From IMG/VR virus record IMGVR_UViG_3300022594_000001: a stretch of 64,000 nucleotides of DNA. The stretch is one strand, 5' to 3'. Positions 1 through 64,000 of the stretch are shown piece by piece. A program made the position numbers and the translations under genes. The DNA comes from a virus. Taxonomy: Duplodnaviria > Caudoviricetes. The notes beneath the pieces are model-generated. The model did no database searches. It was not told the origin of the DNA and was given only the letters and a program-made list of their open reading frames with translations. The stretch's first letter is position 1, and the number at the start of each line of letters is the position of its first letter.

Positions 1-1
1 A

Positions 2-898
2 ATTTATCCGTTCTGGAACTTAAAAGAAGGTCAAGAAGCAACTCTACGCTTCCTACCAGACGGTAATCAAGACAACACTTTTTTCTGGGTTGAACGTGCA
101 ATGATCAAATTGCCATTCGCCGGCGTTAAAGGTGAAACAGACAACAAACAAACAATCGTTCAAGTACCATGCATGGAAATGTACGGTGAAACTTGCCCAA
201 TTCTTACGGAAGTTCGTGGCTGGTTTAAGGACAAGAGTTTAGAAGATATGGGTCGTAAGTACTGGAAGAAAAAGTCTTACATTTTCCAAGGTTTTGTTGT
301 CGAAGACGGTCTTGAAGAAAAAGAAAAACCAGAAAACCCAATCCGTAGATTCATTATTGGTCCACAAATTTTCCAAAGCATTCGTGCTGCTCTAGTTGAT
401 CCAGAGTTGGAAGACTTGCCAACTGATTACGTACATGGCTTAGACTATCGTATGAAGAAAGGTAGCAAAGGCGGTTACGCTGACTACTCAACTTCAACAT
501 GGGCACGTCGCGAGCGTCCACTAAGTGATGACGAAAGTTCAGCAGTTACACAATATGGTTTGTTTAACTTGTCAGACTTCTTACCAAAGAAGCCAACTGA
601 TGTTGAATTGAAAGTTATCAAAGAGATGTTTGAAGCATCTGTTGATGGCGAACCATTTGATATGGATCGTTGGGGTCAATACTTCAAACCAGCTGGCATG
701 AGCCAGAATACAGGTGACCCACAAAAAGCATCTGCTCCTAAAGCAGCACCTGCTCCAGTAGCAAGTGATGACAATGATGATGAACCTGCTCCAGTAGCAC
801 CAGTAAAAGGTGTTAATGTTGCAAGCAGTGAAGCAGCATCAGGTGGCGACTCACGTGCCCAAGACATCTTGGCAATGATTCGTAACCGTCAGAAGTAA
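2..898 (+). CDS. T4 gp32-like ssDNA-binding protein (5'-partial)
   Basis: Frame open from base 2 (IYPFWNLKEGQEATLRFLPDG); RFLP motif, acidic/Ala-Pro C-tail, upstream of UvsX. Confidence 0.85.
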   Translation: MYPFWNLKEGQEATLRFLPDGNQDNTFFWVERAMIKLPFAGVKGETDNKQTIVQVPCMEMYGETCPILTEVRGWFKDKSLEDMGRKYWKKKSYIFQGFVVEDGLEEKEKPENPIRRFIIGPQIFQSIRAALVDPELEDLPTDYVHGLDYRMKKGSKGGYADYSTSTWARRERPLSDDESSAVTQYGLFNLSDFLPKKPTDVELKVIKEMFEASVDGEPFDMDRWGQYFKPAGMSQNTGDPQKASAPKAAPAPVASDDNDDEPAPVAPVKGVNVASSEAASGGDSRAQDILAMIRNRQK

Positions 899-906
899 GC
901 ACAGGC

Positions 907-928
907 GTAAGGGACTTCGGTCCCTTAC
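907..928 (+). other. C(UUCG)G tetraloop hairpin (stabiliser or weak terminator)
   Basis: GTAAGGGAC-TTCG-GTCCCTTAC, no long U tract. Confidence 0.7.
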
Positions 929-950
929 AATCATTTAGGAGAATTAACTT

Positions 951-2012
951 ATGGCTACAAAAGCCTTCGATTTATCAAAATTTCGTAAAACTCTGACTAA
1001 GTCCATTGATGGTCTAGGCATTGGTTTTAACGATCCTACTGATTGGGTAAGCACAGGTAACTTTGCATTAAATTATCTAATTAGTGGCGACTTTAACAAA
1101 GGTATTCCTTTGGGTAAGGTTACAGTATTTGCAGGCGAATCAGGCGCAGGCAAATCATATATTTGTTCTGGAAACATTGTTAAGAACGCACAAGAACAAG
1201 GTATTTTTGTTATCCTAGTTGATAGCGAAAATGCTCTTGATGAAAAATGGTTACACGCACTAGGCGTTGATACTAGCGAAGATAAGTTGTTAAAACTTAA
1301 TATGGCTATGATTGATGACGTTGCTAAAACTATCCACGAATTTATGGCTGAATATAAAGTAATGGATAATCGTCCTAAAGTCTTGTTTGTCATAGACAGC
1401 TTGGGTATGTTGCTTACCCCTACCGACATCAACCAGTTTGAAGCCGGAGATTTAAAAGGCGATATGGGTCGTAAACCTAAAGCACTTACAGCACTTGTTC
1501 GTAACTGTGTAAACATGTTTGGTAACTATAACGTAGGTATGGTTTGTACAAATCACACATACGCAAGCCAAGATATGTTTGACCCAGATGACAAAATTTC
1601 AGGCGGTCAAGGATTCGTTTATGCAAGTTCTATCGTAGTTGCTATGAAGAAATTGAAGTTAAAAGAAGACGAAGACGGTAACAAAGTTTCAGAAGTCAAC
1701 GGTATTCGTGCCGCTTGTAAAATTATGAAAACTCGTTATGCTAAACCGTTTGAAACATTACAAGTTAAAATCCCATATGAAACAGGTATGAATCCTTACA
1801 GTGGTTTAGTAGACTTGTGTGAAAAAGCCGGCTTGCTAAAACAAGAAGGTAATAGACTCAAGTGGGTTGACCCAGAAACAGGTGAAGAATTCAAATTCTA
1901 CCGAAAAGAATGGAAAGATGATAAATTAGATATGATAATGGAGAAATTCGATATCAGTATGACAAAAACAACAACTACCATTCCTGAGGAGACGGACGAA
2001 AATGTTGAATGA
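951..2012 (+). CDS. uvsX: RecA/UvsX recombinase
   Basis: Walker A GESGAGKS, VIDSLG Walker B, NHTY, ISGG motifs. Confidence 0.95.
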   Translation: MATKAFDLSKFRKTLTKSIDGLGIGFNDPTDWVSTGNFALNYLISGDFNKGIPLGKVTVFAGESGAGKSYICSGNIVKNAQEQGIFVILVDSENALDEKWLHALGVDTSEDKLLKLNMAMIDDVAKTIHEFMAEYKVMDNRPKVLFVIDSLGMLLTPTDINQFEAGDLKGDMGRKPKALTALVRNCVNMFGNYNVGMVCTNHTYASQDMFDPDDKISGGQGFVYASSIVVAMKKLKLKEDEDGNKVSEVNGIRAACKIMKTRYAKPFETLQVKIPYETGMNPYSGLVDLCEKAGLLKQEGNRLKWVDPETGEEFKFYRKEWKDDKLDMIMEKFDISMTKTTTTIPEETDENVE

Positions 2013-2241
2013 AACACAAATAGGTGACATCTGGATGCTTTTTGCTGATTATATTGACAAGAAGCAAATAGAAGTAGCCGCGGAGCGATATATTGATCTT
2101 TTAGCAGATTTTGGTGTTACTGATCGTGTAATGCAAAGTGCTACCGGCGTTGACGGCACATTAGATAATGCAATTGAGTATTATTTAGATGAGCCGTCGG
2201 ACGAAGACGATGACGACGATTATAAAGAATTGGAATTTTAA
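2002..2241 (+). CDS. hypothetical acidic protein
   Basis: 79-aa ORF coupled between uvsX and uvsY. Confidence 0.8.
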   Translation: MLNETQIGDIWMLFADYIDKKQIEVAAERYIDLLADFGVTDRVMQSATGVDGTLDNAIEYYLDEPSDEDDDDDYKELEF

Positions 2242-2696
2242 TGGGCTGGTATTCTAAAATATCAAAAGATATCTCACATATTCCAGATGCTGTGGATTAC
2301 TACAACGCTGAATTGCAAGCGGCAAAAGCCGAAGTCCGTATAACGGGGAATGTAGAAAGAGCTGCCGCAAGTATGCCTGGCATTGTGGAACAGAGATTCG
2401 GACAACTTCAAGAAATTGAAGCAATTTTAGAGTACCTTAACATTGAACTTCGTCGTCTAAAAAGTCAGCACTTTAGAAAATATTTAGAAAACTATCAAAG
2501 GGCACTAAGCTCTAGAGATTGTGAAAAATTTGTTGAGGGTGAAGCAGACGTAGTTGATTTTGAAAAGATTATCAACGAATTTGCTTTACTTCGCAACAAG
2601 TGGCTAGGTATTACTAAAGCATTAGACCAAAAGCAATGGCAAATAACTAACATTGTGAAGTTGCGTGTTGCTGGTATGGAAGACGCATCAATATAA
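2241..2696 (+). CDS. uvsY: UvsY recombination mediator
   Basis: Helical 151 aa, YLENYQRALSSRD-like motif, synteny with uvsX/uvsW. Confidence 0.8.
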   Translation: MGWYSKISKDISHIPDAVDYYNAELQAAKAEVRITGNVERAAASMPGIVEQRFGQLQEIEAILEYLNIELRRLKSQHFRKYLENYQRALSSRDCEKFVEGEADVVDFEKIINEFALLRNKWLGITKALDQKQWQITNIVKLRVAGMEDASI

Positions 2697-2719
2697 TCAA
2701 TTTAGCCAAACGGTACACT

Positions 2720-2753
2720 ATAGGCCTTAAATAATAATGAGGCCTATTTTTTT
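2720..2753 (+). terminator. Rho-independent terminator
   Basis: ATAGGCCT..AGGCCTAT stem then T7. Confidence 0.8.
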
Positions 2754-2763
2754 GTCTAAGTTG

Positions 2764-2792
2764 TTGACATTACAAACCTTAATCTATATAAT
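2764..2792 (+). promoter_or_regulatory. sigma70-type promoter, leaderless start
   Basis: TTGACA-17-TATAAT, ATG 6 nt downstream. Confidence 0.85.
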
Positions 2793-2798
2793 AGAAAC

Positions 2799-3989
2799 AT
2801 GAAGACTGCTGACAAACTACTTAACGTTTTAGTAAAAAATCATAGCGAGAATCTCAACAATTCTTTGCCGTATAAGGATGCACGAATTTTACATAGCTTG
2901 TGTAAGAGCATTAACGGTGATACTTTTATTACTGAAAATCAAGCAAAGCTGTTAATTAAAATTTTTAAAGAAAATCAAAAGGTATTAAAAGTGCTTGACG
3001 ATGAATTTGCAGATATAGTTGCTGATCCTACGTGGTCTCAACCATTTCGTCCTCAGGACACAACTAAAAAAGTATACATTGGAAAAATCAATGATGATGC
3101 TGAAGCCATTGTCATCGAATTTGCATATTCTTCCTCTATTCGCAAAAAAGTGCAGTCACTAACAAAGACTGTTTCCGGAATGGCCCAGGTACAAAGTGGC
3201 AAAATGTTTTATGCCGACTTCACTGAAAAGAACATTGTTACTATTGTTGACGAGCTTAAAGAATTTAATTTTGTTATCGAAGAAAGAGTGAAAAATTTCT
3301 ACGATACCATCAAATCTTGGGACAAAAATGTGGTAAGGGATCAGTTCCTATTAACGAACATTGTACACGATACCTTCCAAAAACAAATTACTGCAGACCT
3401 CGGTATTGACACTGCGATTGATCAAACCATCATTTCTGACCGTAGTAACCGGTATCAATATTTTACCGAAAAAACCGAAAAAAATCCGGAAAATTTGACT
3501 GAAAAAATTGCCTTACGAAATTCATCTAAAATTTGGATTGACAAGAATGCCACACCACTTGAAGAAATTTTTGAAAGTTTAACTGAACTAAAAAGATTAC
3601 CAGCACTTATTGTCTTTGACTCATTCGACTCAAAAGCATGTTCAAAAGAAATGGTAAAAATCAGTGAAATTTTGGAAAAAAATGGAATTTTTGACGACGT
3701 TGGAATTTACTTCAGATTGAACAACGATGAGAGTGGAAAAGTTTTTAATGACCTTATTAAAGATAAAAAGTATAATTGTAAGTTAACATCTACTACAAAA
3801 ATTGTAGGTGTGCAAAGCGGAAAAATTCCTAAATTTTTGTTAAAAACTGACTGGAAACCAATGAGTGTAATTTCAATTGGTACAGTACTAAGGCATAGCA
3901 AAACGGCAGTGTACGCCAACTGTTGTGATTTAATTATATCGTACACAGACAAGGAACCGATAATCGAGCCAAAAATGATATGGGAATAA
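2799..3989 (+). CDS. hypothetical protein
   Basis: 396-aa ORF overlapping uvsW start. Confidence 0.85.
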   Translation: MKTADKLLNVLVKNHSENLNNSLPYKDARILHSLCKSINGDTFITENQAKLLIKIFKENQKVLKVLDDEFADIVADPTWSQPFRPQDTTKKVYIGKINDDAEAIVIEFAYSSSIRKKVQSLTKTVSGMAQVQSGKMFYADFTEKNIVTIVDELKEFNFVIEERVKNFYDTIKSWDKNVVRDQFLLTNIVHDTFQKQITADLGIDTAIDQTIISDRSNRYQYFTEKTEKNPENLTEKIALRNSSKIWIDKNATPLEEIFESLTELKRLPALIVFDSFDSKACSKEMVKISEILEKNGIFDDVGIYFRLNNDESGKVFNDLIKDKKYNCKLTSTTKIVGVQSGKIPKFLLKTDWKPMSVISIGTVLRHSKTAVYANCCDLIISYTDKEPIIEPKMIWE

Positions 3990-5449
3990 AATTAATAATA
4001 AAAGATGAAGTAAACATCAAATTTGAAGGTCTTTCGCTTGATGCTCGTAAAAAATTAGCTAATACATTTAAGTATGAAGATCCAACTGCAAGGTACCGCC
4101 CGGCATTTAAATTAGGACGCTGGGACGGGACAACTAGTATGTTTGGACTAGGTGGTAACGGTTATTTAAACCAGTTAAAAAAGTGTTTCGAAATACTTAG
4201 TGACCTAGATATTGATATTGACGAAGTAGATGATTTAAGAAAACCTGTAAAAATTGAATTTGAAGAAGTTAAAAATAGTTATTGGGCGGATCTAGGTAAA
4301 GTGTGGCCGGAAGGACATAGATTTGCAGGACAACCTATAATGTTACGTGACGATCAGGTTGAAGTTGTTAACAGATTTTTCACAAATACGCAGGCATTAC
4401 AAGAAGTAGCAACAGGCGCCGGCAAAACAATTATGACTGCTACTCTAGCTCACTGTGCTGAGAAATACGGTCGTACTGTTACTATTGTTCCTAACAAAGA
4501 CTTAGTTACACAAACAGAAGAAGATTTTATCAACGTTGGTTTAGACGTGGGTGTTTATTTTGGTGATCGTAAAATGACTGGACATAAGCATACTATTTGT
4601 ACTTGGCAAAGTCTAAACGTGCTAGATAAGAAATCTAAAAACTGGGATGCAGAGTTAGCACTAACATTAGCAGAATTTTTAGAAGATGTAGAAACTGTTA
4701 TTGTTGACGAAGTGCATATGGCTAAGGCAAATGTATTGCAAGCACTACTTACGCAAAACTTAAGAAATGCTCCCATTCGTTGGGGATTAACAGGAACTGT
4801 ACCAAAAGATGAATTTGAGTCAGCACCAATTTTTGCAAGCATTGGACCAGTTGTAGGCGGCATTAAAGCACACGAATTACAGGACTTAGGTGTATTAAGT
4901 AATTTACAAATTCAAATATTACAACTAATAGACTTACCAGAATTTAAGTCATACTCGGAAGAATTAAAGTACCTAGTTACTAATAAAGAACGTATGACAT
5001 ACTTGGCAAATTTAATCAAAGGCATAGCGGATACAGGCAATACATTAATCCTAGTTAACAGGATTGATACAGGCAAATTTTTAACAGAACTAATACCAGA
5101 AGCAGCATTTATTTCGGGTGAAGTTAAGGGAACAAAGAGAAAAGAGGAGTACAAAGAACATGCAGTCAATGATAACAAGATCACTGTGGCGACTTTTGGT
5201 GTGGCCGCTGTGGGTATTAATATTCCTCGTATTTTTAATTTGGTTCTTCTTGAGCCCGGAAAGAGCTTTGTCCGCGTTATACAAAGTATTGGGCGAGGCA
5301 TTAGAAAAGCAGAAGATAAAGACTTCGTACAAATATGGGACGTTACGTCCACGTGTAAGTATGCGAAGCGTCACCTCACCCAGAGGAAGAAATTTTACAA
5401 GGATGCCAAATATCCCTTCTCGATTGAGAAAGTGGACTGGCAAAAATAA
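3980..5449 (+). CDS. uvsW: UvsW-like SF2 helicase
   Basis: ATGAGKT, DEVH, GLTGT, QSIGRGIR motifs. Confidence 0.92.
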   Translation: MGIKLIIKDEVNIKFEGLSLDARKKLANTFKYEDPTARYRPAFKLGRWDGTTSMFGLGGNGYLNQLKKCFEILSDLDIDIDEVDDLRKPVKIEFEEVKNSYWADLGKVWPEGHRFAGQPIMLRDDQVEVVNRFFTNTQALQEVATGAGKTIMTATLAHCAEKYGRTVTIVPNKDLVTQTEEDFINVGLDVGVYFGDRKMTGHKHTICTWQSLNVLDKKSKNWDAELALTLAEFLEDVETVIVDEVHMAKANVLQALLTQNLRNAPIRWGLTGTVPKDEFESAPIFASIGPVVGGIKAHELQDLGVLSNLQIQILQLIDLPEFKSYSEELKYLVTNKERMTYLANLIKGIADTGNTLILVNRIDTGKFLTELIPEAAFISGEVKGTKRKEEYKEHAVNDNKITVATFGVAAVGINIPRIFNLVLLEPGKSFVRVIQSIGRGIRKAEDKDFVQIWDVTSTCKYAKRHLTQRKKFYKDAKYPFSIEKVDWQK

Positions 5450-5454
5450 GGATT

Positions 5455-5961
5455 ATGCAGATACTAACATTAGATAACAAGACATTCGATTTAAACAATT
5501 TACCAGACGAAGTAGATGACAATACTAGGTTTGCCGTACTAGATAACAGTACACCTAGTGAACCAGATTTTTTCTTTCAACCACTGATATTTTTAGAGTC
5601 ATTTAACGCACCGGCAATGGTATTAAGAATCGGTGATGACGAAGTTACAATGCCCATTGATTGGAGCATTGCTGTAGGGGATAGTACTGCTGCTAGCGAT
5701 ATTGAAATTTTACCGTTAACTAGTTTAAACGACAGGGGATTTGAAGCATTAGTTTTTAACCCACTAAGTTCATTTAGAGTTGAATTTAAAAAGATTCAAA
5801 TTGTAAATTTTTACAATGACGTTAAATGGTATTTTCCTAAAATGAAAAACGGGCATTTATTATCAGTCCCGACCCGCATGGGGGATAAACCACCATGCGC
5901 ATACTTTGTTAAAGAAATTAGTAGACAAAGCGAAATTATTCAATTAGATAAGTTATTATGA
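5455..5961 (+). CDS. hypothetical protein
   Basis: 168-aa ORF in operon. Confidence 0.8.
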   Translation: MQILTLDNKTFDLNNLPDEVDDNTRFAVLDNSTPSEPDFFFQPLIFLESFNAPAMVLRIGDDEVTMPIDWSIAVGDSTAASDIEILPLTSLNDRGFEALVFNPLSSFRVEFKKIQIVNFYNDVKWYFPKMKNGHLLSVPTRMGDKPPCAYFVKEISRQSEIIQLDKLL

Positions 5962-6536
5962 TTGCTAATGTTTTATATGCTGTTCCAATTTGGGATATAA
6001 CGTATCCTGATTTTGCGTTTGAGAAAGATTCTCTTATTAGAGACTTTAAAGATTATTTAAAAGATAATCCTACGGAAATTCGATCAAATGTTAACGGACA
6101 GCATAGTAAAACATTACTCCACGAAGACTTTAGATTTAAAAAGTTGTTTGATTACATTACATTCGTATGTAATGAAGCTGCGGATTCTATCGGATTAGAC
6201 AAGAATCTGCGTGTTATGGAATCATGGGTTAATATTAATAATACACCCGGTGCGTTCAATCTCCAACATATACACGGAGGAGTAGTATCTGGAATTTTCT
6301 ATGTACAAGTTCCTAAAGGCAGTGGAAATTTATATCTGTCTAATCCGGCTCCTATAAACTTATGGGAGGGATTAAATAATGCCTATGAACGCAATGAGTA
6401 TTCTGGGGAGACAAGGGAAGTGCATCCTATAGAAGGTACAATCCTTATGTTTCCAAGTTACTTGCCACATAGTGTTGGCCCTAACACATCAGAAGTTGAA
6501 CGCATATCAGTGGCATTTAATACTACAAGGAAATAA
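5958..6536 (+). CDS. 2OG-Fe(II) oxygenase (TIGR02466-like)
   Basis: SWVN, HxH (QHIHGG), FPSYLPHSV, RISVAFN. Confidence 0.85.
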   Translation: MIANVLYAVPIWDITYPDFAFEKDSLIRDFKDYLKDNPTEIRSNVNGQHSKTLLHEDFRFKKLFDYITFVCNEAADSIGLDKNLRVMESWVNINNTPGAFNLQHIHGGVVSGIFYVQVPKGSGNLYLSNPAPINLWEGLNNAYERNEYSGETREVHPIEGTILMFPSYLPHSVGPNTSEVERISVAFNTTRK

Positions 6537-6537
6537 T

Positions 6538-6819
6538 ATGGGGAGTCTTAAACCGGGTGCTAAACTCGTATACGAACGTGCAGACAATGTAGTTTATTCT
6601 AGAGAATTTGGGTCAGACCCTAGCTCACGACAAGTTGTAGGTTGGGACTACGATCCTGAAAATCCACTATTTGATCCAAAGGCTGAAGGTAAAAAAGAAC
6701 TAGACGAACATAACGAATGGATAAGAATTCGACTAGAAGCAAAAACCAATCCTGCTTTACAAAAGGCAGTGGATCGTGTTATAATGATATACAAATTAAG
6801 TAAGGACAAATTACCATGA
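6538..6819 (+). CDS. hypothetical protein
   Basis: MGSLKPGAKLVYERAD; start moved to ATG just after previous stop. Confidence 0.75.
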   Translation: MGSLKPGAKLVYERADNVVYSREFGSDPSSRQVVGWDYDPENPLFDPKAEGKKELDEHNEWIRIRLEAKTNPALQKAVDRVIMIYKLSKDKLP

Positions 6820-7469
6820 CATTGAAAGTTGCATACTTTCAGCCAACTATAATGGCTATTGATCAAATTCCCCCGATCGAATTTAGCAAAATATACACGC
6901 TGGCAAATGAGATACATCAGCATTCAGAATTACATGATGCAGCAAATCCTTTTCTAAATATTAGAGGAGGACAGCAAATTCAAGTGTATCCTAATAAAAT
7001 AAATCTTGATGTTAACTGGCTAGTAAGTTACTTAGAAACATTGTGTCAAGGTTATATGGAACTTGTAACTGCGCAAAGCGGTGCTGAAGATTTAAAACTT
7101 TGCAAACCACAAGTTATTAGTATATGGTCCATTAGACAAAAACAAGGTGACTATCAAGAAATGCACAGTCATCCAGCTGGACATATAAGTGGCAACATGT
7201 ATGTTACAGTTCCTGAATATGAAGACGGTAGTAATCCGACAGATGGACAAATTGCATTTAAAATGCCCTTTACTAAAGATGTTAGTAAATTTATTTTAAA
7301 TGATACATGGAAGAATCAACCCCAAGCAGGCAGTATAATGGTTTTTCCAAGTCATATTCCACATACAGTTTATCCGTGGAAAGGCAACGGATACAGAACT
7401 GTGCTTTCCTTTGATGCTATACTAAGACCAAAGGATGATTTGCTACCACCGGAGTTTAGAAATGGGTAA
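6816..7469 (+). CDS. 2OG-Fe(II) oxygenase
   Basis: HSHPAG, FPSHIPHTV, RTVLSFD. Confidence 0.85.
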   Translation: MTLKVAYFQPTIMAIDQIPPIEFSKIYTLANEIHQHSELHDAANPFLNIRGGQQIQVYPNKINLDVNWLVSYLETLCQGYMELVTAQSGAEDLKLCKPQVISIWSIRQKQGDYQEMHSHPAGHISGNMYVTVPEYEDGSNPTDGQIAFKMPFTKDVSKFILNDTWKNQPQAGSIMVFPSHIPHTVYPWKGNGYRTVLSFDAILRPKDDLLPPEFRNG

Positions 7470-7947
7470 GAATAAGCACGTTGATTTATTTAACGATATG
7501 ATACCCGCAGTTGATATGAATGTCAAAGAACTGTGGGATGCCGTTACGGACGAAGGACGTAAAGAAATTAAAGGTGACTTGTGGAATCTTACCAGGTATA
7601 TCAGTAACGTAGACTCAACAAATGTGGAAGTACAGCAGCATTATGTGTTAACAGTAAACGAATACTATAATAAGCATTGGAACTTGCTACAAAAGAATCA
7701 TCCAAAGTTATTGTGGTTGTTATTGTGTATGTGTAATTATGACGGTAAGACTAAATTTTTTCATAAATGGCTTCCTTTGTCAAAAACTCCAGTAGACAAG
7801 AAAACAAGATTCTTAATGGAGATATACCCAGATATGAAAGCAGACGAAATAGAATTGCTTGCTAAAATTAACACAGATAAAGAAATCAAAGAACTTGCTC
7901 GACAGCACGGTATGGATGACGCTACTATTGCAAAGAAATTTAAATGA
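7462..7947 (+). CDS. putative clamp-loader small subunit (gp62-like)
   Basis: Size, position in replication module, helical pattern; weak motif recognition. Confidence 0.45.
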   Translation: MGKNKHVDLFNDMIPAVDMNVKELWDAVTDEGRKEIKGDLWNLTRYISNVDSTNVEVQQHYVLTVNEYYNKHWNLLQKNHPKLLWLLLCMCNYDGKTKFFHKWLPLSKTPVDKKTRFLMEIYPDMKADEIELLAKINTDKEIKELARQHGMDDATIAKKFK

Positions 7948-8639
7948 TGAATTTAACTGGAACTACATCTTTTACTTGTCAGTATTGTAATCACAAATTT
8001 ACTAAAGAAAAAACTTTAGCAGTGCATGTTTGTGAGCAAAAACGAAGAGCACTTGCACGTACAGAAAGGCATGTAGTACTAGGATATGACACCTATAATA
8101 AATTTTATAAACTCACTCAAAACTCCAAAGGTGACAAAAGTTATGACGATTTTGCTCGAAGTCCTTACTATAATGCTTTTGTTAAGTTTGGTAGCTTTGT
8201 TAGCAATGTCAATCCCTTATATCCAGATAGATTCATTCACTATGTTATTACTTCTGGGGTCAAGTTAGATCATTGGTGTCGAGACGAATTGTACGACAAG
8301 TATGTTGTAGATTTAGTTAAAACTGAAACAGTAGAAACTGCTCTCGAACGCAGTATTAAACATATGATGGATTGGGGAGAAGCAAACAATGCTCCGTGGA
8401 ACCATTATTTCTTATATGTTAGTTTAAGTCGAGCAACGTATGATATTAAAGATGGCAAGATTAGTCCTTGGTTTTTATTAAACTCTAGTAACGGAAAATC
8501 ACTACTGAAGAAATTGAACGATGAACAACTCAGTGCAATAAACAGCATTATGGATGTACCATTCTGGTTTAACAAATTTAAAAAACTTCCAGCTGATGTT
8601 GAACTTGTTAAACAAGTTGTCAAGGAGAGTAATATATAA
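7944..8639 (+). CDS. C2H2-like zinc-finger protein
   Basis: CQYCNHKFTKEKTLAVHVC at N-terminus. Confidence 0.7.
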   Translation: MMNLTGTTSFTCQYCNHKFTKEKTLAVHVCEQKRRALARTERHVVLGYDTYNKFYKLTQNSKGDKSYDDFARSPYYNAFVKFGSFVSNVNPLYPDRFIHYVITSGVKLDHWCRDELYDKYVVDLVKTETVETALERSIKHMMDWGEANNAPWNHYFLYVSLSRATYDIKDGKISPWFLLNSSNGKSLLKKLNDEQLSAINSIMDVPFWFNKFKKLPADVELVKQVVKESNI

Positions 8640-9205
8640 TGCCAGATATCGATATAGACTTTGCAAATAGAAAAAAAGCACTTGAAAAGTTCAAGCACGT
8701 TGCTGCTTCCATTGAAGAAAATGGTAATTTTAAAAAGCACAATACTGGCGTGTATTGTACTTCTATCCCGTACAACCCAATTACTGGTTCAAGTACTATT
8801 GATTATAAATTGGCAGAAAAAAGGGGATATTTTAAACTCGATTTCCTCAACGTAAGTGTGTACGAAGGCGTTATAAGTAAACAGCATCTAAATTCTTTGA
8901 TGCAAATGGAGCCTTTATGGGACTTACTGGAACAGGACGAATTCACAGATATGCTATTTCATGTGAATGGGCACGGGGACATTTTGAGAAAAATGAAACC
9001 AAGATCGATCGAGCAATTGGCTGCGGTATTGGCGATGATTCGCCCTGCAAAACGCCACTTGATAGGGAAAGATTGGAACGACGTGAACAGCGAAGTTTGG
9101 CTGAAACCAGAAGGCGATGAATATTATTTTAAAAAGGCACATGCAATTGCGTATGCGCATGTGGTAGTTGTACAAATGAATTTAATCTGTGAAGGATTAA
9201 ATTAA
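8639..9205 (+). CDS. miniature DnaE (Pol III alpha)-like protein
   Basis: PDIDIDF, HNTGVY, KLDFL, YFKKAHAIAY motifs in 188 aa. Confidence 0.8.
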   Translation: MPDIDIDFANRKKALEKFKHVAASIEENGNFKKHNTGVYCTSIPYNPITGSSTIDYKLAEKRGYFKLDFLNVSVYEGVISKQHLNSLMQMEPLWDLLEQDEFTDMLFHVNGHGDILRKMKPRSIEQLAAVLAMIRPAKRHLIGKDWNDVNSEVWLKPEGDEYYFKKAHAIAYAHVVVVQMNLICEGLN

Positions 9206-9576
9206 CGTCCTTTTCTAACTAGCTGTACAGACTTACGTTTTACACGTTTAAGCGTTAAATTCATTAGGTTAACTACTGGCCCTAACACAATGCGAACATC
9301 CTTGCTGTTGAACGTTTTAACAGCATACGCAAATGGTGTTACTTGGTCTCTACAAAAAATATTGATAGGAAATTGACGATTACTTTCCCACCACCAAGTT
9401 TCTCCTACCTCTAAAAATGCCGTTTTTTCCTCGGGAGTACGTATGGCATTTAAATCATAGAAGCTGGTTACAAATTGGTCTTGGTTAATAATAATGCCTA
9501 TATATTCTTCGCCGCCGTAGTTAATTACGCTTATAAACGGTAAATTTTGTTCTATGTTGTCTCTTAGTTTTGCCAT
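9202..9576 (-). CDS. hypothetical protein
   Basis: MAKLRDNIEQ start, convergent with mini-DnaE. Confidence 0.75.
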   Translation of the reverse strand: MAKLRDNIEQNLPFISVINYGGEEYIGIIINQDQFVTSFYDLNAIRTPEEKTAFLEVGETWWWESNRQFPINIFCRDQVTPFAYAVKTFNSKDVRIVLGPVVNLMNLTLKRVKRKSVQLVRKGR

Positions 9577-9602
9577 AAATACATTAATAAAGGTTTGCCA
9601 GA

Positions 9603-10694
9603 ATGCAAAAAATCTCAACATATTTATATCCAAACAGGATACAACTATTAGCCGATTTGGCGGGCTTCAATGTGGAGTATACAAACGTGTATCAAAGAAC
9701 AGTAAAGATTTATCAGGGCGTTGATAATGTTCTAGAATTTGACATCAAGAACGCAGACGAGAAGCGAATAGAATTAGTTACGAGCCCAGTAATTACAGAT
9801 ATTGCATTAAACGTTATGGATGCAAGCGGTAATGCCCTACCAACTAGTCCATATACTGTAACACCTAGCACAACAATCACAGGCATTGCAACTGTCACAA
9901 TTCCTAGCGCAGATTTAGAAGGGTTAACCTCTCAATTTTTAACGTATAGTGTAACTGCTACAAAAGATACAGCTACTATTCCTTTATACGGAGATAGTAG
10001 ATTTGGATTAAATGGAACAATTGAGTTAATCACCGATGCTATGCCAAAAGCTCGTCCTTCGAGAGTTATAAAAGACTTTGCAGCAGAAATCGATTTGCAA
10101 GGACGCCCAATTTATCATAGCAGTAGCATTCCTGCAAAATTCTATGAAGCAGTAAAAACTGAAACTTTGTCATTTGATATTCACGTAACTGGATTTGTAG
10201 GTTCAATTTGGATTGACGCAGCAACCAGTGATACAATTAGTGTTGAATCATGGAGGGCTGCTGGACGCCCATTCGGAACTTGGATTTGGAGTGGAGACTT
10301 GTTTACTGGTACTATACCATTTGCAACAACAGTTCCAGTAGGCGACTACGCTTATTTTAGAGTATCATATCAAACACCTACCTTTAACGGAATGGGTGCT
10401 ATTTTTGATGTTACACGCACTGGTGGTAATTACAATGTTACTATTAGTAAAGGTGGAACAGGTTACGGCGCTGGCGCAATTATTCGAGTTCCGGGAAGTT
10501 TATTAGGCGGCGTTGATGTTACAAACGACTTGTTCATAAACGTTACTGGATTAGAAGGTGGCGGCAATTCTAGCTATGTTGTAAGCTCAATTACAACTAT
10601 AACCCATACAGGAACAGCCGCAGCCGGTACTGGAACTTATACAGTTTCGGGTACTAATTATGCCGGAATAGTTGACTCTGTAACAGTGAGTTAG
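9603..10694 (+). CDS. putative virion structural protein
   Basis: CATAAATA late-type promoter upstream; Thr/Gly-rich beta-type C-terminus. Confidence 0.55.
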   Translation: MQKISTYLYPNRIQLLADLAGFNVEYTNVYQRTVKIYQGVDNVLEFDIKNADEKRIELVTSPVITDIALNVMDASGNALPTSPYTVTPSTTITGIATVTIPSADLEGLTSQFLTYSVTATKDTATIPLYGDSRFGLNGTIELITDAMPKARPSRVIKDFAAEIDLQGRPIYHSSSIPAKFYEAVKTETLSFDIHVTGFVGSIWIDAATSDTISVESWRAAGRPFGTWIWSGDLFTGTIPFATTVPVGDYAYFRVSYQTPTFNGMGAIFDVTRTGGNYNVTISKGGTGYGAGAIIRVPGSLLGGVDVTNDLFINVTGLEGGGNSSYVVSSITTITHTGTAAAGTGTYTVSGTNYAGIVDSVTVS

Positions 10695-10700
10695 TATAAT
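10672..10700 (+). promoter_or_regulatory. sigma70-type promoter, leaderless start
   Basis: TTGACT-17-TATAAT, ATG 5 nt downstream. Confidence 0.8.
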
Positions 10701-10705
10701 GGGGT

Positions 10706-11719
10706 ATGAGCCTCATTATCGAAACAATACAAGCATACTTACCTCCTAAGCGAAAGGTTACACTTAGCGGCTGGACAAGTTTCAATGCCCCTTGCTGTAG
10801 CGATAAAAAACAACGAGGCGGCCTTATTATTAATGCAGGCGAAGCTGTAAGTTATCATTGTTTTAATTGCGGCTTTAAAGCAAGTTGGCAACCGGGTAGG
10901 CACATTAGTCAAAAGATGAATAAACTAATGCGGTTGCTTAACATCCCAGACGATGTTATTAATCAATTACGCCTAGAAGCACTTCGATTAGATGAAAATA
11001 ATAACACAGTAATCCGAAGCATCATTCCTAAATTTGAAGAACGCACTTTACCAGAAGGTGCAAAAAGTTTAGAGGCATGGGGCAATTGGATTGAATTACA
11101 GGGTCCGGAAAATACAGAGCAGAGTTTAATTGATGCATTTTGTTACTTACGCAATATCCGTGGTTTAGATCCGTATGCGGCAGAATACTACTGGACTAAT
11201 AAAGTAGGATTCAAAAATAGAATTATTATACCGTTTACATATCAAGGTAAACTAGTTGGTTACACCGCAAGAGCAATTAAACCAGAAATTAGTCCTAAGT
11301 ATCTAAGTGAACAACAGCCAGGATATGTGTTTAATTTAGATGCACAAACGTTTGATCGTGAATTCGTAATTGTTTGCGAAGGCCCATTTGATGCGATAAG
11401 TATTGACGGATGTGCATTGCTAGGTGCAGAAATTAAAGATAGTCAAAACTGGTTGTTAAAGCAACTAGGCAAAGAAATTATTCTAGTACCTGATAGAGAC
11501 GAAGCAGGCAAAGCAACACTAGAAAAAGCGTTAGAATATGGATGGTCAATTAGTATGCCTGATTGGCCCAACAATGTTAAAGACGTTAACGATGCTGTAC
11601 TAAAATTAGGTAGACTAGCAACGTTATGGTTAATAGTTAGTGCAAAAGAATCGAATAATCTTAAAATTCAATTGCGAGCTAAAAAATGGTTTAAGGATAA
11701 CAATGAAGAAACTAATTGA
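10706..11719 (+). CDS. DNA primase (gp61-like)
   Basis: Zn ribbon (CC..HCFNC), TOPRIM CEGPFDA, DRDEAG, KDVND. Confidence 0.9.
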   Translation: MSLIIETIQAYLPPKRKVTLSGWTSFNAPCCSDKKQRGGLIINAGEAVSYHCFNCGFKASWQPGRHISQKMNKLMRLLNIPDDVINQLRLEALRLDENNNTVIRSIIPKFEERTLPEGAKSLEAWGNWIELQGPENTEQSLIDAFCYLRNIRGLDPYAAEYYWTNKVGFKNRIIIPFTYQGKLVGYTARAIKPEISPKYLSEQQPGYVFNLDAQTFDREFVIVCEGPFDAISIDGCALLGAEIKDSQNWLLKQLGKEIILVPDRDEAGKATLEKALEYGWSISMPDWPNNVKDVNDAVLKLGRLATLWLIVSAKESNNLKIQLRAKKWFKDNNEETN

Positions 11720-11816
11720 TTTTATTTTAACACCTTGGCACAAGTGGCAAGAGCATCGAGCTTATAAAAAGCGTATTGCAGAATTGCGTAAACGTGATCC
11801 ATTTATCTACAAATGA
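11703..11816 (+). CDS. small basic protein (37 aa)
   Basis: MKKLIDFILTPWHKWQEHRAYKKRIAELRKRDPFIYK fills gap with overlaps. Confidence 0.65.
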   Translation: MKKLIDFILTPWHKWQEHRAYKKRIAELRKRDPFIYK

Positions 11817-12769
11817 TTAGTTGGGGTATAAACGCTTTAAATCACGGCAGTAGCCTTGCTGTGTTTAAGAATGGCGAATACATAGACGGCTTTGTATCTC
11901 CTAATGATAATTTAGATCCTAATCAATTTAAATTAAATTTAGAATATCAAGGACCTCCGGATCGTATTTTCTGGTATGAACGTCCGTGGTTAAAGAAAGC
12001 TCGCCAACTGTATGCAGGGCAATACCGAACTGCATTTAGTTTAGACAATTTGCCTAGTACAAATTTAAAAAAGTGGGGCCTAGGATATGCACCTGTTACT
12101 TATACTTCTCATCATGGCAGTCATGCTGCCGCGGGATATTACACTAGCCCGTTTAACCATTGCGCAGTTGTTGTGCTTGATGCTATTGGTGAGTTCGAGT
12201 GTGCAACTATATGGAATTGCGTACACGGTGAAATGAAGAAGGTGTGGAGTAGAAGTTATCCACATAGCCTTGGATTATTTTACAGTGCATTTGCACAATT
12301 TGTTGGATTAACTCCTATTAGAGACGAATATCTATTAGAACAGATGGCTGCTCGAGGTAATCCAAGCGAGTTCCTACGTTATGTTAAAAGCTATTTTGAA
12401 TTTGGAGATACACTAAATTGCAATACAAACTTCCATCGCGGAGTTTTGCATTGGGACTTAAATGAACTAACTACATTGCAAGAACAGTGTGATTTAGCAG
12501 CAGCAGTACAGTGGGTCTTTGAAGATCAAGTGTATGCAGTAATGAAAAAAGCAAAAGAACTAACAGGAGCAGACTGTTTAGTTTATATGGGTGGCTGCGC
12601 TATGAACGGTACTGCTAATAAAAAATGTGTCGAACCAATGTTTAAATATCGGTGGAGTTTACCAAACCCGGGAGACCCGAGTAGTGCAATGGGCGCGGTA
12701 TTGTACCATACTAAAACACGAGTATGGAAGGACTGGGATACCGTCAAACACCTTGAGATTAAAGTTTAA
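11813..12769 (+). CDS. carbamoyltransferase (NodU/CmcH) N-terminal domain
   Basis: HHGSHAAAGYYTSPF, DAIGE, SLGLFYS, GGCAMN, GDPSSAMG; no C-terminal domain. Confidence 0.85.
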   Translation: MISWGINALNHGSSLAVFKNGEYIDGFVSPNDNLDPNQFKLNLEYQGPPDRIFWYERPWLKKARQLYAGQYRTAFSLDNLPSTNLKKWGLGYAPVTYTSHHGSHAAAGYYTSPFNHCAVVVLDAIGEFECATIWNCVHGEMKKVWSRSYPHSLGLFYSAFAQFVGLTPIRDEYLLEQMAARGNPSEFLRYVKSYFEFGDTLNCNTNFHRGVLHWDLNELTTLQEQCDLAAAVQWVFEDQVYAVMKKAKELTGADCLVYMGGCAMNGTANKKCVEPMFKYRWSLPNPGDPSSAMGAVLYHTKTRVWKDWDTVKHLEIKV

Positions 12770-12787
12770 AGAGCATAAAATAATAAG

Positions 12788-14221
12788 ATGAAACAGAATA
12801 CAGATTACGGTTACGAAATACAAAAATTATATTTAGAAATGATGTTAGCAGATGCTGGAACATTTGCTCGTTGCCAAAGTATCTTTGATCACACACTTTT
12901 TGATAGAAAGTTGCAGATGCCTGCAGAATTTATTAATGAGTATATTAAATCTCATAGTGTAATGCCTACTGAAGAAATTATCAATGCGGCGTGTGGCACA
13001 GAGTTTAAAATTAGTCATGATTTAAGAGAAGAACACTTTGACTGGTTAATGAATGACTTTGAAACATTTACTAGACATAAAGGACTAGAGAGGGCTATTT
13101 TAGAGTCAGCCGACTTGTTAGAAAAAGGTGACTATGGTCCTGTAGAAGAAATGATTAAAAAAGCAGTACAGGTCGGACTTACTAAAGACATGGGTACTGA
13201 TTATTTTGAAGATCCACGTGCTCGTCTAATGAAGATTAAAGATAAGAACGGACAAATTAGTACTGGCTGGAAGAGCTTAGATGACAAATTATTTGGCGGC
13301 ATGAACCGCGGTGAACTTAACATTTTTGCAGCAGCATCCGGTGGTGGTAAGTCTTTATTCTTAGCTAACTTAGGATGCAACTGGGCACTGCAAGGGCTTA
13401 ACGTAATTTACTTAACATTCGAACTTTCAGAAGAACTTGTAGGTATGCGTGTTGACTCTATGATGACTGGGGTACCAAGTCGAGAAGTGTTTAAGCAAAT
13501 CGATGATGTTGAAATGAAGGTTAAGATCCTAGGTAAAAAGTCAGGACATTTTCAGATTAAGTACATGCCAAGTGGTAAGACAGCAAACGATATTCGTGCA
13601 TATTTAAAAGAATATGAAATTAAAATGGGTCACAAAGTAGATGTATTGCTAGTAGACTACTTAGACTTGTTAATGCCGATTAGTATTAAAATTAGTCCAG
13701 AAAATTTATTCATTAAAGACAAGTACGTATCAGAAGAACTGCGTAACTTGGCAATGGAAAAGCAATGTATTTTTGTAACAGCATCACAGTTAAATCGTAG
13801 CGCCGTTGAAGAAGTTGAATTTGATCACAGCCATATTTCAGGTGGTTTGAGTAAGATTCAAACGGCAGATAATGTGATTGGTATCTTTACTAGTCGTGCA
13901 ATGCGTGAACGTGGTCGTTATCAAATTCAGTTGATGAAAACACGTAGTTCAAGTGGTGTAGGTATGAAGTTAGATTTAGAGTTTAACGTTGACTCACTGC
14001 GTATTACAGATTTAGCTGAAGAAGATAGTTACGGAAATTCTAGTTCCGCTAGTGCAGGTAGTGCGTTATTAGCTAGTATTAAAAATCGACAAACAGTAGA
14101 TGGAGATACTGGAGAGATTAATCCAAACTCACTAGTGCCTGCTCCAAAAGTTAAAGCTAACATAGAAAGTAGTAAACTTAGACAGTTGATTAATAATTTG
14201 CCGGGTGACGAAGAGTTGTAA
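12788..14221 (+). CDS. replicative helicase (gp41/DnaB)
   Basis: ASGGGKS, VDYLD, TASQLNR, KTR motifs. Confidence 0.93.
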   Translation: MKQNTDYGYEIQKLYLEMMLADAGTFARCQSIFDHTLFDRKLQMPAEFINEYIKSHSVMPTEEIINAACGTEFKISHDLREEHFDWLMNDFETFTRHKGLERAILESADLLEKGDYGPVEEMIKKAVQVGLTKDMGTDYFEDPRARLMKIKDKNGQISTGWKSLDDKLFGGMNRGELNIFAAASGGGKSLFLANLGCNWALQGLNVIYLTFELSEELVGMRVDSMMTGVPSREVFKQIDDVEMKVKILGKKSGHFQIKYMPSGKTANDIRAYLKEYEIKMGHKVDVLLVDYLDLLMPISIKISPENLFIKDKYVSEELRNLAMEKQCIFVTASQLNRSAVEEVEFDHSHISGGLSKIQTADNVIGIFTSRAMRERGRYQIQLMKTRSSSGVGMKLDLEFNVDSLRITDLAEEDSYGNSSSASAGSALLASIKNRQTVDGDTGEINPNSLVPAPKVKANIESSKLRQLINNLPGDEEL

Positions 14222-14286
14222 TATTGTTGTAACATGGTTTTGTTACAATATCAATAAATACGCATATAACTACAAAGGAACTCACT

Positions 14287-14730
14287 ATGGAACTGCACCA
14301 CATCAAAGACATCAACGATCCTCTAGCACAGGTAATCAAAGATGATCCTGTGCGTCCACATATTCCTCTAGAACAGCGTGTAAACAATCTTGCTGAAATT
14401 TTATTATTGAAAGCAGGAGAGGAAATCTTAGCAGCCACTTGTATGCAATTTACTAAAGACATCCCAGAAGATGAGCAGGATCTTATTGATCTTGCTGAAT
14501 CAAATGATATTGCAGTATTTTATACTATTTGGAGTTATAAGCCAGGCGCTGGACAGCAACTAATTAAGCAAGCAGCAGAATGGTTGTTGAGAGACTATAA
14601 GGACATTAAGTCAATAGTTACACTAAGTCCCCAGACAGAAATGGCTAAACGTTTCCATACTAAAAATGGAGCAAAAACACTTAGACAAAACGAAACAAGT
14701 GTAAACTATCAATACTACAGCAAAGAATAA
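14287..14730 (+). CDS. GNAT-like hypothetical protein
   Basis: YTIWSYKPGAGQQLI, FHTKNGA resemble GNAT motifs. Confidence 0.45.
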   Translation: MELHHIKDINDPLAQVIKDDPVRPHIPLEQRVNNLAEILLLKAGEEILAATCMQFTKDIPEDEQDLIDLAESNDIAVFYTIWSYKPGAGQQLIKQAAEWLLRDYKDIKSIVTLSPQTEMAKRFHTKNGAKTLRQNETSVNYQYYSKE

Positions 14731-14754
14731 AAAAGCACCCTAGGGTGCTTTTTT
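14729..14754. terminator. bidirectional terminator
   Basis: AAAAAAGCACCC-TA-GGGTGCTTTTTT between convergent genes. Confidence 0.85.
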
Positions 14755-14755
14755 G

Positions 14756-15826
14756 TTAACCTGGTAATCTTGGTTGTTGTAGAGCAGCTTGTGGTTCTGC
14801 ACTTTGCTCTTCAGGTGGAGCTTCGGCTGGACGTTTTTCATTAGTCCAATATTGTGATAAATTATCTTTAAGTTTTTGCAGTTCTTTTCTTGGATCGTAC
14901 TGTAACTTTTGGATTCCTTCTTCTTCAGCTGGCTCGCCAATTTCTTGAGCGTTTGCTAACCATCCTTTTGATAAATCGTCCCATAGATACGGAAAACGCT
15001 CTTTGATAATTTTTGGATCTACCATGCGATCTAAATTATCGCGGAAGTTAGCAGATTGTGGACTAGTCGATGAGTCAAATTGATATTTTTCTTGATAAGT
15101 CTTACCGCCCAAACGTCCAGTAGTATCTGGCTGCGGATCAACTTTTGGTAGTAGTCCTAATAAAGGGGCTCTGCTACTGTAAGTTTTAAAATTATGATCA
15201 CTGCTACTGTTAGCAGTACAGAATGTGGCACCTTTCCCGTATGCAATAGCAGCAGGACGATTCTGTAGGTAATAAATCTTGTATTCGGGTGTATCAGCAA
15301 GCAATACACTTCTAGCACTCTTTAACATAGCAGCCATCGCAGCAGTTTGACGTACATCTTGTAGTGCTTCTGCATAATGCTGTACCATGTAACGGTGTAG
15401 AGCTTTAACGCCTTTATATTTGCCAATTTCACTATGGCGTGGATCTAACATGTTACGATTCTTTAAAATAGTAAAATCACGCAATGCAGGACCCATTTCG
15501 CCTTCGATGTCTTCCCAGATGTCTGCTCCATTAGAATAGTTCTGAGCAATCCACATATGGTATTGTCCGTTACGTCCGTAAACAATACCCTCGTAACCTT
15601 GGCGTTCGATTTTATCTAATTGCTCAACAAACCACTTAGCAACATCTTCGTCGGGCATTTTATTGAACTTATTTTGCAATGCATAATTCATAGTAGGGCT
15701 TGGATCAGTACGCAATCCATTGGCAATACCTGCAACAAGATTCTTGTTTGCAAGTACATTAGAGCCGCCCTTACTAACGGCATTTTCGTCAAGTCTTACT
15801 GACTCAAAAAGTTCTCTTAAAAACAT
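14756..15826 (-). CDS. putative head-internal protein
   Basis: N-terminus MFLRELFE, capsid-targeting-like. Confidence 0.65.
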   Translation of the reverse strand: MFLRELFESVRLDENAVSKGGSNVLANKNLVAGIANGLRTDPSPTMNYALQNKFNKMPDEDVAKWFVEQLDKIERQGYEGIVYGRNGQYHMWIAQNYSNGADIWEDIEGEMGPALRDFTILKNRNMLDPRHSEIGKYKGVKALHRYMVQHYAEALQDVRQTAAMAAMLKSARSVLLADTPEYKIYYLQNRPAAIAYGKGATFCTANSSSDHNFKTYSSRAPLLGLLPKVDPQPDTTGRLGGKTYQEKYQFDSSTSPQSANFRDNLDRMVDPKIIKERFPYLWDDLSKGWLANAQEIGEPAEEEGIQKLQYDPRKELQKLKDNLSQYWTNEKRPAEAPPEEQSAEPQAALQQPRLPG

Positions 15827-15827
15827 A

Positions 15828-17741
15828 TTATTCTGAAATACTAAACAATTTTGCTCTTACAAAGTTTAGCAATTCACCTAATTCCTTTGCTTGGCCGTTT
15901 ACAATGTTAACCTTAAATTCATTCTTACCTGCTTCATCCATGCCGCCTGTAATTTCACGGATACCTGAACTAATTAAAGAATTATATGAAGACAACGGAC
16001 TATTCCATCCTTGCCACTGTGGGTTAGGACTATCTAATGCTGTAGACATTGCTTGAATTTTCTTACCAGCACGAGTTAGTTTTTCAACAGCATCATAATT
16101 ACCACCTTGTGCTAAACGTTGAATACGTGGGCCAAGTTGTCCAATTGTTTGTTGTAATAGTTTTGATAGTACTGGTTTTATTTTTTCACCGACTTGTTCG
16201 TCTGATGGAATTGCTTGTTGTTGAATAGTTTGGCGAGTTTTAACCTTAGCACGTTCAACAGCACCGGTAGCACGATAAGCACGTACAACAGGACCAATAC
16301 GATCACGTAGTACTTGGAATAAGTTAGGGGCACCACCTTCCATAGCACTTGATCCGCCAGTAGCATCCATACGTCCCATGCGATACTTAGCAATTTCACT
16401 TTCAGCGCCGTCACCTGTTGACCATACAACTACGTAAGGCAATGTTGTATCACGTTCTTTGCTACGTGATTGATCCCAACGCTTTTCTTCTGGCTTAACA
16501 CCTGCTACACCATTTGTACCAACGATGATACAGAAGTTGTCCTTATTGCTCTTAATAGTAACGGCAATATTTTTAGTATCGGCAGGAATTTCTTCGTAGT
16601 TAGGATCAATGTTTTGATGCCCTGGACGATTACGTAAACCGCCTGATGCTAGTTTATGACGACTGTGTAGTGCATGAACTAATTGGTTTGCACCTGGAGT
16701 TTGTCCTAGTAACTTTGCTAATGTACTTTCATCTAAAATAGCTTCTTCTAATTGACTTTTAAAAATATCATCAACTAGTGCTGTTTCTTCTAAGTTATCT
16801 AGTTTGGTAGTTAAGTAGCGAATCTGTTCGCTAATGCTGCTAAATTTCATTTGAGTGCCCTCGTTTAATCTCTTTGGAATTAATGCGCCGAATTCGTCAC
16901 GATCAGATTCTTCTTCGTCATTGTGTCCTAATTGTTTTTGTGATCCATGTTCTACCGCAGACTGCTCCGGGTATGCATAGATATACCAACCTGCGCCGTC
17001 ATGTACTACATGAAAGCGAGTATTCTCTGTACGGAATTCACGTACTTGCGGCTTATAATTGCCCATGCCATAACCACTATAGTCAATATCTAACTCTGGT
17101 AATGATTCGGCATTTTTTTGTAACCACCCTAATACTGCTTTAACTTCACGCTCGCTATTAGCCATTGTGCTAATGGTAAGAATATCATGATGGGGTGTTG
17201 TAGTAAACATGCTGAATAGGTCTTGTCCCATTCCGCGAATTTGTCTATGTTGGAATCCTGGCAAGTTTTTAATACCGTGCCATTTAGGGTATACTTGTCC
17301 TGCCGCTTGAAGTGCTTGACTAATGTTTGCTACTTCATGGCGTGTTAGTGCCGGTAAGTTATCAGGACGAACATGATCTGGATCACCTTCGTTATTTTCT
17401 AATCCTGCTAGCCTACGTGCTTCCTCATCACTAATATCACCTGGACGATCAATACGATTTAAACGATTAAGCATATTACGCATATCGTCAGGTACGCTAG
17501 CACCTTGTACTGCACGACGAGTTTCATCGCCGCTAGCACGGTCTAATTCTGGCGCCCTACTGCGCTCAGGATCTGCTGGACGTCTTGGTTGATCATTAGG
17601 GCCAGCAGGTAAATGCTCAGGCCCTTGCTGAGGAATATCAAATTTTGGTGCTTGCGGACGATCTTGCGCAGGACGTTCCTGGCGAGAATCGCCTTCTGGT
17701 TTACGTTTACGCTGTGGCTCGTTGTCGTCATGAGTAGGCAT
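15828..17741 (-). CDS. large hypothetical virion-type protein
   Basis: 637-aa ORF, TAAATA upstream; possible in-frame internal start at 16850. Confidence 0.7.
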   Translation of the reverse strand: MPTHDDNEPQRKRKPEGDSRQERPAQDRPQAPKFDIPQQGPEHLPAGPNDQPRRPADPERSRAPELDRASGDETRRAVQGASVPDDMRNMLNRLNRIDRPGDISDEEARRLAGLENNEGDPDHVRPDNLPALTRHEVANISQALQAAGQVYPKWHGIKNLPGFQHRQIRGMGQDLFSMFTTTPHHDILTISTMANSEREVKAVLGWLQKNAESLPELDIDYSGYGMGNYKPQVREFRTENTRFHVVHDGAGWYIYAYPEQSAVEHGSQKQLGHNDEEESDRDEFGALIPKRLNEGTQMKFSSISEQIRYLTTKLDNLEETALVDDIFKSQLEEAILDESTLAKLLGQTPGANQLVHALHSRHKLASGGLRNRPGHQNIDPNYEEIPADTKNIAVTIKSNKDNFCIIVGTNGVAGVKPEEKRWDQSRSKERDTTLPYVVVWSTGDGAESEIAKYRMGRMDATGGSSAMEGGAPNLFQVLRDRIGPVVRAYRATGAVERAKVKTRQTIQQQAIPSDEQVGEKIKPVLSKLLQQTIGQLGPRIQRLAQGGNYDAVEKLTRAGKKIQAMSTALDSPNPQWQGWNSPLSSYNSLISSGIREITGGMDEAGKNEFKVNIVNGQAKELGELLNFVRAKLFSISE

Positions 17742-17780
17742 GCATAATCCTTAGTGTATTAGTTATTTAGCAGTTTACGC

Positions 17781-18356
17781 TTAATCAATTTCCGCATTGA
17801 ACTGCCCGCGTACAAACACGTTCCACGCTAGGCTAATACGTGGTTTAGACCCTGTATTCTTTTCAACCCAATGATCCGTTTCGCTAGGAAACATAAAACA
17901 ATCACCTGTTTCTGGCTTTTCTAGCCACTGGTTTGCGTTCCATAGAGTTGTTTCTTTACGGTCTAAATTAACACGGGGTTTCTTATCGTTTAACCATACA
18001 ATCTCACCACCTGAATCTGGATCAGCATCTAAGTAAATAACCCCTGATGCTAGGTTGTTTGGATGCCAATGTCTATGGTGACTTTGCCCTGGATTATTCC
18101 TGTTGAGCCACGAACTAGTCATCATTATTTCGTACTCTTCCGTTACTGCCAACACGCCATAAACATAGTTGCAAGTAACTTCGAAACAAATCTTGTTTAT
18201 TTCTGCAAACTCGGGCTTACGTAGTATCCACTGATCCTTGGATATTTCATTCTTTTGATTGTTAGTCCACTCAATGTTTGATAAGTCCGGCATTACAATG
18301 TTGTAATGATCCTTTAAAACTGGCGTACTGAACAGCGGTAGTATAGTTGAATTCAT
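17781..18356 (-). CDS. 2OG-Fe(II) oxygenase
   Basis: SWLN, HWHPNN, FPSETDHWV, RISLAWN. Confidence 0.85.
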   Translation of the reverse strand: MNSTILPLFSTPVLKDHYNIVMPDLSNIEWTNNQKNEISKDQWILRKPEFAEINKICFEVTCNYVYGVLAVTEEYEIMMTSSWLNRNNPGQSHHRHWHPNNLASGVIYLDADPDSGGEIVWLNDKKPRVNLDRKETTLWNANQWLEKPETGDCFMFPSETDHWVEKNTGSKPRISLAWNVFVRGQFNAEID

Positions 18357-18398
18357 CTTAACCTTATAAATACTTTTTGTTATACTACTTATTAGACA

Positions 18399-18644
18399 GT
18401 GTTATACCTACCTGAATATCATGAATTTAAGTACATAGCACGTTGCAACTGGCCAAGACCTCAACCACAGATGGATTGGATAGATGCTGTGCTTACGTTA
18501 GAACACTGGCTAAAAGAATACGTAGGTCCGCACTATCAACGATGGGCGTGGACAACAGAACAAGCGCAAACAACATACGAAGCATGTGTTGCGTTTAAAT
18601 GGGAAAAACATAAGACATTATTTTTATTAAGATGGTCAGAGTAA
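18399..18644 (+). CDS. small FxLRW-family protein
   Basis: HWLKEYVG...LFLLRWSE. Confidence 0.65.
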   Translation: MLYLPEYHEFKYIARCNWPRPQPQMDWIDAVLTLEHWLKEYVGPHYQRWAWTTEQAQTTYEACVAFKWEKHKTLFLLRWSE

Positions 18645-18778
18645 AACGATTTTTTAACGCATGGTATCGCCCTGAAGTGCATCTTGAAAGAGAGGACTGG
18701 ATCTACATAGCCATCCTGTCAGTAGGAGCATTCTATGCTTTTGCTATCGGATTGATTATCGGATTCTTATGGTGTAAA

Positions 18779-18988
18779 TTATTGTAAACGTTCGGCTACC
18801 ACGGTTTCAAATGGAAGATTTGGATGGTGGTTATAAAAGTCAGTAATGACTTGATCGTTTAGCAACACAAGCACACCTGTACTAGCATTATAGTTGTAGT
18901 CTTTAGGCGTATAGTTCTTAATCCAAAACCAGGGTTGGTATTGGATCCATTGTCCTTCGTCTAATTGAATTTGTGCAATGTGGTTCAT
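18779..18988 (-). CDS. hypothetical protein
   Basis: TATAAATA 5 nt before ATG. Confidence 0.65.
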   Translation of the reverse strand: MNHIAQIQLDEGQWIQYQPWFWIKNYTPKDYNYNASTGVLVLLNDQVITDFYNHHPNLPFETVVAERLQ

Positions 18989-19045
18989 ACTAATATTTAT
19001 ATCATAATTAGCTAAACTGTACCCAAGCTATGAATAAGTATTGGT

Positions 19046-19678
19046 ATGATAGAACCTAGACATTTTAAAGGGCAAGTTGGCTATTGGCTAAGTCAATTAC
19101 CCGCAGAGCAAATGGCTCCTGTATGGGACGAAATTAACGAACTTGAACCTACAGTACCACTTAATGAACCCCACGGTGTTAACCACAAGTTTGATCTCAA
19201 GCGTAGTAGGGATCATGTAGCAGATATTGTTGCACAACACATTGGGCAGTTTAACTATGAAAACAGTTGGCCCAATGACTTAAATGTGCTAGGTGAACCT
19301 AGACCCTTAAAGTTATACAACCTATGGGTTAACTTTATGAGCAAGTACCAATACGAACCGATACACGATCACGGTGGTGTAATGAGCTTTGTTATTTGGC
19401 TACGTGTTCCTTACACAATTGCAGAAGAAGCAGCGGCTCGCCCATATGTTCCGCCACAATATAATACGTCAGGTTGTTTTGGATTACACAGCATTAATAG
19501 TCTAGGACGAGTGCAACATAATGTGTTACCTGTAGATAAAACTTGGGAAAATGTAATCTGTTTGTTCCCAGCAAGAATGCAACACTCAGTATTCCCGTTT
19601 TACTCTAGTGATGAACTACGTGTAAGTATTGCGGGTAATTTTTATTTCGACGGCAGCAAAGAAGCAAAGCAAGGATAA
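19046..19678 (+). CDS. 2OG-Fe(II) oxygenase
   Basis: LWVNF, PIHDHGG, HSVFPF, RVSIAGN. Confidence 0.85.
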   Translation: MIEPRHFKGQVGYWLSQLPAEQMAPVWDEINELEPTVPLNEPHGVNHKFDLKRSRDHVADIVAQHIGQFNYENSWPNDLNVLGEPRPLKLYNLWVNFMSKYQYEPIHDHGGVMSFVIWLRVPYTIAEEAAARPYVPPQYNTSGCFGLHSINSLGRVQHNVLPVDKTWENVICLFPARMQHSVFPFYSSDELRVSIAGNFYFDGSKEAKQG

Positions 19679-19681
19679 TAC

Positions 19682-20410
19682 ATGGATCGCAAAACAATAC
19701 CTTTTCAAAATGTAGGCTATGCTCTGCACCGATTTAGTGATGAAGAATTACAGCCTATCTGGAATGAAATTAATGAAATCATTAATGACGATACTGGCAT
19801 ACACAAAATGAATGACGAGCTTGTAGGTAACCTATTGTACGAATACGAGCTAACAAAAACCTACGATCATATTCAGAATTTAATTACCCCTTGCATTTGG
19901 GAATACAACAATATCTTTAACTATCCTAACAACCTAGAAGTATTAAAAGAAGCTAAGATGTTAAAGCTAGATCGCCCATGGGTTAACATTATGCAGAAGC
20001 ATGAGTACAATCCTATACATAATCATTCAGGTGTAATGAGTTTTGTTATCTGGATGAAAGTCCCGTATACAATGGAAGAAGAAAAAGCAGCTAAACCCTA
20101 CGTGCCTAAACACAGTAACATTGCTGGACACTTTGCCCTTCACTATGTAGATACGCTAGGATACATTAAAACAGAAACTATCCCGGTTGACAGTAGCTAT
20201 AATGGGGTTATGTGTTTGTTTCCTGCAAGTATGCATCACTCAGTGTTTCCATACTACAGTTCCGATGATTATCGAGTCACTGTAGCTGGAAATTTTATAT
20301 TTGATCTAAGTACAGAGGATCAAGAAACACTAGGTAAGTATGATACTGCTGCTGCTTGGACTAACCCAAAATCACTTACTGATGTTGAGCCAGTTAAACG
20401 GGCACTTTGA
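19682..20410 (+). CDS. 2OG-Fe(II) oxygenase
   Basis: PWVNI, PIHNHSG, HSVFPY, RVTVAGN; tandem paralogue. Confidence 0.85.
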   Translation: MDRKTIPFQNVGYALHRFSDEELQPIWNEINEIINDDTGIHKMNDELVGNLLYEYELTKTYDHIQNLITPCIWEYNNIFNYPNNLEVLKEAKMLKLDRPWVNIMQKHEYNPIHNHSGVMSFVIWMKVPYTMEEEKAAKPYVPKHSNIAGHFALHYVDTLGYIKTETIPVDSSYNGVMCLFPASMHHSVFPYYSSDDYRVTVAGNFIFDLSTEDQETLGKYDTAAAWTNPKSLTDVEPVKRAL

Positions 20411-21130
20411 TTCTGAGTCTTCTTGAGCACGGCGCACTCGACGTATGCTCTTGTACTTGTTCATAAAGGTAATAGGGCGTGTTTTGTTGCAGAGTAAATC
20501 AAACTCACGCTCAGTTAACATTTCATTTTTAATCACTAGTTCACGCTCACTTAGCGGAACAATATGACACAGGGGCTGTCCATGTTTAATCATGCTGCTG
20601 CCTTTGCTAGTATCGATTAACATGTTTACATTGGTGCTGTAGTTGTAGTGGAAATCAATAGTGCCAAGCATGACTTCCCAACTTTGTTCTTCTAGTTGAT
20701 CCCAGTAGACAGGCATCATAGTCCAGTAAACGTCCTTCTCACTGACAAAGCGCCAAGGGCTAGCAATCTTCATATTAATCTTATTAGGTTTAAATCCACA
20801 GCGCAGCTCAACTTCTTGATAGTCGTTAGTAGTGATTAAATCGCTAAACTGATTAGCAATGCCACCTTGTCCATTAGTACTGATAGCTAAATCAGTCCAC
20901 ATGGGAATAATCAAACCTTGCCCATAATGATCCTGTATGCCTACACAGTTTTTAATAGTCTGTGACAAATGGGTTGATTCCCAATTAACACTACTTTTAG
21001 CAGCAGCTTTCCACCATTCAGGAAAGAACTTGTTAGCCTTTTGGATTGGTGCATATTCGTAAACATGCGAAAATTTTTCACTGACATAGCAGTGTACGGT
21101 TAGTTTAGGTTTGCGGAAAAAGAATATCAT
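20372..21130 (-). CDS. hypothetical protein (possible beta-barrel/dUTPase-like fold)
   Basis: 252-aa ORF, IPMWTD, IKHGQPLCHIVP; AATAAGTA upstream. Confidence 0.6.
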   Translation of the reverse strand: MIFFFRKPKLTVHCYVSEKFSHVYEYAPIQKANKFFPEWWKAAAKSSVNWESTHLSQTIKNCVGIQDHYGQGLIIPMWTDLAISTNGQGGIANQFSDLITTNDYQEVELRCGFKPNKINMKIASPWRFVSEKDVYWTMMPVYWDQLEEQSWEVMLGTIDFHYNYSTNVNMLIDTSKGSSMIKHGQPLCHIVPLSERELVIKNEMLTEREFDLLCNKTRPITFMNKYKSIRRVRRAQEDSESKCPFNWLNISK

Positions 21131-21192
21131 GCAGTACTTATTATTAACAACCGTTTGTCTCGATTGTTTTGATTGTGTCTATAAATACGTGT

Positions 21193-21546
21193 ATGAAGAT
21201 TAGTGAACTGATTCAACCTGAACTTACGCAAAATCAAGGCTACCAAGAACTAGGCCGTTTTACTCACGAAGATTTGACTTTCTATGCTAGTACGCACGGA
21301 AAGGGTGATCTAGCAGTAACAGTAGATGATGCTAACGGTAATCAAATAGCCAATGCTCTGTTTGAAGTAAACGAAGACGGCGATACAGTAAGCAGCCAAG
21401 ATACTTGGGTGCATCAACAGTTTCGTGGACGTGGTATAGCTACCTTAATGTACAATTGGGCACAGCGTTTGGGCAACACAGTGGTTAAATCAAAGACACT
21501 TAGCCGAGCAGGCAAGAAGTTCTGGAAGGCTAGAGAGCAGAAATGA
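21193..21546 (+). CDS. GNAT acetyltransferase with capsid-targeting-like N-terminus
   Basis: MKISELI; VHQQFRGRGIAT motif A; TATAAATA 5 nt upstream. Confidence 0.75.
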   Translation: MKISELIQPELTQNQGYQELGRFTHEDLTFYASTHGKGDLAVTVDDANGNQIANALFEVNEDGDTVSSQDTWVHQQFRGRGIATLMYNWAQRLGNTVVKSKTLSRAGKKFWKAREQK

Positions 21547-22223
21547 AAGTACGTGAAATTATAACAGAACTAGACTTTATGGGCCACACCTGTACAAAGG
21601 ACTGCTCAGGACATCGTGCAGGCTACGGATGGGCTCTAAGTCATGGTGGTGCTACAGCTCAAACTCCTAGCCCCAGCTTTAATAACGGAACAGAAATTGG
21701 CAACGGCAAGTTTAATCAACGTAAGCAAGGTGGCGGTAAGTTTCCACAGTATGTGAGTCAAACACCCAATGCTGTACGCAAGCGTATGGCTCGTGCGCAG
21801 GCCAAGCAGCAGCAACAAACTACTGTTGGACCAGTACAAGATACTACAATTAGCGAAGTAACAGCAGGGCAATACGTAGCCAGTAACACAGTGGCTAGAC
21901 TAGCTGACAGTCCTGTACTACAGCGCATATTTGGGCAGTACGGACCCGGTATGATGCAGGCTGCTACAGATATAGCACAAGGCAAATACAGCTCTGCACT
22001 AGTTAATGCGTTCCAAGCAGTAGCACCAGACTTACCCTTACCTAAGTTTGCACAAAACGGACTAAGTGCTCTTAGCGATATACAGCTACTGAGCAACATA
22101 GTTCGAATGGGTCCAGCAGCAGTGGGAACATTCCTAATGCTGTATTCAAAGGGCGCAGGCGAGGGTGAAGATGCTGAAATAGCACGTATACACCAACAAC
22201 AAGATCGAGCAATGAAACGATGA
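21543..22223 (+). CDS. putative head-internal protein
   Basis: MKVREIITE; CTKDCSGHRAGY Cys/His module. Confidence 0.65.
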   Translation: MKVREIITELDFMGHTCTKDCSGHRAGYGWALSHGGATAQTPSPSFNNGTEIGNGKFNQRKQGGGKFPQYVSQTPNAVRKRMARAQAKQQQQTTVGPVQDTTISEVTAGQYVASNTVARLADSPVLQRIFGQYGPGMMQAATDIAQGKYSSALVNAFQAVAPDLPLPKFAQNGLSALSDIQLLSNIVRMGPAAVGTFLMLYSKGAGEGEDAEIARIHQQQDRAMKR

Positions 22224-22897
22224 GATTTAGAGAATTTATTATAGAGTCAGAAGATCCACTTGGCGATCTAATCAAACAAAAGACTAGCACAGACCCTCTA
22301 GATCAATTAGTCAACATGTTTATCAGTGCCGAGCAGCCTGCCGCACCAGTTAAATCACCAGTAGTCAAAGCACCGCAAACTGCACAGGCAAAACCCTTGC
22401 CACAACAAGTACAACAGCCAGCTAAACCACAACTACAACAAGCAGCCTTGCCCAGTATACCCTCACGCCCAGGCGCAGTAAGTTGGCAAGCGGTCAGTAA
22501 CTATCTAGCACAAAAGGGCTTGAGCAAACAGCATATTATAGGCATGCTGGCTAACATAGAACACGAGTCAGGCTTTGTACCTAGCACACAAGTAGTAGAC
22601 TCAAACGGATTGCCATCAGGCGGATTGTTCCAACATAACGGCCCACGCTTTCAAGCACTACAACAGCGTCTAGGACAAGCATGGGCAAAGAATTGGCAAG
22701 GGCAAGTAGACTATGCTCTAGCTGAGCCAGATGGACAGAAGTATATAGGATTAAAGTTCAAAGATCCGCATCAAGCATCAAAGTGGTGGACACTGCATTT
22801 TGAACGTCCAGCACAAGCACAAAAGCAAGCTACTAAGCGTAGTCAAACGGCAGCCAAATTTGCAGCTCAACCTATAGCCCAAAACGCAAAGCGTTAA
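22220..22897 (+). CDS. phage tail-lysozyme-like (Phage_lysozyme2) protein
   Basis: MRFREFIIE; ANIEHESGF, GLFQH, FERPA. Confidence 0.7.
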   Translation: MRFREFIIESEDPLGDLIKQKTSTDPLDQLVNMFISAEQPAAPVKSPVVKAPQTAQAKPLPQQVQQPAKPQLQQAALPSIPSRPGAVSWQAVSNYLAQKGLSKQHIIGMLANIEHESGFVPSTQVVDSNGLPSGGLFQHNGPRFQALQQRLGQAWAKNWQGQVDYALAEPDGQKYIGLKFKDPHQASKWWTLHFERPAQAQKQATKRSQTAAKFAAQPIAQNAKR

Positions 22898-22900
22898 GAT

Positions 22901-23578
22901 TTACAATCCCCTACTATCCGGTGGTCCAGTTCTGCGTACAGCATGAATGCCCTTTGACAAGGGTTTATTATTGTGACGTTTAGTTAATGCAGGGTTAGAA
23001 CTAGTCTTAAGTCTAGCAGCCAAGTGTTGATCTTTTAATTCTTCATAGTTAGGTTGTTTTCTTAAGTGCCGCCAAACAGCAGTCTTCTTTACTAAAGATC
23101 CGATCTTATCTACTATCTCAGGCAATTGATACCCATTAGTATACAAGTTAACAATCTTAGCGCCTATTTCTGGAGTAACTTTGAAATTAACAAGACCATC
23201 AGGTTCTGCTCGTCGTAAAGACATTACTCTATAAAATTCCTCATCCCCTATCAACTTTCTAATTAGATAATGCACAGTAGCAGCTTGGTTGTAGCCATAT
23301 TCTTTTTCTATTTGTGATAGCGAAGCGCCTGATAAAAACAATTTAACAATACGATCACGATCTTCATCAGTTAAGGCACGTGTTGTCGACACTATTTTGC
23401 CTTTACGATCAGGATAGTATTTTCTAAGAATATGATCAACACTATTTACTGTCATACCTAGTGCAGCAGCAATTTCACGTTGCTGCTTTCCTTGATCCCA
23501 CAGGCCCTTAATCCGATCAACTGTAGCTGGGTCAGTCGTAACAGTTGGGCCTTCAGATATAATTTCGAAAATCTTCAT
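22901..23578 (-). CDS. triple helix-turn-helix protein
   Basis: MKIFEIISE then three repeats of I..L(W/F/Y)..G....EI....G. Confidence 0.7.
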   Translation of the reverse strand: MKIFEIISEGPTVTTDPATVDRIKGLWDQGKQQREIAAALGMTVNSVDHILRKYYPDRKGKIVSTTRALTDEDRDRIVKLFLSGASLSQIEKEYGYNQAATVHYLIRKLIGDEEFYRVMSLRRAEPDGLVNFKVTPEIGAKIVNLYTNGYQLPEIVDKIGSLVKKTAVWRHLRKQPNYEELKDQHLAARLKTSSNPALTKRHNNKPLSKGIHAVRRTGPPDSRGL

Positions 23579-23589
23579 ACGTGTATTTA

Positions 23590-23660
23590 TAACGCGAAGC
23601 GTTAAGCGGTTTTTTAAGCTCGCGAAGCGCAGCGTAAAAGCCTACTGCTACGAAGTAGCA
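23590..23660 (+). other. cluster of three GAA-triloop mini-hairpins
   Basis: TAACGC-GAA-GCGTTA, CGC-GAA-GCG, TGCTAC-GAA-GTAGCA. Confidence 0.7.
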
Positions 23661-23696
23661 CAGCGGTAAAACGCGATACGAGCGTAACTGCTAGCA

Positions 23697-23912
23697 TTAC
23701 CTCTCACTGTCCTTCAACCTATCGCATATACCCTTAATCAACCTGTGCCGTTCACTGACGTCTACCCTTGATGCACTTATACGCTCAATATCATCTAGCG
23801 CAGTTTCAAGCAGTTCGATTCTGTTGAGCGCAGTATAGTAACGCTCACGCAATGTGCTAGCTTGTAGAACGCTGATGAGTTTGGCTAGTAGGATGGGAAT
23901 AAGGTTATGCAC
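23697..23912 (-). CDS. hypothetical protein
   Basis: GTG start 7 nt after TTGCAA-17-TATACT. Confidence 0.55.
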   Translation of the reverse strand: MHNLIPILLAKLISVLQASTLRERYYTALNRIELLETALDDIERISASRVDVSERHRLIKGICDRLKDSER

Positions 23913-24099
23913 TGTTTTAGTATACAGTCAGAAATGGGTATTTGCAACCTAAAATTTTCTAGCGCAAAAAAAATTAGTGGAGTACTTAGGATTTCGGTGG
24001 GGTCAGTTTTGGATCGGGAACGAATGGTTTTTGGCTTGTGGGATAGGCTAGTTTAAATGGTAAACTAGTGCGCCAATTGGGATTTGGGTATAGCATAGA

Positions 24100-24288
24100 T
24101 TAGGCTAAAAATTCTATATAAAACGCTAGAGCTGCGAGTATAGTGATTGTATAGATCCAACCGTAAGTTTGCCAATGAGTCAGCTCAGAACTAGAGTAGA
24201 CACGGTAGAAACAGTCGTAGTCTGGGTCGTAGCGATACTGCTTACCTTTGTGTACTATGTAGTGTAGATATTCGTCATTGTAGTCCAT
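24100..24288 (-). CDS. small membrane protein
   Basis: C-terminal hydrophobic helix. Confidence 0.6.
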   Translation of the reverse strand: MDYNDEYLHYIVHKGKQYRYDPDYDCFYRVYSSSELTHWQTYGWIYTITILAALAFYIEFLA

Positions 24289-24529
24289 ACTAGTATATAG
24301 TAGAGAATAGTTCTGGTGGGAGACAATTATGACGGGGTTTTAACGGGCCCAGAATTGGTCCCTTGCTCCGCAAAATCTAGTCGCGCAAAAAATATAAAAG
24401 AAGTACTTACAGATTCATGATGGTGATTTTGCGTCTATACCCACTGAAATTTGCACGCCAAAATTAACAATTAAGTATTAATTAAAAACGTATAGCCGGC
24501 CACCACTTTTAAAAAAAATCTTTTTATAT

Positions 24530-24576
24530 AGCCCCGACCGTTGAAATCTTTGAAACCTTTCAGTCGCTCCGGGGCT
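24530..24576. repeat. AGCCCC-N35-GGGGCT cassette
   Basis: TAGCCCCG..CGGGGCTA arms. Confidence 0.85.
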
Positions 24577-24654
24577 AGGTCCACAAGCTCGACACACAGC
24601 CCCACAAGAGCAGCGGTTGCTGCTGGCGATAAGGTATGGCTCTGCACAGCCGTT

Positions 24655-24690
24655 AAAAAGCCCTACAAGCTATTAACTGCGTGTAGGGCT
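24655..24690 (-). terminator. terminator downstream of the 24713-25078 gene
   Basis: AGCCCTACA..TGTAGGGCT then T5 on minus strand. Confidence 0.7.
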
Positions 24691-24712
24691 AGTAGGCTAT
24701 GCTAGTGCTAGC

Positions 24713-25078
24713 TTAGTGTAAGCGTAGCTTGCTTAGGAGTGCGTCCGTTGCCCGTTTAGCTTGTGCATCAGCGCCCTGTGCGCTTACAATGTGTTGCGTA
24801 ATGTCTAGCTCTGCACTGCCTGCTAAGTCTGCTACATGCTTTAACAGTGTGTCCATTACTGCACTTGCGCCAGCGTTCAGCTTTAACTGTGCTTCTAGCA
24901 TATTAGCCATGTGCATTTGTATGTGTTGCTCGTAGTCGTGTGCATAGTTTGTAGCAATCCACTCTGCTACTTCTACTTCGTCTTCTAGCTCTTTAACAAA
25001 AATAGCCAGCGTAATCATCTTGTTGTGCTCGTGTGCTTGCCCAATAAACGCTTTTTTAAGTTCCGCAGTTGTAGTCAT
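24713..25078 (-). CDS. early hypothetical protein (TC/CC-free coding strand)
   Basis: GGAGCG RBS, TGnTATACT promoter, terminator. Confidence 0.85.
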   Translation of the reverse strand: MTTTAELKKAFIGQAHEHNKMITLAIFVKELEDEVEVAEWIATNYAHDYEQHIQMHMANMLEAQLKLNAGASAVMDTLLKHVADLAGSAELDITQHIVSAQGADAQAKRATDALLSKLRLH

Positions 25079-25222
25079 CTTGCGCTCCTAGTAGTTGCAC
25101 TGCCCGTTGCAGTATTACAAGTATAACACCTTTTGTTAGTTGTGCAAAAGTCGTTTGTTGTATTTGTGCAACATGTGTTAGCCATACGCTAGTTGTTCAC
25201 GTTATACCTCGGGGCAGCAGTT

Positions 25223-25353
25223 AGCCCCAATGGGCAAAAGTAAACAGCAGCGTTGCGCAGCATTGGGGCTAAACCCCAATGAGCGCAGCTAACACATTGT
25301 CATTGGGGCTCAGCGTTAGCCCCTGGGTGCATTCTGCAGTAGTCTCTGTGGCT
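25223..25353. repeat. three tandem AGCCCC/GGGGCT cassettes
   Basis: Spacers 36, 27, 24 nt; TTAGCCCCAATG/CATTGGGGCTAA 12-bp arms. Confidence 0.8.
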
Positions 25354-25371
25354 TATACGTCGTGCAGAGTC

Positions 25372-25400
25372 AAAAAAAACCCGGAGTATTAGTCCGGGCT
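25372..25400 (-). terminator. terminator
   Basis: CCCGGA..TCCGGG then T8 on minus strand. Confidence 0.7.
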
Positions 25401-25438
25401 GTAAAAGTTGCCTTAGCGCAACTAGGAGGGTAAACTTG

Positions 25439-25615
25439 TTATGCTTCGCCTTCTATGCGTAGCATTATTAATCCTGCAAACATCAAGCAACAGCCGCCTA
25501 GGCTAACGAAGAAACTACCAAACACTTGCCAGTTGTTTAGTGCTGTCTCTACCCCGCCTACGCCACCAAATGCAATCAATAAACCTAGTAACAATACTGC
25601 TCCGCCTTTAGTCAT
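25439..25615 (-). CDS. small membrane protein (58 aa)
   Basis: AAGGAG RBS; two hydrophobic segments; below ORF-track cutoff. Confidence 0.7.
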   Translation of the reverse strand: MTKGGAVLLLGLLIAFGGVGGVETALNNWQVFGSFFVSLGGCCLMFAGLIMLRIEGEA

Positions 25616-25616
25616 A

Positions 25617-25778
25617 TCAAACTCCTTGTGGTGTTGTTAAAATAATTGTACGCTTAAACACACGCTCGTCAATGTCTATTAGCCTACTACGTCTAATAGC
25701 CTGCTTGCGACTAGGCGCCCAAATTTCTACGCAAACTGTACGACTAGCAAGTGCAATGGCAATAGTGTATTTGTTCAT
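25617..25778 (-). CDS. small basic protein (53 aa), leaderless
   Basis: TTGCAC-16-TATACT then 6 nt to ATG. Confidence 0.55.
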   Translation of the reverse strand: MNKYTIAIALASRTVCVEIWAPSRKQAIRRSRLIDIDERVFKRTIILTTPQGV

Positions 25779-25884
25779 GTAGCTAGTATACAGTCATTTT
25801 GAGCGTGTGCAACAATTATTTTTGTCTGTTGTAAAGTCACACGCCGCTGCGGTAGTTGCAGATTGGGCAGCTGGGGCTATGCTA

Positions 25885-25931
25885 CGCCCCACGGAGGCGA
25901 TTTCGCATTCAAGATTTCACCAGGTGGGGCT
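25885..25931. repeat. CGCCCC-N35-GGGGCT cassette
   Basis: GCCCCAC..GTGGGGC arms; extra GGGGCT at 25873. Confidence 0.75.
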
Positions 25932-25940
25932 AGCTTAGTT

Positions 25941-25969
25941 AAAAAAATAGCGTAGCCGTGCTACGCTAT
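25941..25969 (-). terminator. terminator
   Basis: ATAGCGTAGC-ACG-GCTACGCTAT then T tract on minus strand. Confidence 0.8.
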
Positions 25970-25982
25970 GCAATTGCTGCTG

Positions 25983-26591
25983 TTAAACAGTAAGGCTTTG
26001 CTTTTGTGCGTTAAGCTGTACAATGCTGTCTAGCGCAATTGTGCGCACTTGCACTGTATGCAGTACGTCGTGCGTTTTGTTATGCACTACATTTGTCCCC
26101 GCTAGTAAGTCCTTTGCTGCGCTAGCTGTTAGCAAGGCTGCTACTTGTTGCTTAGTTGCTAGCGTGTTGTCAATAAACAACAAGCTATTAGCTGTGTTGT
26201 AAATTGCAAACAAATAAAACTTAGTTGCGTCTGTTTTGTGTTGCACTAAACTAAAAGTACTAGTGTGTGCAAAGTAATTGTCTTGCTGCTCAAACCCCGC
26301 AACGTTTTGTGCAGCATTATCTGCAATTTGTGCGGCTGTGCGCTTAACTGCTGCTGCGTAAACGTTTTTAAAATCGTTAACGTTGTTAAAAAGCTGTATG
26401 CTAGCTTGTGTAACTTTTTGCACGTTAACTGCTTTGTGCGCTGCTGCTGTTTTTACTTGCGTAACTTGCAGTACGCTTGCTAGTGTTATGCCGCGCACGT
26501 TTTGCAGTAGTTGCGCTACTTGCTGTGCGGTAATTGTGTTGTTGTTTGCACGTTGTTGCAATGCTTGCTGTGCTGTTGCTAGTGTTAACAT
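25983..26591 (-). CDS. early hypothetical protein (TC-free coding strand)
   Basis: GGAGCG RBS, GGTGTTATAGT -10, terminator; 202 aa with no P/W/C. Confidence 0.85.
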   Translation of the reverse strand: MLTLATAQQALQQRANNNTITAQQVAQLLQNVRGITLASVLQVTQVKTAAAHKAVNVQKVTQASIQLFNNVNDFKNVYAAAVKRTAAQIADNAAQNVAGFEQQDNYFAHTSTFSLVQHKTDATKFYLFAIYNTANSLLFIDNTLATKQQVAALLTASAAKDLLAGTNVVHNKTHDVLHTVQVRTIALDSIVQLNAQKQSLTV

Positions 26592-26743
26592 TTTGCGCTC
26601 CTAGTTGTTGCTGTGCTTTATTGCACGTAGTAACTATAACACCATTTTTGCGTTTGTGCGCATTTTTTTTAAATTATTTTTGTTGTATTTGCGCAACACG
26701 CATAGCCGTGCAGCAATAAAGTTGATGAATTTATTAAGGTTCC

Positions 26744-26901
26744 GGGGCTGTGCATAGCCCCACAGGGGACCTCTAAGATATCAGATCGATCGCTGCGGGG
26801 CTAACCACACGTTAGAAACCTAGGCGAAGAAAATCAATTTGCGGGGCTAGCTACGCCCCAGTCTCAGCAGCGGCTGCGTAGCAGAAATTCAGAGTGGGGC
26901 G
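26744..26901. repeat. cassette cluster in divergent promoter region
   Basis: Units 26756/26797 (35 nt) and 26854/26896 (36 nt); extra GGGGCT at 26744 and 26843. Confidence 0.8.
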
Positions 26902-26942
26902 GATCCCCGGAGGCAATGTTGAAGTAACCTCCGCGGCAGTTG

Positions 26943-26970
26943 TTGACAGGTGTGCTTTTGGTGTTATACT
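26943..26970 (+). promoter_or_regulatory. early promoter
   Basis: TTGACA-16-TATACT with TTTTGGTGT extended -10, a motif shared with promoters at about 25120, 26635, 32340, 33375, 33790, 47215. Confidence 0.8.
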
Positions 26971-27000
26971 ATGAGTGTTATTAACTAACTAGGAGCGTGT

Positions 27001-27264
27001 ATGTACTGGGTTAAAACAGAAGTAAGCAGTTTTGAAGACGGACGCAAGTTGCTAGCCACATGCGAAACACTTGATGCTGCGATACAAGAGTGTGCGGAGT
27101 GGGCAGAATATGACGATGTGCGTGTTTGGGTAGAAGATCAACATGGCGGAATCGTTCACGAGTTTGAAGGTTACGCAGATGCGGTGGAGTTCTTGTATCC
27201 TGAAGAAGACGACGGACAACCTACAGAGTTAGAAGAATGGATGGACTTTGATCCAGATTGTTAA
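27001..27264 (+). CDS. small acidic early protein
   Basis: 26/87 D+E; C-terminal DDGQPTELEEWMDFDPDC; GGAGCG RBS. Confidence 0.85.
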   Translation: MYWVKTEVSSFEDGRKLLATCETLDAAIQECAEWAEYDDVRVWVEDQHGGIVHEFEGYADAVEFLYPEEDDGQPTELEEWMDFDPDC

Positions 27265-27283
27265 TACAATCTAACTAATCTAC

Positions 27284-27307
27284 AAGCAGGATTCGTCCTG
27301 CTTTTTT
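27284..27307 (+). terminator. terminator
   Basis: AAGCAGGA-TTCG-TCCTGCTT then T tract. Confidence 0.85.
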
Positions 27308-27639
27308 ATTTGTCACAAAGAGCCCCAAGTAGTTCTCTGCTGTAGTTCGCAGCAGTTTGGGGCTCTAGTCTTTTATTCTCCTAAAAGTCTCCGGATTCTC
27401 CAAAGCCCCACGGGAGCGCACATGATGAATTCATCTTTGTCGTTCGGGGCTATAGACGTAAGTTGTTGATTTATATAGACCGGTATTCTTAGCCCCGGAT
27501 CTGAATTCAGATGAATTCATCATCGCATCGGTGGGGCTAGGCGGTTTCCTGCAATCTATAATCTACTAAACAGCGGGGCCAGCCCCACCTACAGTGTGCG
27601 ACGCATACTTAGATTCTTGAGGCTCTGTGCAAAAAGATG

Positions 27640-27667
27640 TTGACAAGATCTAATTTTCTTTTACAAT
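27640..27667 (+). promoter_or_regulatory. orphan sigma70-type promoter
   Basis: TTGACA-16-TACAAT, no ORF downstream. Confidence 0.55.
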
Positions 27668-27780
27668 ACACATATGCAGTAGCGAAGCTCTGACTATAAT
27701 TTCTTTAGCCCCACTTACTACACATGCTGCTGCCCATGGGGCTCTGCGTAATACTAGTGAAAGCCATGACTAAAGTTTTC

Positions 27781-27845
27781 TTGACAGCAGCTTTTTTGCG
27801 TGTAAAGTTAGCAATACAGCAGCAATGCATAGATCTTTAAAAATT
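27781..27845 (+). promoter_or_regulatory. orphan promoter followed by boxA-like element
   Basis: TTGACA-16-TAAAGT then GATCTTTAAAAATT. Confidence 0.45.
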
Positions 27846-28061
27846 CATACAGAGGTAATTTTTGATGCTCAATCGGCTCGAGTGGGGCTTTAGACTAGCC
27901 TCGTTTGCAGCCACGTGGTCACATGCAGCAGGGTGGGGCTGTAGCCGTACGCAGGATATCGTTGAATAAATTCAACCTGCCCGGGGCTGTTAGTAAGTGC
28001 TTACTAACTTAGTAGCCGTGCGTTTTGGTTTATGGTTTCGATCATTCAGAGACGGGGTTGA

Positions 28062-28136
28062 TGGTCCGCCCTCCAGGAATCGAACCTGGATCCACAGCTT
28101 AGAAGGCTGCTGCACTGTCCATTGTGCTAAGGGCAG
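28062..28136 (-). tRNA. tRNA-Arg (UCU)
   Basis: Full cloverleaf, CT-TCT-AA loop, TTCGATT, encoded CCA. Confidence 0.95.
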
Positions 28137-28137
28137 A

Positions 28138-28212
28138 TGGTGGGCCAACTAGGAATTGAACCTAGACTCAATCGATTATGAGTCGACTGCTTTACCATTA
28201 AGCTATTGGCCC
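28138..28212 (-). tRNA. tRNA with CAU anticodon, probably Ile2 (lysidine type)
   Basis: Cloverleaf, GACTCATAATC arm as in ileX-type tRNAs, G1-C72 pair, encoded CCA. Confidence 0.9.
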
Positions 28213-28218
28213 AGGTTC

Positions 28219-28470
28219 TTATAGCTCGTAGGGCATTAACCCATCGTCTATCAAGTCTTCAATACGGTCTTCACGTTCTACATACTCAGCTTCTAAGTCG
28301 TCTGGCTTCATGTTGTTGTACTGTATGAAACCATTACCCTGTATGATATCAGCAAGGAAGTCGTAACTCCCCTCGTCGATATTCGTGAGTATTGTTCGGA
28401 TATCTTGCGCAGTCAAGCGTTCAATTACCTGCTCGCGTGTTAAGTCCTTGTAGAACTTAGTCGTTGCCAT
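28219..28470 (-). CDS. acidic hypothetical protein
   Basis: 83-aa ORF upstream of tRNAs. Confidence 0.75.
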   Translation of the reverse strand: MATTKFYKDLTREQVIERLTAQDIRTILTNIDEGSYDFLADIIQGNGFIQYNNMKPDDLEAEYVEREDRIEDLIDDGLMPYEL

Positions 28471-28648
28471 TTGTCGTGCTTTCGGATTCGTTTAATAGAT
28501 CTGCAATGCGTACTGCAATCTGTTCTGCTTCGTGCTCATTGTCACGTGCAATAATACACAGGACTCGCCCAGGAGGAGTACTCTTAAAGTCGCGAACTAC
28601 AACTCTGTTAGGTGTGTAGTCCTCGCTGAGCGAATATCCGTACCGCAT
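28457..28648 (-). CDS. hypothetical protein
   Basis: 63-aa ORF, coupled overlaps. Confidence 0.6.
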   Translation of the reverse strand: MRYGYSLSEDYTPNRVVVRDFKSTPPGRVLCIIARDNEHEAEQIAVRIADLLNESESTTNGND

Positions 28649-28956
28649 TAGGCTGCTGCTGTTGCCTTAGAGGCCACCACAGCGGGGCCTTTAGCCTTGC
28701 TAGCCTTAGGTGCCTTCTCTTCGAGATACTCTGCAATTGCTGCCTGTGCTGCTGCATCCTGATACTCGTCCATAGTCTGGATTGCCTTGACTGCTTCGTA
28801 CTTGGGCATTGGTGTGTCAAGCTCACACAAGCGAACGTCTTCGTGACCGTGCTTGTCTAGTACTTTAATTCGCATGATGTCTGTTGCGAATCGGACTTTA
28901 TACTCACCGTCGAGTTTACTTACGCCTACTACATTGAATAGTTTATCTGTTGCCAT
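28648..28956 (-). CDS. hypothetical protein with Ala/Lys-rich tail
   Basis: AGGAAGG RBS; TTGACG-17-TATAAT at 29045-29017. Confidence 0.8.
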   Translation of the reverse strand: MATDKLFNVVGVSKLDGEYKVRFATDIMRIKVLDKHGHEDVRLCELDTPMPKYEAVKAIQTMDEYQDAAAQAAIAEYLEEKAPKASKAKGPAVVASKATAAA

Positions 28957-28980
28957 AATATGCCTTCCTAATAAATTAAT

Positions 28981-29271
28981 TTAAATTGCCTTCGTCCGTT
29001 TTTTTGGACTTGCCTTATTATACAATCGTTTGGCAGCAACGTCAACCTTTTTAGGTATCTTTTGGCTGAACTCGCGATCGATATAATACTCTACGAGCAT
29101 ATTCTTAATCATAATAGTTAAGTCATAGCCCACATCATCTGGGCAGATAAAGCGTACAGGACACTTACCCCACCCTTGATATTCTAGGAACTCAGCGTAC
29201 CATTTGCGGTGATCTTTGTTACGTGGATCGAATGCAACTAAAGGTCGAGCGAAGTATTCTAGTTTGCTCAT
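28981..29271 (-). CDS. hypothetical protein
   Basis: 96-aa ORF, WGKCPVRF. Confidence 0.75.
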   Translation of the reverse strand: MSKLEYFARPLVAFDPRNKDHRKWYAEFLEYQGWGKCPVRFICPDDVGYDLTIMIKNMLVEYYIDREFSQKIPKKVDVAAKRLYNKASPKKRTKAI

Positions 29272-29486
29272 AAGTATTTTTGTAAAACCTCGTTAGCTAA
29301 GTTAGTATCTTGAATCGTATCGAGCATGGCCCACACCATTAAATTCATAACCGTACGGGCTTCTCGTTGTTGATCCTCCGGCAGAGTTGCAATGAAGCTC
29401 ATTACATCATCTGTTGTGTCTAGGCCCCACATAACATCTGCTAGGGCCCGTTGGCGTTTCGTTAGACCATCAATCAAAATATCCAT
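29268..29486 (-). CDS. hypothetical protein
   Basis: MDILIDGLTKRQ, coupled to neighbours. Confidence 0.7.
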   Translation of the reverse strand: MDILIDGLTKRQRALADVMWGLDTTDDVMSFIATLPEDQQREARTVMNLMVWAMLDTIQDTNLANEVLQKYL

Positions 29487-29631
29487 CGTCACGCCCCTTA
29501 TGTTTAGGTCGACGTTGATACGTACCTTTCTTTGGCTCTTCCTTCTTTGGCCAGAACGGAGAGTCATCTTGGAAAAGTACACGATGAGCGCGAGTCTTTT
29601 TGCGCTGTGGAACTTGTTTCAAATGCATCAT
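29470..29631 (-). CDS. ArfA-like ribosome-rescue factor candidate (53 aa)
   Basis: SPFWPKKEEPKKGTYQRRPKHKG resembles the ArfA core; TTGACT-17-TATAAT upstream. Confidence 0.45.
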   Translation of the reverse strand: MMHLKQVPQRKKTRAHRVLFQDDSPFWPKKEEPKKGTYQRRPKHKGRDDGYFD

Positions 29632-29672
29632 GTTAGTATATATCCAACGTCGTTCAAAATTGTATTATACAC

Positions 29673-29825
29673 TCAAAGCAAGCGATAGTCAAGTGGGCTA
29701 TTGTGATAGGCAGCTTGTAGTTCAAACTGATCTACACCGTATGCTTGAACAGTGTCTATGACTGCTTGTACGTAATCGCATCCCAACAACATAAGTTGTT
29801 TCATGTGTGCTACTGCTTGGTTCAT
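29673..29825 (-). CDS. small hypothetical protein
   Basis: GGAGCGCGAA RBS, TTGACC-16-TATAAT. Confidence 0.7.
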   Translation of the reverse strand: MNQAVAHMKQLMLLGCDYVQAVIDTVQAYGVDQFELQAAYHNSPLDYRLL

Positions 29826-29897
29826 TTCGCGCTCCTTTTTGTTAAACAATGTGTATATTATACAGCCAAAATCCAAAAGGTCAACCAAAATATTTCT

Positions 29898-29933
29898 AGC
29901 CCCACAGGCTTATTCAAGGCAATCTGTGGGGCT
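29898..29933. repeat. AGCCCC-N24-GGGGCT cassette
   Basis: TAGCCCCACAG/CTGTGGGGCTA 11-bp arms. Confidence 0.85.
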
Positions 29934-29942
29934 ACTCTAGCC

Positions 29943-30035
29943 AAAAAAAAGCCCTAGCATACCGGGAGCGAATCGGGTTTATAGCTAGGGCTTACCACTA
30001 CTAAGGGCTTACCGGGAGCGAATCGTTGGGCCCTT
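29943..30035 (-). ncRNA. tandem-hairpin 3'-UTR RNA/terminator with anti-RBS loops
   Basis: Two stems each enclosing CGAUUCGCUCCCGGUA; second ends in U8. Confidence 0.6.
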
Positions 30036-30054
30036 TACCACACATGTTGCGATC

Positions 30055-30957
30055 TTAGTGTCGCATACACGTTACCTGGGCAGTAGCTTGCCAGTTGCTA
30101 GGCAAACTCTTGCGCAAATCTGCTACCTTAAGAACCATACGCAAAGACAACTCTCGCATCTTGTTCTTATTTAGATCGATAAAGTCTACGATCTCTTGCT
30201 TCTGAGCATCATCAAACTCGTATACATCAAGCATGCCGTCGCCTACAATTTGCTTGATACGCAGCATTTTTTCACGGGTTGTATCTATAGTCAAGTCCAG
30301 GTAGTGACAACGCGACTCTAGGGCTTCTAAGTGATCACGCAGCTTACGCGATTTAACGTGATCGAACTTGATGTTTGTGATAAAGATTGCCCCACCCGCA
30401 AACTCGAACGAGTTGGGTACGGCTTCGTCTTTGAGCGCACGTGAGTCCGTGTTCCAACAAATGACTCGTTTCTTGCTGCTGTCTAAGGCTGCTTTAAGAA
30501 TGTTCAGCGACAAGTCGTCAAGCAGGACGCTATCGCAGTCATCGAAGACAAGGATGCATTTACGATCCTTATACTCATAGAGTTTTTTGTACAGACCCAA
30601 GGCACTCATAGCCCCTTTGACAATCTCGTACTTCTTGAGCTTTGAGTCATTGGCTACGTCTGCGAATACGTCGTGTTTCGATAACACTGTTTCAACACCA
30701 TAGCTCTTGCCAACCCCGGGCGGGCCTGAGACAATCATAGCCCGAACGTGTCCGGCTTTACATGCTCGAGTCATGTCGTCTAAGATGCTAAACCTCGCTC
30801 GTAGACGCTCGATAATCTCGGCATCAGTCTCATGGCTAAGGTCCTTGTCAACTGCTTCGAGTTCAAGACTTCTTACTTCTACTTTAGAAGGCTTGGTGGC
30901 ATTTGCCTGCGTTTCTAAAGCGTTAACCATTTCTAATGTCCATACCTTTCCAACCAT
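30055..30957 (-). CDS. AAA+ family ATPase
   Basis: GPPGVGKS, LVFDDCD, FITN, ALESRC. Confidence 0.85.
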   Translation of the reverse strand: MVGKVWTLEMVNALETQANATKPSKVEVRSLELEAVDKDLSHETDAEIIERLRARFSILDDMTRACKAGHVRAMIVSGPPGVGKSYGVETVLSKHDVFADVANDSKLKKYEIVKGAMSALGLYKKLYEYKDRKCILVFDDCDSVLLDDLSLNILKAALDSSKKRVICWNTDSRALKDEAVPNSFEFAGGAIFITNIKFDHVKSRKLRDHLEALESRCHYLDLTIDTTREKMLRIKQIVGDGMLDVYEFDDAQKQEIVDFIDLNKNKMRELSLRMVLKVADLRKSLPSNWQATAQVTCMRH

Positions 30958-31021
30958 AGTCGCTCCTATAATTATTAATGTAATCCGCTATTATAACAAG
31001 GGCCGAAGCCCTTGTCAAGTT

Positions 31022-31453
31022 TTACCACGAGCTGTGATACTCAAAATCCCAACCCTGTGGAAACTCTTCTAGGATTCGGGCAATGGCTTCTTCGGTTTCA
31101 CGCAAGTCTGCCCAATACCATTCGTCCACTTGATCCGAACCAAAGAAGAAGCCTGATGTTGGAGGCAGCTTACTAGCATCTTTGGTGTCAAGCACTTCTA
31201 GGATCAGCTGTCGCAGGATCTCTAGTTGATCACGCCCGACATAGTAGTTGCCGCAGTCGTCTGTACCGCCCTGCACGTTATCCACAAACCATTTATGGAT
31301 TTGGTTGCTCTTTCGCCAATACATTGCCTCAGCAATAATCTCTTTGACTCGCTTGCCTTCGAGTTCGGGCAAAGCTTCTGCTACCTTTTCGCCAATTTCG
31401 TTTTCGTTGTGCCAAAGAAAACGTTTGGCATTCAAATACATATCAAGTCCCAT
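31022..31453 (-). CDS. early hypothetical protein
   Basis: MGLDMYL, YWRKSNQIHKWF, GFFFGS; GGAGCGAA RBS. Confidence 0.85.
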   Translation of the reverse strand: MGLDMYLNAKRFLWHNENEIGEKVAEALPELEGKRVKEIIAEAMYWRKSNQIHKWFVDNVQGGTDDCGNYYVGRDQLEILRQLILEVLDTKDASKLPPTSGFFFGSDQVDEWYWADLRETEEAIARILEEFPQGWDFEYHSSW

Positions 31454-31518
31454 GTTTCGCTCCTAGGTTAAAGTTGAATTCGTGTGGGCTCTCTCGTTGG
31501 CCCACCCACGTTACTTCA

Positions 31519-31914
31519 TCAGCCTTCCACGCACTGATAATCTTTGTCCCACGCACCAATGCTCAAGTGTGTGTAGAATGCGGTGTCAAAGTAGTCTGTC
31601 ATCGCATCGCTGCGATCGTAATACTTACGACTAGGATTAGCACGACCGGGCGCATTGTGCATGATCTCATTGATCTTTTCAAGCACCATTTGCTCTTCTT
31701 TGTCTGTCCAGTGATCTTTGATCCAGTAAGTGTTAACCTGCACATGACGACGCCCGCCTGTCATGTTCTCGTCAAAGCTGCAGGTACCTTTCAGAATCGT
31801 TACGTCTACGCTAAGGCTACCTGAGCCTTTACGAACGCTAAACTTCCATTTTGGAAAATTAGCTTTGAGTTCTGCACGGATTGCTGACACGTCGTCTGCT
31901 GTAATATATGCCAT
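31519..31914 (-). CDS. LPD29-like domain protein
   Basis: IRAELKANFPKWKFSVR..DAMTDYFD; GGAGCGAA RBS. Confidence 0.6.
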   Translation of the reverse strand: MAYITADDVSAIRAELKANFPKWKFSVRKGSGSLSVDVTILKGTCSFDENMTGGRRHVQVNTYWIKDHWTDKEEQMVLEKINEIMHNAPGRANPSRKYYDRSDAMTDYFDTAFYTHLSIGAWDKDYQCVEG

Positions 31915-31949
31915 TTGGTTCGCTCCAATTGCTGTTGTTGAAGTGTTAA

Positions 31950-32294
31950 TTATACAGTCAGTTCGCCGAATTTAGCTTCCCAACTGGAAATAAATTTAGC
32001 GCCTACATCCAACGAGACGTAGTCGTCGCCTTGCATGCCTTGCTCGCTGTATTCAACGTCAAGTGCAAGGTTATGCTCAATCAAAAAGTGAGTCAAGTCA
32101 CGCAAGAACTGCTTGTCTGTGTAGATCAAACCTGAGTCCTCTGTGTTCCATGTATCTGTGTTAAAGTATACACGCAGTTCGCCAAAGTCTTTCTCCTCAT
32201 TGCAGTAGCCGATCTTCATGTTAGTGATCTCTACAGCTTTGATGTCGCCTGACCAGTAGCCAGTTCCGCTTGTGTTGAAAATTACCTTTTGCAT
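31950..32294 (-). CDS. early hypothetical protein
   Basis: GELRVYFNTDTW, GLIYTD, YSEQGMQG; GGAGCGAA RBS. Confidence 0.85.
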   Translation of the reverse strand: MQKVIFNTSGTGYWSGDIKAVEITNMKIGYCNEEKDFGELRVYFNTDTWNTEDSGLIYTDKQFLRDLTHFLIEHNLALDVEYSEQGMQGDDYVSLDVGAKFISSWEAKFGELTV

Positions 32295-32400
32295 GTTTCG
32301 CTCCATGTGTGTTGCTGCACTATCGCAGTATCATAACTATAACACCAAAAAAGCCAAAATCAAAATTATTTTATCAGTAGTTTCACTAATGTTGTATTTG

Positions 32401-32436
32401 AGCCCCACACTATCGATCAAAACCAAACGTGGGGCT
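32401..32436. repeat. AGCCCC-N24-GGGGCT cassette
   Basis: AGCCCCAC/GTGGGGCT. Confidence 0.85.
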
Positions 32437-32447
32437 AACAAGTCCAC

Positions 32448-32472
32448 AAAAAAAGGGCCCTAAAGCCCTTTC
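32448..32472 (-). terminator. terminator
   Basis: AAAGGGC..GCCCTTT then T tract on minus strand. Confidence 0.75.
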
Positions 32473-32479
32473 AGAATGA

Positions 32480-32608
32480 TCAGTTATCTAGTTCGTACTT
32501 GACCCAGTCTGTCATTTCGTGTACTAACAGATCTGCGTCTGAATCGTACAAGTCATCAAGCTCTTCTAACAGATCTAACTCTTCGTCTTCTGTCATGATG
32601 TTTACCAT
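32480..32608 (-). CDS. very acidic 42-aa protein
   Basis: MVNIMTEDEELDLLEELDDLYDSDAD..; AAGGAG RBS; 16/42 D+E. Confidence 0.7.
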   Translation of the reverse strand: MVNIMTEDEELDLLEELDDLYDSDADLLVHEMTDWVKYELDN

Positions 32609-32640
32609 TTTTTGCTCCTTTGTGGTTAATGGTAGTCAAA

Positions 32641-33339
32641 TTATACAGTCTCTTTGATACGAATAACGAAGCCACTGTAATCTTTTTTGGCACGATGCCC
32701 TTTTACTTTAAGGCCCATCATGCCCACTTTTGGGTCTAAGAAGCGCAAGTCTGTCTCGTCCGCGCTATACATGCCCTTAGGAATCTCATCGTAGACAGCG
32801 GCTACATTCATGCCCGCCTTAAGCGCCTTCTTGACATCTGCATCGTTTGACTCAGCACGGCTGAATGTCAAGTGATAGTTCTTAGGCAAGTTCTTGCGTC
32901 CCAGAACCTTAGTGTAGTCATAGAACTGTACTTCAGGAAAGAGCTCAAACAAGTTAAGTCCAGTCTCGCCCACTTCATACTTTTCCCACGAAAGATCGCT
33001 AGTGCCATTCAAACGGAACACGGGCACCAAGTTCTTCTTCTCGGAGTAATTAATAGCCTTTTGAATGTCCTCTGCTAGCTTGAACATGAACGCAGGACGA
33101 TCTGCAAAGAACTCACGTGTCTTGCGAATACGTGCCTGCTGGATGGTGTTAGTACCGCCATCTTTGAACATACCACCGCGTCCCGCAAGGTTAAGGCATG
33201 CTGCGATACAACCTGCTGTGGCTTTAGGGCATACATTCTTGCCCGACAAGTCGTATGGTGCAAGATGTAGAATCCAAGTTAGATAGCCCTTCTTTTGGCC
33301 CTTGATAGTCTTAGGGTTTCCCTTTGTTAAGTAATGCAT
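32641..33339 (-). CDS. GP88-like protein
   Basis: CPKATAGCIAAC, FRLNGTSDL, FYDYTK; GGAGCGAA RBS. Confidence 0.7.
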   Translation of the reverse strand: MHYLTKGNPKTIKGQKKGYLTWILHLAPYDLSGKNVCPKATAGCIAACLNLAGRGGMFKDGGTNTIQQARIRKTREFFADRPAFMFKLAEDIQKAINYSEKKNLVPVFRLNGTSDLSWEKYEVGETGLNLFELFPEVQFYDYTKVLGRKNLPKNYHLTFSRAESNDADVKKALKAGMNVAAVYDEIPKGMYSADETDLRFLDPKVGMMGLKVKGHRAKKDYSGFVIRIKETV

Positions 33340-33404
33340 AGTTTCGCTCCTATGTGTGTTAAGTTAGAACTAGTATAGCACCAAAAAGATGCTGGTCAAC
33401 CAAT

Positions 33405-33758
33405 TTATATAAAAATTTTACGATTAGTCAAATAAGCCTGCTCTGCTGTGAAGATAGGCTGCTCACCATCTGCATAGACAAAGGTAGAATACTTGTAGGG
33501 ATTGTAAGTTACCGCGATATCGCTAGTGTCACGAATCACTGTATCTACTGCCCCGAACCATTGCCCAACAACACCTGCATGGACATTCTTCTTCTGCTCA
33601 CGTAGAACACGAGCACGACCCGCCTGACTTACACGAAACTGAACATTGTGCAGAGTCACTTCGCTAGCATGTTCAATGACTAGCCCTTTATGTGATCCTT
33701 CAAGCGCCTTGATTGAAAAGACCCGTTTGTGCAAATTATAGTAGACAAATACTCGCAT
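33405..33758 (-). CDS. early hypothetical protein
   Basis: VYYNLHKRVFSI, KKNVHAGVVG, YNPYK; GGAGCGAA RBS. Confidence 0.85.
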   Translation of the reverse strand: MRVFVYYNLHKRVFSIKALEGSHKGLVIEHASEVTLHNVQFRVSQAGRARVLREQKKNVHAGVVGQWFGAVDTVIRDTSDIAVTYNPYKYSTFVYADGEQPIFTAEQAYLTNRKIFI

Positions 33759-33854
33759 GGTTCGCTCCTAGTTAGTATGTCATAAGTATAGCACCAAAAT
33801 ACCAAGAGCAAGAGAAATTTTGCCAGTATTTTCCATGAGTTGCCAAAAAACAAC

Positions 33855-34033
33855 AGTCCCACATGAATCTAGTGCTGCCAATCAATATCATCATGTGGGG
33901 CTAAAGTCAGCCCCAGACTACAGTCAGCAGCAGAGTTTAGATTCCTGGGGCTAAGAACCCCACACTAGACTAGTGATCGATTAATCTGCCCGGGGCGGGG
34001 CTAAAAGAATGGAAACGAGTTTGGTTCAGCCCC
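33855..34033. repeat. three tandem cassettes plus trailing AGCCCC
   Basis: Spacers 36, 32, 35 nt. Confidence 0.85.
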
Positions 34034-34051
34034 ACGAAAATAGATCCAGAG

Positions 34052-34100
34052 TTATCCACAGGTTATCCACAGTTGTAATCTAGCCACAGAGTTATCCACA
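34052..34100 (+). promoter_or_regulatory. three perfect DnaA boxes
   Basis: TTATCCACA at 34052, 34063, 34092. Confidence 0.8.
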
Positions 34101-34166
34101 GTGGCGAAAAAGCCACGTTGTATTCTCGCAACAGTGGCGAAAAAACAACAGTGGCAAAAATACAAC
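34072..34166. repeat. five GTKG-N8-CMAC palindromic units
   Basis: At 34072, 34101, 34117, 34134, 34151. Confidence 0.8.
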
Positions 34167-34196
34167 ACTTCTAGATCTAAATAAGAATTATTCTTA

Positions 34197-34415
34197 TCAA
34201 GGATAATGTTTCGGTTTGGATTTTGGTAATGGATTTGACAACCAGTCTTCAGCTTGACTATGATCATCAAAGCACTCATATTCACATATACCAGAATCTT
34301 CACAGTACTTGAACAAGTGCAAGCGATGAGTCAGAGTGTTAAGACTGACTGCGATATTGCAATCATGATCCTTAACGTGTACATGAGCAATAGTAATGAT
34401 TTCATTGTGCGCCAT
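34197..34415 (-). CDS. hypothetical protein, leaderless late-type
   Basis: TAAATA 4 nt before ATG. Confidence 0.6.
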   Translation of the reverse strand: MAHNEIITIAHVHVKDHDCNIAVSLNTLTHRLHLFKYCEDSGICEYECFDDHSQAEDWLSNPLPKSKPKHYP

Positions 34416-34569
34416 ATTGTATTTACTAGTATATGAAAAATTTACTTTGTTATTCACAGTAGAGTCACAGTGTATATGTGAAAGAATGTTAAAAAGTGTG
34501 ATCTAGATCATGGTGCCACCGTTAGATCAGTCTATACGCAAGAGGCAAAGACTCGAAACGGTACAAAAG

Positions 34570-34588
34570 TGTGGAAAAGTGTGGAAAA
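34570..34588 (-). promoter_or_regulatory. two DnaA-consensus boxes (TTTTCCACA)
   Basis: TGTGGAAAA at 34570 and 34580 fits TTWTNCACA. Confidence 0.5.
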
Positions 34589-34786
34589 GTGCAGAATTGT
34601 GTGAGACAACCTAGAATTTGAATCATTTTCAAGCCTGGTGTGGCTTTTTTACAACAGTTTAGATTTTGGTTGACAATGGTCGTGACAGGCAATGCGACAA
34701 TGAATGGTAAAACCGTCTTTTTCTTATCTATACGCAAGCTAATCTATTCCCCACCGCCTCTTTGTAACGGTTTCCCATAGTGCTCA

Positions 34787-35088
34787 CAGCGGGGCCTACA
34801 CTATATACACGCTAGAATCACATGACTCTACAGCGGGGCCTATGTATATACTACGCTATACACAGTAACCATCACTATAACTGTCCTCTAAGCGCGAGCG
34901 AGTCTTTATATACAAGTTTAGCCATATTTCTTTTATGCTATACACGCTATATGTATAATTACTAGTATATGCACATGTAGTCTTACTAGTGTATATACAT
35001 GAGTTTGTTAATAACTTCTAGTCGCTGCATACGCTAGCATATGGCAGTAAGTTTTACTTGTTATTCGTGTATATACTACAGCGGGGCC
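34787..35088 (+). repeat. CAGCGGGGCC direct repeats around a TA-rich tract
   Basis: Copies at 34787, 34831, 35079 (also 27571). Confidence 0.7.
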
Positions 35089-35116
35089 TGTGCAATATCA
35101 TTTAGGATATTTGTTT

Positions 35117-35305
35117 ATGAATGCATATACAGTATATAAAGTCTTAACTCATGGCAGTCGTCAATTGCTCTTAGTCAATGACGGCCTTCGGATTAGTCTT
35201 TGTGTATATGATGAACACACAGGGCAAACTCTAGTACGCTTATGTGAGCCTACTATAGAAGAGTTTACTCATGCACTAGCTGTAGTCAAGGGCGAGGCTT
35301 CTTAG
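35117..35305 (+). CDS. hypothetical protein
   Basis: AGGA RBS; ORF track starts at GTG 35090. Confidence 0.5.
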   Translation: MNAYTVYKVLTHGSRQLLLVNDGLRISLCVYDEHTGQTLVRLCEPTIEEFTHALAVVKGEAS

Positions 35306-35498
35306 CTCGTTCTCTTATGTGTGCGCGGAATCGCTTGTATATGTAAGGATCTTCAGTGGCTAAACTAGCCAGATATGCTGCTAGGAAACCTGCTGCCCAT
35401 ATATAGCCTGTTCGTCCGTCACTTTGTGTGTAGGGATTAGCAGCTTTGAGTTCTGCTAGTATGGCTTCGGTGAACTGCTTTTGTTCTGGAGTTTGCAT
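35286..35498 (-). CDS. hypothetical protein
   Basis: TAAATA 4 nt before ATG. Confidence 0.65.
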   Translation of the reverse strand: MQTPEQKQFTEAILAELKAANPYTQSDGRTGYIWAAGFLAAYLASLATEDPYIYKRFRAHIRERAKKPRP

Positions 35499-35560
35499 AC
35501 TATATTTAATCGCTACCGCAATTTTGGCTGCTTCGCAGCAGTAGGCATAACTACGCATAT

Positions 35561-36130
35561 ATGTACAAACTATTCAAATTTACACATGCAGAACTACAAC
35601 CTTTATTGGATGAAGTAGCTGTTTTAGAGCAGACTACCCAGTTTGGGCCTGTTGTTAATCACAGGCTGTATTTAGAGTCAAGTAAGCAGTATATGGATCA
35701 GTTCCTAGCACCGCATGTAGCTGAGTTTAATCGCGAGCATAGGTGGCCCTCGGAGCTACAGGTGTTTAGGGCACAGAAGAACTTACGCCTAGAGGACTTG
35801 TGGGTTAACTTTATGGGTCCGGGTACGTGTACGCCCATACACAATCACGGGGGTTGTGTGTCGTGGTGCTTGTGGCTACGTGTGCCCTATGTACGTGCTA
35901 GCGAACTAGCTGCTTGCCCATTTATACCTGAGGGTAATAACATCAACGGCGACTTTGCCTTCCATACTGTTACGGATCGTGGTATTAAGACTCTACCCTT
36001 GGGAGTGGATAAGACTTGGGAAGGTACCCTGGCCATGTGGCCCGCATACCTACATCATAGTGTGTTTCCCTACTATAGCACAGATACCCTACGTGTTAGC
36101 GTAGCAGGCAACTTCTGGTTTGATGTTTAA
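35561..36130 (+). CDS. 2OG-Fe(II) oxygenase
   Basis: LWVNF, PIHNHGG, HSVFPY, RVSVAGN; closest in motifs to 19046/19682. Confidence 0.85.
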   Translation: MYKLFKFTHAELQPLLDEVAVLEQTTQFGPVVNHRLYLESSKQYMDQFLAPHVAEFNREHRWPSELQVFRAQKNLRLEDLWVNFMGPGTCTPIHNHGGCVSWCLWLRVPYVRASELAACPFIPEGNNINGDFAFHTVTDRGIKTLPLGVDKTWEGTLAMWPAYLHHSVFPYYSTDTLRVSVAGNFWFDV

Positions 36131-36351
36131 GAGTAGGCTCTGTATAGGCCCATCAAGCAGACTACAACACCCGCAGCGTTGACTAAGATCTGGGGGGTGT
36201 TTCGTGTTCGATAACTCCACACAAAGTACAAGCTGCCCCCTAGCATACCCATAACGATGTTTAGGGGGTAGGCCTCTGGGTAGAAGCTCATAACTATGTA
36301 CATTGAAATTAGAGCTGTAGTACCCAGCCATTGAAGTATATTATTAATCAT
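36127..36351 (-). CDS. small membrane protein
   Basis: Three hydrophobic segments. Confidence 0.7.
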   Translation of the reverse strand: MINNILQWLGTTALISMYIVMSFYPEAYPLNIVMGMLGGSLYFVWSYRTRNTPQILVNAAGVVVCLMGLYRAYS

Positions 36352-36646
36352 TTTTTAGTGCGTCCCATGCTAGCCCGTGCCAGCGTTCGTTTTTAACATG
36401 TGGGTTATATCTACGATCCCAGTTGTTGTAGTTTTCATCTAAACTGACAACAATATCTTTATCGGATGTGTTCCGCAATGATGTCAATACCATACGCCAG
36501 GGCAGATATCCTGTACCCTTTTTATGACGGTATTTTGATTCAATACGTCTAAACAAACTACCCAGGTCCCAAAACCCTATAGGAGCATCATAGGTTAGAT
36601 AAATCAAGTTTCTATTTGCGTCAATTGACTTAACATAATACGTCAT
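36344..36646 (-). CDS. hypothetical protein
   Basis: GGAGG RBS. Confidence 0.7.
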   Translation of the reverse strand: MTYYVKSIDANRNLIYLTYDAPIGFWDLGSLFRRIESKYRHKKGTGYLPWRMVLTSLRNTSDKDIVVSLDENYNNWDRRYNPHVKNERWHGLAWDALKND

Positions 36647-36672
36647 ATGTTTTAATACCTCCTTTTGTTATA

Positions 36673-36966
36673 TTACCATCTGTCCTTGTATGTTGATGCT
36701 CTTTCGCCATCACGTAGGCCCTGATCGTATCCCTCTGATTGCCCACGGTGATAGCCGTCTTCGTAACCATCATGCTTGCCCTCTGAGTAGCCTTGATGCC
36801 GCCCTGTTTCAAAGCCCTGATCAAACGCTGAGTTAGACTCTTGTTGCAGATCAAAGGCTTGATCCTCTAGAGCAGCCTGTACTAGCTGATCTATGTGTGC
36901 TTGTAGCTGTGCTTGATCCCAGCTACCCACACGTACTAAGAAGTAAATTTCATCAATAGTCATCAT
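36673..36966 (-). CDS. GxxxG-repeat protein
   Basis: GFETG, GYSEG, GYEDG, GYDQG repeats; AAGGAG RBS. Confidence 0.7.
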   Translation of the reverse strand: MMTIDEIYFLVRVGSWDQAQLQAHIDQLVQAALEDQAFDLQQESNSAFDQGFETGRHQGYSEGKHDGYEDGYHRGQSEGYDQGLRDGERASTYKDRW

Positions 36967-37117
36967 AAGCCATTATCTCCTTCTACTGTGTAGGTTAACT
37001 CTTCGCGGGTATCTATCCATTCAGCGCACTTGAGTTTCATCTAGCGTTTGACCCCAACCGCGTTCGCTTTCAATAATGTCTACACGGAATGCTGTGGTTA
37101 GTTGTACTCGTGCCATA

Positions 37118-38074
37118 TTAGTCCTCGCTTTCGTACATTTCGTATTCTGCCTGTTCGGCATCCAATGCTCGTGTAGTAGCCGCAATCAGCACACGATATG
37201 GTTCTGCATCTTGACCTTGACTACCTTCATGTCCTGCAGGAATCCAGCTCTTGCGAGTGCGTTCCATAAACGCATCAATAAAGATAGCTTTAATATGTTC
37301 TGTAAGAACGGCTTCCAGTTCCAGTATTTGATCCTCTGTGGGCACATCGTCTTTGCCAAACAAGTCAAAGAACACATGACGCAAGTCCACAATGCGGCTG
37401 TAACGATAGCTGTCATTACGCAACCAACTAGCAGCTAGGTTTTCGTAGTCACGGCCAAACATATATTCAAATCCGCCCAACAGTTTGTAGGAAATGTCTT
37501 GTTCTGTGGCCTTGGCTTTAACAACCATGTCCATAACTTCCTGCAACATGGGCAGGATATCTGCAACAATGTCTGCAAACTTGTACTGGATGTAATTGTT
37601 TTCCCACCCGCACGTGCCTTTGCCGTCACCTACGTATTTTTCAATCACATAGTTCTCTAGGATATCATCCACAATGTCTTTGCGGAACATTACATACTCG
37701 AGTTTAGTAGGAGATTCTGGTGTGTAACGATTCTCTTTGAACAATCGTCCTTCATGCACTGCTTCAAAGAACAGGGCTTCATCAAATTTGTCTTTTTTGA
37801 CAGCGATGTCGTGAAATTCGTTTTCACCTTGTTCCATTTCGTGTAGACATTCTTTGATCGCATTCATCACGATTGGAAGTGTGACACCCGAACTGTTTTC
37901 ACCACCACCGTAGTCGTTGTATTCGGTTACGAAAGGTAGGAGCAAGGGCTTGTAAAGATGTGTAGCATAGCAATGGCTATCTTCATTGCCGGGTTCCAAT
38001 ACAAACACGTATGCTTCTGTGCCGTGTGTGATATGGAGGTTACTCAAACCGCAAGTTTTGTGCCAGCATCCCAT
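37118..38074 (-). CDS. hypothetical protein
   Basis: 318 aa, MGCWHKTCGLS; TTGACT-17-TATAAT at 38134-38106. Confidence 0.85.
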   Translation of the reverse strand: MGCWHKTCGLSNLHITHGTEAYVFVLEPGNEDSHCYATHLYKPLLLPFVTEYNDYGGGENSSGVTLPIVMNAIKECLHEMEQGENEFHDIAVKKDKFDEALFFEAVHEGRLFKENRYTPESPTKLEYVMFRKDIVDDILENYVIEKYVGDGKGTCGWENNYIQYKFADIVADILPMLQEVMDMVVKAKATEQDISYKLLGGFEYMFGRDYENLAASWLRNDSYRYSRIVDLRHVFFDLFGKDDVPTEDQILELEAVLTEHIKAIFIDAFMERTRKSWIPAGHEGSQGQDAEPYRVLIAATTRALDAEQAEYEMYESED

Positions 38075-38145
38075 TGTGTCCTACTTTCTGTGTGTTAGTG
38101 AGCCTATTATAAGCTCAAATAATAGTTGAGTCAACCAAAGGGTTT

Positions 38146-38406
38146 TTAACCCCAATCTTTCTTATCACCGAATCGTTCGTTATACATATAACCAGCCATG
38201 TATTCGGCACGTTCGGATGGGTTTAGATCAGTAATCATTTCACCTTTGCCCGAGCCTTCCGGGTACCAATGCGGGCTAGGTGGTCTGCCGTAATAGCTGT
38301 CAGCTGACCCACGATCATACAAGCCACCGTGACGCTTACGATCGAATTGCTCTCCTTGCAGGTCACGCCACATTTGTTCTTTGTCACTAAACTTTTCATA
38401 GTGCAT
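38146..38406 (-). CDS. hypothetical protein
   Basis: HGGLYDRGSADSYYGR, YMAGY. Confidence 0.75.
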   Translation of the reverse strand: MHYEKFSDKEQMWRDLQGEQFDRKRHGGLYDRGSADSYYGRPPSPHWYPEGSGKGEMITDLNPSERAEYMAGYMYNERFGDKKDWG

Positions 38407-38407
38407 A

Positions 38408-38623
38408 TTAGAATCCATTCCTGTTATATACAACAGGCATTTCGCAAATATACTCGCCCGTGTATGTATGTTTAATTAAATTACAATCACCACCTGATAC
38501 TGCTGAACCTACATGATCACCGATGCCCTTGCCTGTAGCAGCATAGGTACCTACACTGGCTACAGTATATACAGCACAACCTTGTTGTAAGGCTGCTAGT
38601 ATAATTACAAGGGCAAGGCGCAT
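38408..38623 (-). CDS. putative lipoprotein
   Basis: Hydrophobic N-terminus, LQQGC lipobox-like. Confidence 0.55.
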   Translation of the reverse strand: MRLALVIILAALQQGCAVYTVASVGTYAATGKGIGDHVGSAVSGGDCNLIKHTYTGEYICEMPVVYNRNGF

Positions 38624-38835
38624 TACTTGCTGCTAGAGCTAGACTTAAACAAAAGCCCACACAGGATCATAATACCCCATGCTTGCAGCCATTCGATAGG
38701 CTTGATGCCTGGAATAGCGTCTACTAGACAACCGTTCCACAGGAGCATTACTGGATAGCTGAGCAGTAAGCCGAAGAACACAATGATCATCACAGCCAAC
38801 ATGACTGTGCCAAGAACTTTAATTAGAGTTTCCAT
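38623..38835 (-). CDS. small membrane protein
   Basis: Two TM segments. Confidence 0.7.
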   Translation of the reverse strand: METLIKVLGTVMLAVMIIVFFGLLLSYPVMLLWNGCLVDAIPGIKPIEWLQAWGIMILCGLLFKSSSSSK

Positions 38836-38847
38836 TTGATTTCCTTT

Positions 38848-39081
38848 TTAACGATCCATGTCATAGTCGTAGTCGGCGCCACTGCTAATGCAATCTTCCA
38901 TAGCAGCTTCGTTGATTACGTCTGAGTAATTATAGCTGAGTCCTTCTAGTTCATCATCTGTTAAAGGAGTGCCGTCTTCGTATTCGGCATAGCTAAAGTA
39001 AGCATCACAAAAGTCCGGATAGTCTGAACTATCAACACCGTCAATCTCCCAGTTCTTAATTTCTCTGCCATTAAGTTTCAT
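38848..39081 (-). CDS. small acidic protein
   Basis: DYPDFCDAY..LTDDELE; GGAG RBS. Confidence 0.8.
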   Translation of the reverse strand: MKLNGREIKNWEIDGVDSSDYPDFCDAYFSYAEYEDGTPLTDDELEGLSYNYSDVINEAAMEDCISSGADYDYDMDR

Positions 39082-39110
39082 AACAACTCCTATAAGTTAA
39101 CTAAAACCAT

Positions 39111-39171
39111 ATTATACGCTCAAAATACTTGCAAGTCAATGGTTGACGACAAATTGATTTGAGCTTATACT
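39111..39171. promoter_or_regulatory. back-to-back divergent sigma70-type promoters
   Basis: Minus TTGACT-17-TATAAT (39139-39111); plus TTGACG-17-TATACT (39143-39171). Confidence 0.85.
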
Positions 39172-39177
39172 GCGCCC

Positions 39178-39606
39178 ATGACTGATAAATTACATCCTTG
39201 GCAAGAAAAGTTTCTAGTAGACATAGAGTCTGGCGGAATCAAGCCGGGTGAGATGATGGGTGTAATGATGGTAGGACGCAACACAGGCAAAAGCATCTTT
39301 AATTCTGCTTATATTAAACAGCTATTGGAATCACTAACTGTAAAGCAGCCAATATCCGAAATCCAATTGGATACGGGTACTGTTTACGGTGCTCGCTATT
39401 ATACAGCAGGACCTGTAGGCGGTGATTGGAAGGAAATGGAACAGTGGTGTTTAGATACATTTGGCCCGCATGGCGGCGCTATATGGGGAGCAGATCCTAA
39501 GAAAGCACCACTGCCTAATGAGCGTTGGTACATGAACAATAGTAAATTTTGGTTTCGTGATCCTAAGGATCGTGATTGGTTTGTAATGAGATGGAGTGCA
39601 TCATGA
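39178..39606 (+). CDS. FxLRW-family protein, leaderless
   Basis: EQWCLDTFGP..WFVMRWS. Confidence 0.75.
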   Translation: MTDKLHPWQEKFLVDIESGGIKPGEMMGVMMVGRNTGKSIFNSAYIKQLLESLTVKQPISEIQLDTGTVYGARYYTAGPVGGDWKEMEQWCLDTFGPHGGAIWGADPKKAPLPNERWYMNNSKFWFRDPKDRDWFVMRWSAS

Positions 39607-40010
39607 AGAAAGTATATCTGATTCGCGAAAGCGATTTTAAACGTTACCAAAAGGTTGACGCCAAAGATTGGGACACTATGGAGTTTAAACCTGTAACACG
39701 CGAGTGGCTACAGAAACAGGCTAACTGGTTTACTCTTAAGGGTACCAAACATATTGCTACTCAGTATCGTCACTGGCAGTATCCACACGAGTGGGTTCGT
39801 CGTACAAACATTCATAAGTTTCAAAACAACTACGACAACTGGCTGTATCGTTATGACGAGCAGGGTGTGCTGCGTGTTCGTGCTAGCCTAGGACACTCAG
39901 AAACTGTTATGGGATTAGGTATCTTTGAAAAGATAGAAGTCGTGTTAGATGACTCTATGCTGCCCGAACCACTGCTTGAAGTTGATGACGGGAAGGTCCT
40001 AGTAGAATGA
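39603..40010 (+). CDS. hypothetical protein
   Basis: Coupled ORF. Confidence 0.7.
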   Translation: MKKVYLIRESDFKRYQKVDAKDWDTMEFKPVTREWLQKQANWFTLKGTKHIATQYRHWQYPHEWVRRTNIHKFQNNYDNWLYRYDEQGVLRVRASLGHSETVMGLGIFEKIEVVLDDSMLPEPLLEVDDGKVLVE

Positions 40011-40228
40011 TTACTACTGAGCGCAAGAGCAAATACAAGCACAAGATCACTATTCCTGACTTGAAGATTAGTCAAGAAGAGGAAATGATCAACTGGTGTG
40101 AACAAACATTTGGGCCTGGTGGCCGCAAGTGGCGCTGGCGCTTTGGGTGGATTAAACAAGACAGCACCTTTTACTTTAAGAATCCTAAAGATGCTATGAT
40201 GTTTGTCTTACGGTGGTCGAATGCCTGA
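40007..40228 (+). CDS. FxLRW-family protein
   Basis: NWCEQTFGP..MFVLRWS. Confidence 0.8.
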   Translation: MITTERKSKYKHKITIPDLKISQEEEMINWCEQTFGPGGRKWRWRFGWIKQDSTFYFKNPKDAMMFVLRWSNA

Positions 40229-40460
40229 CAAGTTTCGTATCGAAGTAGGACGGCCTTGGCAAGAGCCTTGGCCTGTTTACTTTGAAAACTTCTATCATGC
40301 TTGTCAAAGCATTGCAATGAAGAACGACTGGCATATAGATACAGTGTGTAACTATCAGCTAAAGCCACACGGCAAGTTGATCAAAACTAAAACACAAGGT
40401 TGGTACTTGCGTTGGGATGACGAAAAGTATCACAACATGTTTGTATTGAGGTGGTCATGA
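40221..40460 (+). CDS. FxLRW-family protein
   Basis: MFVLRWS. Confidence 0.75.
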   Translation: MPDKFRIEVGRPWQEPWPVYFENFYHACQSIAMKNDWHIDTVCNYQLKPHGKLIKTKTQGWYLRWDDEKYHNMFVLRWS

Positions 40461-40747
40461 CTGGATTTAAAAGCAAACAAGCAATGTCAGCAGGAGCATT
40501 TTACGCTCCTTACATTCCTGCGATAGTACTAAAAAAACAAAAGTTCAGCCGCGCCAAGTGGTATGAAGCAGATTTGTGGAACTCGGGGTACAAGATGGAT
40601 GAAGTTCGTGAGTGGTGTGTGAGTCAGTATGGCCCACAGGACTATTCACCCAACGCATGGAGTCGTTGGACTAACCACTATAATTCAACGTTTCGGTTCC
40701 GTGACGAAAAAGACTATCACTGGTTTGTATTAAGGTGGAGCAACTAA
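40457..40747 (+). CDS. FxLRW-family protein
   Basis: EWCVSQYGP..WFVLRWS. Confidence 0.8.
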   Translation: MTGFKSKQAMSAGAFYAPYIPAIVLKKQKFSRAKWYEADLWNSGYKMDEVREWCVSQYGPQDYSPNAWSRWTNHYNSTFRFRDEKDYHWFVLRWSN

Positions 40748-41034
40748 TGGAATACTTCTACAGCGGAGGAGGTAACAGCAATCCAGATTTTATCTATCGC
40801 TTTGAAGTTAAAGAGATCCCAGATGAAATGTGGAAGTGGTGTGAGGACTATCCGTTGACTGGTCCGTTTGAACGCTGGCATGTCCAGCACAGATCTAAAA
40901 TAGCACGTCTTGATAATCCTATCATTACATTTGAAAGTAGCAAAGCCGCCTACATGTTTAGTATAACATTTAGCGAATATATTTTAGCAGACAGAACATA
41001 TAGTTTTGCAAGGAAGTACAATGAAAATTCTTAA
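40747..41034 (+). CDS. FxLRW-family protein (divergent)
   Basis: KWCEDYP..MFSITFS. Confidence 0.7.
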   Translation: MEYFYSGGGNSNPDFIYRFEVKEIPDEMWKWCEDYPLTGPFERWHVQHRSKIARLDNPIITFESSKAAYMFSITFSEYILADRTYSFARKYNENS

Positions 41035-41239
41035 AAAGGATTATTGGACTCCTATTGTAGACTACTACTACGATCACGTACATTGGGCAGAAGAAAACCC
41101 GCCGAGTATTTACGGATGGCTTAAACGAGAGTATAATGCACATTCGAGCCTAACAAATCCCTGCATACATTTTGATCACGAAAAGGACTACATGTGGTTT
41201 ATGCTGCGCTGGAGTGAACAATGCGAGAAATCAATTTAG
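41021..41239 (+). CDS. FxLRW-family protein
   Basis: WFMLRWS. Confidence 0.75.
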   Translation: MKILKKDYWTPIVDYYYDHVHWAEENPPSIYGWLKREYNAHSSLTNPCIHFDHEKDYMWFMLRWSEQCEKSI

Positions 41240-41460
41240 AAGATACAAGATTCTATCAACTCCTTAACAAAATGTACAAGGAGTTTAATCCCGACGAAAG
41301 CTCAGATCAAGTCATTCCTTTTGCGGACCACGTAAGGCACAAGTATGGTATCTACATTAACATTCGTCCTAACACTGAACGTGGCGAAGGCTATGAATTA
41401 ACTCGTGTGTTTGTAGAAAACGAAGCTAGATATAATTGGCTAATAATGGAGTGGACATGA
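41221..41460 (+). CDS. FxLRW-family protein (divergent)
   Basis: YNWLIMEWT. Confidence 0.65.
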   Translation: MREINLEDTRFYQLLNKMYKEFNPDESSDQVIPFADHVRHKYGIYINIRPNTERGEGYELTRVFVENEARYNWLIMEWT

Positions 41461-41744
41461 GTAGATATAGCATACATCCTATAGAAGAAAAGTTTCAGCA
41501 ATGGGACAAAGAACAACGTGCAAGGCGTGATCAATATTGGAATGCATTACATCTAATGCGTGATGATTACATGGAAGAGAATAAAGGGCTGCTTGATCCA
41601 ACTGTACGACCTACATTGCATTATTATGCAGAGCTCAAGTATGGCATTAAGATGGGCTTAGATGGGCAAGGTAACTATACGAAAGACTATACAGTAGTTG
41701 ACCCTAAGAAGTTTATGTTCTTTCAACTCAAGTTTATGAAATGA
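41457..41744 (+). CDS. FxLRW-family protein (divergent)
   Basis: MFFQLKFM. Confidence 0.7.
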   Translation: MSRYSIHPIEEKFQQWDKEQRARRDQYWNALHLMRDDYMEENKGLLDPTVRPTLHYYAELKYGIKMGLDGQGNYTKDYTVVDPKKFMFFQLKFMK

Positions 41745-42034
41745 AAATAGTATGGGGCAGAAGCCTAGGATGGAACATGAGCTTTAACGGTATGGAAAAA
41801 TTTGGCAAGGGCACGTTTACACCTATGACAATAACAGAGAGAATATATGATGGGCCGGACTGCTATCATTGGATGGCAGTATTTGCATGGCTACCTTGCC
41901 GAACTGTTAGCGGAAAGTGGGTGTGGTTGCGTAAAATATACAAACGTAAGTTCTGGGTCATATGGGGCACAGGATTTCATATGGAGCCGCATGTAGAATA
42001 CGGCACATTGTTTGACATGTTAAATTATGAATAA
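41741..42034 (+). CDS. Trp-rich hypothetical protein
   Basis: FAWLPCRTVSGKWVWL. Confidence 0.75.
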   Translation: MKIVWGRSLGWNMSFNGMEKFGKGTFTPMTITERIYDGPDCYHWMAVFAWLPCRTVSGKWVWLRKIYKRKFWVIWGTGFHMEPHVEYGTLFDMLNYE

Positions 42035-42395
42035 AGAAACTGACCAATTTTTACACAACTATGAAGCACATGCTAGTCTAAGCGATCGTAAACAATATGC
42101 TCGCCGTGCACCAATTAGTGTTAGCGATTATCATAGATTTCATACGTCTCTAGACGTGTATGATTATGAGTCATACATTCAACGTGAGCCATATGTAGAA
42201 ATGTATATACCGCAGCACAAGTTTCAGGAATTAGTAGAACGTGAGAAATACTATACAGCAATGTCACAACAAGTAGACTATGCTTCGGAAGTGATTAGAC
42301 AACAAATTAGTGATGATGCTGTGAGAAAGACTAATCCTGCGGTGCAGATCGCATACGAGAAGTATCAGATGTTATTAGAAATATCGAGGAAATAA
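42027..42395 (+). CDS. hypothetical protein
   Basis: VRKTNPAVQIAYEKYQMLL. Confidence 0.8.
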   Translation: MNKETDQFLHNYEAHASLSDRKQYARRAPISVSDYHRFHTSLDVYDYESYIQREPYVEMYIPQHKFQELVEREKYYTAMSQQVDYASEVIRQQISDDAVRKTNPAVQIAYEKYQMLLEISRK

Positions 42396-42396
42396 T

Positions 42397-42795
42397 ATGA
42401 TTAAAGGATTGATGGGCGGTCAAGGTGTAGTAGTCAATGGTGGTAATACTAGTTTACCGTATGTAAACATGAGCAACAGTTACGGTAACAACGGCAATCC
42501 GATGCAAGGAATGATGCGTATCAACGGCACAGACATACAAGTGTTTGACGGAAGTACATGGATGAACATAGCGGCTAGCTATGCTACTGTAGAGCTTAGT
42601 GGCGATACCCAAAGCATATTACAATGGGCACGTGAGCAACGTGACAAACAGTTTAAGCGTGAACAGCTGATGAAGAACAATCCTGCACTACAAAAGGCTA
42701 TGGACGCTATACATAGAGCAGAGGCTAACTTCGACATTTTATCAAAGTTTGTGGAGAATGATAATGACCTCAGCGAAGTACAATCAAGTCCTTGA
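42397..42795 (+). CDS. hypothetical protein
   Basis: QGMMRING..NPALQKA. Confidence 0.8.
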   Translation: MIKGLMGGQGVVVNGGNTSLPYVNMSNSYGNNGNPMQGMMRINGTDIQVFDGSTWMNIAASYATVELSGDTQSILQWAREQRDKQFKREQLMKNNPALQKAMDAIHRAEANFDILSKFVENDNDLSEVQSSP

Positions 42796-43084
42796 GTCAG
42801 GCGGTACTCTTAAAGAGCCGTTTAACATTCCTGTTGAATCAGCTAACTCAATCCGAGATTATATGTTAAGTTTCCCCTATCACATAGTAGTCAATCTTGG
42901 CAAAGTCTACACATCAGAGTTCAAAGAGTTTAATCGTTGGTGCGAGGCAAATTTGGGTAAAAAGTACAAGGATTGGTTCTTAATTGGACGGCCCGGTGAG
43001 TATACTTTGTACTTAAAAGATAACAAACGATCAATGTTCCTTGCGTTAAAGTATTCTGAGTCAATTGACAATACAAACATTTGA
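42749..43084 (+). CDS. FxLRW-family protein (start uncertain)
   Basis: RWCEANLG..MFLALKYS. Confidence 0.7.
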   Translation: MWRMIMTSAKYNQVLESGGTLKEPFNIPVESANSIRDYMLSFPYHIVVNLGKVYTSEFKEFNRWCEANLGKKYKDWFLIGRPGEYTLYLKDNKRSMFLALKYSESIDNTNI

Positions 43085-43099
43085 TGTTATCATGCATCT

Positions 43100-43324
43100 A
43101 TGATTACAAAATCCAAACGTGAAATTAAAGCAGTCCGTCGAGGTGATGATAACTTCTGGCTGAGTGATGGAATGGTTAGATATCCTCGTGCAATGATGCA
43201 CATCACACCAGATTGTCCTGCAGATATTGCACAGCAAATACACAAGGCCGAGCGTGAAGGTTGGCTTAAAGCAGTGGCGTATGTTCAAGGAAAGGAACTG
43301 ACGTGGCAAGAATTGACAAAATGA
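43100..43324 (+). CDS. hypothetical protein, leaderless
   Basis: TTGACA-17-TATCAT then 6 nt to ATG. Confidence 0.8.
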   Translation: MITKSKREIKAVRRGDDNFWLSDGMVRYPRAMMHITPDCPADIAQQIHKAEREGWLKAVAYVQGKELTWQELTK

Positions 43325-43479
43325 CTTTTCGTAATTGGTGTAATGACAAGTGGTATGAACACAGGGACGAGCTAGAAAGCTACGGCGAGAGTTTGCCTTA
43401 CACTGCACAGGAATATTTTGCCAAGTACAAATACTGGCTAAAGCGTGAATATAAACATCAAAGGAATGATAATGTTTGA
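43321..43479 (+). CDS. small hypothetical protein (52 aa)
   Basis: MTFRNWCNDKWYEH..YWLKREY, coupled overlaps. Confidence 0.7.
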   Translation: MTFRNWCNDKWYEHRDELESYGESLPYTAQEYFAKYKYWLKREYKHQRNDNV

Positions 43480-43840
43480 TAGTATTTTTATTTTAATAGG
43501 TGCCTTGTTTATCAAGCACTGGTATATTGACTTTGTCAATCAGTCAATGGAAGAAGTTAATGGCAAGGGCATTTATGGCAACGCACACGGGTTGATGCAC
43601 AGTATCAAACACGGTGTTGCTACATTCCTAATCTTTTGTTGGTTCACACATGAGTTTTCGTTTAGTGTTATTATTGCGCTTATTGACTTTGCCCTACACT
43701 ATCACATTGACTGGGCAAAAATTAATATCAACAAGCGTTGGAACTACACTGTAGAGGATCCCAAGTTCTGGGCATGGCTTGGAGCCGATCAGCTAGCACA
43801 TTCACTAACCTATTTGATGCTAGTATGGCTAACAGTCTAA
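43472..43840 (+). CDS. DUF3307-like membrane protein
   Basis: KHWYIDF, HSIKHG, HYHIDWAK, DQLAH. Confidence 0.7.
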   Translation: MFDSIFILIGALFIKHWYIDFVNQSMEEVNGKGIYGNAHGLMHSIKHGVATFLIFCWFTHEFSFSVIIALIDFALHYHIDWAKININKRWNYTVEDPKFWAWLGADQLAHSLTYLMLVWLTV

Positions 43841-44037
43841 CCCGTATTCAAGAGCTGCTCAACGAAGAAGCTAAAATGGCTAACAACGGAATGGATAAAG
43901 AACATCCGTTCCGTAAAATCATCTTAACAGAAATACGACAGCTTCGCGGCGATGTAACTCCTGCGTGTTTCGGGGAAGATGATTGCTCTACACACATATT
44001 ATCTATGTGTCCTTTTAGAATGGATTGTGGAAGCTAG
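43825..44037 (+). CDS. small Cys-tailed protein
   Basis: CFGEDDCS..CPFRMDC. Confidence 0.6.
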   Translation: MANSLTRIQELLNEEAKMANNGMDKEHPFRKIILTEIRQLRGDVTPACFGEDDCSTHILSMCPFRMDCGS

Positions 44038-44038
44038 T

Positions 44039-44440
44039 ATGAAACAACTTAACGAATACAGCAAACATAAGTTTAACTTTGGTATGGCTCACTGGAAAGT
44101 TCCTAGAGACTTTGCTGAACCTATGTACAACTATCTAGTCTACGGGTTTAGTCCTGGTAGTTTCTTTACGGCTGTTCTAGCTAATGACTTTATGAGTGCA
44201 GTGGCACGTAGTCATCCAGGTAATACAATGCCTGCACTTAAAAATCTAACTGGTTGGATACGTGATCATATGCCTAGACAAGCATGGGGCACGTACGAAG
44301 CTGTTGAAGAATGGACTAAACTTTCTTGGGAAGAGCGTAGACCTATACTTGAAGCTAAGAATTTGATATACAGTGAAAAGGATGAAACTTGGCTGACTAT
44401 TAAAGGTGACCCTACACACGATCCAATGGAGATGTTTTAA
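44039..44440 (+). CDS. hypothetical protein
   Basis: PGSFFTAVLAND, AWGTYEAV. Confidence 0.8.
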   Translation: MKQLNEYSKHKFNFGMAHWKVPRDFAEPMYNYLVYGFSPGSFFTAVLANDFMSAVARSHPGNTMPALKNLTGWIRDHMPRQAWGTYEAVEEWTKLSWEERRPILEAKNLIYSEKDETWLTIKGDPTHDPMEMF

Positions 44441-44628
44441 TGTTCAACGAAAAAATTAAAGAACTAATGAAGACAGCAGGATACGCTGCTCCTGAAATTG
44501 CAAGTCGTGCTCAGTTACTCAGCGAGCTAATCATCGACGATTGCATTCACACATTACGTAACAATGGTTATGATGATGCCGCACAGTGTTTACATGATGT
44601 ACACTTTGGCATAGATGATGCAGTATGA
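44440..44628 (+). CDS. hypothetical protein
   Basis: Coupled ORF. Confidence 0.65.
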   Translation: MFNEKIKELMKTAGYAAPEIASRAQLLSELIIDDCIHTLRNNGYDDAAQCLHDVHFGIDDAV

Positions 44629-44828
44629 ATGAAAAAGAAAACACATTCCGTACACTAGCAGAACAGCCGCTTTTAGTTAAAAGTCGCTGGTGTATGTTTG
44701 GCTGGCATCGTTGGACACAATACAGTGCTCCTAAACATCGAAGAGAAGGTGTTTATGAAGTTGACTATCAGTCTCGTCAATGTGCTAGCTGTAATTTGTT
44801 TGACGTGAAGATATTACGGAGAGTATAA
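44625..44828 (+). CDS. hypothetical protein (Cys/His motif)
   Basis: WCMFGWHRW..CASC. Confidence 0.7.
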   Translation: MNEKENTFRTLAEQPLLVKSRWCMFGWHRWTQYSAPKHRREGVYEVDYQSRQCASCNLFDVKILRRV

Positions 44829-45070
44829 TGAAAGAAATTCCGGTACATAAAGATAAACTTGGTCGTCTTATTAGTTTAGGCGACTTTGTTGCTTACCCTA
44901 GCCAGAACAGTTTAGAGTTTGGTAAAGTAGAAAAGCTGAATAATAAAATGGTAGGCGTTATTCCTGCTGTCAGCAAACGTCCAATTTATAAAAATACAAA
45001 CAAGTATCCGCATGATCTAGTTCGCTTAGAAGCTAGCGATATGACTTGGTACATTTTAAAGAATAGTTAA
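44828..45070 (+). CDS. hypothetical protein
   Basis: HKDKLGRLISLGDFVAY. Confidence 0.75.
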   Translation: MKEIPVHKDKLGRLISLGDFVAYPSQNSLEFGKVEKLNNKMVGVIPAVSKRPIYKNTNKYPHDLVRLEASDMTWYILKNS

Positions 45071-45228
45071 TATGGACTTGCGAAAACTGCTTATTGAACG
45101 TATAATGTTTGTTCTTACCAAAGAAGAACTAGTAGAACGCTATATGGCTACAGAAAACGACTTGTTAACTATGGATGCTTGTGATCTATTAGAGCTTTAT
45201 GAACATTGTTTTTTAATGATTGATTAAT

Positions 45229-45465
45229 ATGCAAATGACTCAAGCCTTTGATGGCAGTCTTACTCCGTTGTATCAATACTCGCCTTGCGGAAGCAGAGCA
45301 ACGTTTGATCACGATAGTGGAATGAGTTACAGATGCGATACGTGCTTCGCTGTCATAGGCAGTATAGGTCAACCACGGGAGTGTGTGGACGAAGCACAAA
45401 AGTTTGCCAACTGGGAAAAGATGGGCGGCACCGGTTGGGATTATGATAAAGGATGTGCCAAATGA
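45229..45465 (+). CDS. zinc-ribbon-like protein
   Basis: PCGSRA..YRCDTCFAV. Confidence 0.65.
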   Translation: MQMTQAFDGSLTPLYQYSPCGSRATFDHDSGMSYRCDTCFAVIGSIGQPRECVDEAQKFANWEKMGGTGWDYDKGCAK

Positions 45466-45755
45466 TTTACTTTGGATTTAATATTGCTAACCCGTGGTGC
45501 AAGCGTTGGACTAACGTTTGGAACAAACTGTATTCCACTCCACATCCGAGTAAGTGCATTGAACTCGAAGTGTTTAAGGATAATACTATTGCATCCTTTA
45601 GTTTTAGATTTGCAACACGGCAGAGTCATGCTGGGTTAACTGTTGAAGCTGGTCTGTTAGGTTATAGTTTCCTTTTCCAATTCTATGACATCCGTCATTG
45701 GAATGACGAAGCTGGTCGTTACTACATCTACAACGAAGAAGAAGGTATGCACTAA
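45462..45755 (+). CDS. hypothetical protein
   Basis: SHAG, YDIRHW. Confidence 0.7.
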   Translation: MIYFGFNIANPWCKRWTNVWNKLYSTPHPSKCIELEVFKDNTIASFSFRFATRQSHAGLTVEAGLLGYSFLFQFYDIRHWNDEAGRYYIYNEEEGMH

Positions 45756-46162
45756 TGTTTGATTGTTTAATCTTAGGTGATAGCATTGCCAAAGGCGTAA
45801 GTGATGTACGCAAGGATTGTGTTGCCTATGTACAATCGGGCATTAACAGTCCTAACTATTTAAAAAAGTTTGGCTCTAGACTGGATGATGTAGCTGCACA
45901 GGCTGTACTAATTAGTCTAGGGTCAAACGATTCTAGCAGTATTACAGAAGATGCAATTCGTAAACTACGTGAAAAGTTTGCCGACGGGCAAGTAGTCTAT
46001 TGGGTATTGCCAAACATCAAAGAGCAAGTGCGTAAGACTGTGTGGATGGTTGCTAAAGAACACGATGATGTTATAATTGATGCTCGGAACTACAATCGTA
46101 GTCCGGACACAGTACATCCTACGTACAAAGGTTACAAACAAATAAGTAAGGACTTCAAATGA
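45755..46162 (+). CDS. SGNH/GDSL hydrolase
   Basis: GDSIA, SLGSND, DTVHP. Confidence 0.8.
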   Translation: MFDCLILGDSIAKGVSDVRKDCVAYVQSGINSPNYLKKFGSRLDDVAAQAVLISLGSNDSSSITEDAIRKLREKFADGQVVYWVLPNIKEQVRKTVWMVAKEHDDVIIDARNYNRSPDTVHPTYKGYKQISKDFK

Positions 46163-46407
46163 GCGAAGAAGTTAAAGAAGATTTCTTTTTTGAGAAGGTC
46201 GAAGTGGGCATGTTTAAAATGCCTGGTATCCGTTTTGAAAAAGGACAAATCCCTACAGAACTGCACGAAGAAATGACTAAATGGTCTAAAGAAAACAAAT
46301 GCGGCTTCCCTATGAACGAGTGGCTTTGGTCATTTAAGTCAGAAGAAAAACGTGCATGGTTTATTCTACGATGGGCAGATCATATACCTAAAGTAGAGAA
46401 AGAATGA
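46159..46407 (+). CDS. FxLRW-family protein
   Basis: AWFILRWA. Confidence 0.75.
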   Translation: MSEEVKEDFFFEKVEVGMFKMPGIRFEKGQIPTELHEEMTKWSKENKCGFPMNEWLWSFKSEEKRAWFILRWADHIPKVEKE

Positions 46408-46706
46408 AACAAATAAAAACAAAGTTAAACTTAGGCCTAGAAGATAATGTAATTTTAGAAGATGAGATAGCTAAAACTCTAGGCGATGAAATAGCTAAAG
46501 AAATAGACTTTGAAATCATGTCCTCTATGGTGCTTGGGATGGGGTGGACAAAGGTTGTCTTAAAGCCTATGACATGGGAAAACGGATCACTAATCGACCT
46601 TTGGGTTGAACAGAATATTAAAGGCAAGTTCGAAACAATGGGACTTGTTTGGGTATTTGAACGTGAACAAGATGCTAACTGGTTTAAGATGCGATGGCTA
46701 GGATAA
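46404..46706 (+). CDS. FxLRW-family protein
   Basis: DLWVEQNIKG..WFKMRWL. Confidence 0.75.
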   Translation: MKQIKTKLNLGLEDNVILEDEIAKTLGDEIAKEIDFEIMSSMVLGMGWTKVVLKPMTWENGSLIDLWVEQNIKGKFETMGLVWVFEREQDANWFKMRWLG

Positions 46707-46924
46707 GCACTAGCACTGTTAAACATATCAAGCCGGCTGAATGCATGGACATAGTCAGAGAACTTAGGGCACACGGGTTAGTACAGGGTACTGACTTTGA
46801 CTTTAAATATTGCCCTGCGGAATATAATAATGATGGTTACGAAGCGGTCGAACCTAGCCGGGCAGAGTTTTACTTTTACAAAGAAAAATGGGGAACATTC
46901 TTTGCAATTAAATATGCCTGCTAA
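46694..46924 (+). CDS. FxLRW-family protein (divergent)
   Basis: TFFAIKY. Confidence 0.65.
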   Translation: MARISTSTVKHIKPAECMDIVRELRAHGLVQGTDFDFKYCPAEYNNDGYEAVEPSRAEFYFYKEKWGTFFAIKYAC

Positions 46925-47192
46925 ACAACAATGTATAGTCGTTAATAACGAAGTGTACGAGCGTAAGCGTGTACATCAGTTTAGGATGGGAGATGTTGAT
47001 GATCCAGAAATTTATTGCGCCCAACCAATTTATGATTGGCAACAAACAGAAATGGGCCAATGGGTAATGAAACACAGCATTGATCCTACATTCCATATTA
47101 TCCAAGAGCCAGTAACTTACGGTTATCTAATAAGTATTACAGCACACATTACTCCGAAAAGATGGACAGAGTTTTGTTTGCGTTTTAGTTGA
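46914..47192 (+). CDS. FxLRW-family protein (divergent)
   Basis: GQWVMKH..EFCLRF. Confidence 0.7.
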   Translation: MPAKQQCIVVNNEVYERKRVHQFRMGDVDDPEIYCAQPIYDWQQTEMGQWVMKHSIDPTFHIIQEPVTYGYLISITAHITPKRWTEFCLRFS

Positions 47193-47237
47193 CAACCGAC
47201 AATGTTGGTGTTATAATAAACACCGTAAACAAACTAC

Positions 47238-47501
47238 ATGGATTTACCTATGAATGAGAATGATCAGTTCGAATACAATAACGAAGAAGAAGCAGAAGTA
47301 GCACAAATTCGCTCGCTGCAAATGCATTTAGGCGCACTTAATAAAGTGCAAGAGAAGTTAGCTGAACAGCGCCGCTTTGAAAGCCTGTTTGAATGCATTG
47401 AATGTGGAGACCCTATTCCAGAAGCTCGCCGCCAAGTAATCAAGGGATGTACAATGTGCGTCTACTGCCAAGAGCTCCTAGAGAAGAAAGGCCTTGTGTG
47501 A
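47238..47501 (+). CDS. DksA/TraR C4 zinc-finger protein
   Basis: CIECGDPIPEARR..CTMCVYCQE. Confidence 0.85.
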   Translation: MDLPMNENDQFEYNNEEEAEVAQIRSLQMHLGALNKVQEKLAEQRRFESLFECIECGDPIPEARRQVIKGCTMCVYCQELLEKKGLV

Positions 47502-47959
47502 AAAAAACAATCTTCTACAAGAAGGTTGGGCGCAAATATGAGCCGGTGTACGAGTATGACCAAGAGCTCATGGATGCATTTCCAAAAGGTACACACCTAG
47601 TACAATGTTATCCAGGCGGCAACAGTCGTCGGTTTAACATTGATCCTGCTTATGCTCCTATGATTGCCGCAGGACGTGTTGCTGAAGATGCAATCAGTAA
47701 GGCATTGATGCGGGCAAGCGATATGCGTCCAAAGAATGCTCCCTTAACACAGGAACAAAAGGATGCTTGGGAACATTTAGTTGAAGTGTTCGGGCCTGAA
47801 GCTCGTACACTAGAGTGGCCTAGTGCTCGTGAAGCGTGTGAAGAAGCTGTTAAGGCAATGGCACAAGAAGCCGAAGCTCTACTGACAAATCCAATCGTTC
47901 GAAAAGCATACGAACGATTTTTATTAATCTGTGAACTTACAAAGGAACACAAAGTATGA
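47498..47959 (+). CDS. hypothetical protein
   Basis: GTG start, YKKVGRKYEPV, PMIAAGR. Confidence 0.75.
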   Translation: MKKTIFYKKVGRKYEPVYEYDQELMDAFPKGTHLVQCYPGGNSRRFNIDPAYAPMIAAGRVAEDAISKALMRASDMRPKNAPLTQEQKDAWEHLVEVFGPEARTLEWPSAREACEEAVKAMAQEAEALLTNPIVRKAYERFLLICELTKEHKV

Positions 47960-48222
47960 AGAAGTTTTTTGCTTTTTTAAAATGGCATTGGGATAACTGG
48001 AGTTTTGGACAGCGTGTCTACATCATTGGAGCAATGTTTGTTGGCTTTGGGCTTAAAGATTCTCTTGAAACAAACACACCAAACCTAGCAGTACAAATCG
48101 GATTTGCTATTTGGGCTACAGTTCTGTTAAAATGGTTTTTCTGGGATTCGTTTGCAAACTCTTGGAAACGATTCGAACAAGAGCGTAGAGATTTATTTAA
48201 AACTATTGACGAAGGCAAGTAA
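47956..48222 (+). CDS. small membrane protein
   Basis: Two hydrophobic segments. Confidence 0.7.
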   Translation: MKKFFAFLKWHWDNWSFGQRVYIIGAMFVGFGLKDSLETNTPNLAVQIGFAIWATVLLKWFFWDSFANSWKRFEQERRDLFKTIDEGK

Positions 48223-48485
48223 TGACTGATAAAAAAGAAATTAAAATTAGTTTTGCTCCGGGTGCATTTGATAACTTTGAAGGCACACAAGAAGAGCTTG
48301 ACGAACTAGTTAACGAAATACAAAACATGTTTGTTGGCAAAACTCCAGAAGAACTCGAAGCAATGAGCCGTCCTCTAAGTGACGAGGACTTTGAAGATTT
48401 GCCAGACGAGGTTAAGGAACAACTTCTTCGTAGCCACATTGATGACGATGATCTCTCAGACGAATTTAAGCGGAGACTGCAATGA
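48222..48485 (+). CDS. small acidic protein
   Basis: FAPGAFDNFEGTQEELDEL. Confidence 0.8.
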   Translation: MTDKKEIKISFAPGAFDNFEGTQEELDELVNEIQNMFVGKTPEELEAMSRPLSDEDFEDLPDEVKEQLLRSHIDDDDLSDEFKRRLQ

Positions 48486-48802
48486 AATGGCTAGACAAGT
48501 GGTTATATGGCAAAGTTCGAGACATGTGGGATAACCGCCACAAGTATGAAGCAGAGAAAGATTATCAAGAATCGAGGGCAATAAAAATGATGGCTGGAGC
48601 ACAAGTATTAAGCAAAGCAAACCCAGAAGGTGAGGATCGAATCAGTTTTGATTTAAGCACCGCAGTTGGCGGCAAGATTCTTAATGTACGTAGATATGAT
48701 GCACGTAAAGATCACCACGAAACTACGACCTATGTTATTCCAAACGGTGAAGATTTATCCGAAAGAATGGTGAAAATTTTGAACTTGGAAATGTTTAAAT
48801 AA
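48482..48802 (+). CDS. hypothetical protein
   Basis: AVGGKILNV..YVIPNG. Confidence 0.8.
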   Translation: MKWLDKWLYGKVRDMWDNRHKYEAEKDYQESRAIKMMAGAQVLSKANPEGEDRISFDLSTAVGGKILNVRRYDARKDHHETTTYVIPNGEDLSERMVKILNLEMFK

Positions 48803-48824
48803 ACGATCCACAGGGAGATTTCAT

Positions 48825-49178
48825 ATGGAAGATGTTATTGGATATCTTGTTGTAGTATTCTTTGCATTTTGGTTAGGATGGAAACTTAGAGGCACAATTA
48901 TGATGGCCGCAATGAGCGACGATCCTGAAAAGATTATCAAAATGCTAGAAGAAATTAAAGCTATTAATAAGAATGAAAAGATTTCGGTTTCGCCAAACTC
49001 AATCGAGGTTGAGCCGGAACACGTAGGTGCCACTTGGTATGCCTACGCAAAAGAAACTGGACAGTTCTTAGGACAAGGTTCCACACTTGAAGATGCACTT
49101 AAATCTGCTAGTCTTCGTTTCCCAAACAAAACATTTTGGTGTGAAACGTTAGAAAGCAATTTAACCAAAGGCTCTTGA
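48825..49178 (+). CDS. membrane-anchored hypothetical protein
   Basis: N-terminal TM, GQFLGQG. Confidence 0.75.
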   Translation: MEDVIGYLVVVFFAFWLGWKLRGTIMMAAMSDDPEKIIKMLEEIKAINKNEKISVSPNSIEVEPEHVGATWYAYAKETGQFLGQGSTLEDALKSASLRFPNKTFWCETLESNLTKGS

Positions 49179-49262
49179 CTATTACTACAAAATAGTAATA
49201 TAATTGAGACATGCTGATACGCAAAAGTCAGCTATTTTTTTAAACTAAAAGGAAAAGGCAAA

Positions 49263-49535
49263 ATGAAATTCATTTCTAAAGAAACTAAAACTTATAAATT
49301 GTTTGACGCTTTGTACAAAGGCGAGAAAGTTACTGCAAGCCAAGCAGAAAAGCGTTTTGGCATTAAAAACATTAGTGCAGAAGCAACACGCATTCGTAAC
49401 AGCGGCTACGCAGTTTACGCAAAGCAGCGTAAGGCTAGCAACGGCATTACTGTTACAGAATACGAATTGGGCAAGCCAAGCCGTAAGATTGTAGCATTGG
49501 GCTACAAAGCAGAGCGTATGGGTATCACTCTTTAA
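49263..49535 (+). CDS. small basic winged-HTH-like protein
   Basis: VTASQAEKRFGIKNISAEATRIRNSGY; own promoter and terminator. Confidence 0.65.
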   Translation: MKFISKETKTYKLFDALYKGEKVTASQAEKRFGIKNISAEATRIRNSGYAVYAKQRKASNGITVTEYELGKPSRKIVALGYKAERMGITL

Positions 49536-49552
49536 TTAGAGACTTCGCTCAC

Positions 49553-49579
49553 AAAAGCTCGCTTCGGCGGGCTTTTTTT
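49553..49579 (+). terminator. terminator
   Basis: AAAAGCTCGC-TTCG-GCGGGCTTTT then T tract. Confidence 0.85.
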
Positions 49580-49590
49580 ATAACTACAGT

Positions 49591-49872
49591 ATGATCAAAG
49601 ATACAATTAACTGGATTAAACAAGACTACAACGAATACCCAATAAGATTCTGTTTAGAACTATTGGCTTGGTTCATGAGTATTAGTTGTACAATATGGAT
49701 GGGATATACATTACCAAGCCCTCCATTTATATTTTTATACCCATTGTTCATTATACAGTGTTGTATATTTGCATGGGCAGCTTGGACTAGGGGTAGTACA
49801 GGCATGATTGCTAACTACATGCTAATCTCAAGCATTGATCTTGTAGCATACACTAGGATGATATTAAATTGA
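49591..49872 (+). CDS. small membrane protein
   Basis: Three TM segments; TATAACTA 4 nt before ATG. Confidence 0.75.
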   Translation: MIKDTINWIKQDYNEYPIRFCLELLAWFMSISCTIWMGYTLPSPPFIFLYPLFIIQCCIFAWAAWTRGSTGMIANYMLISSIDLVAYTRMILN

Positions 49873-50057
49873 AATATATTGTAGACACAACTCCATACGT
49901 TGGTGCAAAGTACCAAGCAATGGAAAGAACATTTGAAATTACAGCATTACCATTAGTTGAGGGCAACCAATGGGTTGAGTATTTTAACGAGAATACTAAA
50001 CAAACATATAGCTGTCGACTAGAAGCATTTTTGGCAAGATTTAATATGATGCCATAA
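49869..50057 (+). CDS. hypothetical protein
   Basis: YSCRLEAFLARF. Confidence 0.6.
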   Translation: MKYIVDTTPYVGAKYQAMERTFEITALPLVEGNQWVEYFNENTKQTYSCRLEAFLARFNMMP

Positions 50058-50172
50058 CCAATTGTGTTGTAAAATAGCTACAAATATTTTACAATTACAT
50101 TAGTGCGCTGAAAGGGGTCCGGTAAGCATTGCACACAAATGCCGCATAAAGAACGGCGATAGGAAATTAGAT

Positions 50173-51375
50173 ATGTTATTAACACTTAACAGTGTCGCTA
50201 CGACACAGAAAGTACAACCACAAGTACAAAAAGCGTGGAATCAAAAAACAGCAACTAAAGCATTTTTAGCACCATATGCAACAAAGTTTGATATGGAGGC
50301 CGAAGCAATAGATTTGCGAACAATGGCTAATAATTACAATCACGGTATTATTCCATTAGAAGATATTCATCAAGCAATCCAAGCAGTATTAGGGCCACAG
50401 TCAAATCCTAACCTACACACTGCATACGATCCAACAAGCGGAACAAGCTATAGTCCCAAGTTTGGTTATGTTAAATGGAGTCAATTATTTTTATACTCAA
50501 TCTTCCAACGTGATGTTGCACCAAAGCATTGCAACAAATTAAAGAGGGATTGGGATCACACCGCAGTTCTTATTCCGTGTGCTATTAAGTTTACACTAGA
50601 AGGCAAAGAATACTACTGCATCTGGGACGGACATCACACTTTACAAACTGCACGTCTAATGAACTATGTTGAGTTCCCAGTATGGTACATTGACATTGAC
50701 GAGATTCCTTCGTCTGTTATTACCGCAGCACAGTTTGCAGATACAGAAGAAGGACGCATCAAATACGGTTGCTGGCTAGCTGGCAAGAACATGATTCGTA
50801 TTAATGCTACAAACAAACGCCCATTAGAACACTACGATCGTTACATGATTCTTCTTGAAACAGAAGACGCAAAGACAATGGCAATGGATCGTATTATCAA
50901 ATCTACAAACTGTGTAGCTAAACGTAAAGCAAAGACAGCAGGCTCGTGGACACAGATTAATGCAGGTGAAGAGTGTTATGATCTTACGCTTGGTAATGGA
51001 CTACCTAGTCATGGTGTGTTCTGGCAACATGCTTTAGAGTTCCATCGCAGAGTATGGCCAATGAGCGCACTAATCTTAGAAGTATATCGTCCTCTAAGTT
51101 ATTTGTATCAAGCATTTAATATCGGCAACTATCCTATTGATGCACAATTCGATACGGAGCTCGAACAAATACTTGTAACCAAGTATGGCGATGCAGACTC
51201 TGTACAGCAACAAATTAAAGCCAGCTATGAACACGCAGTTCTTAATAACCTAGGTCGTGGCCCTTTGTTAAAGAATGATAGAGAGATTGTCTACAACGGA
51301 TTGATTAATTTGTACAATCAAAACTGTGGAAGAATCGTTGCTATTCCTCCTGCTGATTATGTGTGGAGTGTGTAA
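50173..51375 (+). CDS. ParB/Srx-like domain protein
   Basis: FQRD..IWDGHHT. Confidence 0.6.
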   Translation: MLLTLNSVATTQKVQPQVQKAWNQKTATKAFLAPYATKFDMEAEAIDLRTMANNYNHGIIPLEDIHQAIQAVLGPQSNPNLHTAYDPTSGTSYSPKFGYVKWSQLFLYSIFQRDVAPKHCNKLKRDWDHTAVLIPCAIKFTLEGKEYYCIWDGHHTLQTARLMNYVEFPVWYIDIDEIPSSVITAAQFADTEEGRIKYGCWLAGKNMIRINATNKRPLEHYDRYMILLETEDAKTMAMDRIIKSTNCVAKRKAKTAGSWTQINAGEECYDLTLGNGLPSHGVFWQHALEFHRRVWPMSALILEVYRPLSYLYQAFNIGNYPIDAQFDTELEQILVTKYGDADSVQQQIKASYEHAVLNNLGRGPLLKNDREIVYNGLINLYNQNCGRIVAIPPADYVWSV

Positions 51376-51773
51376 TGGCTAAGAAATGGTTTTATGTTAT
51401 TCAAGATCCGTTTGGGCGTAATGACTTTAAAATTGGTATCACTGCTAATCCTAGAGTTCGTTTAGCAGCATATCAAAATGCAATGAGCTCTAGAAGCTAT
51501 GTAGCTAGGTTTACTAGAGTCTGGGAAGGCAATGGCGATCATATTGATAAGCTAGAAGCATATCTTAAAAACACGTTCAACTGGGATATCGAATTTGACA
51601 AAGCTGGGCACAGCGAATGGATCTCAGATACAACACTTGACACTATTGTAAGTGAAGTTGAAAAAACAATAGCAGGCATGCGTTTTCATATTAAACCGCT
51701 TGAAAGCCAAATGCCTGTACTAATCAGCGATCTCGATGCTATACTCGGCGAGCAATACGGGTCATTAAAATAA
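51375..51773 (+). CDS. T5orf172/GIY-YIG-like nuclease
   Basis: FYVIQ..KIGIT.NP..RL..YQ. Confidence 0.7.
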   Translation: MAKKWFYVIQDPFGRNDFKIGITANPRVRLAAYQNAMSSRSYVARFTRVWEGNGDHIDKLEAYLKNTFNWDIEFDKAGHSEWISDTTLDTIVSEVEKTIAGMRFHIKPLESQMPVLISDLDAILGEQYGSLK

Positions 51774-51782
51774 GGAAACGAT

Positions 51783-52376
51783 ATGAGTCATCAAAATATT
51801 AATAAAGCCAAAAGAAAGTTAGTCGGTATGATTGTTCCTAAACAAGAGTACGGTAACATTGGTAAGATTGTTGAAGAAGTATTTGAAGAGTGCGGTAATA
51901 CTCTCAACAAGGGCAAAGGACCCGATCTCGGAAATAGGGAAATTAAAACTCGAGGTGTTGATGCAACTAGCCCGCACACTGCTGGCAAGATGAGCAAATC
52001 TAAGATCATAAGCACACCTTATGAAAATTCTCATATTAAAGAAAAGTTGCAACATCAAGTTCGCGTATATCATCAAGAAAATAAATTTACTGGTGACAAT
52101 ATCATTGTTAGAGTAAATGAAGTTGATTTGACTGATCCACAAATACAAGCAGAAGCTAAAGACTCATATGAACATGGTCGCAAAATTATTGCCGACTATG
52201 TAAAACGAGGTATTGAACCTCCTAAGTATATTCCACCCGAAGGAAGAGCGTTTTATTGGGAACGGACTAGAAAAGGGCAGTCTTGGGAATTTAGAACATC
52301 GGATGCTAACATGAAGCGTTATGAAACTATTTCACAAGTAAATGATAATCCTTGTTTTGAACTAATAGCAGTTTAA
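51783..52376 (+). CDS. PD-(D/E)xK restriction-endonuclease-like protein
   Basis: GNIGKIVE..GPDL..REIKTR. Confidence 0.6.
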   Translation: MSHQNINKAKRKLVGMIVPKQEYGNIGKIVEEVFEECGNTLNKGKGPDLGNREIKTRGVDATSPHTAGKMSKSKIISTPYENSHIKEKLQHQVRVYHQENKFTGDNIIVRVNEVDLTDPQIQAEAKDSYEHGRKIIADYVKRGIEPPKYIPPEGRAFYWERTRKGQSWEFRTSDANMKRYETISQVNDNPCFELIAV

Positions 52377-52380
52377 TAGT

Positions 52381-52402
52381 AAACCCCCTTAGTTGGGGGT
52401 TT
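52381..52402 (+). terminator. terminator-like hairpin
   Basis: AAACCCCC-TTAGTT-GGGGGTTT. Confidence 0.65.
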
Positions 52403-52466
52403 CTCTTGACAAAAATATCGTTTGATGTTACAATATAAAAATAGTAAAACTCATTGAAGGAACAGG

Positions 52467-53021
52467 ATGGCTAAAGTAAATCGCACTAAGTGGTATAAGT
52501 TTGTTGGCGATGTATATGAATTGTACGAGCAGGATCGTAATGCTCCTCCTAGCGAACGTACCCATACTGATTGTGGCTGGCGTCTACGCAGTTACAAATA
52601 TGGCGGCAATTCTACTGCTTCTTTTAAAGGCCCGTTAGTAGAATCGTTAGAACAGCGTCCTTGCCCTTTAAAATCGGGACAACCTGGCATTTACATTTTG
52701 CGTGATAGTATTTTCCCAAATGGCTTTTATATCGGTAAAGGTAAAGACATTAGTGATCGCATTTGGAAGCACGGTGTTAAACTTGATGGCACTGACAAGT
52801 GGAACAAGGGTGTTGGTACTACAGAATACTTTGCCAAGTATCGAAAACTTCGTTTGGAAAAAGGACTTACTAACTTTGACGATGTTGAAATTGCATTTTG
52901 GTTTACAGAAGAGTTTGATGCGTTAGAAGATCAGTTGATGGGTGCATACGAAGCAAAGTATGGCATGATTCCATTTTGCAATAGCACCGAAGAAAGCCTG
53001 TTCCAAGTATGGGATATCTAA
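52467..53021 (+). CDS. GIY-YIG nuclease
   Basis: GIY..FYIG..RIWKH; TTGACA-17-TACAAT upstream. Confidence 0.8.
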   Translation: MAKVNRTKWYKFVGDVYELYEQDRNAPPSERTHTDCGWRLRSYKYGGNSTASFKGPLVESLEQRPCPLKSGQPGIYILRDSIFPNGFYIGKGKDISDRIWKHGVKLDGTDKWNKGVGTTEYFAKYRKLRLEKGLTNFDDVEIAFWFTEEFDALEDQLMGAYEAKYGMIPFCNSTEESLFQVWDI

Positions 53022-53079
53022 GGCCACTTTTGCCTGTCTTTTTAATCGGAGACCATAAGTATAATACAAGGAGATTAAC

Positions 53080-53988
53080 ATGACCGTACAGGCACAAACT
53101 CAAAAAATATTAATTACAAACAAAATAGGCAGACAGATGTGGGTGTGGGATAGCGATAGCTTTTACACTCAACGACTACAGGCAGGCCCGTATCAAAAGC
53201 AAAACTTGATACATTTAAGAGAATTATGTCCTAGTCCAAGAAAGATGCTAGACATCGGTATGAACATCGGTATGAACACTTGGGAATACGCTACGTTTGC
53301 TCAAGAGGTGCATAGCTTTGAACCAGTACCTGCAACTTATCAAGTAGCACTAGACAACATTGCTCTTAATCAAAATCATCAAGATCCTAAATTAGGTTGG
53401 TGGAAGAACCCGGATGGAACTTGGGCTAGTCTAGCTCTTACAGGAAAAATACAAACTTATAATGTAGCATTGGGTCCAACGCCCGGTACTGTAGAAATGC
53501 ACATTAAAAAGAATGACGGGCACAATCGTGTGTCGAACGATGGCTACACTACTCCTACAGGTAAGACTGTTAAAACTAATACAGGCTATCAACGAGTAAG
53601 TGTTCCACAACATACACTAGACAGCTACAACTTTACAGATGTGGACATTATTAAGATTGACGTAGAAGGCTACGAGCTTAACGTGTTAGAAGGCGCAAGC
53701 AACACTATTGCTACTAATCGTCCAGTTGTACAAGTAGAGTGTGTAGAAACACAACCTAGAGCATTTGGCAAAACAATACAAGATTTATTTGATTATTTCA
53801 ATAGTCGCAACTATGTAATTACAACTGCCGACGGAGTTGTACGTGGACCTAAGTGGTGCTATGTTAAGAAGATGATGGATCGATTTATGATTCCAGCAGA
53901 GCGTACAGACTTATATGATCCTAACAAAGTTGCAGTAGACGACAGCGAGATAGTACTCAATCCAGATTTATTTGAAGTAGAAGAATGA
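53080..53988 (+). CDS. FkbM-family methyltransferase
   Basis: LDIGMNIG, FEP, IKIDVEGYE. Confidence 0.85.
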   Translation: MTVQAQTQKILITNKIGRQMWVWDSDSFYTQRLQAGPYQKQNLIHLRELCPSPRKMLDIGMNIGMNTWEYATFAQEVHSFEPVPATYQVALDNIALNQNHQDPKLGWWKNPDGTWASLALTGKIQTYNVALGPTPGTVEMHIKKNDGHNRVSNDGYTTPTGKTVKTNTGYQRVSVPQHTLDSYNFTDVDIIKIDVEGYELNVLEGASNTIATNRPVVQVECVETQPRAFGKTIQDLFDYFNSRNYVITTADGVVRGPKWCYVKKMMDRFMIPAERTDLYDPNKVAVDDSEIVLNPDLFEVEE

Positions 53989-54803
53989 AAATTTTAATTA
54001 CTGGCCATGAAGGATTTATTGGCCGGAATATGCTTGCTTGGTGCAATCAAGAAGAAGAATGGGAAGTCGATGGATGGGAGTGGGATCCTAACGACTTTCC
54101 TGATGTAAGCTCTTACGATTGGGTTATACACTTAGGTGCCATAGCTGATATGACATGCACCGACGTTGAAGCTATTCTAAAACAAAACTTAGAGTTTAGT
54201 CAAAGATTGTTTAACGAATGTAATCGCTATGGTGTTAACTTGCAATATGCAAGTAGCAGCTCAGTCTATGGCGATACTAAAGACTTTAGTGAATTTGCAC
54301 CCTGTCATCCACAAACTCCTTATTCTTGGAGTAAGTTTTTATTCGACCGCTGGGTGTTTCAACAACCGCAGCATGTTATGGTACAAGGATTCCGTTACTT
54401 TAATGTATACGGCAAGTATATGCATCTACGAGGTAAACGTGCTAATGCTATTCACAAGTGGAGAGAGCAAGCACGTAAGGAAGGTAAAATTACTGTATGG
54501 GATAATGCAGAGTTCATTAAGCGTGACTGGACCTGGGTAGGAGACGTATGCAAGTTACATATAGATTTTATCAAGACAGTTAATGGATCGGGCATATGGA
54601 ATGTAGGTAGCGGGCTACCGCATAGCTTCTTAGATATTGCAGAAGAAATAGCAGAACAAGAAGGTGTAGAATTAGAGTTTGAACCTGTGCCACAAGCAGA
54701 GTTAAGTCGTTTTAGACACAAGACTTGTGCAGACTTAACACACCTTAAAGAAACAATTGGCAAGCGCCAATGGTTAAATGTATTTGAATGGCTTAATCAA
54801 TGA
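53985..54803 (+). CDS. hldD: ADP-L-glycero-D-manno-heptose 6-epimerase-like
   Basis: GHEGFIG, YASSSSVYG, YSWSK, GFRYFNVYG, RDWTWV. Confidence 0.75.
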   Translation: MKILITGHEGFIGRNMLAWCNQEEEWEVDGWEWDPNDFPDVSSYDWVIHLGAIADMTCTDVEAILKQNLEFSQRLFNECNRYGVNLQYASSSSVYGDTKDFSEFAPCHPQTPYSWSKFLFDRWVFQQPQHVMVQGFRYFNVYGKYMHLRGKRANAIHKWREQARKEGKITVWDNAEFIKRDWTWVGDVCKLHIDFIKTVNGSGIWNVGSGLPHSFLDIAEEIAEQEGVELEFEPVPQAELSRFRHKTCADLTHLKETIGKRQWLNVFEWLNQ

Positions 54804-55396
54804 CAAACATTATATGGACAGGTGGTGATTCCGAGATTGGATCTAAATGTGTAGTTGGATTAGATCGCGACGGTGTTATTAACGAAGACTTAGGTACCTA
54901 TGTTACAAGTCCGGATGGCTTTAAGCCTATTCCTGGCAGCTTAGAAGCAATGGCAGAGCTTAGACGTAAGGGCTATAAGATCGTTGTCATTACAGATCAG
55001 GGCGGCATTGCTAAAGGCATAATGACTCAAGAGGATGTAGACAAAGTACACGATCGTATGTTTGAAATGTTAGGGCAAGCAGGTTGCTTAACTATCGATG
55101 CATTGTACTACTCTGCTAGCAGTGACAAGCGTGACCCGTTTGCTAAACCTAACACGGGCATGTTTAAGCGTTGCGAAAAGGAACATCCGCATATTAAGTT
55201 CAAAGAAGGCTACTATGTTGGCGATAAGATCAAAGACTTAAAAGCAGCAGTTAATGTGGGTGCAAAGCCTGTCTTAGTGCGTACAGGATACGGGTCAGAA
55301 ACTGAAAAAGAACTAGAAAAGTGGACTTATCGCGAGTTAAAGCGTAGAACTATCATATTTGATACCCTGGCAGACTTTATAAACACGTTGCCTTGA
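54800..55396 (+). CDS. gmhB: D,D-heptose-1,7-bisphosphate phosphatase
   Basis: DRDGVIN, TDQGGI, KPNTGM, VGDKIKD. Confidence 0.8.
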   Translation: MTNIIWTGGDSEIGSKCVVGLDRDGVINEDLGTYVTSPDGFKPIPGSLEAMAELRRKGYKIVVITDQGGIAKGIMTQEDVDKVHDRMFEMLGQAGCLTIDALYYSASSDKRDPFAKPNTGMFKRCEKEHPHIKFKEGYYVGDKIKDLKAAVNVGAKPVLVRTGYGSETEKELEKWTYRELKRRTIIFDTLADFINTLP

Positions 55397-55432
55397 AATC
55401 AATAAATACATAATATTCCTTTGGAAACTATT

Positions 55433-56818
55433 ATGCGATTTAACGATATTAAGATTATTACAGAAGCACAATTTAAAAGCAAGCAAGAAGTTATTGATCA
55501 CTTTGTAAAACAAGGTAAATCAGCTGCTGCTGGTGCTAGTGCATGGGAACGTGGCTGGAGAGGCCATGCTCCTAAAAAGAAACAGCCTACTGGCCCTGTG
55601 CGTAGCTATCATGATGACTTAGACGATAAGCGTTATGGCGAAACTAACGAATCGCAGCTAGACGAAGTTAATCCACACAATTATGATAGTGACGAAGATT
55701 ATCGAAACGCAGTAGCAGCAAGTGGTCGCCCAAAGCATCGTCCTGCAAATGATTATCCTTATAGCAAAGAAGAAGACGATGATTACTTCCGTGACATCTT
55801 CCGTAAGAAACGTGAAGCTGCTAAAAAAGCAGAACAGAATAAAGAACAAGGTGTAGCAGAAGCCAACGATCCATGCTGGAAAAATTATAAACAAATTGGC
55901 ATGAAGAAAAAAGGCGGCAAGAAAGTTCCTAATTGTGTACCAAAAGAAAGCATTGAATCTTTAGAACAGCAAATAGCAGAAGCAGCAATAGGTGTAGCAC
56001 CTAAGCGCACTCCTCGTCCTGGAAGCCGCCCTATTCGCGGACACGCTACAGAGTCACGCTACAAGTTTGATAAGAAGACTGGACAAATGGCTCAAGACAA
56101 TGAAGACCCAGATCAACGTCACGGGTTGTACATTGACGGCAAGCTAGTTAAGACACACAATACAAAGCAAGAAGCAGAAAACGTTAAGCAACGTGATCCT
56201 AAGTTTAAGGATGCAGAGATTAAAAAGATTGCAGAACAGATTGACGAACACAAGAAAGGTGTACGTGCTCTTAAGTACGCTAAGAAAGCCAAAGGTACTG
56301 TTGATCATTTAGATCCAAAGAAAATTAAAGACATGCCCGGACGCAAAGTAGTTGGTCCACAAAAGATTAAACAACTTGAAAAAGATTTAGAAGAAGCTGC
56401 GGAAATCATGGAAGGTGCTAAGGTAGATCGCATGGTTAAACACATTGCTAAGTCTGAACGCAAGTTAGGTAAAAGCAAAGATGAAGCAGAAAACATTGCT
56501 TGGGCAACTGCTAACAAGCGTGGCATGCTAGATAACAAAAACAAAAAGAAAGTTAAAGAGCATACTGAAAGTTGTGAGTTCTGCGGTGGCAATGATCATA
56601 CATCATTAGACGAGTCAGGAAAGGCAAGTCGTTCGTTGTGTTTAAGTTCTAAGTCAGATAATGAATTAGGTGCTAGTCAATTAGCAAGTTGTAAGTCACA
56701 AGGCTTACGTGCTAGAGAAGGTAAAAAATCTCATAAGATAGGTAAAACTCGTGTGACAATGGGCGGACATAAGATTAAGGGTAAAAAATACGGCGGAAAT
56801 ATTCCGGACTGGAGTTAA
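55433..56818 (+). CDS. modular basic virion-type polyprotein
   Basis: MRFNDIKIITE; modules separated by (I/L/V)xE; AATAAATA upstream. Confidence 0.65.
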   Translation: MRFNDIKIITEAQFKSKQEVIDHFVKQGKSAAAGASAWERGWRGHAPKKKQPTGPVRSYHDDLDDKRYGETNESQLDEVNPHNYDSDEDYRNAVAASGRPKHRPANDYPYSKEEDDDYFRDIFRKKREAAKKAEQNKEQGVAEANDPCWKNYKQIGMKKKGGKKVPNCVPKESIESLEQQIAEAAIGVAPKRTPRPGSRPIRGHATESRYKFDKKTGQMAQDNEDPDQRHGLYIDGKLVKTHNTKQEAENVKQRDPKFKDAEIKKIAEQIDEHKKGVRALKYAKKAKGTVDHLDPKKIKDMPGRKVVGPQKIKQLEKDLEEAAEIMEGAKVDRMVKHIAKSERKLGKSKDEAENIAWATANKRGMLDNKNKKKVKEHTESCEFCGGNDHTSLDESGKASRSLCLSSKSDNELGASQLASCKSQGLRAREGKKSHKIGKTRVTMGGHKIKGKKYGGNIPDWS

Positions 56819-56819
56819 C

Positions 56820-57392
56820 ATGAGATTTAAAGAATTTAAAATAAACGAAGCAGGTCCTCTTGATAACTTCTATTCTAGCATCTTAGGATGGGGAAAGAAT
56901 GACGACGGTACATCCGCAGCAGGTGCAGATGCTAACACAGGATCTGGATTAACAAACTTTAAATCTTCCGGAAATCAAATTAGTCCTATAGAGATTAAAC
57001 AATACTTGCTGTCTAAGGGTTTTGATAATAACCAAGCAGCAGGTTGGTTAGTAAATATCAAATGGGAAAGTAACTTTAAACCTGGTGCTTATGTTGCAAG
57101 CGATGCCGGACAAGGACAAAGTGGAGGCTTCTTTGGTTTTCACGATGTAAAGAATGGAAGTGGATTGTTTACTAAAATGGTTGCAGCCACTGGCGGCGGC
57201 AATAAGTGGCAAACTAACTGGCAAGGACAATTAGACTTTGCCATGCAAGATAGTCGTGGACAACAATACAAATCAACAAAGTTTAGTAGCCCAGGAGAAG
57301 CTGCACACTGGTGGGTAGTGAATTACGAAAAGCCTGCTAATACAATGCAACAAGCTTCAATCAGAGCTGCTAGTGCTTCTAAGTATGCATAA
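56820..57392 (+). CDS. phage tail-lysozyme-like protein (paralogue of 22220)
   Basis: MRFKEFKINE; NIKWESNF, NWQGQLDF, YEKPA. Confidence 0.7.
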   Translation: MRFKEFKINEAGPLDNFYSSILGWGKNDDGTSAAGADANTGSGLTNFKSSGNQISPIEIKQYLLSKGFDNNQAAGWLVNIKWESNFKPGAYVASDAGQGQSGGFFGFHDVKNGSGLFTKMVAATGGGNKWQTNWQGQLDFAMQDSRGQQYKSTKFSSPGEAAHWWVVNYEKPANTMQQASIRAASASKYA

Positions 57393-57403
57393 TAAATATC
57401 TGC

Positions 57404-57952
57404 ATGAACTTAGTAGGTAATTTATTAATTGCACCACCAGCCGTCAAAGGTAACTTTTGGTATAAGACTGTTTTGATGGTAACTGAACACCACCGTGGCG
57501 GAAGCGTAGGGTTAGTGTTAAACAAAAGAAGCCAAATGAGCATAGTTGAATTTGGAGAGCAGCTAGGATACGAAATAGACCTTCCTGGGTTCGTATATCT
57601 AGGCGGTCCTGTTAATGTTAAGAGTCTTAGCTTTTTACACTCTAACGAATGGCACAGTAAAAATACTATGCGAATTAACGAACGTTTTAGCCTGAGCTCA
57701 GATGACGAGATACTTCCTAGACTAGCAATGGGCGACATGCCGGAAAATTGGCGAATATTTGTAGGAATGTGCGGATGGGCAGAAGGGCAGTTGGTAAGTG
57801 AAATTAACGGGCAACACCCGTGGAAACATGAAAATAGTTGGTGTTTGGCTAACGCTGATTATGATCTAGTATTTGGATCCGACAATAAAGATCAATGGTG
57901 CAATGCCTTAGATCGCTCGGGTTTAGAGTTCGCTCAAAATATGCTTGCATAA
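57404..57952 (+). CDS. YqgE/AlgH (DUF179) family protein
   Basis: GSVGLVLNK, YLGGPV, GMCGWAEGQL; leaderless late-type start. Confidence 0.85.
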   Translation: MNLVGNLLIAPPAVKGNFWYKTVLMVTEHHRGGSVGLVLNKRSQMSIVEFGEQLGYEIDLPGFVYLGGPVNVKSLSFLHSNEWHSKNTMRINERFSLSSDDEILPRLAMGDMPENWRIFVGMCGWAEGQLVSEINGQHPWKHENSWCLANADYDLVFGSDNKDQWCNALDRSGLEFAQNMLA

Positions 57953-58022
57953 ATATAACATTGAGCGTATAATAATATACTTCATAGGTTGGGTCTGTAA
58001 ACACAATCGAAAGAGGTTTAAA

Positions 58023-58535
58023 GTGTCAGATACATTAGTACTAAACGCTGACGGCATGCCTGTAAGTGTTCTACCGTTAAGCGTAATCCCTTGGGAAGAA
58101 GCAATCAAATACATGGTCCTAGATAAGGCAGATGTATTGCATTTTCACGAAAATTGGATTGTTCACTCAGCCCATTGGGAAACGCAAGTCCCATCAGTTA
58201 TTATGTTGCGTGAATACATGAAAGCCAAGTCGGCTGTTCGTTTCAGCCGTGCTAACGTGTACTTACGTGATGATGGTCACTGCGGCTATTGCGGAACACA
58301 CGTTGAAAAGAAATTCTCAACGCTTGACCATGTACACCCTGTATCAAAGGGTGGTAAAACAACATGGGAAAACACTGTTACAGCATGTGGTCCATGTAAT
58401 GCTAATAAGGCTGACAAGGTTGGTTTAAAGCCAAAGAAGATGCCTTACAAGCCAGACTATTGGGAACTTGTAAACAAGCGTAAAAAGTTGCCTTTCAACG
58501 TTAGACACGAAGAGTGGTTACAATACATTCTATGA
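58023..58535 (+). CDS. HNH endonuclease
   Basis: RDDGHCGYCG, TLDHVHP.SKGG, WEN..TAC..CN..K. Confidence 0.9.
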   Translation: MSDTLVLNADGMPVSVLPLSVIPWEEAIKYMVLDKADVLHFHENWIVHSAHWETQVPSVIMLREYMKAKSAVRFSRANVYLRDDGHCGYCGTHVEKKFSTLDHVHPVSKGGKTTWENTVTACGPCNANKADKVGLKPKKMPYKPDYWELVNKRKKLPFNVRHEEWLQYIL

Positions 58536-58942
58536 AAAAGCTCTTTTGGAACGTATTAGGCTTTCTTAGTTTGGGCATGGCGTATGTCGGCGTGGTAACA
58601 CCCGGCATACCCTTCAGCATCTTTTTAGTATTTGCTGCCTATTGCTTTGCTAAGGTTAATCCTAAGATGCATGCCTGGCTTTACAATCATAAGATATTTG
58701 GCCCGTTCCTGTCCAATTGGAATGACAAGCGAGTGTTTCCGTTTAACGGTAAAATCTTTATGGTCCTAATGATGGACTCTAGCTTGGTTATTATGTGGTT
58801 TACTACCCACAACGTCAAAGCCGTCACTTACACAGCTATAACCATGTTTATAGTTGCTGTATGGGCATGGCGCTATCCTAGCACAGTAGAAGAGTACAAT
58901 CGCCGCAAAGAAGCTGGTGAAAAGATAGGTTGGTTCAAGTAA
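58532..58942 (+). CDS. YbaN/DUF454 membrane protein
   Basis: GVVTPGIPFSIF..AAYCFAK..HKIFGP. Confidence 0.85.
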   Translation: MKKLFWNVLGFLSLGMAYVGVVTPGIPFSIFLVFAAYCFAKVNPKMHAWLYNHKIFGPFLSNWNDKRVFPFNGKIFMVLMMDSSLVIMWFTTHNVKAVTYTAITMFIVAVWAWRYPSTVEEYNRRKEAGEKIGWFK

Positions 58943-58980
58943 AACGGTTAAATAAGAGTACTTAACTAAGGACTTTTATT

Positions 58981-59811
58981 ATGAAGAAGATACTAACCGG
59001 GTTGCTTTTTGCCCTTATTGCATTAACAAGTACCCAAGCATTTGCTTGGAATCAACGAGCACCATTTCCGCCAGCACAGTGCCAGCCACATGCTCCATAC
59101 GGATTCCCACAAACAGCAGGCATTCAGCCACTTTGCCAACAGGCATATCTAGTTGGATATGATGCTGCTGCAAAACTACCAAAGTATGTAACATACGAAC
59201 TATTACCGCAAAACGCATTAGGATGTGTAGCACGTACAAACGCATTCGCTACTAACCAATTTGTACCTAACGGTGCAACACCAGCTGACTACGCAGGTAC
59301 AGGATATGATAAAGGACACATGAGTCCGGACGGTGACTTGAGCTGGGATGTTCAAGTTGAATACGAATCGTTCCTAATGACTAACATGAGCCCACAAGCT
59401 GGTTCATTGAATCGTGGTATCTGGAAACTATTAGAAACATCAGTACGCGGTTGGACAGTACAGCGTAATCAAAGCTATACAGTTTATGTAGGCGGCATTT
59501 ACAATGCACAAGATAAGACAATCGGTAAGGGTGTAGTTGTTCCACACGCTTTCTACAAGATCGTTATCAACAATCAAACAGGTGAAGTTGCAGGTTGGGA
59601 ATTTCCACACGTTGCTCCATACCCTAACTTAGGTAACAATCTAGTTGCATTCCGTAAACCAATTGCACAAATTGAACAAGAAGCTGGTGTCAAGTATGCT
59701 TTCCCAGCAGGTGCTAAAGAATTACAACCTGGTGCAGAATGGCCAGTAGACTTTGGAGCATTAACAAATGCAAAACGTGCTAAGTGTGGCGCAAACGCCT
59801 CAACAGACTAA
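58981..59811 (+). CDS. secreted NucA-type DNA/RNA non-specific endonuclease
   Basis: Signal peptide; DKGHMSP, TNMSPQ, NRGIW..LE. Confidence 0.9.
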   Translation: MKKILTGLLFALIALTSTQAFAWNQRAPFPPAQCQPHAPYGFPQTAGIQPLCQQAYLVGYDAAAKLPKYVTYELLPQNALGCVARTNAFATNQFVPNGATPADYAGTGYDKGHMSPDGDLSWDVQVEYESFLMTNMSPQAGSLNRGIWKLLETSVRGWTVQRNQSYTVYVGGIYNAQDKTIGKGVVVPHAFYKIVINNQTGEVAGWEFPHVAPYPNLGNNLVAFRKPIAQIEQEAGVKYAFPAGAKELQPGAEWPVDFGALTNAKRAKCGANASTD

Positions 59812-59934
59812 TCCAGAGAATCCTAATGACTATCCAGTCTATCCTGAAGACGATGGAACCGACCGTCCGAGAAATCCTTACAGCCCTGTATGAAGGGCTG
59901 GCAAGGTTCGGTTGTGGAATAGGTGGAATCCCAT

Positions 59935-60384
59935 ATGAAGACCACTGAGCTCGACAGCATTCTTGTTAAACTCTGTGGGCTTATTATTGATAAGCAAAAA
60001 CAAGACCCTGATCAATATGGGTTTGTCGCAGCAGCAGTTATAGATCCCACAGGCCGTATAGTTGCTAGAACTAGTAAAAAAATAAAAGACAAGTGGAGCC
60101 ATGCAGAACGAAATGCAGTTAATCGATATACTGCATTGCATGGCGACATACCTCCGGGCAGCATTATCGTTACTACACTAACACCGTGCAACGAACACAT
60201 GAGAGATCGTTATAAATCTAGCTGTACAGATTTAATCAACGATACAGGAATAGATAAAGTTTACTGCGGATACCTTGATCCTAGTCAAGACGATCCACAC
60301 GCTGAATTTGATCAAGTAATAACTAAGAACGAAAAAATAAAGGATCTTTGCAAACAGTTTGCAGATACCTTTTTAAAGGACTAA
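59935..60384 (+). CDS. cytidine/RibD-type zinc deaminase
   Basis: HAE, TLTPC..C. Confidence 0.85.
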   Translation: MKTTELDSILVKLCGLIIDKQKQDPDQYGFVAAAVIDPTGRIVARTSKKIKDKWSHAERNAVNRYTALHGDIPPGSIIVTTLTPCNEHMRDRYKSSCTDLINDTGIDKVYCGYLDPSQDDPHAEFDQVITKNEKIKDLCKQFADTFLKD

Positions 60385-60388
60385 TACC

Positions 60389-60772
60389 ATGAAAAGATTA
60401 TTAGTAGTATTTGCTCTGTTGGGTTTGTCGGCTTGCAGCACAGTAAAGGAATGGATCCCAGTAAGATGGGATGCTAATCAGAGCCAAGCAATTACTTCGA
60501 TACAGCAATCAACACGCAGCTTCGATTGTAAGGGTGATATCGCACAACAATCAAAGGCATTAGCACAACAAGTAGAATGGTTTACAATCTATGCAGAATC
60601 TAAGCCAACCAGAGACGTACTTGGTCCGATTGGACATATGAACGACACGGCGAAGGAATTAGTAGATAGAAGTAGCAAAGGTCCAGTAAGTCCACTTTAC
60701 TGCGACTTAAAGAAGAAGATTTTAATTCAACAAGCTGATATGGTTGCACATACAGTACAAGGGAGATTCTAA
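60389..60772 (+). CDS. lipoprotein
   Basis: LSAC lipobox. Confidence 0.7.
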   Translation: MKRLLVVFALLGLSACSTVKEWIPVRWDANQSQAITSIQQSTRSFDCKGDIAQQSKALAQQVEWFTIYAESKPTRDVLGPIGHMNDTAKELVDRSSKGPVSPLYCDLKKKILIQQADMVAHTVQGRF

Positions 60773-61008
60773 TGCAAAACGAATTATTACATTTATCAGG
60801 TTGCGGTTTACCTTGGGCAGAACAACGTGCTCAAATGGCATTACAAATAGCAGAAGGTGTGCAACAAGGAGCACTTAGCAAAGACGAAGCTCATGCATTG
60901 TTAGCAGACTTGATTAACACTGACAAGTTAAACGAAGAAGCAACAAATGCAGAAGCTCGCGCTATGCTAGTGTTCGGTGTTACTCAAATTGCTCAAATGC
61001 TTGTTTAA
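60772..61008 (+). CDS. hypothetical protein
   Basis: Coupled ORF. Confidence 0.7.
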
Positions 61009-62182
61009 GAGCATTGACTAAGTCTTCAATCATACCATCATCATGAAACGGAGTAGGTGCAAAACGCAACCTCTCCGTTCCCACATCAACGGTAGGATAG
61101 TTAATAGGTTGTACATAGATACCGTGTTCAGCTAATAAGTAATCACTCATTGCTTTACACTTCTTAGCATCACCTACAAGCACCGGAATGATATGGGTAG
61201 TGCTACATTCCATAACTGTAATACCGGCTTTGGTTAACCGATAACGCAGCTTACGAGCACGTTCTTGATGCTTCTCTCGTACCTCGTTATGCTCTTTTAA
61301 GTATTTGATAGCTGCAAGGGCTCCTGCACAGCTTACAGGGCTCATACTTGTTGTAAAGATAAAACCAGCGGCTACTGAACGAATAGCATCTACTACATCT
61401 GCATCGGCAGCAATATAGCCACCTTGGACTCCAAATGCTTTGCCAAGTGTTCCGTTGATTATATCTATCTCAGCTTCTAAGCCTAATTGTTCAACAACAC
61501 CGCCACCGTGCTGTCCATAGAGTCCTACCGCATGTACTTCGTCGATGTAGGTAATTGCTTTATATTTTTTAGCCAATTTGCAAATTTCTTTAATTGGGCT
61601 AACATCTCCGTCCATACTATAAACACTTTCAAATACTACGCATGGAGTTTTACCTTGTGCAAAACTAACTTTGAGTTTCTGTTCTAGATCTTCTAAGTCG
61701 TTGTGTTTAAAGATAATTTTTGGAGCCTTGCTATGACTAATACCTACAATCATACTGTTGTGGTTGTTTTCATCGCTAATGTATTCAATATTAGGAATAA
61801 TCTTAGCGAGCGCAATAAGTGTCCACTCATTAGCAACATACGCACTGCTGAATAATAAAGCACGTTCTTTCTTGTGCAAACTAGCAAGTTCGTGCTCTAG
61901 GGCCTTATGATAATGACTAGAACCTCCAATGTTACGTGTACCGCCTGAACCAGATCCTGTATGATCTAGGGCCGTGTGCATAGCGTCTAGAACTACTTTG
62001 TGCTGACCCATGCCAAGATAATCGTTCGAACACCAGTTAACTATGTTCTTAATGTTATACGGTCCGTACCAAATAGCTGTGGGAAACTTGCCTGCTTCAC
62101 GCACAATGTCGTTAAACACGCGGTATTTTCCGTTATCTTTTAGCTCTTGTAGTAGTTTTTTGAAAGGTTCTTTGTTTATCAT
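60980..62182 (-). CDS. hemA: 5-aminolevulinate synthase
   Basis: [40 protein letters not shown]. Confidence 0.93.
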
Positions 62183-62190
62183 AGTGCAAG

Positions 62191-62205
62191 TATTTACGCT
62201 AAATA
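62191..62205. promoter_or_regulatory. divergent late-type promoter pair
   Basis: TATTTA-CGC-TAAATA. Confidence 0.6.
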
Positions 62206-62224
62206 TACACAGAGGGCATACATC

Positions 62225-62428
62225 ATGGCAGCGAACGGAATTTCAACACTATCTACAAAACAAGCTAAACAAGCAGCTAAACTTGCGGCTTCTGCTACAA
62301 AGAGAGCAGCAACTGGGCGCAGATCACATCTTGATATTACAGAACTTCCGACCCAGTATAGCGGCAATACTGTAGTCAATAACCCAAATACTGGCGGATT
62401 AGTTGCCGGACGCCCATGGACAACCTAA
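62225..62428 (+). CDS. small virion-type protein
   Basis: [13 protein letters not shown] after TAAATA. Confidence 0.7.
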
Positions 62429-62449
62429 GAGAATTTAAGGAAAAGAATT

Positions 62450-62776
62450 ATGAAAATGAGTGACTTACTACGCAGCATGGCTGACATGATGGATCAAAAA
62501 GAAGGTGAATCACCTGACCGTCCTGAGAACTCTGGCAAGAGTGCTGACGACTTCCAACACGAGTTAGACGCTGGTGCAGAGTCTGGGGATAAAGAAGTTG
62601 AAATCGGTGCTATGATGCCTCCGCTACAACAAAAATTAGAAATACTTAAAAAAGCAACTGGCATGGACAATGCCTTTGATAATAGCAGAGACGAGTTAGC
62701 TGATATTAAAAAACTAACTGGTATTAAAGCAGTCATTCAACACGATGCAAGCGAAGATAACGATATTACAGGATAA
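62450..62776 (+). CDS. acidic hypothetical protein
   Basis: MMPPLQQKLEILKKATG. Confidence 0.75.
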   Translation: MKMSDLLRSMADMMDQKEGESPDRPENSGKSADDFQHELDAGAESGDKEVEIGAMMPPLQQKLEILKKATGMDNAFDNSRDELADIKKLTGIKAVIQHDASEDNDITG

Positions 62777-62780
62777 TTAA

Positions 62781-64000
62781 ATGTCTATCAGAAAGTTACG
62801 AGCAGGTCGTGTTCCAGCAGTTACAGCCGATCAATATGTAGGCGAACACGGTACAATATTTTGGGATGAAGGTACTGGTACCTTGCATCTTAGTGATGGT
62901 GTCACTCCTGGTGGTTACTTATTATCTGTACAGACATTTACTACTGAAAATGTACCAGCACATCCAGCGGATGGCAATTTATGGTTTGACGGAGAGTCTG
63001 GTAAATTATACATATGGTACGATAGCACATGGGTCGATACTAATCCAGAATACATATTGCAAAAAGCATCAAGTTCTAGACTTGGTGGAATTAAGATCGG
63101 TCAAGGATTAACAATAGATCAAAGCGGTGTTGTTACAATTGATACCGCTGGACTAACATTTTCTTTTGGTGACTTCACAGCAAGTGCTAACAATCTATCA
63201 ACAGTAAATCCTGACGAAAATATTAATTTAGTATCTAATGGCACTGGCGCAATAAACGCAGTTGGCAATTTTCACGTGCATTCGACTGCTGGCGGGCTAA
63301 CTGATGACCCTGTACTAGTAGTCGATGCTGACGGTATTTCTTTAGCTAATGCCGGAACAGGAATTCTATTTGCATCTGGTGATAGACAAACTGAACCATT
63401 CTTACCAACAGCATTGCCACATCCGTTATTACCAGCTGACGATAACATAACTGACTTAGGTGATCCTGATCATCGTTTCCGCAACTTATATCTAGGTCCA
63501 GCAAGTCTGTTCATGGCTGATACTATAACAGATGCCAACATTGAACTTAAAGTCACTAACGGTACATTGTATATCAATGGCGCACAGAACTTGGCAGTTG
63601 GTAATCTAGTTATTTTAGACACAACACTAAAGACACTGACACCGGATCTTGATATCAACATTGGTGAAGCTACAGATACAGGACTGGCTACCATTGGTCG
63701 TCAGACAGTTATCACCACTCCTAACCTTGGCTCACAAACTGCCGCACTATTGATCAACGGCACACAAGTATCCCCTGTAGAAGTTAGTCCTCTAACGTTT
63801 GATGGTACTATGATCCACACAGTAGCACAGGTAGGACAAAGTGCCCGCATTGTACAAGATGCGTATGGACAGAACAACTATCCTATCTATGTAGGACGTA
63901 TGGCTCGTGGTACAATCGCTAGTCCAACCGCATCTAGCACTGGTGATATTTTATTACGTTTATCAGGCAATGGTTATGGTAGCAACGGCTTTGGTTCAGG
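62781..64000 (+). CDS. tail-fibre/Mtd-N-like protein (3'-partial, absent from ORF track)
   Basis: MSIRKLRAGR..GEHGTIFWDEGTGTLHLSDGVTPGG, GNLWFD, RLGGIKIG; appears open to window end. Confidence 0.75.
   Translation, partial: MSIRKLRAGRVPAVTADQYVGEHGTIFWDEGTGTLHLSDGVTPGGYLLSVQTFTTENVPAHPADGNLWFDGESGKLYIWYDSTWVDTNPEYILQKASSSRLGGIKIGQGLTIDQSGVVTIDTAGLTFSFGDFTASANNLSTVNPDENINLVSNGTGAINAVGNFHVHSTAGGLTDDPVLVVDADGISLANAGTGILFASGDRQTEPFLPTALPHPLLPADDNITDLGDPDHRFRNLYLGPASLFMADTITDANIELKVTNGTLYINGAQNLAVGNLVILDTTLKTLTPDLDINIGEATDTGLATIGRQTVITTPNLGSQTAALLINGTQVSPVEVSPLTFDGTMIHTVAQVGQSARIVQDAYGQNNYPIYVGRMARGTIASPTASSTGDILLRLSGNGYGSNGFGS

Follow-up and report, generated by a model that had tools for sequence, protein, structure and literature searches.

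A ribosome-site tag on early phage genes and complementary hairpins in the 3′UTR of an AAA-ATPase gene

Early genes of the uncultured giant phage analyzed here carry the motif GGAGCG(AA) ahead of their start codons. As judged from the sequence, this is a GGAG Shine-Dalgarno core with a private 3′ extension, which would tag the early genes for common post-transcriptional control. Well over 100 contigs of related uncultured phages have the conserved tag on their early genes, and in nearly all relatives hairpins exposing its complement (the anti-tag) are found in the 3′UTR of an AAA-ATPase gene. The hairpins are a conserved structured RNA with strongly covarying stems and invariant loops. As tag and loop changed together in related phages, very probably the two base-pair as a control on the synthesis of early proteins. 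We propose, with a probability of roughly 0.6, that the hairpin RNA lowers early translation by pairing with the tagged ribosome sites. We infer the pairing from complementarity and covariation; the build-up of a 3′ fragment and repression as the outcome are presumed further steps.

The tag at ten early start codons

The motif was counted by a k-mer census of the regions upstream of starts in the window, i.e., the whole 64,000-nt stretch of DNA. Ten starts between 25,078 and 33,758 are preceded by GGAGCG, with the GGAG core 5–8 nt before each tagged ATG, and five of these sites extend to GGAGCGAA; all ten had been listed in the first-pass annotation and all were recovered. The gap between the end of the 8-mer tag and the AUG is 1–4 nt. 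The full GGAGCGAA stands, on the minus strand, ahead of a 117-aa gene (ATG 33758; Pfam Phage_L5_gp82; tag at 33761–33768), a 232-aa gene (ATG 33339; Pfam GP88; 33343–33350), a 114-aa gene (ATG 32294; 32297–32304), a 131-aa gene (ATG 31914; Pfam LPD29; 31919–31926), and a 143-aa gene (ATG 31453; 31456–31463). The remaining sites on this strand belong to the AAA-ATPase gene (ATG 30957; GGAGCGAC at 30959–30966), a 50-aa gene (ATG 29825; GGAGCGCG at 29828–29835), and two genes with GGAGCGCA, of 202 aa (ATG 26591; 26594–26601) and 121 aa (ATG 25078; 25081–25088). On the plus strand, GGAGCGTG (26992–26999) precedes an 87-aa gene (ATG 27001). The mechanical ORF call for the 114-aa gene begins at 32306, an ATG within the leader; the tagged ATG 32294 is plausibly the real start.

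Whether the motif is equally common genome-wide had been raised as a possible objection. The bare word GGAGCG is not enriched in the window (16 copies vs. 11.7 expected), but its placement there is non-random. In a site census of the window (GGAG, start codon, and ORF of at least 40 aa; n = 42), GGAGCG was present in 10 of the 13 GGAG-type sites at 25.0–33.8 kb vs. 0 of 29 outside (Fisher p = 1.9e-7), where the sites read GGAGA, GGAGT, or GGAGCA. The earlier observation that the tag is absent at starts outside 25–34 kb was thereby borne out. The longer word GGAGCGAA is enriched (7 copies vs. 0.78 expected in the window, both strands), a count reached in 0 of 100 shuffles. At its two remaining positions (29965 and 30015, plus strand) the word does not serve as a ribosome site and, on the transcribed minus strand, reads UUCGCUCC within two hairpin loops. 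Untagged genes also exist inside the early region (a cluster at 28.2–29.6 kb, 32608, and 25615).

Sigma-70-like promoter sites were identified just upstream of most tagged genes, seven by scan and that of ATG 33758 by eye, and the TG of an extended -10 is present in five promoter-like sites of tagged genes; such promoters are in keeping with an early character of these genes. The AAA-ATPase gene is preceded by a perfect TTGACA-17-TATAAT (31018–30990, minus strand). Similar sites are TTGACC-16-TATACT ahead of the 232-aa gene (33399–33372, minus), TTGACC-16-TATAAT ahead of the 50-aa gene (29884–29857, minus), and TTGACA-16-TATACT ahead of the 87-aa gene (26943–26970, plus).

Hairpins behind the ATPase gene and their predicted pairing

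The AAA-ATPase gene (30055–30957, minus strand; 300 aa; phrog_1250, PF00004) encodes a protein like T4 NrdC.10 and a protein of Pseudomonas phage PA5oct. Beginning 20 nt past its stop codon, a hairpin pair with a terminator spans positions 29,943–30,035 of the minus strand. Hairpin 1 (30003–30035) consists of the stem AAGGGC/GCCCUU and the loop CCAACGAUUCGCUCCCGGUAA, with the anti-tag UUCGCUCC at 30015–30022. Hairpin 2 (29943–29993) is an intrinsic terminator with the stem AAGCCCUAGC/GCUAGGGCUU followed by a U8 run, and its loop holds the anti-tag at 29965–29972. The apical loops of both hairpins are 9 nt long, AUUCGCUCC, and each exposes UUCGCUCC, which complements the tag exactly. Just past the ATPase stop, the transcribed strand carries this word two times, with 0.78 copies expected window-wide on both strands. 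The loops are 97% (hairpin 1) and 94% (hairpin 2) unpaired, and the tags 37–75%.

Comparison of 25 distinct copies of hairpin 1 revealed compensatory changes in 7 of 7 stem pairs, with 96% of cells paired vs. 22–33% in slid controls; the hairpin scored 55 bits (E = 3.5e-12). The terminator-type hairpin was found in 26 distinct copies with unrelated stems, and relatives carry one to five hairpins vs. two in the window. Rfam 15 holds no model for a tag-complementary hairpin RNA: its matches in the whole window were two tRNAs, and at 29800–30200 no match to the hairpins was obtained at E ≤ 10, with one weak isrJ match beside them. A reading of the loop word as a tRNA T-arm was rejected, as the flanks form no T-stem and copies lie 41–50 nt apart in several loci.

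When loop/leader duplexes were scored for 223 ORF starts, nine tagged genes were within the best eleven, with predicted energies of -10.2 to -13.3 kcal/mol (-13.1 for the 117-aa gene and -12.3 for the AAA-ATPase gene) compared to a mean of -4.0. The tenth tagged gene (ATG 32294) is not among these, being scored from the upstream ATG 32306. In five of the ten window tags the complementarity to the loop covers only 6–7 bases.

Tag and loop in related phages

Of 74 loci chosen solely for their ATPase protein, 70 have the 14-nt loop word CGATTCGCTCCCGG, with up to three substitutions allowed, within 400 nt of the ATPase stop, and its central TCGCTCC is kept in 66 of the 70. The inner 2-bp stem covaries in these loci, from CG..CG to UG..CA or GG..CC. 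In two complete relatives, there is one anti-tag cluster per genome, located after the ATPase gene, and the tagged genes are concentrated nearby.

The class of the ribosome site follows that of the loop. Among 179 non-identical ATPase loci, site/loop combinations were A/A in 47, B/B in 34, A/B in 1, and B/A in 0; yet the A/B switch corresponds to about one event on the ATPase tree, with only one independent A/B pair, so that no statistical claim is made from phylogenetic contrasts and the covariation rests on few independent changes, namely one step from A to B, another from A to A2, and small inner-stem changes. Leaders of the surrounding genes show the same division: of 1605 ORFs in loci with loop A, 345 have a GGAGCG leader and 8 a B-type one, and of 878 ORFs in loci with loop B, 10 and 238 do, respectively. 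Altogether three matched tag/loop states occupy one genome position. The first is GGAGCGA(A) with UUCGCUCC. The second, in L288, combines GGAGCAA(A), present on 11 genes, with five loops holding UUGCUCC and AUUUGCUCC. The third, in L202, L204, L242, L248, and L253, combines (G)AGGGCA(A) and two to five loops that hold UGCCCU(C).

Some lineages do not fit this scheme. L246 has GCCCUC loops, yet GGAGAYC leaders; L201 has UCGCUCC loops, but its leaders are mostly GGAGCA; and in L249 pairing is possible only with a bulged A. The L205 clade is a further exception, with a conserved leader but no anti-tag (see below). Further tag/loop pairs were sought in L234, L243, L225, L216, L239, L246, and L328, all of which proved B-type or unmatched. 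The phage collection contained no DNA-level match to the window. Among cultured phages, PA5oct comes nearest by its ATPase and DnaB proteins (50–55% identity), and its ATPase region has neither tag nor anti-tag. The system is absent from L002 and L003 (ATPase identity 61%), and more distant ATPase loci (49–61% identity) showed no clear tag or hairpin.

Proposed mechanism, alternatives, and known systems

In the proposed mechanism, the extension would make early ribosome sites complementary, over 6–8 bases, to the loops AUUCGCUCC. The early AAA-ATPase message would end with the hairpins, the second serving as its terminator, and the RNA is probably a stable 3′UTR fragment that accumulates during early transcription. 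Its loops would pair with the tagged ribosome sites, the ATPase gene's own included, and would out-compete the 4-bp ribosome contact, thus lowering translation of tagged early genes, while untagged phage and host messages would be unaffected. Two loops face at least ten tagged sites, and repression at this stoichiometry assumes that the 3′ fragment outlives the messages. The first-pass annotation had suggested a regulon tag for coordinated shut-off; the tag stands, being conserved and having a complementary partner, while the shut-off is still a predicted outcome.

GGAG is known to pair with CUCC of the 16S rRNA 3′ tail. The canonical tail is GAUCACCUCC, with which the CG or CGAA extension does not pair. 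If the host tail were instead complementary to GGAGCG(AA), the tag would be an ordinary strong Shine-Dalgarno sequence, a chance that we put close to zero. A scan of 185,579 species for ...ACCTGCGGYTGGAT[N]CGCTCC gave 0 matches with T at N, and the seven matches with any base at N are all in coding DNA, none of them a 16S gene. No known 16S tail is therefore complementary to the extension, in agreement with the earlier statement that CG(AA) is not needed for ribosome binding. A matching 16S tail is also at odds with the use of GGAGA and GGAGT on other genes of the same phage and with the different tags in close relatives. It is quite unlikely that the motif simply descends from a promoter-leader cassette that was duplicated, as a remnant without a reader of its own. 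The leaders of the window do have a CA-rich sequence in common upstream of the tag, and in L001 and the L205 clade leader cassettes of 25–30 nt were copied ahead of many genes. The conserved leader of the L205 clade, GGAGAAAC, is present on 11 genes, and no anti-tag for it was found in the 259-kb contig. However, leader similarity outside the tag is weak in the window, and a remnant would explain neither the complementary loop that stays invariant while its hairpin covaries nor the three lineage-specific tag/loop pairs. Highly improbable, in our estimate, is a protein reader of the tag (a RegB-like nuclease, a RegA-like repressor, or a ribosomal protein variant) to which the loops would be unrelated or secondary. 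Its precedent is phage T4, which marks early ribosome sites for RegB/S1 (PMC1702504), and most early proteins of the window are of unknown function. The RegB/S1 site is 11 nt long and single-stranded, with a 5′ GGA and an A-rich 3′ part (PMC1702504), and in the window tags GGA is followed by a partly A-rich, GCGAAAC-like sequence. The sister-clade tag (G)AGGGCA(A), however, lacks the GGA needed by RegB, and RegB (Pfam PF10715) matched 0 of 5 large relatives, three of them 96–100% complete, a weak result since the control genomes were also silent. Moreover, complementary loops that change with the tag are not predicted by a protein reader. The analogy with T4 RegB drawn in the first-pass annotation is not supported: the two systems share the marking of early messages at a Shine-Dalgarno GGAG for coordinated inactivation (PMC1702504), but in T4 the site is read by a nuclease that protein S1 assists and that acts on GGA plus an A-rich stretch, whereas in the present system the extension is CGAA or GCAA and its partner a complementary RNA. 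Most likely, then, an antisense RNA and not a nuclease reads the tag.

It is possible, if rather unlikely, that the loop/tag pairing is real but has another outcome, i.e., protection or stabilization of early messages, a cis-only role on the ATPase operon, or an RNA-based exclusion or immunity directed at co-infecting relatives with the same tag. All evidence for pairing serves these outcomes equally. The ATPase gene's own ribosome site has a class-matching tag in 113 of 132 loci, as would fit an autoregulatory core, and tags vary among sister lineages as immunity specificities do. On the other hand, a cis-only role is too narrow for at least ten tagged genes with their own promoters, and an RNA paired across a Shine-Dalgarno sequence 1–4 nt from the AUG, as here, is known normally to block initiation.

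Literature searches on the motif and on phage anti-Shine-Dalgarno sRNAs did not find the system described, and we know of no published account of a tag/hairpin pair of this kind. One likeness in form is to the Cuckoo/CcsR sRNAs of Alphaproteobacteria, which have 2–4 adjacent hairpins with highly variable stems and one identical, C-rich loop motif resembling an anti-Shine-Dalgarno sequence (PMC4615179; PMC8034643). Their loop is CCUCCUCCC, compared to AUUCGCUCC here and UGCCCUC in the sister clade, and they lie downstream of a DUF1127 (ccaF) gene instead of a phage AAA-ATPase gene. The present hairpins are also phage-borne, and their targets would have a private lineage-specific tag in place of ordinary ribosome sites. 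OppZ and CarZ of Vibrio cholerae are autoregulatory 3′UTR-derived sRNAs that are located at the operon 3′ end, share its terminator (as hairpin 2 with its U8 run does), and pair with their own transcript to inhibit translation in a negative feedback (PMC7398697), much like the pairing predicted at the ATPase site. Release by RNase E and action with Hfq also characterize this type of sRNA. Here, in contrast, at least ten further tagged genes have separate promoters, and two or more hairpin loops each display a copy of the seed.

Should the proposed pairing operate, a large group of giant phages, abundant in fresh and marine waters and uncultured, would time its early program in an unusual way, by RNA feedback, by means of a private label on ribosome sites and a reader at the message end, without a protein repressor or a nuclease. 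Such a device would account for the conserved non-canonical Shine-Dalgarno extension, and phage biology would gain an RNA family that is widespread and uncatalogued. Tag and loop would then also constitute a natural orthogonal RBS/anti-RBS pair, the lineage-specific versions of which are ready parts for synthetic gene control.

Matched changes in loop and target distinguish the c4 antisense RNAs of phages P1 and P7, the loops of which base-pair where their target overlaps a ribosome site. This RNA of the immI region resembles the hairpin RNA in being phage-encoded and transcribed within the operon of its targets, and full repression of ant requires it (PMC8198154). It differs in its position upstream of a single target operon and its role in lysogenic immunity; here we observe a 3′UTR/terminator element with many candidate targets in a large, probably virulent phage. 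The Rfam C4 family gave no match at the gathering threshold in the window, nor at E ≤ 10 in 29800–30200. We consider it unlikely that tag and anti-tag form an orthogonal, lineage-private translation code used by giant phages against one another, in which superinfecting relatives with the same tag would have their early genes silenced by the hairpin RNA of the resident phage and lineages would escape by joint switching of tag and loop. If true, this would be an RNA-based hetero-immunity in virulent phages, like the c4 specificities of P1 and P7 but acting across the whole early regulon. The switching states named for it are GGAGCGAA, GGAGCAAA, and GAGGGCA.

Placement of the GGAGCG extension in the early region

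All ten starts for which the first-pass annotation had named a GGAGCG extension of the ribosome site (the tag) are present in the window: nine ATGs on the minus strand (33758, 33339, 32294, 31914, 31453, 30957, 29825, 26591, and 25078) and one on the plus strand (27001). Besides two tRNAs, the window of this uncultured giant phage has genes for helicases and for a DnaB-type helicase, as well as many small genes to which no function is assigned; the nearest cultured relative is Pseudomonas phage PA5oct, with a protein identity of 50–55%. As a bare hexamer GGAGCG is not enriched in the window (16 copies vs. 11.7 expected); its longer form, GGAGCGAA, is (7 copies vs. 0.78 expected, a number reached by 0 of 100 shuffles). 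We then considered GGAG sites followed by a start codon and an ORF of at least 40 aa (n = 42 in the window). GGAGCG occurred at 10 of the 13 such sites in 25.0–33.8 kb and at 0 of 29 elsewhere (Fisher p = 1.9e-7), in agreement with the earlier observation of no tagged starts outside 25–34 kb. For the tag, placement outweighs copy number. Sigma-70-like promoter sites lie just upstream of most tagged genes (seven detected by promoter scan, that of 33758 by eye), five of them with an extended -10 TG, and these promoter-like sites would fit early transcription by the host polymerase.

Hairpins downstream of the AAA-ATPase gene

The GGAGCGAA copies at 29965 and 30015 (plus strand) are not ribosome sites. 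Two minus-strand hairpins begin 20 nt past the stop codon of the AAA-ATPase gene (30055–30957, minus strand, 300 aa); both loops contain CGAUUCGCUCCCGGUA and carry the anti-tag UUCGCUCC, to which GGAGCGAA is exactly complementary. Eight U's follow the second hairpin, which is therefore a probable terminator of the early ATPase message. In the predicted ensemble the hairpin loops are 94–97% unpaired and the tags 37–75%. When the 9-nt loop was scored against the leader of each ORF start in the window (n = 223), the best eleven duplex energies of the 223 included nine of the ten tagged genes (-10.2 to -13.3 kcal/mol; mean, -4.0 kcal/mol); the gene at 32294 is absent from the ranking because its start was scored at the upstream ATG 32306. 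Outside the early region, at 41211–41221 and 41448–41457 (plus strand), two small genes have GGAGUGAA and GGAGUGGA ribosome sites, which could bind the anti-tag loop via G.U pairs with predicted energies of -11.0 and -10.5 kcal/mol. A stretch of about 750 nt without ORFs (27300–28060, minus strand), following tRNA-Met(CAT) and tRNA-Arg(TCT) at 28062–28212, holds many GGGGCU words and a further CGCUCCCG word at 27413–27418, around which no hairpin was resolved.

No model of Rfam 15 matches the hairpins. A pattern scan of IMG/VR with the 16-nt loop word returned at least 120 stretches, a number near the chance level roughly estimated for a 14-base word in such a collection, and the matches are in part coding or fortuitous. 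Among the matches listed, about 80 distinct copies form hairpins that share the loop while their stems are unrelated; these often stand in twos or threes, the last one being a terminator. For the first hairpin, 25 distinct copies showed compensatory changes in 7/7 stem pairs, with 96% of cells paired vs. 22–33% in slid controls, and a covariance model recovered the first hairpin of the window with 55 bits (E = 3.5e-12). Loop invariance in the 25-copy set is given by construction; loci were therefore re-sampled by the ATPase protein alone. Of 74 loci ascertained in this way, 70 have CGATTCGCTCCCGG (the 14-nt loop word, up to 3 substitutions) no more than 400 nt from the ATPase stop, and 66 of the 70 keep the central TCGCTCC. 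Paired changes in the two flanking bases of these loci (CG..CG to UG..CA or GG..CC) delimit the apical loop to 9 nt, AUUCGCUCC. The largest array seen in the A-type lineage (the type of the window, see below) is that of the related contig L164 (1393–1700), where five consecutive hairpins with AAUCGCUCC or UUCGCUCC loops follow the ATPase gene.

Joint variation of tag and loop among related phages

In hairpin-bearing loci, GGAGCG makes up about half of the GGAG-type ribosome sites on the hairpin strand, mostly as GGAGCGAA; some 45 loci in which the loop word occurs by chance or in coding sequence, with no real hairpin, have 2 GGAGCG sites. A complete relative with a 400-kb genome contains 17 GGAGCG sites, of which 8 fall inside 40 kb around the ATPase gene, and only one anti-tag cluster, located 3′ of that gene.

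Sister lineages among the ATPase-ascertained loci use different tag/loop pairs in the same genomic place. Many of them, including L202, L204, L242, L248, and L253, combine (G)AGGGCA(A) leaders with 2–5 hairpins bearing UGCCCU(C) loops (type B, as opposed to type A of the window). A complete B-type genome has a single strong anti-tag cluster, again 3′ of the ATPase gene, and 14 of its 18 tagged starts fall inside 40 kb around it. A third state (A2) was seen in L288, with TAGGAGCAA(A) on eleven leaders and UUGCUCC in five loops; one of these five loops, CCGAUUUGCUCCCGG, is one base off that of the window, and this base restores pairing with GGAGCAAA. Classification of ribosome sites and loops in 179 non-identical loci gave 47 A/A, 34 B/B, 1 A2/A2, 1 A/B, and 0 B/A combinations. 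Loci with loop A (1605 ORFs) have 345 GGAGCG leaders and 8 of type B, and those with loop B (878 ORFs) have 10 and 238, respectively. Of 19 examined loci whose A-type leaders come with no hairpin closer than 300 nt to the ATPase gene, at least 8 have the hairpin 600–800 nt further on. In B-type early leaders of L204 (e.g., 8020–8057 and 8280–8318; atagGGCAAAC...GAGGGCAA), GGGCAA occurs twice: one copy is at the ribosome site, the other lies close to where the message is predicted to begin, so that two sites per message may face the UGCCCU loops.

The A/B difference corresponds to about one event on the ATPase tree. The case for the predicted pairing lies in the exact complementarity of three states and in the concerted change of many sites; it does not draw on a large number of independent switches. 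Several loci do not fit: in L246 the loops read GCCCUC but the leaders GGAGAYC, pairing in L249 requires a bulge, UCGCUCC loops in L201 occur with leaders that are mostly GGAGCA, and the leader cassette conserved in the L205 clade comes with no anti-tag. In L205, L286, and L287 (G005, 220–240 kb) a near-identical 27-nt leader, acactaacacaacGGAGAAACaaaATG, precedes 11 genes, and no hairpin complementary to it was found in 259 kb; this may be a cassette lacking an anti-tag, or its partner may lie outside the recovered part of the genome (73% complete by the CheckV estimate).

Candidate readers of the tag, known systems, and other repeats

A host 16S tail complementary to GGAGCG could account for the tag, but we found no support for it: none of the genomes of 185,579 species has a tail able to pair with GGAGCG, the other genes of the phage carry GGAGA and GGAGT, and tags differ among relatives. 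Inheritance of a promoter-leader cassette is real in part, as seen in L001 and the L205 clade, yet it leaves unexplained why complementary loops change along with the tag. The first-pass annotation had proposed a regulon tag and pointed to RegB, a nuclease that, with S1, targets GGA followed by an A-rich stretch (PMC1702504). The regulon tag itself is supported; a RegB-type reader is not, since the sister tag has no GGA. No RegB family match was obtained in five large relatives, in a search whose control was also silent. Our comparisons support a regulon tag that would be read by RNA rather than by a nuclease.

Judged by sequence, the pairing may repress early messages, protect them, or act on competitors; shut-off of the tagged early genes via loop/tag pairing would be a plausible outcome. 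Repression is the default when an RNA covers a Shine-Dalgarno sequence located 1–4 nt ahead of the start codon. In 113 of 132 loci the ribosome site of the ATPase gene itself bears the matching tag, which agrees with negative feedback such as that of the Vibrio cholerae 3′UTR sRNAs OppZ and CarZ (PMC7398697). The regulatory logic, here predicted, resembles this autoregulation and also the P1 c4 antisense RNA. In architecture, the nearest system is the alphaproteobacterial cuckoo/CcsR family, made from 3′UTRs and described (PMC4615179, PMC8034643) as 2–4 hairpins with one loop motif and variable stems. The phage hairpins are not a member of it, because loop motif, upstream gene, and host all differ. 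The novel part is the private, lineage-specific ribosome-site extension on the targets, by which one small RNA could address the early regulon of the phage and leave other messages untouched.

The early region holds further repeats. The window has 13 copies of TAGCCCCA or its complement vs. 1.27 expected, 12 of the 13 in the early region (25.2–34.0 kb; e.g., 29897–29934, 32400–32437, and 33896–33953), and several copies form intergenic inverted repeats of the form AGCCCCAC-N(~20)-GTGGGGCT. The DnaA-box word TGTGGATAA has 5 copies in the window vs. 0.70 expected; three of them lie inside 50 nt, beside repeated TTTTCGCCACTGT words, at 34052–34160 (minus strand), shortly before the first tagged early gene. 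This cluster may be a replication origin or a site that titrates DnaA, and similar ctgtggataa clusters are present in the relative L202.

Follow-up and report, generated by a model that had tools for sequence, protein, structure and literature searches.

To our knowledge, lytic phages have so far yielded few regulatory RNAs, and proteins (T4 RegB and RegA) are the only understood agents of class-wide early-gene shut-off. In bacteria, RNAIII and RsaE of Staphylococcus aureus and LhrC of Listeria carry C/U-rich hairpin loops that pair with the Shine-Dalgarno (SD) regions of several mRNAs; these are stand-alone sRNAs aimed at generic G-rich SDs and not at a private extended tag.

Several described systems resemble the element reported here. 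The cuckoo / alpha-r14 sRNAs of Alphaproteobacteria consist of two to four adjacent hairpins with variable, co-varying stems and a common anti-SD-like loop motif (PMC4615179). In the icaR mRNA of S. aureus, an anti-SD motif in the 3'UTR pairs with the SD region and blocks initiation (PMC3868564). Phages P1 and P7 make an antisense RNA, c4, which belongs to the same transcription unit as its target and whose loops are complementary to the sequence around the target ribosome-binding site (RBS) (PMC12197685). Among proteins, the endoribonuclease RegB and the repressor RegA of T4 exert class-wide post-transcriptional shut-off of early mRNAs via their translation initiation regions, the RegB sites being GGAG with a 3' extension in early RBSs (PMC3014915). 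T4-like phages also contain PeSL cassettes, in which a stem-loop lies just upstream of a sigma-70-like early promoter, an SD and a start codon, and which are not described as SD-complementary (PMC4122927).

The window analysed here, a stretch of 64,000 nucleotides, originates from an uncultured aquatic phage whose replication genes are T4-like (UvsX-, UvsW- and gp41-like) and which also encodes several 2OG-Fe(II) oxygenases. The exact window DNA was found in pond and freshwater metagenomes. BLASTN of the region against GenBank phages gave no match, a 16-nt match being unable to reach the E-value limit at such a query length. The block at 25–34 kb has a GC content of 44–46% and many sigma-70-like promoters. 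It includes the gene of an AAA ATPase, the closest GenBank phage match of which is only 50% identical (PA5oct group); therefore, there is no cultured relative within that collection. The gene and its promoter are as follows.

30055–30957, minus strand: AAA ATPase gene (phrog_1250, T4 NrdC.10-like), conserved as the gene upstream of the RNA element; stop codon TAA at 30057–30055.
30990–31018, minus strand: consensus sigma-70 promoter of the ATPase and RNA unit, TTGACA-17-TATAAT with TG (extended -10), 12/12 matches.

Adjacent tRNA-Arg(TCT) and tRNA-Met(CAT) genes are located within the early module (28062–28212, minus strand), and relatives have two or three tRNAs at a comparable position. DNA contigs from the metagenome of one pond fuse position 24409 or 24430 to 29961 and omit approximately 5.5 kb, which indicates that the block of tRNAs and small ORFs is variable among co-occurring relatives, being present in some and absent from others.

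An earlier note on this DNA had described two hairpins on the minus strand after the ATPase stop codon. Reading of the minus strand (30069–29943) showed this description to be correct to the base, including the identical 16-mer CGATTCGCTCCCGGTA in both loops, and the element lies where it had been placed, on the ATPase strand, after the stop codon and ending in a terminator. The order of the transcription unit is promoter, tagged RBS, ATPase, hairpins and terminator. Three hairpins can be listed.

30048–30065, minus strand: small first hairpin of 5 bp, recognised by eye; its loop CACUAAGA holds the ATPase stop codon.
30003–30035, minus strand: anti-RBS hairpin 1, AAGGGC / 21-nt loop / GCCCTT, with a 6-bp stem and the 16-mer at 30025–30010 (sequence, alignment and covariance model).
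29943–29993, minus strand: anti-RBS hairpin 2, an intrinsic terminator, AAGCCCTAGC / 25-nt loop / GCTAGGGCTT, with a 10-bp stem and the 16-mer at 29975–29960 (sequence; 21 homologous terminator hairpins with differing stems).

The stem of hairpin 2 spans 29993–29949 and is GC-rich, and it is directly followed by a run of eight T (U) at 29950–29943; hairpin 1 has no U-run. The 25-nt loop of hairpin 2 is beyond the size of a short terminator loop (3–8 nt), and a consensus terminator scanner does not report this hairpin. The 16-mer is present in only two copies in the 64 kb, even when three mismatches are allowed, with 0.13 expected. Both hairpins are folded by ViennaRNA, with an inner helix (CCG/CGG in hairpin 2 and CG/CG in hairpin 1) that is predicted to leave AUUCGCUCC as a 9-nt apical loop in each. 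The folding z-score of the whole region was unremarkable (-0.66), and the structural evidence is therefore comparative and not thermodynamic. In relatives, the loop CACUAAGA of the small hairpin recurs on different stems, often well downstream of the stop codon, and for this reason the small hairpin seems to be a conserved RNA module in its own right.

A cmscan search of 28–32 kb against Rfam with E-values up to 5 returned only tRNAs and chance matches, with no sequence or Rfam similarity to c4, and six related loci were likewise without an Rfam match. Searching the full text of the literature for the loop or tag sequences yielded primers only, and no published description was found. We take the likeness between GGGAGCGAA and 16S helix 24, and that between UACCGG and helix 45, to be a probable coincidence and set it aside.

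The core of the loop is complementary to the octamer GGAGCGAA, which occurs seven times in the window with 0.78 expected, a count reached by none of 100 shuffles. Two of these copies are the antisense of the two loops. The others form the RBSs of five early genes, as the earlier note had claimed (minus-strand sites 31456, 31919, 32297, 33343 and 33761); the gap to the start codon is 2–4 nt (6–8 nt from GGAG), and the ORFs encode 114–232 aa. Its further claim of five RBSs that match the loop over 6–7 nt also holds, with four on the minus strand, including that of the ATPase, and one on the plus strand.

33761–33768, minus strand: target-type RBS GGAGCGAA of an L5 gp82-like gene (start 33758), by motif count.
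33343–33350, minus strand: target-type RBS GGAGCGAA of a GP88-like gene (start 33339), by motif count.
32297–32304, minus strand: target-type RBS GGAGCGAA (start 32294), by motif count.
31919–31926, minus strand: target-type RBS GGAGCGAA of an LPD29-domain gene (start 31914), by motif count.
31456–31463, minus strand: target-type RBS GGAGCGAA (start 31453), by motif count.
30960–30966, minus strand: ATPase RBS GGAGCGA, 7 nt complementary to the loops (start 30957), by motif and duplex prediction.
29830–29835, minus strand: RBS GGAGCG, 6 nt complementary, of a 50-aa gene just downstream (start 29825) with its own promoter at 29884–29857, by motif.
26596–26601, minus strand: RBS GGAGCG of a 202-aa gene (start 26591), by motif.
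25083–25088, minus strand: RBS GGAGCG of a 121-aa gene (start 25078), by motif.
26992–26997, plus strand: RBS of the GGAGCG/GGAGCGA type (start 27001), by motif.

All 10 GGAGCG-type RBSs of window ORFs of at least 40 aa are inside 25.1–33.8 kb, and the loop-complementary RBSs are restricted to the sigma-70-driven early module (25–34 kb). In the RBSs of the remaining window genes, GGAG is followed by A or T. An AGCCCC...GGGGCT hairpin at 29897–29934 (minus strand), followed by the sigma-70 promoter at 29857–29884, an RBS and a start codon, forms a PeSL-like cassette; this hairpin is one member of a dispersed inverted-repeat family of the window.

The canonical 16S tail can pair only with the GGAG part of the tag. 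The predicted duplex energy of a tagged RBS is -13 to -14 kcal/mol with its cognate loop and -5.6 to -8.8 kcal/mol with the 16S tail, and the corresponding predictions for the ATPase RBS are -13.1 and -6.5 kcal/mol. The untagged genes of the window are predicted to reach -6.0 kcal/mol with the loop, and non-cognate loop/tag pairs only about -5 to -7 kcal/mol. When the window was scanned for duplex energy with the whole 21-nt loop, the results were noisy, the tagged RBSs being poorly singled out and not ranked first. The exact-motif counts are more informative.

Relatives of the element were collected from IMG/VR. An exact scan for the 16-mer gave 102 loci. In most of them it forms part of a hairpin loop, on a stem that varies by locus and is often followed by a T-run. 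In all, 35 distinct instances start right behind the codons of the conserved ATPase C-terminus (Cys-Met-Arg) with two or three loops each, and one relative has five loops. The ATPases upstream of the loops are 69–76% identical to the window protein, and the synteny and orientation are consistent, with the ATPase directly upstream and the T-run on the ATPase strand. On the RNA strand of the 102 loci, 201 of the 203 copies of GGAGCGAA precede a start codon by 0–6 nt. A profile search with the ATPase found more than 516 relatives, the best 80 of which were examined. Orthologous ATPase genes were followed on the 3' side by 94 distinct CGCUCC-loop hairpins with 78 different 5' arms; the stem extends over 6 bp or more without a gap in 85% of them, compared with 29% after shuffling of the 3' flanks, and the mean stem lengths are 8.9 and 4.9 bp, respectively.

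The gapless alignment of hairpin 1 (n = 25) contains compensatory changes in all seven outer pairs (7/7), and its covariation score was reached by none of 500 shuffles. The alignment cells are paired to 96.4%, compared with 23–40% when the partner is slid by 1–3 columns, while the 21-nt loop is variable at a single position (T or C). A covariance model of hairpin 1 gave 54 bits for the hairpin in the window and detected no copies in the window beyond the known two. The stem registers of the terminator hairpins differ by 0–2 nt, and for 21 of these hairpins aligned without gaps RNAalifold therefore found no more than the inner CCG/CGG helix and a portion of the stem; these stems were assessed per sequence instead. 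Among 185,579 cellular species genomes, the loop gave at least 120 matches in unrelated, mostly high-GC taxa, none listed with a hairpin and T-run, and the cellular matches are therefore read as chance and give no clue to the host. The hairpins are a real and widespread RNA element of phages.

A second conserved non-coding stretch is present at 24380–24560 (minus strand), where two GGTCGGGGCTATATAA-like motifs are followed by AAAATCACCA and then AAGTACTTCTTTTATATTTTTTGCGCG. A stretch of this type lies directly behind the anti-RBS terminator in most relatives and 5.4 kb away from it in the window. It may contain promoters, an origin or another RNA.

A second clade among the ATPase relatives (class B), more fully recovered by a second profile search, has the same layout as the clade with the CGCUCC loop (class A), i.e., ATPase, one to four hairpins, terminator, sigma-70 promoter and RBS. 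The class B loops carry GCCCUC, usually as UGCCCUC, and the RBS of the class B genes, including the ATPase, is AAGAGGGCAA. The RBS counts are given below.

Class A, 36 loci, loop CGCUCC: RBS GGAGCG 139, GAGGGC 3.
Class B, 39 rows (about 33 distinct contigs), loop GCCCUC: RBS GGAGCG 5, GAGGGC 185.
More distant, 74 loci, neither loop motif within 320 nt downstream of the ATPase: RBS GGAGCG 43, GAGGGC 1.

No locus of class A or class B was discordant in loop and tag. The earlier note had named a loop that does not follow the RBS motif in relatives as one observation that would speak against its proposal; the loop does follow the motif, the two classes differing in both partners. GGAGCG and GAGGGC differ at four positions, all of which are mirrored in the loop (4/4), and the class-distinguishing loop bases (UUCG versus UGC) fall outside the part in common with the 16S tail. 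The nominal Fisher p-value of 4e-83 overstates the independence of the data because the co-variation represents about one evolutionary switch between two clades. This co-variation is the outcome predicted by the pairing model and not by the rival models. A few class A relatives (L118 and L133) have CGCUCC loops and yet mostly GGAGCA-type RBSs, with pairing over 5 nt only. In an intermediate clade the tag is present, and a coding gene, not the element, adjoins the ATPase; five contigs of this clade have the same loop in hairpins elsewhere.

Since a strong sigma-70 promoter is situated just upstream of the ATPase, the RNA would most simply be made as the 3'UTR of the ATPase mRNA. In the relatives examined, a recognisable sigma-70 promoter also precedes the ATPase, with the strict pattern in 17/28. 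The TAAATA at 30173–30168, which had been suggested as a late start, is indeed present in the window; as a late start it is not supported, being found in one of 60 related elements, namely the window itself. In two metatranscriptome studies there are contigs that span the element, an 818-nt contig over 29864–30681 and a 191-nt contig over 29926–30058 (a relative). They are a weak hint of expression, because contigs from RNA libraries can contain DNA and show no strand, ends or level. One metatranscriptome contig (RNA run X14) begins or ends at 30003, where it is joined to an Illumina adapter tail and CAAAAAA (A6). This contig may stem from a related phage in which hairpin 1 itself is the terminator and the RNA stops in a U-run immediately behind it.

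The cuckoo / alpha-r14 sRNAs are the closest in architecture to the phage element, which likewise has two to five hairpins with 78 stems and a fixed loop. The loop motif is CCUCCUCCC in the former and AUUCGCUCC (class A) or GCCCUC (class B) in the latter. The cuckoo / alpha-r14 RNAs are bacterial, chromosomal and stand-alone genes with an Rfam model, whereas the phage element has no Rfam match, and only the phage loop matches and co-varies with a private, lineage-specific RBS extension. The likeness to icaR and c4 is mechanistic. As in icaR, the anti-SD motif of the phage element is in a 3'UTR, between the ATPase stop codon and the terminator; however, icaR regulates its own mRNA via one UCCCC motif, while the phage element has two to five loops complementary to a tag common to many genes, and the loop is also found behind tag-less genes. 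As in c4, the loops complement RBSs within the same phage, but c4 controls a single operon (icd-ant) in temperate phages and is released by processing of the 5' leader of the immI operon transcript, whereas the phage element is at the 3' end of the ATPase transcript. T4 RegB and RegA are the closest functional analogues; they are proteins, and here the recognising partner would be an RNA. The PeSL layout occurs just downstream of the element (hairpin at about 29934–29897 and promoter at 29884–29857), but it is the loop that is conserved in the anti-RBS hairpins and the stem that is conserved in PeSLs.

The hairpin element is best explained as a 3'UTR-borne anti-RBS regulatory RNA, an assignment that we consider reasonably probable. 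The region 30065–29943 (minus strand) would be the structured 3'UTR of a short early transcript composed of the sigma-70 promoter, the ATPase, the RNA element and the terminator. Each of the two hairpins would offer the 9-nt loop, the Watson-Crick complement of GGAGCGAAU, and GGAGCGAAU is a lineage-specific SD extension that tags the early genes of the module. Most likely, the RNA would base-pair with the tagged RBSs and compete there with the 16S rRNA tail, which matches GGAG only. The acting form may be a part of the ATPase mRNA or a stable 3' fragment, presumably generated by processing and guarded by the terminator hairpin. The outcome would be translational control of the early gene class, possibly together with decay, and most plausibly repression. 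Because the RNA is co-transcribed with the tagged genes, a simple off switch would need a delay or accumulation step, which is assumed here.

Such an RNA could act on its carrier alone, in the manner of icaR (PMC3868564), with the loops folding back on the RBS of the ATPase mRNA and regulating only that gene. The ATPase RBS is tagged in most relatives (at least GGAGCG in 22/24 full-length class A genes, with GGAGCGAA in 13, and GAGGGC in 5/6 class B genes), the element is tied to the ATPase by synteny, and in the window the 7-nt pairing with the ATPase RBS is joined by a second GUUGG segment. However, two further conserved small genes, of ~100 aa starting with MATDKKFAVAGVST and of ~90 aa starting with MKRFNPETKTFKVF, have the same anti-RBS loop in their 3'UTRs, each followed by a separate terminator and neither with a tag in its own RBS. 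Two to five loops per RNA and a tag on ~40% of the neighbouring genes would also be superfluous for self-regulation, and we consider a purely cis-acting 3'UTR unlikely. In addition, one 280-kb contig has two such hairpins together with a gene for a CsgF-like secreted protein, which is preceded by a TAAATA-type promoter and has a leader that complements the loop across all 16 nt of the 16-mer. Trans action on several mRNAs is favoured over pure self-regulation by the loops behind tag-less genes, by this leader match and by the number of loops per RNA, and self-regulation of the ATPase mRNA is possible in addition. The relatives with the loop behind the MATDKKFAVAGVST or MKRFNPETKTFKVF gene are L003, L019, L026, L188 and L190–L192. 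CsgF-like (curli type VIII secretion) genes with a TAAATA-type promoter are present in relatives at L396:1053–1499, L397:1020–1499 and L402:1020–1499, with a leader that complements the loop exactly over 16 nt in L396 and L397 and is a close variant in L402; the 64-kb window has no CsgF-like homologue.

Other explanations dispense with pairing between two RNAs. The hairpins could bind a protein or the ribosome, either as an anti-SD mimic for a phage or host factor or as a terminator loop for a termination or antitermination factor, and the RBS complementarity would then be a by-product. The CUCC or CCUC in the loops, which resembles the 16S tail, and the position of the hairpins at transcript ends, with hairpin 2 being a terminator, would agree with this. 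It is nevertheless quite unlikely, in that the bases that differ between the classes are outside the 16S-shared part and still exactly mirror the tag, and a protein is not expected to force complementarity between two RNAs. An origin at the DNA level is also conceivable, with PeSL-type promoter-terminator cassettes that shuffle genes in the hyperplastic regions of T4-like phages and a uniform RBS that results from homogenisation of the cassettes. The region does have the PeSL arrangement, in which a stem-loop is followed by a sigma-70 promoter, an SD and a start codon (PMC4122927), and the 5.5-kb block next to the element is present or absent depending on the genome, as in the contigs that join 24409/24430 to 29961. 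PeSLs, however, conserve stems and promoters, while here the stems turn over and the loop alone is fixed, and homogenisation leaves unexplained why the RBS should have an inverted complement that shifts in step with it in the second clade, so that we regard this origin as very unlikely. Finally, the earlier note had offered the opposite strand as an alternative, its GGAG loops serving as a sponge for a CsrA/Rsm-type protein or, as might be added, for ribosomes. The plus strand would fold equally well, with loops GGGAGCGAA, but its hairpins have an A-run before and no T-run after them and would be antisense into the ATPase gene, whereas a T-run is on the ATPase strand in every relative examined and follows the hairpin in every copy seen that ends the element. 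The T-run and the ATPase orientation fix the transcribed strand, and therefore the displayed loop is of the CUCC type, with GGA motifs absent from the loops of that strand. A sponge on the opposite strand is thus extremely improbable.

The anti-RBS regulatory RNA may be part of a more general scheme, which we put forward tentatively as a possibility. Whole clades of aquatic T4-like phages would give their early genes a private code at the RBS (GGAGCGAA in one clade and GAGGGCAA in another), read by multi-loop 3'UTR RNAs as an RNA-only timer that switches off or gates the early class; code and reader would co-evolve, and the system would be the RNA counterpart of RegB/RegA. The element family comprises at least about 100 of the contigs examined, and its ATPase has more than 500 relatives in IMG/VR. 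In this family, a lineage-specific SD extension goes together with an RNA complementary to it, and two clades provide a natural compensatory swap. The two loop/tag combinations are ready orthogonal pairs of RBS tag and anti-tag, and the tag may serve as a marker of early genes in uncultured phage genomes. The element thus provides a testable model for RNA-based temporal control in phages.
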